A stretch of DNA of 24,000 nucleotides from Synechococcus sp. GreenBA-s (GTDB taxonomy: Bacteria; Cyanobacteriota; Cyanobacteriia; PCC-6307; Cyanobiaceae): the NCBI GenBank assembly GCA_024345855.1, contig JAGQBX010000008.1, forward strand, positions 12,181 through 36,180. The letters are read 5' to 3'. This document shows positions 1 through 24,000 of this stretch, one piece after another. The position numbers and the translations under genes are program-made. Under the pieces are notes generated by a model. The model saw nothing but the letters and a program-made list of their open reading frames with translations, did not search any database and was not told the DNA's origin. Every line of letters begins with the position of its first letter. The first letter of the stretch is position 1.

Positions 1-2
1 GT

Positions 3-308
3 GGCGTGAGTGGCTACCCCCGTACCGCTGACGGGACCCTCTGGCAGGCTTCGCTCTGGGACATCAGCAGACTGTCCTGCTGCCTGGTGTTAGTCGGCGA
101 GTCCGCCCTGGATTAGGGCAGCCTGCTCCTGCTCACGCTGCATGAAAACGTGCATCTGACCAGCGTGGAGCTCTGCTGGCAGCAGAACTGCCAGGGCTAC
201 ACCAACTCCCTGGGCGTCAAGCTGGCAGGCGACGCGGAACTGCCCGAGGGGAGCTTCCTGACCTTCCACCTGGAACGCCACTGGGCCGAGACAGAGCCCA
301 GCCCGTAA
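3..308 (+). pseudogene. PilZ-like domain gene fragment; 5' end lies off-window and the frame is interrupted by an in-frame TAG at 114..116
   Basis: Frame +3 reads GVSGYPRTADGTLWQASLWDISRLSCCLVLVGESALD*GSLLLLTLHENVHLTSVELCWQQNCQGYTNSLGVKLAGDAELPEGSFLTFHLERHWAETEPSP, with stop TAA at 306..308. It is collinear with the PilZ-like CDSs at 21528..22004 and 22030..22464 (LWDVSESGICVAIRG / LWDLTHDGCCVVVDG). It is absent from the ORF track because of the window edge and the internal stop. Confidence 0.5.
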
Positions 309-337
309 GGGGGGCCGCCACCCGGCAGGATCCTCTG

Positions 338-937
338 ATGACCGAGTTTCCACCACCCCTGCCGCCGGCACTGGTGCAGCGCTACCGCCAGCTGTTCCGC
401 TTCTACGACCGCCAGGGCGACGGCGAACTCAACCTGGAGAGCGATTTCCAGCCCGCTGCCACCAGCCTGGCGGCCCGCTGGCAGGGGCGCACGGCCCCCT
501 TTCCCGATCTCTTCGGGTTGCTGATGGACACCTACCGCCACGAGCAGCAGCGCCGCGATGCCGATGGCAGCGGCGGCGTGGATGAGCAGGAGTTCGTGGC
601 CTCCCATGGGCGGGTGCTGGCGGCCTTCCAGCGCGTCCCCGATCAGGCCCGGGAGTTCATCGAGCGCGCTGCGGGAGGCTTCTTCGATGTGCTGGATCTC
701 GATGGCGACGGCTGCCTGCAGCTGGCGGATCTGGAGGCCTATGCCCTGGCCTACGCCAAGCCCACCGCCGGCATTGCCGCCAACCTCCGTCGCATGCTGG
801 ATGGGCTCAACCTGCCACTGGAGCAGCCCCGCGACCAGCTGCCCCGCGAGGTGTTTCTCACCCTGGTCGCCCAGTACTGGTTCGACCCCTCACCGGACGC
901 TCCCGGGCGCTGGCTGTTTCACCTGGATCCCGCCTGA
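338..937 (+). CDS. EF-hand calcium-binding protein (calerythrin / sarcoplasmic-Ca-binding-protein-like)
   Basis: ATG at 338, TGA at 935..937. Two canonical 12-residue EF loops (DADGSGGVDEQE, DLDGDGCLQLAD) plus one degenerate loop (DRQGDGELNLES). The C-terminal YWFDPSPDAPGRWLF resembles the tail of calerythrin/SCP-type proteins. Codon usage is GC3-rich. Confidence 0.8.
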   Translation: MTEFPPPLPPALVQRYRQLFRFYDRQGDGELNLESDFQPAATSLAARWQGRTAPFPDLFGLLMDTYRHEQQRRDADGSGGVDEQEFVASHGRVLAAFQRVPDQAREFIERAAGGFFDVLDLDGDGCLQLADLEAYALAYAKPTAGIAANLRRMLDGLNLPLEQPRDQLPREVFLTLVAQYWFDPSPDAPGRWLFHLDPA

Positions 938-939
938 CC

Positions 940-1695
940 ATGGCCCTACCGCTGCAGCCCCACCTGTTCGCCGAGGCCCAGCGCTCGGATCCCTTCAGCC
1001 GGGAGCCCGCCACGCCCTTTGCGGAGGCCCAGCGCCCCCACCTCGAGGCCGCCCTGCCGGCATTGCTGGAGCTGATCGAGAAGCCCGACCGCGTTCCCAG
1101 CGCGTTGGCGATCCTCAATACCAGCTATGCCAGCCCCCTGGCGGCGATGGCCCGTGATCGGCTCCGTGAGGATCCGGCCATCGCCGCCCTGGCCAGGGAG
1201 CGCTACTGGGGGTCCTGGCCGGGGGTGGAGGCCCTGGCCGCCATGCCGCCAGGCACCCTGGGGCACGCCTTCGCGGACCTGCTGCAGCAGGAGGGGCTGC
1301 AGCTGATCGACCGTCCGGAGGGCCTGGAGTCCCTCGCCGACGATGACCAGTACCTGCAGCTGCGGGCCCGCGCCTGCCACGACATCTGGCACCTGATCAC
1401 CGGCTTCCCCAACACCCTGCCCGGCGAGGTGGCCCTCAATGGCTTCGGGGCACGCCAGTTGCGCCAACCGGGCCCGGTGCTGCTGCTGGCCGCTGATCTG
1501 ATGGCCCGCTCCCATGCCACCGACACCGTGCCGGATCTGGCCGATGCCGTCTCCTTCGGGTTGCGGCTCGGCGGGGTCTGCGCGCCGCTGCTGGCCCAGC
1601 GCTGGGAAGAGGGCTGGACCCGTCCTCTCACGGAGTGGCGCCAGCAGCTAGGCATGGCCGAGGAACTCCGCCTGAGCCCCTTTGTCGCGTCCTGA
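940..1695 (+). CDS. Coq4-family-like protein
   Basis: ATG at 940 lies 2 nt after the upstream stop. ACHDIWHLITGFPNTLPGE fits the Coq4-family HDxxH-x(10-13)-E putative metal-ligand motif, and the length (~250 aa) fits the family. There is an internal near-duplication: FAEAQR occurs twice, encoded by the 12-nt exact repeat gaggcccagcgc at 973..984 and 1024..1035. Confidence 0.65.
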   Translation: MALPLQPHLFAEAQRSDPFSREPATPFAEAQRPHLEAALPALLELIEKPDRVPSALAILNTSYASPLAAMARDRLREDPAIAALARERYWGSWPGVEALAAMPPGTLGHAFADLLQQEGLQLIDRPEGLESLADDDQYLQLRARACHDIWHLITGFPNTLPGEVALNGFGARQLRQPGPVLLLAADLMARSHATDTVPDLADAVSFGLRLGGVCAPLLAQRWEEGWTRPLTEWRQQLGMAEELRLSPFVAS

Positions 1696-2899
1696 GCCCA
1701 TCGCCAGGCCGCCGGCCGGCGCGGAGGAACCCCAGGCGGTTCTGCCCTCCCTGGGCCTGATGGCCCTGGTGGTGGGGCTGAGTGTGGCCAATCCCTTCTA
1801 TGCCCAGGCCCTGCTGCCGGCGGTGGAGCGTGCCTTTGCGGTGTCTGCAGGCACCGTGCTGCTCGGCCCGATGGCCACCCAGCTGGGGATGGCGCTGGGG
1901 TTCCTGTTCCTGCTGCCCCTCGGCGACATCCGGGAACGCCGTCGCCTGCTCATGCTGCTGGCGCTCGGCATGGCGCTGGCCTGCACGGCCGTGGTTCTGG
2001 CTCCGTCGTTCCCCGTGGTGCTGGGCAGCTGGTTCCTGCTCGGGGTCGTCGCCCTGATCCCCTCCCTGCTGCCCCCGTTCCTCACGGCCTTCGTGCCACC
2101 GGCCCAACACGGCCGCATGCTGGGGATCGTGTTGAGCGGCCAGTTCAGCGGCATCCTGCTCTCGCGCAGTGTCAGCGGGCTGGCGGCCGAGCTGTGGGGC
2201 TGGCGTTCGATCTATGCCCTCTCCGCCGCGGCGATGCTGGCGGTCGCCCTGCTGTTTCGCAGCCGGCTGCCGCCCCTGGCTCCCGTCGAGGCGCGATCCT
2301 ATGGACGGTTGCTGGCCTCCCAGCTTCAGCTCTGGCGTCAGCATCCGCGGCTACGCCGCTCCTGTCTCACCCAGGCCCTGCTCTTCGGCAGCTTCATGGC
2401 CCTCTGGAGTGCTGTGGCCCTCCACCTGGCCGCGCCGCCCTGGCGCTTCGGCCCCGCCCTGATCGGCAGCTTCGGACTGGTGGGTCTCGTGAGCATCCTG
2501 GCGGCCCCTGGCATCGGCCGGCTGGTGGATCGCCTGGGGCCGGATCGGATCGTGGCGGCCGGTGCGGCCTGCACCGCCCTGGGGGTGCTGCTGCTCGGCC
2601 TGTGGCCCACCTCCCTGGTGGGCCTGGCCGTGGGCCTGATGGCGGTGGATCTGGGCGTGCAGGGCAGTTTCGTGGCCAATCAGGCCCGCATCTATGCCCT
2701 CGACCCTGCCGCCCGCAGCCGCATGAGCGGCCAGCTGTTTCTCACGGCCTACCTGGGGGCAGCCCTCTGCTCCGCCGCGATCGCGGGGCTCTGGAGCGGC
2801 TGGCAGTGGCCGGGCACCTGCGGGTTTGCCCTGGTGCTGGCCTGTATTGCGCTTGGGCTGGAGCGCACCACCTGGTGGCCGTCCCACCGCAGCGGCTGA
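1682..2899 (+). CDS. MFS transporter, substrate unknown
   Basis: About 12 hydrophobic segments. MFS motif-A-like loop LPLGDIRERRRLL after TM2. A TTG at 1682 overlaps the Coq4-like stop by 14 nt. The first ATG (1760) would truncate TM1, so the start is uncertain. Confidence 0.8.
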   Translation: MSRPEPIARPPAGAEEPQAVLPSLGLMALVVGLSVANPFYAQALLPAVERAFAVSAGTVLLGPMATQLGMALGFLFLLPLGDIRERRRLLMLLALGMALACTAVVLAPSFPVVLGSWFLLGVVALIPSLLPPFLTAFVPPAQHGRMLGIVLSGQFSGILLSRSVSGLAAELWGWRSIYALSAAAMLAVALLFRSRLPPLAPVEARSYGRLLASQLQLWRQHPRLRRSCLTQALLFGSFMALWSAVALHLAAPPWRFGPALIGSFGLVGLVSILAAPGIGRLVDRLGPDRIVAAGAACTALGVLLLGLWPTSLVGLAVGLMAVDLGVQGSFVANQARIYALDPAARSRMSGQLFLTAYLGAALCSAAIAGLWSGWQWPGTCGFALVLACIALGLERTTWWPSHRSG

Positions 2900-2939
2900 A
2901 CGGCAACGCGCGAAAGGCAATGTGCGAACGGCAACGGTG
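2898..2939. repeat. Three tandem 14-bp direct repeats (GAACGGCAACGCGC / GAAAGGCAATGTGC / GAACGGCAACGGTG)
   Basis: Read directly from the sequence. Copies start at 2898, 2912 and 2926, and copies 1 and 3 share 11 identical leading bases. The array begins inside the MFS stop codon and ends about 50 nt upstream of the merR-like ATG. Confidence 0.8.
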
Positions 2940-2992
2940 CCTAGGATGCAGTCTCCTGTAACTGAAGTGTCGTGGGTCTGACGGCCGTGGCC

Positions 2993-3388
2993 ATGAAGAT
3001 CGGCGAGGTCGCGGCGCGCTCTGGGCTGTCCGTCAAGACGATCCGCTTCTACTGCGATGAGGGGCTGATCCATCCGATCGAGCGCAGTGAGGGGGGCTAT
3101 CGCCTCTTTGACGCGACGGTGTTTGAGGAGCTCCACCTGATCCGCACCCTCAAGGCCATGGAGATCCCGCTCCAGGACATCGCGCAGATCCTGGAGGCCC
3201 GCCGCTCGGGAGTCTGCACCTGCGATTCGATCAAGGGCACGATCACCGCCAAGGCCGGAGAGATCGAGCAGAAGATCGCAGCCCTGCACAGCCTGCATGT
3301 GGAGCTGCACAACCTGCTGGAGCGCTGGCAGGACTGCGGAGGGATCAAGTCGGCCCCTGCAGCTGCCCCCCGTCTCACCACCCCTTGA
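2993..3388 (+). CDS. MerR-family transcriptional regulator with a candidate Cys metal(loid) site
   Basis: N-terminal HTH MKIGEVAARSGLSVKTIRFYCDEGLI followed by a long coiled-coil region. Cysteines at GVCTCDS and WQDCGG. The ORF opens at GTG 2972, but ATG 2993 gives the typical MerR N-terminus. Confidence 0.85.
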   Translation: MKIGEVAARSGLSVKTIRFYCDEGLIHPIERSEGGYRLFDATVFEELHLIRTLKAMEIPLQDIAQILEARRSGVCTCDSIKGTITAKAGEIEQKIAALHSLHVELHNLLERWQDCGGIKSAPAAAPRLTTP

Positions 3389-3450
3389 GGGGTTGCAACC
3401 CTGCCCCGAACGCATCCTGGGCTACAGGGGCTGGTCAGCAGAATGGCTCG

Positions 3451-4173
3451 ATGAGCCAGACACCGCCTGAGCCCCTTGCCCGCCTGCTGGTGGTGGAGGA
3501 CGACGACACGATCCGCGAGACGGTGAGTGAGGCCATGGAGCTCGAGGGCTTTGCGGTGAGCGCCGCCGCCAATGGCCAGAGCGCCTGGGAGCTGCTCAGC
3601 CGTGAGCCCTTTGACCTGCTGCTGCTCGATCTGATGCTGCCCGGCCTGCACGGCCTCGACCTCTGTCGCCGCCTGCGCCAGAACCCGGGTGGCCCGATGA
3701 TCCTGGTGGTCAGCGCCCGTGACACCGAAACCGACCGCGTCCTCGGCCTGGAGGTGGGCGCCGACGACTACCTGGTCAAGCCGTTCGGCATGCGGGAGCT
3801 CGTGGCCCGCTGCCGGGCCCTGCTGCGCCGCAGCCGTCAGCAGGACGTGGCCCCACTGGATGCACCGCGGCGACCGGAGCGGATCCGCAGCGGCAACCTC
3901 GAGCTGTTTCCCGGCGAATGCCGCGCCAGCCGCGGGGGCCAGGAGCTGAAGCTCTCCCCCAAGGAGTTCAAGCTGCTCGAGCTGTTCATGCTGCACCCCC
4001 GGCGCGTCTGGAGCCGGGAGCAGCTGATCGAGCGGGTCTGGGGGGTCGACTACATCGGCGACAGCAAGACCGTGGATGTCCACATCCGCTGGCTGCGCGA
4101 AAAGATCGAGGACGAACCCTCCAGCCCCACGCGGCTGGTGACCGTGCGGGGCTTCGGCTACCGCTTCGGCTGA
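3451..4173 (+). CDS. phoB: OmpR/PhoB-family response regulator, probable phosphate regulon PhoB (SphR)
   Basis: Receiver domain (LLVVEDDD, LLLLDLMLPG, DDYLVKPF) plus a winged-helix output domain (VDVHIRWLREKIE, TVRGFGYRF). The kinase gene follows 4 nt downstream, and pstS and a ptrA-like gene are adjacent. ATG 3451 was chosen over the upstream GTG 3385. Confidence 0.8.
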   Translation: MSQTPPEPLARLLVVEDDDTIRETVSEAMELEGFAVSAAANGQSAWELLSREPFDLLLLDLMLPGLHGLDLCRRLRQNPGGPMILVVSARDTETDRVLGLEVGADDYLVKPFGMRELVARCRALLRRSRQQDVAPLDAPRRPERIRSGNLELFPGECRASRGGQELKLSPKEFKLLELFMLHPRRVWSREQLIERVWGVDYIGDSKTVDVHIRWLREKIEDEPSSPTRLVTVRGFGYRFG

Positions 4174-4177
4174 GGCC

Positions 4178-5332
4178 ATGGACAGCCGTTCTGCCCTCAG
4201 CCTGGTGCTGCCCCTGGCCGTGGGCCTCTCGATCGGCTGGCAGGCCCGGGGCCGACGCGAACGCCTGAAGGCGTGGCGGCGGCGTCGCCCCCAGCCGGGC
4301 GCGCCGAGGGAGGTGTCCGATCAGCAGCTGCGCGACTGGATCGAGGCCATGCCCCAGGGCTGGCTCGCCATCGCCCCCGACCAGAGCATCGCCAGCCTCA
4401 ATCCTTGCGCCGAACGATTGCTGGGCTGCGTGCGGGGGACGGCGTTGCTGGGGCAACCCATCACCGCCCTGGAGCCGAGCGATGAGGTGCTGCATCTGAT
4501 CCAGCTGGCGCGGGAGAAGGGAGCCCCCCAGCGCGGCAGCTGGCCGGTGCTCAGCGGCACCCTCAACTTCCTCGTGCTGCCGGGCCTCGATGGCTGGGTG
4601 GGACTGCTCATGCAGGGCCGCAATCCCCTTCAGGCCCAGCTCGAGCACCAGGAGGGCTGGGTGAGTGACGTGGCCCACGAACTCAAGACGCCGATCACCG
4701 CCTTGATGCTGGTGAGCGACAGCCTGGCGGAACGGGTGGACGGGCACCAGACGGTGCTGGTGGGACGCCTGCAGAAGGAACTGCGCCGGCTGCAGCAGCT
4801 GGTGAGCGATCTGCTGGATCTCTCACGCCTGGAGAACACCCCCCTGGCCGAAGCCAGCCCTGGCGGCGTGGATCCCCACGCGGTGCTCGCCGCCGTCTGG
4901 GCCACCCTGCAGCCGCTGGCCAGCAGCCGGGGCATCCATCTACGGATGATCCATGGCGCCGAGGCCCCCTGCCTGGCGGCCGTCAACCCGGCACGGCTGC
5001 ATCAGGCCCTGGTGAACCTGCTCGACAACGCCCTGCGCTACAGCCCCGATGGCGGCGAGATCGGCGTGGAGATCCGCCGGCGTGATCGCTGGTGCGTGAT
5101 CAACGTGCACGACCAGGGACCGGGCCTGAGCGAGGAGGACCTGGAACGCCTGTTCCAGCGCTTTTACCGCGGCGATCCCTCCCGGTTCAAGGGGCCCAGC
5201 ACCGGCAGCGGCCTGGGCCTCTCGATCGTGCAGCAGATCGCCCTCTCCCATGGCGGGCTGGTGCGGGCCGAGAACCACCCCGAGGGGGGGGCGGTTCTGG
5301 AACTGCTGCTGCCACGAGCCAGTGCGGCCTAG
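4178..5332 (+). CDS. phoR: Sensor histidine kinase, probable PhoR (SphS)
   Basis: One N-terminal TM segment. H-box SDVAHELKTPITAL, N-box LLDNALRYS, G1 box HDQGPGL, G2 box GSGLGLSIV. Directly coupled to phoB. Confidence 0.8.
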   Translation: MDSRSALSLVLPLAVGLSIGWQARGRRERLKAWRRRRPQPGAPREVSDQQLRDWIEAMPQGWLAIAPDQSIASLNPCAERLLGCVRGTALLGQPITALEPSDEVLHLIQLAREKGAPQRGSWPVLSGTLNFLVLPGLDGWVGLLMQGRNPLQAQLEHQEGWVSDVAHELKTPITALMLVSDSLAERVDGHQTVLVGRLQKELRRLQQLVSDLLDLSRLENTPLAEASPGGVDPHAVLAAVWATLQPLASSRGIHLRMIHGAEAPCLAAVNPARLHQALVNLLDNALRYSPDGGEIGVEIRRRDRWCVINVHDQGPGLSEEDLERLFQRFYRGDPSRFKGPSTGSGLGLSIVQQIALSHGGLVRAENHPEGGAVLELLLPRASAA

Positions 5333-5949
5333 CCGCGGGGCAGGTGGCTCACCACCAGCTGGCGCTGGCCGTCGAGCTGCAACCAGCCCTCCTCCCGAAG
5401 CATCCCCAGCACCCGGGTCACGGTCACCCGGGTGGTGCTCAGGGCAGCGGCGATGTCCTGGTGGGTGAGGCGCAGGTTGAGGCGCAGGCCCTGCTCACAG
5501 GGCTGGCCATACTCCTGGGCCAGCAGCTCCAGGAAGCCCCGCACCCGCTCCTCCACCCGGCGCAGACCCAGCAGCGCAATCAGCGCCTCCGACTGACGCA
5601 TGCGGCTGGCCATCGCCGTGACCAGGCTGCGGGCGATGTGGGGGGTCTCATCCACCTCATCGAGGGGAATGCAGAGCAGGTCGCTGTCGCAGAGGGTGGT
5701 GGCCTCGTAGAGATCGAGGTTGGTGAGGGGTGCTCCGAAGGGTTCGTTGGGTCCGGCCAGCCCCAGCACCAGGTCGTCGCCCTGCTCGGTGATGCAGCTC
5801 AGCTTCACCATGCCGCGTGACACCAGCCAGAGGCTGTTGCGCAGCAGCGGCACCCGGCTGCCGGCGCTGAGGTGCACGAGGTCACGGCGTTGGTAGGTGT
5901 CTTCCAAGGCACTGCGAAAACCCTGCTGACCACTGGAGGCGTAGACCAT
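5329..5949 (-). CDS. ptrA: Crp/Fnr-family transcriptional regulator, PtrA-like
   Basis: cNMP-binding-like N-terminal fold and C-terminal HTH (TTRVTVTRVLGMLREEGWL). Located between phoBR and pstS, as for the phosphate-stress regulator PtrA of marine picocyanobacteria. The symbol is inferred from context. Confidence 0.65.
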   Translation of the reverse strand: MVYASSGQQGFRSALEDTYQRRDLVHLSAGSRVPLLRNSLWLVSRGMVKLSCITEQGDDLVLGLAGPNEPFGAPLTNLDLYEATTLCDSDLLCIPLDEVDETPHIARSLVTAMASRMRQSEALIALLGLRRVEERVRGFLELLAQEYGQPCEQGLRLNLRLTHQDIAAALSTTRVTVTRVLGMLREEGWLQLDGQRQLVVSHLPRG

Positions 5950-6013
5950 GGACCCACTGTGCGGTGGAGTTCACGCCACTGTATGGAGCATCACTGCTGG
6001 CTGAGCAAAGCCG

Positions 6014-6043
6014 GGGTAATGGCCTGGTTAAGGGTGGATTAGC
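6014..6043 (-). promoter_or_regulatory. Putative Pho box upstream of ptrA: three 8-mers phased at 11 bp
   Basis: The minus strand reads GCTAATCC-acc-CTTAACCA-ggc-CATTACCC. The central repeat is a perfect match to the cyanobacterial Pho-box unit PyTTAAPyPy(T/A). The array ends about 64 nt upstream of the ptrA ATG. Confidence 0.4.
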
Positions 6044-6122
6044 CCTTGCCGATGTCGTCCTTTCGGTTCGGCTGTCGTCGCTTCGGCGCCGGGTCCTTGT
6101 GGATTCCGGCCCCCCCATCCAC

Positions 6123-6144
6123 AAAAAAGGGGGCCGAAGCCCCC
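6123..6144 (-). terminator. Rho-independent terminator downstream of pstS
   Basis: The minus strand reads GGGGGC-TTCG-GCCCCC followed by TTTTTT (plus-strand A-run 6123..6128). The stem is a perfect 6-bp GC stem with a UUCG tetraloop. It lies 44 nt after the pstS stop. Confidence 0.8.
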
Positions 6145-6187
6145 GGGTGTGAAGAACTGGAGACGAGTCGCAGCGATCGGCGCCGGA

Positions 6188-7168
6188 TCAGGAGCCGATC
6201 TTGCCCACGGCAGCCTTGGCCTTCTTGAGGATGTCGCCGCGCAGGGGCACGTAGCCGAGGTTGTCGGCCAGACCCTGGGCCTTGTTGCTCAGCATGTAGC
6301 TGAAGGCCTCGCGCAGTTCACCGGCCTTGGCGCCGTTGCCCTTCTGGTAGGCGAGGATCCAGGTGAGGGTGGTGATGGGGTAGCTGTCGGCGCCGGCGGG
6401 GTTCGGATCCTCACCGGCCAGTTGCGCATTCAGGCGGATGTTGTTCAGCGCGGCCGAGCCGCTCTTGAAGCCGGGCTTCACGAACTGGCCGTCCTTGTTC
6501 TGCAGGGCCGCCGCCTTGAGGGGGCCTTTCACGAACGCCTGGTTCACGTAGCCGATCGAGCCGGGGGTATTGGTGAGGATGCCGGAGACGCCCTCGTTGC
6601 CCTTACCGCCCACGCCCACGGGCCACTTGACGCTCTTGCCCTCACCCACCTTGCTCTTCCAGGCAGGCGAGAAGGACGAGAGGGAGTTGGTGAAGGCGAA
6701 GGTGGTGCCGGAGCCGTCCGAACGGTGGGCCACGGAGATCTTGCCCTTACCGCACTTGAGCTGGCTCCAGTCGTTGATGGTGCCGAGGAAGATCTCGGCG
6801 GCCTGCTTCTGGGTCAGCTTGAGGTCACAGCCGGGCTTGTTGTAGGCGATGGCGATGGTGCCGCCCACGGCCGGGAACTGGACCACGCCGCGGCTCACCT
6901 TGGCGGCTTCGGAATCCTTGATCGGCTCGTCGGTGGCGCCGAAATCCACGGTGCCGGCGATGTACTGGCGCACACCGGCGCCGGAACCCACGGACTGGTA
7001 GTTGACCTTGGCACCACCACTAGCGGCCAGATCCTGGAACCAGCGCTGGTAGATGGGGGCGGGGAAGGTGGCGCCGGCGCCGTTGAGGGCAGGACCGGCC
7101 GATGCGACCGTCCCCAGGCTCAGGACGGCCAGGGCGGAACCGGTCAGGGCCTTCGCAGCGAAGGTCAT
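6188..7168 (-). CDS. pstS: Phosphate ABC transporter substrate-binding protein PstS
   Basis: Signal peptide MTFAAKALTGSALAVLSLGTVASA. Hallmark segments GAGATFPAPIYQRW, SVGSGAG, RSDGSGTT. No pstCAB genes are adjacent, which is the common orphan arrangement in picocyanobacteria. Confidence 0.95.
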   Translation of the reverse strand: MTFAAKALTGSALAVLSLGTVASAGPALNGAGATFPAPIYQRWFQDLAASGGAKVNYQSVGSGAGVRQYIAGTVDFGATDEPIKDSEAAKVSRGVVQFPAVGGTIAIAYNKPGCDLKLTQKQAAEIFLGTINDWSQLKCGKGKISVAHRSDGSGTTFAFTNSLSSFSPAWKSKVGEGKSVKWPVGVGGKGNEGVSGILTNTPGSIGYVNQAFVKGPLKAAALQNKDGQFVKPGFKSGSAALNNIRLNAQLAGEDPNPAGADSYPITTLTWILAYQKGNGAKAGELREAFSYMLSNKAQGLADNLGYVPLRGDILKKAKAAVGKIGS

Positions 7169-7220
7169 GGAGCCAGAAATCTGGGTGCCTTCAACGTCTA
7201 ATCAACTGAGGAACCCGCCG

Positions 7221-7261
7221 TCGTTATGGTTTCGTTAAGAAGCCCTCAAGGCCGGGTTAGC
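7221..7261 (-). promoter_or_regulatory. Putative Pho box upstream of pstS: four 8-mers phased at 11 bp
   Basis: The minus strand reads GCTAACCC-ggc-CTTGAGGG-ctt-CTTAACGA-aac-CATAACGA. The repeats resemble those upstream of ptrA (GCTAATCC / CTTAACCA / CATTACCC). The array ends about 52 nt upstream of the pstS ATG. Confidence 0.5.
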
Positions 7262-7311
7262 GACTGGTTCTGCGGGCCCGGCGGATTGGCGGGCCGGTGC
7301 CCGTTCGGGCC

Positions 7312-8391
7312 TCAGGTGCCGGCCCCGTAGAACCGCCGTCGCAGCCCCAGGGAGAGGTAGACGAGACTGACCAGCACGGGCACCTCGATCAGCGGACCGA
7401 TCACGCCGGCCAGCGCCTGGCCGGAGCTCACGCCCCAGAGGCTGACGCTCACGGCGATCGCCAGCTCGAAGTTGTTGCCCGCCGCGGTGAAGGCCAGGGT
7501 CGCCGTGTCGGGATAGCTCAACCCCTGGCGAACACCCACGGCGAAGGCCACACCCCACATGATCGCGAAGTAGCAGAGCAGGGGCATCGCGATCCTCACC
7601 ACGGTGCCCAGCTGGGAGGTGATCGCCTGGCCCTGCAGGGCGAACATCACGAGGATCGTGAACAGCAGTCCGTAGAGCGCCAGGGGGCTGATCAGGGGCA
7701 GAAAGCGCTGCTCGTACCAGCGGCGACCCTTGACCCGCAGCCCGATCCGCCGGGTGAGGAACCCCGCCACCAGGGGGATCCCCAGAAAGATCAGCACGGC
7801 CCGGGCAATCTCCCCGGTGGAGATGGCCACCTCCTGGCGATCCCAGCCGAACCAGCCCGGCAGAACCTTGAGGTAGAAGCTGCCCAGCAGCGCATAGAGC
7901 AGCACCTGCAGGATGGAATTCACGGCCACGAGCAGGGCCGCCCCCTCCCGATTGCCCTGGGCCAGATCGATCCAGATCAGCACCATGGCGATGCAGGGGG
8001 CGAGGCCGATCAACACCAGACCGGTGCGGTAAGCGGGCTGATCGGGGAGAAACAGCCAGGCCAGGGCGAACATCAGCGCCGGACCCAGCAGCCACACCAG
8101 CAACAGGGACAGGCGCAACAGTTTGCGGTCGCCCCGGGAGGCACCCATCTCCTCGTAGCGCACCTTGGCCAGAACCGGGTACATCATCAGCAGCAGGCCG
8201 ATGGCAATCGGCAGCGAGGTCTGGCCGACCTTCACGGCATCGAGCAGCGCCTGCAGACCGGGCACCAGCCGGCCGAGCAGCAGGCCGCCGGCCATCGCCA
8301 GCAGGATCCAGACCGGCAGGAAGCGATCGAGCAGGGGGAGCCGGGCCCTGAGGGGATCAGGGGACGGATCCGGGGGGCTGGGGCGTGGCAT
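7312..8391 (-). CDS. acr3: Arsenite efflux permease, ACR3 family
   Basis: About 10 TM segments with ACR3/BART-like sequence (LDRFLPVWILLAMAGGLLLG, GLAPCIAMVLIW, NNFELAIAV). The ATG at 8391..8389 overlaps the arsR TGA (minus strand reads TGATG). The longer ORF reaching 8595 is an artefactual extension through arsR. Confidence 0.9.
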   Translation of the reverse strand: MPRPSPPDPSPDPLRARLPLLDRFLPVWILLAMAGGLLLGRLVPGLQALLDAVKVGQTSLPIAIGLLLMMYPVLAKVRYEEMGASRGDRKLLRLSLLLVWLLGPALMFALAWLFLPDQPAYRTGLVLIGLAPCIAMVLIWIDLAQGNREGAALLVAVNSILQVLLYALLGSFYLKVLPGWFGWDRQEVAISTGEIARAVLIFLGIPLVAGFLTRRIGLRVKGRRWYEQRFLPLISPLALYGLLFTILVMFALQGQAITSQLGTVVRIAMPLLCYFAIMWGVAFAVGVRQGLSYPDTATLAFTAAGNNFELAIAVSVSLWGVSSGQALAGVIGPLIEVPVLVSLVYLSLGLRRRFYGAGT

Positions 8392-8711
8392 CACGGGCAG
8401 GGGGGCGCGGGGGTTCGGCAGTGGTGGGCCAGGCCGCCCAGCCACTGCTGCAGCTGCTCGATGGCCTCGCTCTGGAGCCGGTAGTAGATCCAGCGGCCGT
8501 CCTGGCGGTCGGTGAGCAGGCCCGCCTCCTTCAGCACCTTGAGGTGGAACGACAACTTCGACTGGGCCAGGCCCAGCTCCGCCGTGAGGTCGCACACGCA
8601 GCGCTCGCCGCCGCCCAGGACCTCCAGCACCTGCAGCCGCAGGGGATCGGCGAGGGCCTTGAGCCGCTGCCGGGCCAGCTCGGGGGTGAGGGGGTGATCC
8701 AGAACACGCAT
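8391..8711 (-). CDS. arsR: ArsR/SmtB-family metalloregulator
   Basis: ALADPLRLQVLEVL followed by ERCVCDL (compare the ELCVCDL As(III) site of classical ArsR), then a winged-HTH (SKLSFHLKVLKEAGLL). Translationally coupled to acr3. Confidence 0.9.
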   Translation of the reverse strand: MRVLDHPLTPELARQRLKALADPLRLQVLEVLGGGERCVCDLTAELGLAQSKLSFHLKVLKEAGLLTDRQDGRWIYYRLQSEAIEQLQQWLGGLAHHCRTPAPPCP

Positions 8712-8712
8712 G

Positions 8713-8750
8713 TCATCAAGTTTAATTGATTGATCAACTGGACTTGATCA
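8713..8750. promoter_or_regulatory. Two adjacent ATCAA-N6-TTGAT inverted repeats; candidate ArsR operators in the arsR / gap divergent region
   Basis: Site A is tcATCAA-gtttaa-TTGATtg (8713..8732). Site B is TGATCAA-ctggac-TTGATCA (8731..8750), with perfect 7-bp arms. The site centres are 18 bp apart. This is the only AT-rich patch in the 86-bp intergenic region, and it starts 2 nt from the arsR ATG. Confidence 0.55.
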
Positions 8751-8797
8751 GGCCCCGCGGGGCCCGGCTCCGTCCGTGATCCGCAGCCAGCCACCCC

Positions 8798-9865
8798 ATG
8801 AAACTCGGCATCAACGGTTTCGGCCGCATCGGCCGCCTGGTGTTCCGCGCCCTCTGGGGTCGCCCCGGCATCGAGATCGTGCACATCAACGATCCCGCCG
8901 CCCCTGCCGATGCCGCCGCCCACCTGCTCGGCTTCGACTCGGTGCACGGCCGCTGGGACCGGTCCGTGGAGGCCAGCCCCGACCAGCCGGACCGCTTCAG
9001 CGTGGACGGCCACAGCATCGGCACCAGCCGCCACGCCGATCCGATCGCGGTGCCCTGGCGCGAGGCCGGGGTGGAGCTGGTGCTCGAGTGCAGCGGCCAC
9101 TTCAAGACACCGGACACCCTGCAGCCCTACTTCGATCAAGCCGGCCTGCGGCGGGTGGTGGTGGCCTGCCCGGTGAAGGGCGTGATCGCCGGCGCCGAGG
9201 CCCTCAATGTGGTGTTCGGCATCAACCACGCGCTCTACGACCCCGCCGTGCATCGCCTGCTGACCGGGGCCTCCTGCACCACCAACTGCCTGGCACCGGT
9301 TGTGAAGGTGGTGCACGAGAGCTTCGGCATCCGCCACGGCTCGATCACCACCCTCCACAACGTCACCAACACCCAGGTCGTCGTCGATGGCTTCAAGGGC
9401 GACCTACGCCGGGCCCGTTCCGCCAGCCAGTCGCTGATCCCCACCACCACGGGGTCGGCCAGGGCGATCGGGCTGATCTTCCCCGAGCTGCAGGGTCGCC
9501 TCAACGGCCACGCCGTGCGGGTGCCCCTGCTCAATGGCTCCCTCACCGATGCGGTGTTCGAACTGGAGCGCCCCGTGGGCGTGGAGGAGGTGAATGCCGC
9601 CTTCGCGGCCGCCGCCGCCGGCCCCCTGGCTGGAATCCTCGGCTACGAGACCCGCCCGCTGGTGTCGATCGACTACGTGAACGATCCCCGCAGCGCCATC
9701 GTCGACGGCCCCTCGACGCTGGTGGTGAACGGCACCCAGCTCAAGGTCTACGCCTGGTATGACAACGAGTGGGGCTACAGCTGCCGCCTGGCCGATCTGG
9801 TGAGCCACGTGGTGGCCCTTGAGCCCGGTCACAAACCCGCCGAACCCGTCACGGGGCTGGCCTGA
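8798..9865 (+). CDS. gap: Glyceraldehyde-3-phosphate dehydrogenase, ars-cluster type (partner of ArsJ)
   Basis: [13 protein letters not shown]-binding motif, catalytic SCTTNCLAP, and WYDNEWGYS. arsJ begins 3 nt downstream. Confidence 0.95.
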
Positions 9866-9868
9866 GCC

Positions 9869-11164
9869 ATGGATCAGGGCACGTTCCGCCGCGATCCGCT
9901 CGGCAGCCGGCGCCAGCCCCTGTCGGCGCTGCAGCAGTACATGGTGGTGACAGGCGCCTACTGGGCCTTCACCCTCACCGATGGCGCCCTGCGCATGCTG
10001 GTGGTGTTCCACTTCCACCAGCTCGGCTACTCCACCCTGGAGATCGCCGCTCTGTTTCTGTTTTACGAGTTCTTCGGCATCCTCACCAACCTCACCGGCG
10101 GCTGGCTGGGGGCCCGCTTCGGCCTGCGGCTCACCCTCTGGGCAGGGATGGTGCTGCAGATCCTGGCCCTGCTCATGCTGGTGCCCGTCTCGGCCAGCTG
10201 GCCCAGGCTGGCGTCGGTGGCCTACGTGATGGCGGCCCAGGCCCTCAGCGGCATCGCCAAGGACCTCAACAAGATGAGCGCCAAGAGCGCCATCAAGACG
10301 GTGGTGCCCCAGGTGCCGGGCGAGGAACAGCGCAGCGACCAGCGGCTGTTCCGCTGGGTGGCGATTCTCACCGGCTCCAAGAACGCGCTCAAGGGGGTGG
10401 GCTTCTTCCTCGGTGGCGTGCTGCTGGCCGGCCTGGGCTTCGCGGGCTCCGTGGCGGCCATGGCGGCAGGACTGTTCATCGCCCTGCTCGGCACCCTGGT
10501 GCTGCCTGGCGAGATCGGCCGCATGAAGCAGAAGCCCGGATTCGCCTCGGTGTTCTCCAAGAGCGAGGGCATCAACATGCTCTCCCTGGCGCGCTTCTTC
10601 CTGTTCGGCGCCCGGGATGTGTGGTTCGTGGTGGCGCTGCCGGTGTTCCTCGAAGCCACCCTGGGCTGGAAGTTCTGGGAAGTGGGCGGCTTCCTGGGCC
10701 TGTGGGTGATCGGTTACGGCATCGTGCAGGGGTCCGCCCCGGCCCTGCGTCGCGCCTGGGGCCAGACGGACCCGCCGGGGCCTGCGGCCGTGCAGTTCTG
10801 GAGCGCGCTGCTCACGGCCATCCCGGCCCTGATCGCCGTGGCCCTCTGGCGCGAGGTGGCCCACCCGGGGGTAGCGATCGTGGTGGGCCTGGCGGCCTTC
10901 GGGGCGGTGTTCGCCATGAATTCCTCGATCCACAGCTATCTCGTGCTCGCCTACGCCGACAGTGAATCGGTGAGCCTCAATGTGGGCTTCTATTACATGG
11001 CCAATGCCGCCGGGCGCCTGCTGGGAACCCTGCTCTCCGGGGGCGTGTATCTGCTCGGTGGGATGCAGGCCTGCCTGTGGTGCTCCGCCCTGCTGGTGGG
11101 CCTGTCGTATCTGAGCAGCCGGCGCCTGCCGGCTCCGGGACGGGAAGCAGCGAGCCCGGCCTGA
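9869..11164 (+). CDS. arsJ: MFS organoarsenical (1-arseno-3-phosphoglycerate) efflux permease ArsJ
   Basis: The N-terminus YMVVTGAYWAFTLTDGALRMLVVFHFHQLGYS...LFLFYEFFGILTNL is characteristic of ArsJ-type MFS proteins. Tight coupling to gap supports the call. Confidence 0.85.
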   Translation: MDQGTFRRDPLGSRRQPLSALQQYMVVTGAYWAFTLTDGALRMLVVFHFHQLGYSTLEIAALFLFYEFFGILTNLTGGWLGARFGLRLTLWAGMVLQILALLMLVPVSASWPRLASVAYVMAAQALSGIAKDLNKMSAKSAIKTVVPQVPGEEQRSDQRLFRWVAILTGSKNALKGVGFFLGGVLLAGLGFAGSVAAMAAGLFIALLGTLVLPGEIGRMKQKPGFASVFSKSEGINMLSLARFFLFGARDVWFVVALPVFLEATLGWKFWEVGGFLGLWVIGYGIVQGSAPALRRAWGQTDPPGPAAVQFWSALLTAIPALIAVALWREVAHPGVAIVVGLAAFGAVFAMNSSIHSYLVLAYADSESVSLNVGFYYMANAAGRLLGTLLSGGVYLLGGMQACLWCSALLVGLSYLSSRRLPAPGREAASPA

Positions 11165-11255
11165 ACGAAGCCCAGCCCCTGATCGCCATGATGGCCCCGG
11201 CTGGCGACGGCCCATCGGCTGGGCCGGTGTCTGCAGCTGCGAACCGCCCCCCGCG

Positions 11256-12239
11256 ATGGTGTCTTCCCCTCCCCAGCCCGTCTCCCTTGCTGAGCCTGGA
11301 GCGTCGGGAGGGCTCAGCAGCTTTCCAGCGATTCAGCGCACCGCCCTCTCCACCCTGCAGGTGAACCTGGGCTACCAGTGCAACCAGGCCTGCAGCCACT
11401 GCCATGTGAACGCCGGCCCCAGCCGCACCGAGCGGATGGACGAGCACACCCTGGCCCTGATCCCGGCGGTGCTGACGGCGCGCCAGATCGGCACGCTGGA
11501 TCTCACCGGCGGTGCCCCCGAACTGCACACCGGCTTCCGCGGGCTCGTGCGGGCCGCCCGCGGTCAGGGCGTGGAGGTGATCGATCGCTGCAACCTCACG
11601 ATCCTGAGCGAGCCAGGCCAGGAGGATCTGGCGGCGTTTCTGGCCGAGCAGGGCGTCACGGTGGTGGCGTCGCTGCCCTGCTATCTGGCGGCCAACGTCG
11701 ATCGCCAGCGCGGCGATGGCGTGTTCGCCCGCAGCATCGCCGGGCTGCAAAGGCTCAACGCCCTCGGGTACGGCCAGCCGGATTCGGGGCTGGCGCTGCA
11801 CCTCGTCTACAACCCCCAGGGGCCGGTGCTGCCCCCAGCCCAGGACCAGCTGGAGGCCGACTACAAGCGGGTGCTCGCCGCCGACTTCAGCATCGTCTTC
11901 AACCAGCTCTTCGCCCTGGCGAACATGCCGATCCAGCGCTTCGGCGCGGTGCTGCGCGCCAGCGGGCAGCTGGCCGACTACCAGGCGCTGCTGCGGGCCA
12001 GCCACCGCGCGGCGAATCTGGAACGGGTGATGTGCCGCTCGCTGATCAGCGTCGACTGGCAGGGGCAGCTCTTCGACTGCGACTTCAACCAGCAGCTGCA
12101 GCTGCCCCTGGCCGGTGGGCCTGCCCATCTGCGGGATCTGCTGCAGCGGGATCCGGCGGGCGATGCGATCCGGGTGGCGGACCACTGCTTCGGATGCACG
12201 GCGGGCAGCGGCTCCAGCTGCGGCGGTGCCCTCGGCTGA
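11256..12239 (+). CDS. arsS: Radical SAM / Cys-rich domain protein, arsenosugar biosynthesis ArsS-like
   Basis: Radical-SAM triad in LQVNLGYQCNQACSHCHV and a C-terminal Cys cluster HCFGCTAGSGSSCGG. Neighboured by arsM and two transferase-like genes. Confidence 0.85.
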   Translation: MVSSPPQPVSLAEPGASGGLSSFPAIQRTALSTLQVNLGYQCNQACSHCHVNAGPSRTERMDEHTLALIPAVLTARQIGTLDLTGGAPELHTGFRGLVRAARGQGVEVIDRCNLTILSEPGQEDLAAFLAEQGVTVVASLPCYLAANVDRQRGDGVFARSIAGLQRLNALGYGQPDSGLALHLVYNPQGPVLPPAQDQLEADYKRVLAADFSIVFNQLFALANMPIQRFGAVLRASGQLADYQALLRASHRAANLERVMCRSLISVDWQGQLFDCDFNQQLQLPLAGGPAHLRDLLQRDPAGDAIRVADHCFGCTAGSGSSCGGALG

Positions 12240-12299
12240 GGCCGGATCCGCGTGCGCGCTGGCGGGCGGGGTTGGCGGGGTTCAGCGCTGATCGGGGGC

Positions 12300-12977
12300 T
12301 CAGCCCGACGGAGCGCCTGACCCTCGCCCTGCCGCTTCCCGGCGCCAGTGGTCGGCGAGCTGCCGGAGGTCGCCCTCCAGGCTGGCGAGGTCATCCGGGG
12401 TGTCGATGTCGACCAGGGGCGGCTGCTCCTGCCAGGAGCAGCCGGCGGCAGCCAGACGCCGGCGCGTCTCGGGCAGAACCGCTGGTGTGCTCCAGGGCAT
12501 GGCCGTGAACAGGCTGGGCTGCCAGCGCCGCAGCCCCAGCAGGGCGTAGCCCCCATCCTTGGTTGGCACCAGGGCCGCCTCGTGGCTCTGCAGCTGGACG
12601 GCGGCGGTCCGCAGCTGGGGCACCCCCAGGGCAGGGCAGTCCATGCCGATCAGCAGGACCGCCTCCCCTTCTGCAAGCGCACGGCCGGCGGCCCGCGCCA
12701 TCCGGGCGCCGAGATCCCCATCCCCCTGCGCGCTCCACCGCAGGCCGGGCGGCCACTGGAGCTGATGCCAGATGGGCAGCGGCAGTGCGGGCGCCACGCA
12801 CAGCTCCACCGGCCCCAGATCAGCCGCCACTGCCGTGGCCACCGCCCGCTCCAGCATCGCGGCCGCCAGGGCTGCCGCCCCCTCCGGCCCCAGGGCGGGC
12901 ATCAGGCGCGTCTTCACCTGGCCGGGGAGCGGCGCCTTGGCCATCAGGATCGTGCGGCAGGCTTGGCTCCGGGCCAT
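12300..12977 (-). CDS. DUF2064 / TIGR04282-like (arsenosugar-associated) transferase
   Basis: The N-terminus ILMAKAPLPGQVKTRLMP...GPEGAAALAAAML is typical of DUF2064. ATG 12977 gives the usual short N-terminus; an alternative start exists at 13016. Confidence 0.7.
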   Translation of the reverse strand: MARSQACRTILMAKAPLPGQVKTRLMPALGPEGAAALAAAMLERAVATAVAADLGPVELCVAPALPLPIWHQLQWPPGLRWSAQGDGDLGARMARAAGRALAEGEAVLLIGMDCPALGVPQLRTAAVQLQSHEAALVPTKDGGYALLGLRRWQPSLFTAMPWSTPAVLPETRRRLAAAGCSWQEQPPLVDIDTPDDLASLEGDLRQLADHWRREAAGRGSGAPSG

Positions 12978-13051
12978 GGCGCGGCGATCCAGGGGCATGA
13001 CCCGCCAGGCTGGCATGGGGATCCTTCCGCCCCCGCGCTCCCGCCAACGCC

Positions 13052-14104
13052 ATGACCAGCCTCACCAGCGCCGTTCAGGAGTACTACGGCTCCACCCTCA
13101 CGGGCACCGCGGACCTGCGCACCAGCGCCTGCTGCGATGCCAGCAGCGTGCCCGAGGCCCTCAGGCCCCTGCTGGCCCGCATCCACCCCGAGGTGCTGTC
13201 GCGCTACTACGGCTGCGGCCTGGTGGTCCCGCCATTGCTGCAGGGGGCCCGGGTGCTGGATCTGGGCTGCGGCAGCGGCCGGGATGTCTACCTGCTGGCC
13301 CAGCTGGTGGGCGAGCGCGGCGAGGTGGTGGGCGTCGACATGACCGCCGAGCAGCTGGCGGTGGCGGAGCGCCACCGCACCTTCCATGCCGAGCAGTTCG
13401 GCTACGCCAACGTGCGCTTTCTGGATGGCGCCATCGAGCGGCTTGACGCGCTCGATCTCGAACCCGCCAGCTTCGATCTGGTGATCTCCAACTGCGTTGT
13501 CAACCTGTCGGTCGACAAGCTGGCGGTGCTGCAGGGGGTGCGGCGCCTGCTCAAACCGGGCGGTGAGTTCTACTTCGCCGATGTCTACGCCGATCGGCGC
13601 ATTCCCCAGGCGCTGCGCGACGATCCGGTGCTCTACGGCGAATGCCTGAGCGGGGCCCTCTACTGGAACGACTTCCTGCGGCTGGCGCGGCAGGCCGGCT
13701 TCGCCGATCCGCGGCTGGTGAGTGATCGTCCCCTGCAGGTGACCGACCCGGAGCTGGCCGCCCGCACCGGCACGATCGGCTTCCATTCCGCCACCTATCG
13801 CCTGTTCCACATCGACGACCTGGAGGACGCCTGCGAGGACCACGGCCAGGCGGTGATCTACCGCGGCACGATTCCTGACCACCCCCACCAGCTGCCCTTC
13901 GACAAGCACCACCTGATCGACACCGGCCGGGTGTTTCCGGTGTGTGGCAACACCTACCGCATGCTCGCCGAAAGCCGCCTGGCGAGCCATTTCACGTTCA
14001 TCGGCGACTTCAGCCGCCACTACGGCCTGTTCCCCGGCTGCGGCGGCTCCCTGCCGTTCGACAGCACCACGGCCGAGGCCGCCGCAGGGGGCTCCTGCTG
14101 CTGA
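13052..14104 (+). CDS. arsM: Arsenite S-adenosylmethionine methyltransferase ArsM
   Basis: SAM motif I VLDLGCGSGRDVY. N-terminal cysteines TSACCDAS and YYGCG, later cysteines in YGECLSG and FPVCGNTY, and a C-terminal GGSCC. Confidence 0.9.
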   Translation: MTSLTSAVQEYYGSTLTGTADLRTSACCDASSVPEALRPLLARIHPEVLSRYYGCGLVVPPLLQGARVLDLGCGSGRDVYLLAQLVGERGEVVGVDMTAEQLAVAERHRTFHAEQFGYANVRFLDGAIERLDALDLEPASFDLVISNCVVNLSVDKLAVLQGVRRLLKPGGEFYFADVYADRRIPQALRDDPVLYGECLSGALYWNDFLRLARQAGFADPRLVSDRPLQVTDPELAARTGTIGFHSATYRLFHIDDLEDACEDHGQAVIYRGTIPDHPHQLPFDKHHLIDTGRVFPVCGNTYRMLAESRLASHFTFIGDFSRHYGLFPGCGGSLPFDSTTAEAAAGGSCC

Positions 14105-14111
14105 GCGCCCC

Positions 14112-15371
14112 TCAGCGGTAGAGACGCACCAGGGTGAAGGCGGGCACGCCGAGCCAGTAGGCGAACCGCAACCCCCACATCAGCACGATGGTGCGCCAGA
14201 CGCCATGCCGTTCCCAGCGGCGGCCGGAGGTCAGCACCGGCGGCCGCAGGCAGACCGGGGGACTGAGGCGTCTGAGGCGCGCGGAGAGGGCGATGTCCTC
14301 CATCAGCGGCTGGTCTGGGAAGCCCCCCGCTCTCCCATAGGCCTCGCGGGTCATGAACAGTGCCTGATCGCCGGTGGCGATGCCGCTGAGCCGGGAGCGC
14401 AGGTTGATGGCCCGGCTCACCACGGCGAGCAGACACCGCGCGCTGTCGATGCGCACGTCGAAGCGGCCCCAGCAGCGGGGGCCCCGCAGGCCCTGGCGCA
14501 CCAGCTCCAGGGCGCCGTCGGGCAGACGGGTGTCGGCGTGCAGAAACAGGAGGATCTCTGCCGTTGCCCGCTCGGCCCCGCGCCGCAGCTGGCCCCCCCG
14601 ACCCCGCGGCGCGGCGATCACCCGCAGCCCGGCCTGCTCCAGCCGATCCACGGTGTCGTCCGTGCTTCCGCCATCCACCAGCAGCACCTCGGCGCCGCTG
14701 GCCTGCAGCGCCTGCCAGCTGGGGCTGAACCGGCGCACCGCCTCAGCCTCATTCAGCACCGGGATGATCACGCTGACCCGTGGCTGGCGCCGCCGCCGTT
14801 CGGCCTGGAGCTGGCCCTGGATCTCGGCCTGGATCGCCGCCAGGTCCGCCGACCAGTCGATGGGGCGGGAGCTGGGGATCTCCAGGCCGCGATCCTCCAG
14901 GGCCGCCTCGCGGTCGCCCGGTGGGGCGTGGCGCTCCAGGCAGGCGTCGCGCTCCTGCAGCAGTGCCGCGATCTCCTCCCGGTAGACGCCCAGGAAGTGG
15001 GTGAGCCAGCGGCCCAGCAGGGGATCGGGGTGGCCCGGGGTCCGCGACCCGTGGCGATCCGGCACCGGGAACGCAAACCGCTCCAGTAGCGGGATCGTCT
15101 CAGCGGCAGGCAGCCAGGCATCCTCCGCCACCCAGCGGTTGAGCGTGAACAGGCCGATCGGCAGGCCCCTGGCATCGAGGCTGATGCCGATCAGGTGGGT
15201 GAGCGCAGCCCCTGGGGTTGCCGGCAGGAACAGGTGCAGATGGCCGTGTTCGCCGCCCTCGCGATGGCAGTGGTAGTAGAAGTGCGCCCCCGACTCGGGG
15301 TCGTGGCAATCCCCCGAGGGGTAGTGGCGCTCGGCCTGGATCACGCCACCCCCGGTGATCGCGGCGACCAC
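14112..15371 (-). CDS. Family-2 glycosyltransferase (TIGR04283-like, arsenosugar-associated) fused to a His-rich N-terminal domain of unknown function
   Basis: The GT2 core spans roughly residue 198 onward (VSVIIPVLNEAE, LLVDGGSTDDT, LFLHADT, C-terminal RRWERHGVWRT). Residues 1-135 carry ERHYPSGDCHDPESGAHFYYHCHREGGEHGHLHLF. The frame is continuous and starts at GTG 15371. Confidence 0.75.
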   Translation of the reverse strand: MVAAITGGGVIQAERHYPSGDCHDPESGAHFYYHCHREGGEHGHLHLFLPATPGAALTHLIGISLDARGLPIGLFTLNRWVAEDAWLPAAETIPLLERFAFPVPDRHGSRTPGHPDPLLGRWLTHFLGVYREEIAALLQERDACLERHAPPGDREAALEDRGLEIPSSRPIDWSADLAAIQAEIQGQLQAERRRRQPRVSVIIPVLNEAEAVRRFSPSWQALQASGAEVLLVDGGSTDDTVDRLEQAGLRVIAAPRGRGGQLRRGAERATAEILLFLHADTRLPDGALELVRQGLRGPRCWGRFDVRIDSARCLLAVVSRAINLRSRLSGIATGDQALFMTREAYGRAGGFPDQPLMEDIALSARLRRLSPPVCLRPPVLTSGRRWERHGVWRTIVLMWGLRFAYWLGVPAFTLVRLYR

Positions 15372-15604
15372 GGAGCCGTGGCGCTCGGTGAGACGCAGCC
15401 AGAGGCGCAGGCTGCGGCAGGCCGCCCGGTAGCGCTGCAGCGCCTGTGGATCGAGGCCAGAGCCGGTCAGTGCCCTTGCACAGCAGCAGGGGAGTCAGGC
15501 TATCGGTATCGGCCCCGGCGCTCCTGTCCCCGGGGCTGGGGCTCGGGGACAAACGTCCGCTCACCAGCGTTAGCGTTCCGGCCCAGCCTTCGGCGGACAC
15601 AGCC

Positions 15605-16900
15605 ATGGCCCGCAGAACTCGCCGGATCGCGGTTCTGATGCTCGTGGCGGCTTGGCTGCTGGCGTTGCTCGTGCACGGGTCCAGCGCCGCGCGCGCCCAG
15701 GCGGTGCCGACGGCGGCGGCCTCGGTGCTGCCGCAGCCCACCGCCGCGATCGAGCGCACGGAGCTGCGCGGCGTATGGCTCACCGCCAACGACATGCCCA
15801 CCCTGCGGGACCGCGAGCGCATGCAGGCGACCGTGGCCCAGCTGGCCGCGCTGAACTTCAACACCCTCTATGCCGTGGCCTGGAACGGGGGGCACGCCTA
15901 CTACCCCAGCCCCGTGAGCGAGGGGCGCGGCCTGCAGAGCTTCACCTACCGCGGCCTGCAGGGCCAGGACGTGCTGGCGGAGCTCACCGAGGAGACCCAT
16001 CGGCGCGGCCTGCTGCTGATCCCCTGGTTCGAGTTCGGCTTCATGACGCCCCCCGATGGCGATCTGGCCCGGCGCCATCCCGACTGGCTCACCCGCAGGC
16101 AGGACGGCGGGCGCACCTCGATCAGCGCCGCCGGGGAGGTGGCCTGGCTCAATCCCTTCAGGCCGGAGGTGCAGCAGCTGATCACCGACCTGGTGCTGGA
16201 GGTGGTGGGCACCTACGACGCCGATGGCATCCAGTTCGACGACCACATGAGCCTGCCGCGGGACTTCGGCTACGACCCGTTCACCGTGGCGCTCTACACC
16301 AAGGACACGGGCAAACCCCCGCCGGCCAACCCCGCCGATGCCGCCTGGATGCGCTGGCGCACCGAGCGGATCACCGCCTTCATGGCCCAGCTCAGCCAGG
16401 CGGTGAAGGAGCGCAAGCCCGGAGCGATCGTCTCCGTGTCGCCCAACTACTACGACTTCGCCCTCAAGCTGCAGCTGCAGGACTGGCTGAGCTGGGTGCG
16501 GCGCGGCCTGGTGGATGAACTGCTGATCCAGATCTACCGCCCGGATCTGGAGAGCTTCGTGCCCCAGCTCAGCCGACCGGAGGTGCATGAGAGCCAGCGG
16601 CGTATCCCCACGGCGATCGGAATCATGGGCGGCCAACGCACCCGTCCGGCGCCGCTGGCGCTGATCCAGGCCCAGGTGCAGGCCGCCCGCGAACGCCAGC
16701 TCGGGGTGGCGTTCTTCTACCTCGAAAGCCTCTGGAGCCTCGGCAGCGAGCCCCGCGAGTCGCGCCTGGCGGGGCTGGCCCAGCTGTTCGCGGCCCCGGC
16801 CCAGCGCCAGCGACCGACGTCCCTGGCCGTGCCCCCCGCGGCGGTGGGAGCGCCACAAGCACCGGCACCTCCCCCGCTACCGCCGCCGCCGGGCCCCTAG
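15605..16900 (+). CDS. Secreted glycoside-hydrolase-like protein (GHL10 / DUF187 family) with a Pro-rich tail
   Basis: ATG 15605 gives the signal peptide MARRTRRIAVLMLVAAWLLALLVHGSSAARA. ELRGVWLTANDM...LNFNTLYAVAWNGGHAYYPS is typical of this family. The C-terminus is APAPPPLPPPPGP. Confidence 0.7.
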   Translation: MARRTRRIAVLMLVAAWLLALLVHGSSAARAQAVPTAAASVLPQPTAAIERTELRGVWLTANDMPTLRDRERMQATVAQLAALNFNTLYAVAWNGGHAYYPSPVSEGRGLQSFTYRGLQGQDVLAELTEETHRRGLLLIPWFEFGFMTPPDGDLARRHPDWLTRRQDGGRTSISAAGEVAWLNPFRPEVQQLITDLVLEVVGTYDADGIQFDDHMSLPRDFGYDPFTVALYTKDTGKPPPANPADAAWMRWRTERITAFMAQLSQAVKERKPGAIVSVSPNYYDFALKLQLQDWLSWVRRGLVDELLIQIYRPDLESFVPQLSRPEVHESQRRIPTAIGIMGGQRTRPAPLALIQAQVQAARERQLGVAFFYLESLWSLGSEPRESRLAGLAQLFAAPAQRQRPTSLAVPPAAVGAPQAPAPPPLPPPPGP

Positions 16901-17302
16901 CCGTCGGCCCAGGGCCGAGCCCAGCACCACCAGGGCCAGGCCCGCCCCCAGGCTCACCAGCAGCACCGCCAGGGCGGCCGGGGTGGAACCGCGCCGCAGC
17001 GCCTCGGCCAGCTGCAGCATCCAGGAGGAGAAGGTGGTGAGCGAGCCGCAGAAGCCGATGCCGGCCCACAGGTAGAGCCGCTGGGATCCAGGCGGCTGGC
17101 TGGTGAGCACGCCGATCAGCAGGCAGCCGATCAGGTTGGCCAGCAGGTCCGCGGCCGTGAGGCCCCGCAGGCCGCCCACGGCCTGGTGGCCGATCTGCTC
17201 CAGCTGCCAGCGCAACAGGGCGCCGGGGATGGCGCCGGCGGCCACCAGCACCAGGTCGCGCACCTCACCCCGCAGCAGCGGTTTCCAGGGACCCGGGCTC
17301 AT
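16877..17302 (-). CDS. crcB: Fluoride channel CrcB/FluC, second copy
   Basis: Four TM segments, GIGFCGSLTTFSSW motif, N-terminal GAIPGALLR. Its ATG overlaps the stop of the upstream crcB (ATGA at 17302..17299). Confidence 0.85.
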   Translation of the reverse strand: MSPGPWKPLLRGEVRDLVLVAAGAIPGALLRWQLEQIGHQAVGGLRGLTAADLLANLIGCLLIGVLTSQPPGSQRLYLWAGIGFCGSLTTFSSWMLQLAEALRRGSTPAALAVLLVSLGAGLALVVLGSALGRRLGARRRR

Positions 17303-17679
17303 GGCTGCTCCCCCAGGGCGAGGCCGGCCGCCATCGCCAACAGCCCTCCGGCCACCGAGCCCCCCGCCAGCAGGCCCGCCTCGCGCCAGTGGCGCGCCGC
17401 CAGGACGCCGCGCAGCTCGGCCATGAAGGTGGAGAAGGTGCTGAAGCTGCCCAGAAACCCCGTGCCGAGCAGCAGCATCACCCGCTGGCCCGGGCCGCAG
17501 CTGCGCTCCAGACCCACCAGCAGGCCCAGGGCGAAGCAGGCGATCACGTTCACGCCGAAGGTGCCCCAGTGCTTGCGGGGCAGCATCGGCTCGAAGTGGT
17601 TCACCACCCGGAAGCGCAGCCAGGCCCCGGGAACAGCCCCCAGCGCCACCAGCAGCGGATCGGAACTGGCCATCGGCAT
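17299..17679 (-). CDS. crcB: Fluoride channel CrcB/FluC, first copy
   Basis: GAVPGAWLRF, FGVNVIACFALG, and the GTGFLGSFSTFSTF motif. Length 126 aa. Confidence 0.85.
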   Translation of the reverse strand: MPMASSDPLLVALGAVPGAWLRFRVVNHFEPMLPRKHWGTFGVNVIACFALGLLVGLERSCGPGQRVMLLLGTGFLGSFSTFSTFMAELRGVLAARHWREAGLLAGGSVAGGLLAMAAGLALGEQP

Positions 17680-17726
17680 CCGAACGGACGAATCCCGGTA
17701 GTTTCGATGGCCGCAGCTGAGCCCCC

Positions 17727-18923
17727 ATGACCGCCAGCGATCACCTCACGGCGCTTAGGGCTGACTTCGAGCAGGACGCCCGCCTCAATGAGGTGTTCCT
17801 GGTGCTCAGCGTGGGCGCCAGCCTGATCGCCATCCTCGGCCTGCTGGCCAACAGCACGGCCGTGGTTATCGGCGCCATGGTGGTGGCCCCCTGGATCTCG
17901 CCGCTGCGCTCGATGGCGTTCGGCATCCTGGAGGGCCGCTTCGCCCTGGTGGGCCAGGCGCTCGGCACCCTGACCACCGGGGTCGTGAGCACCACGGCGA
18001 TCGCGGCCCTGCTGGGCAGCTTCTCCGGCTTCCCGAGTTTCGGCAGCGAGGTGCTCAGCCGCACGGCTCCCAACCTGCTCGACCTGGGCATTGCCCTGGT
18101 GGCCGGCGGCATCGCCACCTACGCGCGGGTGCGCAGCGATGCGGTGTCGTCGATCGCCGGCACCGCCATCGCCGTGGCCCTGGTGCCGCCGATGTGTGTG
18201 GTGGGGCTGCTGCTCTCGGCCGGCCTGTTCGAGCCGGCGCTGGGGGCCGCCCTGCTGTTCGCCACCAACCTGCTGGGCATCCTCAGCGGTGGTCTCGTGG
18301 TGCTCGCGATCCTGGAGCCATCACTGCGCTTCCGCTTCTGGCGCAGCCGCGTGGGGCTGGTGAGCCTGCTGCTCACGGCCCTGCTGCTGATCCCCCTGAG
18401 CAGCAGTTTCCTGCGGCTGCTGGATCAGGCCCGGCGCGACGCGGCCGCGCAGCTGGTGGAACGCGCCATCGCCACCAGCCTCAAGCGGGAGACGATCAGC
18501 CTGGGACGCGAGGCCGAGGTGGTGGGGGTGTCCATCGACTGGACCCAGAATCCGCCCCTGATCCGTGCGTCGGCCCGCGTCACCAACCCGCGCCTGCCGA
18601 CGCCGAAGCAGGTGGCCGCCATTCAGGACTACATCAACAGCAAGCAGCCGATCAACTTCCGCCTGGTGGTGCAGCGCGTCTCCACCGATGTGGTGGGCCC
18701 CGAGACCGATCCCAACCCACCCCAGGTGCAGGAGCAGCTGCGCGGGGGGCGACTCTCCCCGAAGCCCCCCCTGCCCGAGGCCCCTGAGCCAGCCGCTCAG
18801 CCCGGCGGCGAGGACGCTCCGCCCGTTCAGGCCAAACCTCCGGCGGCTGCCGACACCCCCCCGGGCGACCCGGCCCAAGGCCCCGACGAGCCAGCCGCGG
18901 CAGGCTCCGCCACCACCCCTTGA
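17727..18923 (+). CDS. DUF389-family integral membrane protein with a Pro/Ala-rich C-terminal tail
   Basis: The segment AVVIGAMVVAPWISPLRSMAFG and repeated TM blocks are typical of DUF389. The tail is PKPPLPEAPEPAAQPGGEDAPP... Confidence 0.7.
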   Translation: MTASDHLTALRADFEQDARLNEVFLVLSVGASLIAILGLLANSTAVVIGAMVVAPWISPLRSMAFGILEGRFALVGQALGTLTTGVVSTTAIAALLGSFSGFPSFGSEVLSRTAPNLLDLGIALVAGGIATYARVRSDAVSSIAGTAIAVALVPPMCVVGLLLSAGLFEPALGAALLFATNLLGILSGGLVVLAILEPSLRFRFWRSRVGLVSLLLTALLLIPLSSSFLRLLDQARRDAAAQLVERAIATSLKRETISLGREAEVVGVSIDWTQNPPLIRASARVTNPRLPTPKQVAAIQDYINSKQPINFRLVVQRVSTDVVGPETDPNPPQVQEQLRGGRLSPKPPLPEAPEPAAQPGGEDAPPVQAKPPAAADTPPGDPAQGPDEPAAAGSATTP

Positions 18924-19110
18924 GCCATCCAGCGTGAGCCTGCGGCCACCATCCGTGGGCGGCAACGAACAAGGGACGAGCTGCTGATTGGGAAGCTGGT
19001 GGTACCTGGAACTGACCACATCGTGCCCCGTGGGCGCAATGCTGAGGCGGGTCATTGGAGCCCGAAACTGGTCACGAGCTGACCTAACTTGCAGCAAACA
19101 CGCCGCTCCA

Positions 19111-20277
19111 ATGGCCCCAGCCCAGTCCCTGGCTGAGATCCGTCCTGCGCGCCAGAGCCGCACGCTCACGGTTCTGCTGGCCCTGGTGGCCGCCCTGGCG
19201 GTGGGCGTGGCGGGCTACGGCTGGCGCCAGAGCGCCCTGGCCCTGGTGGGGGTGCTGTTCGGGATCAGCCTCTACCACGCCAGTTTCGGCTTTGCCTCCT
19301 CCTACCGGCAGCTTCTGCTGCGGGGGGACGGCCGCGGGGTGCTCGCCCAGGTGCTGATGCTCAGCCTGGCCACCCTGCTGTTCGCACCGTTGCTGATCTC
19401 CGGCGTGGGGCGCGGCGCCGTGGCGCCGTTGGCGCTGCAGGCCGTGATCGGCGCCTTCGTGTTCGGCATCGGCATGCAGCTGGGCAGCGGCTGCGCCTGC
19501 GGCACCCTCTACACGATCGGTGGGGGCAGCGCCATGATGCTGCTCACCCTGGTGAGCTTCTCGGGCGGCTCCTTCGCCGCCAGCCTCAGTAGCCAGCCTT
19601 GGTCGGTGCTGCCGCGGCTCGAGCCCGTGTCGCTGCTGCAGCTGTGGGGCTGGGGCGGCGCGGGCCTGCAGCTGCTGGTGCTGGCCGCCGTGGCCCTGGC
19701 GCTCTGGCGCTGGCAGCGGCCCCGGCTGGCGGAGGAGGGTTTCTGGCCGCGCGCCACGGGCTGGCGCAGCCTGGCGGTGGGCCCCTGGTCGCTGGTGGGA
19801 GGAGCGGTGTCGCTCGCCCTGCTCAACGGCCTTACCGTGGTGCTGGCGGGACGGCCCTGGGGCGTCACCCGGGGCTTCACCCTCTGGGCCGCCAAGCTGG
19901 CCACGCTGCTGGGCTGGAATCCCGACACCAGCCCCCTCTGGAGCCAGGGCCCCCTCGCCGCGTCCCTGCAGGCGAACCTGTTCGCCGACGTGACCTCGGT
20001 GATGAACCTGGGGATCGTGCTCGGTGCGGCCCTGGCGGCGGCCCTGGCGGGGCGGCTGAGCGTGCGCACGCCGCCATCGGCGGCGGCCTGGCTGGCGGCG
20101 CTGCTGGGCGGACTGATGATGGGGTATGGCGCCTGGCTGGCCTTCGGCTGCAACGTGGGCGCCTACTTCAGCGGCATCGCCTCCACCAGCCTGCACGGCT
20201 GGCTCTGGATTACCTGTGCGCTGCTGGGCACGGCGGTGGGGGTGCGCCTGCGCCCCTGGTTCGGCCTGCCCAGCTGA
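19111..20277 (+). CDS. YeeE/YedE-family (thiosulfate / sulfur-compound) transporter
   Basis: Two conserved Cys-containing loops, GMQLGSGCACGTLY and LAFGCNVGAYFSG, and a multi-TM profile. ATG 19111 was chosen; the ORF opens at 18988. Confidence 0.8.
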   Translation: MAPAQSLAEIRPARQSRTLTVLLALVAALAVGVAGYGWRQSALALVGVLFGISLYHASFGFASSYRQLLLRGDGRGVLAQVLMLSLATLLFAPLLISGVGRGAVAPLALQAVIGAFVFGIGMQLGSGCACGTLYTIGGGSAMMLLTLVSFSGGSFAASLSSQPWSVLPRLEPVSLLQLWGWGGAGLQLLVLAAVALALWRWQRPRLAEEGFWPRATGWRSLAVGPWSLVGGAVSLALLNGLTVVLAGRPWGVTRGFTLWAAKLATLLGWNPDTSPLWSQGPLAASLQANLFADVTSVMNLGIVLGAALAAALAGRLSVRTPPSAAAWLAALLGGLMMGYGAWLAFGCNVGAYFSGIASTSLHGWLWITCALLGTAVGVRLRPWFGLPS

Positions 20278-20327
20278 GGTCGCCCTGGCTGCCACCCGGC
20301 CGCGCTGCCCAGCTGAGGTCGCCCTGG
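20266..20327. repeat. 23-bp perfect direct repeat (ctgcccagctgaggtcgccctgg) at 20266..20288 and 20305..20327
   Basis: Read directly from the sequence. The first copy contains the last codons and the TGA of the YeeE-family gene. The second copy lies in the 61-bp spacer before the convergent gene. Confidence 0.85.
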
Positions 20328-20338
20328 AGCGAATCCCC

Positions 20339-21037
20339 TCAGGGCTGGGGCGTCGGGCACTGCTGGGTCTCGAAGTTGCAGCTGTAGATGGCCGGCTTCT
20401 GCCAGTTCAGCGGAATCTCCAGCAGATCCCTCGGGCCACTGATGCCCTGGGCCAGGAACACCACGGCGGCGAGCACGTTGGCACTCACATGCAGGCGGCG
20501 CCAGCGGAGGCTGCGGTGGATCTCCGGCTTCGAGGCCAGCGACAGCAGCAGCAGGCCGCAGAGGCCGATGCCACCCCAGAAGTGCGACTGCCAGAAGGCG
20601 AGCTGGAAGGGGTTGTCGCTGAGGCGGTAGACCTCGCCCTGCACGCCCAGCCCGATCAGGCCCGCCCAGGTGAGCAGGGCGAAGCTGGCCCGGTAGGCCG
20701 CATTGCGGGACCGCCACAGGGCGGCGAAGGCGGCAGCGGTGCCCACCACCACCAGGCTCAGCAGCCCCAGCCGGCTGGGGCCGCCGGCGAATGCGGCCAG
20801 GGGCTTGCTGGTGCCGATTACCACCACCAGGGCCACCAGCACGCCGAGCACCACGGCGCCGCTGAGCAGACGGCCCAGGTCGGCATGGTCGCGGCCAACG
20901 GTGGCCGGATCCTTGCTGTGCTCCAGCCGGCGCCGGCGGGTCTGGAGCGCCAGGCGCAGCACCTGGCCCAGCAGGGGGTAGATCACCACCACGGCCAGGA
21001 CCGGGTGCAGCAGCCAGAGCCAGTCGACGGTCTGCAT
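20339..21037 (-). CDS. Integral membrane protein, DUF4079-like (assignment tentative)
   Basis: N-terminus MQTVDWLWLLHPVLAVVVIYPLLG, about 6 TM segments, and conserved-looking His residues (LHP, RDHADLG, SHFWGG, LHVSANV). Coding-type GC3 usage. Confidence 0.55.
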   Translation of the reverse strand: MQTVDWLWLLHPVLAVVVIYPLLGQVLRLALQTRRRRLEHSKDPATVGRDHADLGRLLSGAVVLGVLVALVVVIGTSKPLAAFAGGPSRLGLLSLVVVGTAAAFAALWRSRNAAYRASFALLTWAGLIGLGVQGEVYRLSDNPFQLAFWQSHFWGGIGLCGLLLLSLASKPEIHRSLRWRRLHVSANVLAAVVFLAQGISGPRDLLEIPLNWQKPAIYSCNFETQQCPTPQP

Positions 21038-21088
21038 GGGGGGAGACGCGATCAGGACAACGCAGCGGGCGACACCGGCGCCCGGCCC

Positions 21089-21325
21089 TCAGTGGCCGCT
21101 GTGGGCACCGCAGCCGCCGGCCTGGCTGGAGGCGCCGCAACCGCCTGCCTCTGCGGCGGCAGCGGTGGGCTTGGCCGGGGCGACCTTGGGCTTGCTGCCC
21201 TTGGCGGCCGGCGTGGTGGCCTTGCCACCGCTGGAGCTCTGGGCCAGGGCTGGAGCCGCCACGGCGGCGCTGCTGATCACGGCGGCGGCCAGGCCGCGGG
21301 CCAGCCGGTCGGACAGGGAGGGCAT
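21089..21325 (-). CDS. Small (78 aa) secreted protein with a duplicated GGCGA motif and an HSGH C-terminus
   Basis: ATG at 21325..21323. Signal peptide MPSLSDRLARGLAAAVISSAAVAAPALA|Q, an Ala/Lys/Pro linker, and the tail AGGCGASSQAGGCGAHSGH. Strongly GC3-biased codons. It is embedded in a longer artefactual 270-aa ORF. Confidence 0.55.
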   Translation of the reverse strand: MPSLSDRLARGLAAAVISSAAVAAPALAQSSSGGKATTPAAKGSKPKVAPAKPTAAAAEAGGCGASSQAGGCGAHSGH

Positions 21326-21527
21326 GGAGGCGAGACCAACGGGGAGACGGAACGACAACGGCCGGGTTGAAGGCAGCGGCCGCGCACTGCACCCCAGGAT
21401 GGCGCCCTGGGGGTCGATCCGGTGCAGCGCTGATGACAGGCGCCGCTGCAGCCGACGCCCCGCTGCGGCACCTGGGCTTGACTGGGCCCCGTGCTTGAAC
21501 AACCCTCCGGGGATCGGCGGGACACGG

Positions 21528-22004
21528 GTGGATTGGATCGGGCGGATCGGCGACAGCATCGGGGCCCTCGGCCGGGTCCTCGAGGCTCTGGGCCGCTGGT
21601 TCGCGCGCCTGATCGGCTGGGGGGCGCCGGCCCGGCAGGCCCCTGCCAGGGTGGGGGCCTCGGGCCGCGCCCAGCGCAAGGCCCGCGGCACCGTGATGGT
21701 GAATCCGCCGGCGGGCGAGCTCACCGACCTCCAGGGCGGCCTCTGGCGGGTGGTGCTCTGGGATGTGAGTGAGTCGGGCATCTGCGTGGCGATCCGCGGG
21801 CGCCAGCCCCAGCTGCAGCGCGGTGCGGCGATGAGCCTGCGGCTGCACGATCCGGTCACGACGATCACGGGGCGCTTCCGCATGGAGCTGATGTGGACCA
21901 AGGTCGAGGGCCAGGACCTCTATCTGGGCCTCAAGCTGCGCAAGGGCTCGGCACCGATCCGCAGCAGCTTTCTGCACCGTTACCTGCCCCGTGGGAACTC
22001 CTAG
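21528..22004 (+). CDS. PilZ-like domain protein (DxSxxG present, RxxxR degenerate)
   Basis: RAQRKAR...(24 aa)...LWDVSESGICV, followed by a beta-rich segment. Start is uncertain: GTG 21528 gives MDWIGRIGDSIGALGRVLEAL, and an alternative ATG lies at 21399. Stop is TAG at 22002..22004. Confidence 0.55.
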   Translation: MDWIGRIGDSIGALGRVLEALGRWFARLIGWGAPARQAPARVGASGRAQRKARGTVMVNPPAGELTDLQGGLWRVVLWDVSESGICVAIRGRQPQLQRGAAMSLRLHDPVTTITGRFRMELMWTKVEGQDLYLGLKLRKGSAPIRSSFLHRYLPRGNS

Positions 22005-22029
22005 GCTCGGGCCCATCACCACCGGATTG

Positions 22030-22464
22030 ATGGCTTACGGGAAACGCGCTGCTGACCCCCCGCCTACGCCAGGGGCAGGACGGACGCCGCGCCACGAGCA
22101 GCGCACCGTGATGCCCTTCCCCTCCGGCGCCATCCGGGTGGAGATCACCCCCCCCAACGGCGACCCCGTTCTGCACGGCAACCTCTGGGACCTGACCCAT
22201 GACGGCTGCTGCGTGGTGGTGGACGGCCAGGCCGACGAGCTGGTCGACAGCAACTGCGGGCTGACCCTCATGGATCCCGCTTCAGGCTCCTCGCTCGAGG
22301 CCCTGGCCCTCCTGGAGTGGTGCGACGACACGATCAAGAACAGCTTCTGCGGCTTCCGCTTCGTGATGCCCGTGCAGCTTCCCAGCGGCACCTTCCTCGA
22401 CGACTACCTGCCGGAGCAGCCCAGCCAAGCCCAACCCCCCGAGGACCCGGCACCCGTGCCCTGA
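22030..22464 (+). CDS. PilZ-like domain protein (RxxxR and DxTxxG motifs)
   Basis: RHEQR, then 28 aa, then DLTHDG. Paralogous to the upstream gene and to the fragment at 3..308. ATG at 22030. Pro-rich tail. Confidence 0.6.
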   Translation: MAYGKRAADPPPTPGAGRTPRHEQRTVMPFPSGAIRVEITPPNGDPVLHGNLWDLTHDGCCVVVDGQADELVDSNCGLTLMDPASGSSLEALALLEWCDDTIKNSFCGFRFVMPVQLPSGTFLDDYLPEQPSQAQPPEDPAPVP

Positions 22465-22489
22465 CGGCAGCGATCGCAGGCCCTGGAGG

Positions 22490-23554
22490 TCACCAGGTTT
22501 CCGGCGGCAGGCCGGCGCGGGCCTCCCGCAGCAGGTGCGAAGGCTTGACGTGGAAGCGCTGCTGGAAATCCACGCTGAACAGGCTCATCGAGCGGTAGCC
22601 GCAGGAGGCGGCGATGCTCGCCACGCTGTCGCCGGGCTGGGGCTGCTGCAGGCGCTGGCGGGCCAGATCGAGCCGCTGGTTGCGGATCCACTGGCTGGCG
22701 GTGCAGCCCAGTCGCTTCTGGAAGGCGTACTGCAGGGCACGCCGGGAGTAAAAGCTGTGGGCCTGCAGGCTCGCCAGATCGAGGGGCTGATCCAGGTTGG
22801 CGTTGATGAAGGCCACCAGCTCATCAAAGGCATCGAGGCCCTGGTCGGATCGGCGCCTGAGCCGATCCAGGGGGCCGTCGAGCCGGAGCTCCGGCAGCAC
22901 CATCGCCGCCATCACCCGGTAGATCTGCTCATCGAGCTGCAGCCGCTCCACCAGCAGCTGGCTGTAGACGCTGAGCCGTTCAGCCCGCTCCACCACCTGC
23001 CGCAGAATCTCCTGCAGCGGTGCCACGGCGGGGTCCGCCGGCAGCCAGGCCTGGCTGTGCTCCACCCGGTCGGCCCAGCCGGGCGGACTCTGGACCAGCC
23101 CGCCCATCTGCAGGGCGGTGTGCATCAGCCGCTCCGGCTCCAGCTGCAGCGCCACCGTGCTCAGCAGGGTGTTCTCACTGCTGGCGGCATCGCCCGAGAG
23201 CATCAGGCAGCCGTTCGCCAGGCAGGCCACGTCGCCGTCGGGCTGTCGGAAGGTCTGCTCACCGGCGTAGCCGAGGATCAGGGTGAGGGCGTGGTGCTCG
23301 GCGATCCAGAGGCGGGCGGGCGGCAAGATGCCGGCGTTCACGGCGATGCTGCCCAGGCGACTGTGGTGGCCGTAGTGCCACCAGGGTTCCTGGTCACAGG
23401 CGGGTGCCAGCCCGCGCAGCGGCAGCACCTGGCTGATCAGCTCCGTGCTCTGCTGCGGGTCTTCGATCAGCTGCAGGTGGCAGCGGAAGGGGTTGTCGAG
23501 CTCCGCCGCCTGGGGATGGACCTCAAAGGGGGCGGAGCTGGCCTCTGGCATCAC
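22490..23554 (-). CDS. AraC-family transcriptional regulator
   Basis: C-terminal double HTH (LQAHSFYSRRALQYAFQKRLGCTASQWIRNQRL ... VASIAASCGYRSMSLFSVDFQQRFHVKPS). The N-terminal roughly 230-aa domain is uncharacterised. Confidence 0.85.
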   Translation of the reverse strand: MMPEASSAPFEVHPQAAELDNPFRCHLQLIEDPQQSTELISQVLPLRGLAPACDQEPWWHYGHHSRLGSIAVNAGILPPARLWIAEHHALTLILGYAGEQTFRQPDGDVACLANGCLMLSGDAASSENTLLSTVALQLEPERLMHTALQMGGLVQSPPGWADRVEHSQAWLPADPAVAPLQEILRQVVERAERLSVYSQLLVERLQLDEQIYRVMAAMVLPELRLDGPLDRLRRRSDQGLDAFDELVAFINANLDQPLDLASLQAHSFYSRRALQYAFQKRLGCTASQWIRNQRLDLARQRLQQPQPGDSVASIAASCGYRSMSLFSVDFQQRFHVKPSHLLREARAGLPPETW

Positions 23555-23581
23555 CGGGGCGGACGGGCAGGGCAGGGTGCG

Positions 23582-23620
23582 GCCGCCGGCTTTGAAACCC
23601 TAGGAACAACAGCCGGCGGC
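23582..23620. promoter_or_regulatory. Perfect 10-bp inverted repeat (gccgccggct / agccggcggc) with a 19-nt spacer, upstream of the AraC-family gene
   Basis: Read directly from the sequence. The spacer ttgaaaccctaggaacaac is the most AT-rich stretch locally and contains CCTAGG. It lies 28-66 nt upstream of the AraC-family ATG at 23554. Confidence 0.5.
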
Positions 23621-23696
23621 GGCCACGGCCCAGGGGAGCCATGGCGCCGAGGGGCCCTGACAACGGCCCGTGGGGCAGAGCCGTGCTGAAGCGGTG

Positions 23697-24000
23697 ATGG
23701 AGAAGATCCCCACAAGCTCACTAGCGTGGTCTGGACGGGCGATCGAGGGCCGCGTGACACGACGATCGACCCGGAGCCGTGGGACGGCCGACGAGCCGCC
23801 GGCCAGTCCCGCAGCGGCAGCTCACGGAGCGGCAGCCCGCCCAGCAATCACCCACGAACCGATCGCCGTTGCCGGGGAGCTCGACCAGGCCCCGGCCATC
23901 GCCGCCGCCCTGCGGCATCTCCTCTCACCGGGCGTGGACCTGGGCCTGGCGGACGCGCGCCTGCGGGTGTGGATGCCCGGCTGTGGCGGTGGCGTCGCGG
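23697..24000 (+). CDS. Possible 5' part of a gene running off the window; a GCGGG motif hints at a SAM-dependent methyltransferase
   Basis: Frame +3 is open from 23661 to the window end. The last ~50 codons are GC3-rich and protein-like (IAVAGELDQAPAIAAALRHLLSPGVDLGLADARLRVWMPGCGGGV). The first ~50 codons look non-coding, so the true start is unclear. Confidence 0.25.
   Translation, partial: MEKIPTSSLAWSGRAIEGRVTRRSTRSRGTADEPPASPAAAAHGAAARPAITHEPIAVAGELDQAPAIAAALRHLLSPGVDLGLADARLRVWMPGCGGGVA

Follow-up and report, generated by a model that had tools for sequence, protein, structure and literature searches.

Introduction

Glycosyltransferases of the TIGR04283 family typically have ArsS, TIGR04282 and ArsM-like neighbours. 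The name of the family is based on genomic association, and we know of no assay behind it. Removal of adenine from 5'-substituted adenosines is carried out by known enzymes, namely MTA/SAH nucleosidase and MTA phosphorylase. The Mer-type thiol relay consists of periplasmic MerP, a membrane component (MerT or MerC) and cytoplasmic MerA.

The bufferin and Buf_EGKCG/oxazolin clusters encode a BufA precursor, a BufB protein that belongs to the multinuclear non-haem iron oxidative enzymes (MNIO, DUF692), a DUF2063 protein (BufC) and DoxX (PMC11626156, PMC12452194). Their precursors are characterised by an unusual pairing of a Sec or lipoprotein signal with repeated Cys motifs (PMC12452194).

Here we analyse a stretch of 24,000 nucleotides (hereafter the window) from Synechococcus sp. 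GreenBA-s that carries a glycosyltransferase gene with both familiar and unfamiliar properties. Its C-terminal 220 residues score above the TIGR04283 cut-off and its neighbours are those typical of the family, but the window protein has in addition a 230-aa N-terminal DUF6969 domain, which is never seen fused to these glycosyltransferases outside a Vulcanococcus-like lineage. Stand-alone DUF6969 proteins, such as those of Roseovarius salinarum, Paracoccus salsus and Sneathiella chungangensis, have the same full-length domain, the same invariant residues and the same predicted architecture, whereas the window protein runs on into a GT-A domain without a stop codon and is encoded without a canonical start codon.

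Results

The fusion gene and its surroundings

The fusion gene is convergent with an ArsM-like methyltransferase gene and divergent from a gene for a glycosyl-hydrolase-like protein, and it lies in an arsenic island:

7312-8595, minus strand: Acr3-type SBF, arsenic island
8391-8711, minus strand: ArsR, arsenic island
8798-9865, plus strand: GAPDH, arsenic island
9869-11164, plus strand: ArsJ, arsenic island
11256..12239, plus strand: ArsS radical-SAM enzyme, 445.5 bits against a cut-off of 300
12300..13016, minus strand: TIGR04282 / DUF2064 protein, 192.6 bits against a cut-off of 134
13052..14104, plus strand: ArsM-like SAM methyltransferase, convergent with the fusion gene
14112..15470, minus strand: proposed extent of the fusion gene, 452 codons and a stop codon, with a probable CTG start at 15470
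15602..16900, plus strand: GHL10 glycosyl-hydrolase-like gene, divergent from the fusion gene

Both ArsS (TIGR04167) and the TIGR04282 protein exceed their cut-offs and are encoded within 3 kb of the glycosyltransferase. The best NCBIfam matches of the ArsM-like protein are arsenite methyltransferases, every one of them under its cut-off. The probable ATG of the GHL10 gene, at 15602, is separated from CTG 15470 by only about 130 nt, an arrangement also present in the sister genome L001. Within the fusion gene and its upstream extension the following parts can be distinguished:

14112..15371, minus strand: reading frame as initially described, 419 aa, GTG start
14118..14777, minus strand: TIGR04283-family GT-A (GT2) glycosyltransferase domain
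14787..14855, minus strand: predicted C-terminal helix of DUF6969 (model residues 206-228), a rigid connector into the glycosyltransferase
14859..15410, minus strand: DUF6969 (PF22308) match, residues 21-204 of the 230-aa translation from 15470
15195..15326, minus strand: conserved His/acidic cluster, columns invariant or near-invariant in 83 sequences
15372..15497, minus strand: N-terminal extension without ATG, GTG or TTG, bounded by an in-frame TGA at 15495-15497

A preliminary description of this DNA reported an uninterrupted 419-codon frame from GTG 15371 with a GT2 core that begins near residue 198, and both observations are confirmed. The TIGR04283 match occupies residues 199-418, covers profile positions 1-221 of 221 and scores 254 bits against a curated cut-off of 182, with a PF00535 match at residues 200-292. 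The stand-alone relatives, which had been put at about 220-240 aa, are mostly of that size. Foldseek matches of the full-length model are confined to the glycosyltransferase part, which resembles PcManGT, WrtF, ArnC and GpgS over about 200-240 columns (E 2e-10). The C-terminal half of the fusion thus has the features expected of a TIGR04283 glycosyltransferase with a GT-A fold, for which arsenosugar glycosyl transfer is a putative activity.

The N-terminal part had been called an uncharacterised His-rich module. It is a genuine extra domain but not an anonymous one, since it is catalogued as Pfam PF22308 (DUF6969). The match has an E value of 2.6e-47 (161.5 bits) when translation is taken from GTG 15371 and of 2e-49 (168.4 bits, gathering threshold 27, profile positions 8-201 of 201) when it is taken from CTG 15470. 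DUF6969 is present in at least 594 bacterial species, normally as a stand-alone protein of 207-286 aa. Our literature search found no paper that names the family, and no member with an assigned function is known.

Coding begins upstream of GTG 15371

The preliminary description had also noted 41 further open codons up to TGA 15495-15497, none of them ATG, GTG or TTG, and had taken GTG 15371 as the first usable start. The count of codons is correct, but coding extends upstream of this GTG. The codons upstream of it align with the N-termini of three stand-alone DUF6969 homologues (P0001-P0003), and their inclusion moves the start of the PF22308 match from profile position 31 to 8-9. Additionally, the codon-position GC pattern has a GC3 of 0.88-0.89 from 15470 onward as compared to 0.62 farther upstream. 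In the 90%-identical orthologue of L001 the GTG is replaced by GTC while the CTG is conserved, and this orthologue likewise has no canonical start across 117 codons. The extension contains in-frame CTG codons at 15470, 15440, 15410 and 15398, and in the absence of any upstream ATG, GTG or TTG the likeliest translation start is CTG 15470, which would give a protein of about 452 aa. CTG is a rare initiator codon, which counts against this proposal, and selection on the 33 upstream codons alone falls short of significance (p = 0.065).

A programmed frameshift from an upstream start was considered and rejected in favour of a near-cognate start. L001 retains a TGATG with its ATG shifted by one frame, but the window has no ATG at that place, the upstream regions differ by indels and there is no slippery sequence or stop context. 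A sigma-70 promoter scan of 14000-15700 revealed no promoter-like site, and a terminator scan of the same region revealed a single terminator-like hairpin within the reading frame (15092-15078) that probably occurs by chance.

These features could also be read as those of a decaying relic, in which the DUF6969 part is untranslated, a short glycosyltransferase is made from GTG 14771 or nearby and the long frame merely reflects a G+C content of 70%. Spurious long reading frames are indeed common in the window, canonical starts are missing over 41 codons here and 117 in L001, and gene callers placed the starts of the two database fusion proteins (P0018 and P0021) internally. Sister genomes carry a 39-aa low-complexity insertion in the N-module, and between the window and L001 the glycosyltransferase has a lower dN/dS (0.18) than DUF6969 (0.33). 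However, dN/dS over the whole N-module is significantly below 1 (binomial test, p = 3.8e-5), which indicates purifying selection, the 39-aa indel stays in frame, every invariant residue is kept and the codon-position GC is coding-like from 15470 onward. Furthermore, the window glycosyltransferase has no start codon of its own, as its ancestral ATG is gone and GTG 14771 falls within strand beta-1. We therefore consider a relic quite improbable; by these sequence criteria the N-module is a real, translated extra domain. The missing canonical start in three genomes is then an annotation problem, with public gene calls missing about 80-120 residues of the protein.

The fusion is young and rare

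The closest non-fused arrangement is found in L005, a 64%-identical relative, where DUF6969 (8001-8738) and the glycosyltransferase (8725-9420) are two genes with a 14-nt overlap and the glycosyltransferase has its own ATG. An alignment of the junctions shows that the window junction is remodelled relative to L005. The ancestral state was a pair of translationally coupled genes, DUF6969 followed by the glycosyltransferase, and junction remodelling deleted both the DUF6969 stop and the ATG of the glycosyltransferase. As a result of these losses, the glycosyltransferase can now be produced only as the C-terminal part of a DUF6969 protein. The fusion gene additionally lost its canonical start, and CTG 15470 is the most likely site at which translation initiates.

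The fact that the closest non-fused relative differs only in a short indel region at the junction is also what would be expected if a frameshift error in sequencing or assembly had falsely joined two genes. The in-frame junction nevertheless recurs in the window, in L001/L009 (a Logan assembly and an NCBI MAG) and in a third assembly (P0018), and since amino-acid identity among them is 89-90%, substitutions in these assemblies are independent. We consider the chance of such an artefact negligible.

The same fusion and the same synteny are found in three assemblies. Among 87 hits, 916 clusters and 1.84e9 representatives, both domains occur together only in P0021 and P0018, and the DUF6969-TIGR04283 fusion amounts to one cluster among 1.84 billion representatives. 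We conclude that the fusion is young, rare and limited to Vulcanococcus-like freshwater picocyanobacteria. Apart from a tandem DUF6969-DUF6969 protein (P0236), no other DUF6969 fusion that hints at function was found. TIGR04283 glycosyltransferases are also fused to another GT2, DUF2064, VTT and DUF2238, and this variety of partners makes the fusion weaker as functional evidence.

A conserved His/acidic site in a fold without PDB matches

The His patch ERHYPSGDCHDPESGAHFYYHCHREGGEHGHLHLF is located at residues 14-48 of the 419-aa reading frame, as had been described. It had been likened to a metal site dense in His, Cys and acidic residues; an alignment of 83 family members supports this for His, Asp and Glu, whereas the Cys of the patch is not conserved. 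In total, seven His and four acidic residues are conserved in DUF6969. The cluster in the window protein (numbered from CTG 15470) consists of H49, D54, D57, Y65, Y66, H67, H69, E74, H75, G76, H77, H79, F81 and H92, and in the structure model it is placed on three adjacent predicted beta-strands (63-69, 75-83 and 90-98). The family motif HYP..D..D....YYHxH....EHGHxHxF plus NRWV, W and RD are all present in the window protein, with EHGHxH, NRWV, W and RD being the invariant elements. All 10 invariant columns of the alignment are kept, and the sole deviation is a His at the near-invariant Q63. Conserved Arg, Asn and Trp residues lie near the His/acidic site.

The model of the DUF6969 domain (pLDDT 91.8, pTM 0.89) predicts an N-terminal helix, a four-strand sheet that bears the His residues and a helical C-terminal half. 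In the full-length model (pLDDT 93.2, pTM 0.83) the C-terminal helix passes straight into strand beta-1 of the glycosyltransferase. What had been described as a separate charged helical linker is thus part of DUF6969, where it bears the invariant R-D of "ERD".

A Foldseek search of the DUF6969 model against the PDB gave no match with an E value below 0.7 or a TM score above 0.2, and a PDB profile search found nothing. A Pfam scan of the 83 members with E values up to 5 detected no recurrent second family. A cupin or other known metalloenzyme fold was accordingly rejected. The same Pfam scan gave no PF05114 (MNIO/DUF692) match in the window protein or in any of the 83 members, and the model, with four main strands plus helices, has no TIM barrel. 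DUF6969 is a cytoplasmic domain of about 230 aa with a predicted four-strand beta-sheet that carries six to seven conserved His together with Asp and Glu. The pattern of conservation suggests a catalytic domain that coordinates at least one transition-metal ion.

DUF6969 is an accessory component of arsenosugar clusters

[quoted passage not shown] The literature assigns no enzyme to these post-ArsS steps, and DUF6969 has a conserved, enzyme-like polar site and is fused to, or overlaps, the glycosyltransferase gene. A Rosetta-stone comparison is likewise positive, as homologues of the N-module occur as separate genes near arsenic genes; in L005 the DUF6969 gene overlaps the glycosyltransferase gene, and in L089 it is situated within an arsM/DUF2064/GT2/arsC/arsS cluster. 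ArsS, TIGR04283 or TIGR04282 is found within 10 kb of DUF6969 in several proteobacterial lineages, DUF6969 is situated inside arsM/arsS/glycosyltransferase clusters in several lineages, and arsenosugar-type genes are also near DUF6969 in L005, L089 and L094.

The frequencies argue against this role. Ten of the 80 DUF6969 loci in a genome scan, from at least five lineages, have an arsenosugar-type gene within 10 kb, and about 70 of the 80 have none. Conversely, of 36 ArsS clusters that span at least 8 kb, only 1 includes DUF6969, as compared to 23 with a TIGR04283 glycosyltransferase and 22 with TIGR04282. The preliminary description had named a widespread module unconnected with arsenic genes as a refuting outcome, and this applies by half, as the domain is widespread but has a real association with arsenic genes at a minority of loci. 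Sequence and fold searches also gave no similarity of DUF6969 to hydrolases, lyases, nucleosidases or phosphorylases, with MTA/SAH nucleosidase and MTA phosphorylase in particular having no Pfam, PDB-sequence or Foldseek similarity to it. In addition, the fusion is restricted to one genus-level lineage, and the Cys peptide and YeeE-like protein that are the main conserved partners of DUF6969 point to thiophilic metals and metalloids rather than to adenine removal. The DDMAA role is consequently poorly supported, and we regard it as very unlikely. DUF6969 is an accessory, not a core, component of arsenosugar clusters, and for this reason is unlikely to be the missing post-ArsS enzyme.

Secreted Cys-repeat peptides and YeeE-like proteins recur in DUF6969 neighbourhoods

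DUF6969 is most commonly accompanied by a secreted, uncatalogued Cys-repeat peptide whose gene lies directly upstream, often together with a YeeE-like membrane protein. Cys-repeat reading frames are present at 33 of 86 DUF6969 loci, 22 of which have them directly upstream on the same strand, versus 3 of 80 control ArsS loci. YeeE-like genes adjoin DUF6969 in 14 of the 86. In L002 and L089 the peptide stop and the DUF6969 start overlap as TGATG. The peptides carry a Sec or lipoprotein signal, and their Cys motifs (NPCAAK, KCGA, GGCG) are repeated; a literature search for NPCAAK repeats found nothing. The commonest BLAST cluster of neighbours (29 loci) is united by NPCAAK repeats, with only some members having a SoxA/TsdA-like haem domain. 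The window carries relatives of these partners at some distance from the fusion gene:

18988..20277, plus strand: YeeE/YedE-like Sulf_transp membrane protein, PF04143 E 3e-63
20339..21037, minus strand: DUF4079 membrane protein, next after the peptide gene
21089..21325, minus strand: small secreted Cys-motif peptide, 78 aa, MPSLSDRLARGL...GGCGASSQAGGCGAHSGH

The YeeE-like protein is below the cut-offs for YedE/FdhT and TsuA. The peptide is homologous to those of L090, L011 and L002 (tblastn E 2e-13 to 1e-10), which are encoded directly before stand-alone DUF6969 genes. The window has its peptide gene 5.6 kb away from DUF6969, and the gene is followed there by DUF4079, which occupies the position that DUF6969 has in relatives; L005 has the same order.

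Over half of the DUF6969 loci sampled, those of the Azospirillum and Rhodospirillales clade, have no peptide, YeeE or arsenic genes nearby, so the module applies to only part of the family. Conversely, two of three NPCAAK-peptide loci examined have no clear DUF6969.

The arrangement resembles that of bufferin loci in that, in relatives of the window, the gene for a Sec-signal Cys-repeat protein immediately precedes that for a cytoplasmic, His/acid-rich putative metalloenzyme. This raises the possibility that DUF6969 is a novel class of multi-His metalloenzyme with a fold not represented in the PDB, perhaps a new multinuclear-metal oxidative enzyme, that tailors Cys residues of the Sec-exported peptide before its export or takes cargo from it. 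Tailoring would yield a peptide that binds metal(loid)s in the periplasm, and the glycosyltransferase fusion would be a later recruitment. The order of precursor then enzyme with its stop/start overlap, the signals and repeated Cys motifs like those of bufferin and oxazolin precursors, and a site with enough His and acidic residues for a multinuclear centre are all consistent with this reading. In L172 an NPCAAK peptide gene directly precedes a true bufferin cluster (BufA1, MNIO, DUF2063, DoxX), and in L173 thioredoxin and DsbD genes come after DUF6969. However, L172 has its true MNIO and DUF2063 and no DUF6969, and DUF6969 has neither MNIO homology nor a TIM barrel. No DUF2063-type partner, protease or exporter is present among the recurrent DUF6969 neighbour clusters, DUF2063 having been seen in L172 only. 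Finally, while a Cys-containing precursor gene is immediately upstream at 22 or more related DUF6969 loci, over half of the loci have no adjacent peptide and that of the window is 5.6 kb away. We therefore view peptide tailoring as possible but rather unlikely.

Discussion

DUF6969 is part of a module of two or three genes, not described before, whose other products are secreted Cys-repeat peptides and a membrane protein of the YeeE type, and this module recurs beside arsenic, sulfur and bufferin-type genes. The native context in Cyanobacteria and Proteobacteria is an upstream gene for a Cys-repeat peptide with Sec or lipoprotein export, then DUF6969, often with a YeeE/YedE-like membrane protein, and the module has landed repeatedly beside arsenic-methylation and arsenosugar genes. 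Given this context, DUF6969 most likely performs a metal-dependent step in the handling of thiophilic elements (of the As, S/Se, Cu class) or of the binding Cys peptide, and would be co-expressed with, and in the window tethered to, the glycosyltransferase of the arsenic island. A role as a core arsenosugar enzyme is unlikely. Taken as a whole, we consider this account of a recent DUF6969-glycosyltransferase fusion, with DUF6969 acting on thiophilic elements or their Cys peptide, to be reasonably probable.

By analogy only, the module can be compared with the Mer relay, as both would place a periplasmic Cys peptide or protein, a membrane protein (the YeeE-like protein being Cys-bearing) and a cytoplasmic metal-site protein in series, in this case beside detoxifying methyltransferases. 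The module shows no homology to the Mer proteins, and DUF6969 conserves His rather than Cys.

The DUF6969-glycosyltransferase fusion offers a functional clue to an orphan family for which very few others exist. If DUF6969 did tailor the Cys-repeat peptides or take cargo from them, then periplasmic peptides that bind metal(loid)s in the manner of bufferins would have a second, MNIO-independent route, and its landing beside ArsM, ArsS and the glycosyltransferase, together with the fusion, would tie periplasmic thiol-peptide buffering to arsenic biotransformation. Should the module make or serve a thiol-peptide metallophore, the newly found bufferin logic would also cover picocyanobacteria and a second enzyme family.

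Structure and boundaries of the fusion gene

The target gene joins an N-terminal DUF6969 module to a TIGR04283 glycosyltransferase (GT). The preliminary description had reported a 419-codon minus-strand frame opening at GTG 15371, and this frame, which ends at a stop at 14112, is confirmed, as are its His/acidic patch (residues 14-48, counted from the GTG), the GT core from residue 199 (TIGR04283, 254 bits, cut-off 182; PF00535 over residues 200-292) and 41 further open codons, free of ATG, GTG and TTG, up to TGA 15495-15497. The module itself, described there as uncharacterised, is catalogued as Pfam PF22308 DUF6969 (E 2.6e-47), though without characterisation. The supposed charged linker belongs to DUF6969 and holds the invariant R-D of its 'ERD' motif; in the structural model the final DUF6969 helix (residues 206-228, counted like all DUF6969 positions from CTG 15470) leads straight into GT strand beta-1 (232-238). 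The earlier observation was thus real and mis-bounded.

GTG 15371 had also been taken as the start, and several features show that coding extends upstream of it. The Pfam match begins at profile position 31 when read from the GTG and at 8-9 when the upstream codons are added; stand-alone homologues have N-termini that align with the upstream stretch LTGSGLDPQALQRYRAACRSLRLWLRLTERHGS; GC by codon position from 15470 is coding-like (0.76/0.61/0.88), while upstream of the TGA GC3 is 0.62 and not coding-like; and the GTG is GTC in a 90%-identical orthologue. As for near-cognate codons, the window offers just four in frame, all CTG, the first of which (15470-15468) is conserved in L001, a Vulcanococcus-like sister locus with the fusion, and in L005, a 64%-identical unfused relative. 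A start there would extend the N-terminus three residues beyond that of the stand-alone homologue P0002, and on these sequence grounds CTG 15470 is the probable translation start.

Stand-alone cyanobacterial DUF6969 genes begin at an ATG that overlaps the upstream gene's stop as TGATG. This ancestral overlap is kept in L001 with its ATG one frame off the DUF6969 frame, and the coding region devoid of ATG, GTG and TTG (window 15372-15497; L001 1873-2227) is conserved in three assemblies. Because L001 has no canonical start for 117 codons past its in-frame TGA, the public gene calls for two fusion proteins, P0021 and P0018, start internally and omit the His cluster. In public annotation the fusion protein is 80-120 residues too short, or its place is taken by a spurious antisense ORF (P0018 contig). 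A terminator-like hairpin within the DUF6969 coding region (15078-15092, minus strand; CCGCTACTGGAGCGG then TTTGCGTTCC; one found, 0.2 expected) is probably due to chance.

Purifying selection acts on both halves of the fusion, and all ten invariant residues of the DUF6969 family are kept in the window protein. The result for the 33 codons upstream of the GTG is merely suggestive since it involves six substitutions only.

Substitutions between the window and L001 (Nei-Gojobori counts; p from a binomial test of neutrality)
DUF6969 region: 29 synonymous, 30 non-synonymous, dN/dS 0.33
Whole N-terminal module: p = 3.8e-5
GT: 34 synonymous, 18 non-synonymous, dN/dS 0.18, p = 1.9e-8
33 codons preceding the GTG: 4 synonymous, 2 non-synonymous, p = 0.065

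The two differ greatly at one place only, where L001 has 39 extra residues of low complexity, in frame, within a loop modelled with low confidence. This Gly/Ser/Ala/Pro-rich insertion (L001 about 2330-2446; P0021, P0018) is present in the sister genomes and missing from the window, and its site is a DUF6969 surface loop (window model residues about 131-150).

Origin and distribution of the fusion

The fusion arose from overlapping genes. In L005 (GCA_943368105) DUF6969 (8001-8738) and the GT (8725-9420) are separate genes in different frames that overlap by 14 nt, with ArsM, DUF2064 and ArsS 2-5 kb beyond the pair. Alignment of the junction shows that the Vulcanococcus lineage lost the overlap segment and with it the stop of DUF6969 and the ATG of the GT, giving ...IQAEIQGQLQAERRRRQPRVSVIIPVLNE. 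The fusion is restricted to this one lineage: it was found in three assemblies (the window, the sister loci L001/L009 and P0018), and searches that covered 87 word-seeded hits, 916 profile hits and the 150 top-ranking of 1.84 billion cluster representatives gave both domains in one protein for P0021 and P0018 alone. Long GT relatives (P0088-P0235) carry other partners, namely a second GT2, DUF2064/TIGR04282, a VTT/DedA membrane domain or DUF2238, so TIGR04283-like GTs are frequent fusion partners. The fusion is a new, lineage-restricted architecture that joins two known families.

Genomic setting

The window has 70% G+C, and its closest relative is the freshwater picocyanobacterium Vulcanococcus limneticus LL, with which it shares a syntenic arsenic island (amino-acid identities of 96% for ArsJ, 95% for ArsM and 94% for ArsS).

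Genes of the arsenic island and its flank
7312-8595, minus: Acr3-type SBF
8391-8711, minus: ArsR
8798-9865: GAPDH
9869-11164: ArsJ
11256-12239: ArsS
12300-13016, minus: TIGR04282/DUF2064
13052-14104: ArsM-like
14112-15371 and upstream, minus: target fusion gene
15602-16900: GHL10, divergent from the target
between GHL10 and the YeeE-like gene: two CrcB genes, then DUF389
18988-20277: YeeE-like Sulf_transp gene
20339-21037, minus: DUF4079
21325-21089, minus: secreted peptide, 78 aa (E 2e-13 against the peptide of locus L090)

Since the Acr3-type ORF overlaps the same-strand ArsR, its true start is probably internal. For GHL10, ATG 15602, where a signal-peptide-like MARRTRRIAVLML begins, is a more probable start than the mechanical GTG 15446.

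The DUF6969 family

DUF6969 is carried by at least 594 species genomes, mostly Proteobacteria, almost always as a stand-alone protein of 207-286 aa, and we found no paper mentioning the family. Gene calling in a Nitrosomonas MAG missed a full gene (L173 4990-5892; HMM E 1e-102). One metagenomic protein (P0236, ENA, 479 aa) holds two complete domains in tandem, the one such duplicate, and hints that the domain may work as a dimer.

Residues H75, G76, H77, H79, N111, W113, V114, W155, R174 and D175 are invariant, and H49, P51, D54, D57, Q63, Y65, Y66, H67, H69, E74, F81, H92, D99, R112, R194 and S200 are at least 90% conserved; the patch's Cys residues lack such conservation. A confident AlphaFold2 model (pLDDT 91.8, pTM 0.89) comprises a long N-terminal helix, four His-bearing strands (63-69, 75-83, 90-98, 104-108) and a helical C-terminal half. 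The His/Asp/Glu cluster is predicted to bind metal, and the conserved Arg, Asn and Trp would form a substrate pocket.

DUF6969 and arsenosugar genes

In the literature ArsS makes 5'-deoxy-5'-dimethylarsinoyl-adenosine, with no enzyme assigned there to the subsequent steps, and the preliminary description had proposed that the module removes adenine or activates ribose after ArsS. Separate DUF6969 genes do occur near arsS/arsM elsewhere, for example in L005 and L072. An arsenosugar-type relative (ArsS, ArsM, TIGR04282 or TIGR04283) lies within 10 kb of DUF6969 in 10 of 80 genome loci (L009, L010, L012, L027, L040, L041, L059, L071, L072, L081), which span Cyanobacteria and alpha-, beta- and gammaproteobacteria; L005, L089 and L094 were reached by other routes, outside the 80. 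In L072, ArsS, GT and TIGR04282 lie 1.1 kb from a peptide gene and DUF6969, the two sets being divergent, and in L041 (Ca. Accumulibacter) DUF6969, a 65-aa ORF, GT and TIGR04282 follow on one strand. That small ORF (7047-7244) has a zf-HC2-like anti-sigma motif, MLTCREVTQLLSE...CRGCAHF. The association is real, because it is far above chance for genes as rare as ArsS.

The reverse test used 80 metagenomic ArsS loci, 36 of them at least 8 kb long; these 36 contain TIGR04283 in 23 cases, TIGR04282 in 22 and DUF6969 in one, and DUF6969 is therefore an occasional accessory rather than a core member. Given this accessory occurrence, and since DUF6969 resembles no nucleosidase, phosphorylase or hydrolase, a role in adenine removal or ribose activation is most improbable. 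Linking a putative metal-site domain to an arsenic cluster was right; the specific step assigned to it was probably wrong.

Cys-repeat peptides and YeeE-like neighbours

Many stand-alone DUF6969 genes are immediately preceded, on the same strand, by a gene whose small product has a Sec or lipoprotein signal and several copies of a Cys motif. In Proteobacteria these are NPCAAK or KCGA repeats (L072, L073, L065, L070, L063, L081, L053, L012, L014, L027), with a SoxA/TsdA-like mono-haem cytochrome c domain between two repeat blocks in Marinobacter, Hahella, Hyphomicrobium and Nitrosomonas. In picocyanobacteria the peptide has the pattern MPSLSxRLRxGL...GGCG...GGCGA(H/ER), and the DUF6969 ATG overlaps the stop of the peptide gene (L002, L089, L010, L011, L090); the signal-peptide half of this peptide can be aligned with that of Burkholderiales peptides. 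A motif scan found Cys-repeat ORFs at 33 of 86 DUF6969 loci (in 22 cases immediately preceding the gene, no more than 400 bp away), against 3 of 80 control ArsS loci, one of which also has DUF6969. These peptides match no Pfam or NCBIfam model, and we found no mention of them in the literature. Exported NPCAAK, KCGA or CNPCNPCAAK repeat proteins form a widespread family of at least 223 clusters.

Exported repeat-protein genes
L072 9540-9815; L073 158-466; L065 9580-9906
L070 400-687; L053 9590-9952; L012 9327-9650
L052 9022-9900; L017 9113-9895; L173 4001-5008

A YeeE/YedE-like Sulf_transp gene lies near DUF6969 in 14 of 86 loci, often convergent with it or in the same operon and sometimes with DUF302; the encoded proteins score below the cut-offs of both YedE/FdhT and TsuA. 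All eight cyanobacterial-clade loci have either an adjacent YeeE-like gene or arsenosugar-type genes nearby. In picocyanobacteria without nearby arsenosugar genes, the peptide and DUF6969 genes are convergent with the YeeE-like gene, with overlapping 3' ends.

Convergent peptide/DUF6969/YeeE-like sets
L002 8650-10413
L090 4151-5281
L011 10601-11761

Behind the YeeE-like gene of L002 is a 263-aa class-I SAM methyltransferase of generic UbiE/ArsM type.

The window has both partners, its peptide being a homologue of those encoded right before stand-alone DUF6969 genes. Its unannotated peptide gene (signal peptide, then ...EAGGCGASSQAGGCGAHSGH) is convergent with the YeeE-like gene; it sits inside a spurious 270-aa ORF and overlaps the upstream part of an annotated-looking PilZ ORF on the opposite strand. 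DUF4079 follows the peptide, and DUF6969 has been relocated to a site 5.6 kb off that precedes the GT, an arrangement also seen in L005 and L009.

Functional interpretation

Bufferins and oxazolins, Cys-modified peptides exported by Sec, bind Cu(I), and their precursor gene precedes that of a multinuclear iron enzyme (PMC12452194, PMC11626156). The DUF6969 module closely shares this gene logic, a peptide gene followed by a candidate metalloenzyme, but DUF6969 is not a multinuclear non-haem iron oxidative enzyme (MNIO) by sequence or fold and has no DUF2063 partner. By this analogy DUF6969 could tailor the peptide's Cys residues before export, which we consider rather unlikely. In L172 (4001-6550) the gene for an NPCAAK peptide (P0377) directly borders the upstream end of a genuine bufferin cluster (BufA1, MNIO PF05114, HvfC_N/DUF2063, DoxX); on the other side are thioredoxin, DsbD and an ECF sigma/anti-sigma pair. 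The order in L173 is peptide, NPCAAK-cytochrome, DUF6969, thioredoxin, DsbD. L174 (95-4321) combines an NPCAAK peptide and NPCAAK-cytochrome with an ArsM-like methyltransferase, a PHO4 transporter and an AhpD-like CMD protein, has no clear DUF6969 (a 20-bit HMM match only), and is a second, DUF6969-independent tie between NPCAAK peptides and arsenic genes.

The domain identities, conserved multi-His site and recurrent neighbours that we observe are consistent with a cytoplasmic, metal-dependent role for DUF6969 in a thiophilic-element system, which would be built around the exported Cys peptide and the YeeE-like membrane protein. By analogy with Mer, where thiols form a relay, DUF6969 may be the cytoplasmic end of such a chain. 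More than half of the sampled DUF6969 loci (the Azospirillum and Rhodospirillales clade) have none of the peptide, YeeE or arsenic neighbours; DUF6969 lies there beside Mla-type transporter genes, DUF2336, cytochrome c and APRT, so any single context-based function is provisional. The fusion would mainly fix co-expression and proximity with the arsenic-island GT and create no new pathway step. It is valuable chiefly because it opens a way into a predicted orphan metalloprotein family and an undescribed Cys-repeat peptide module.
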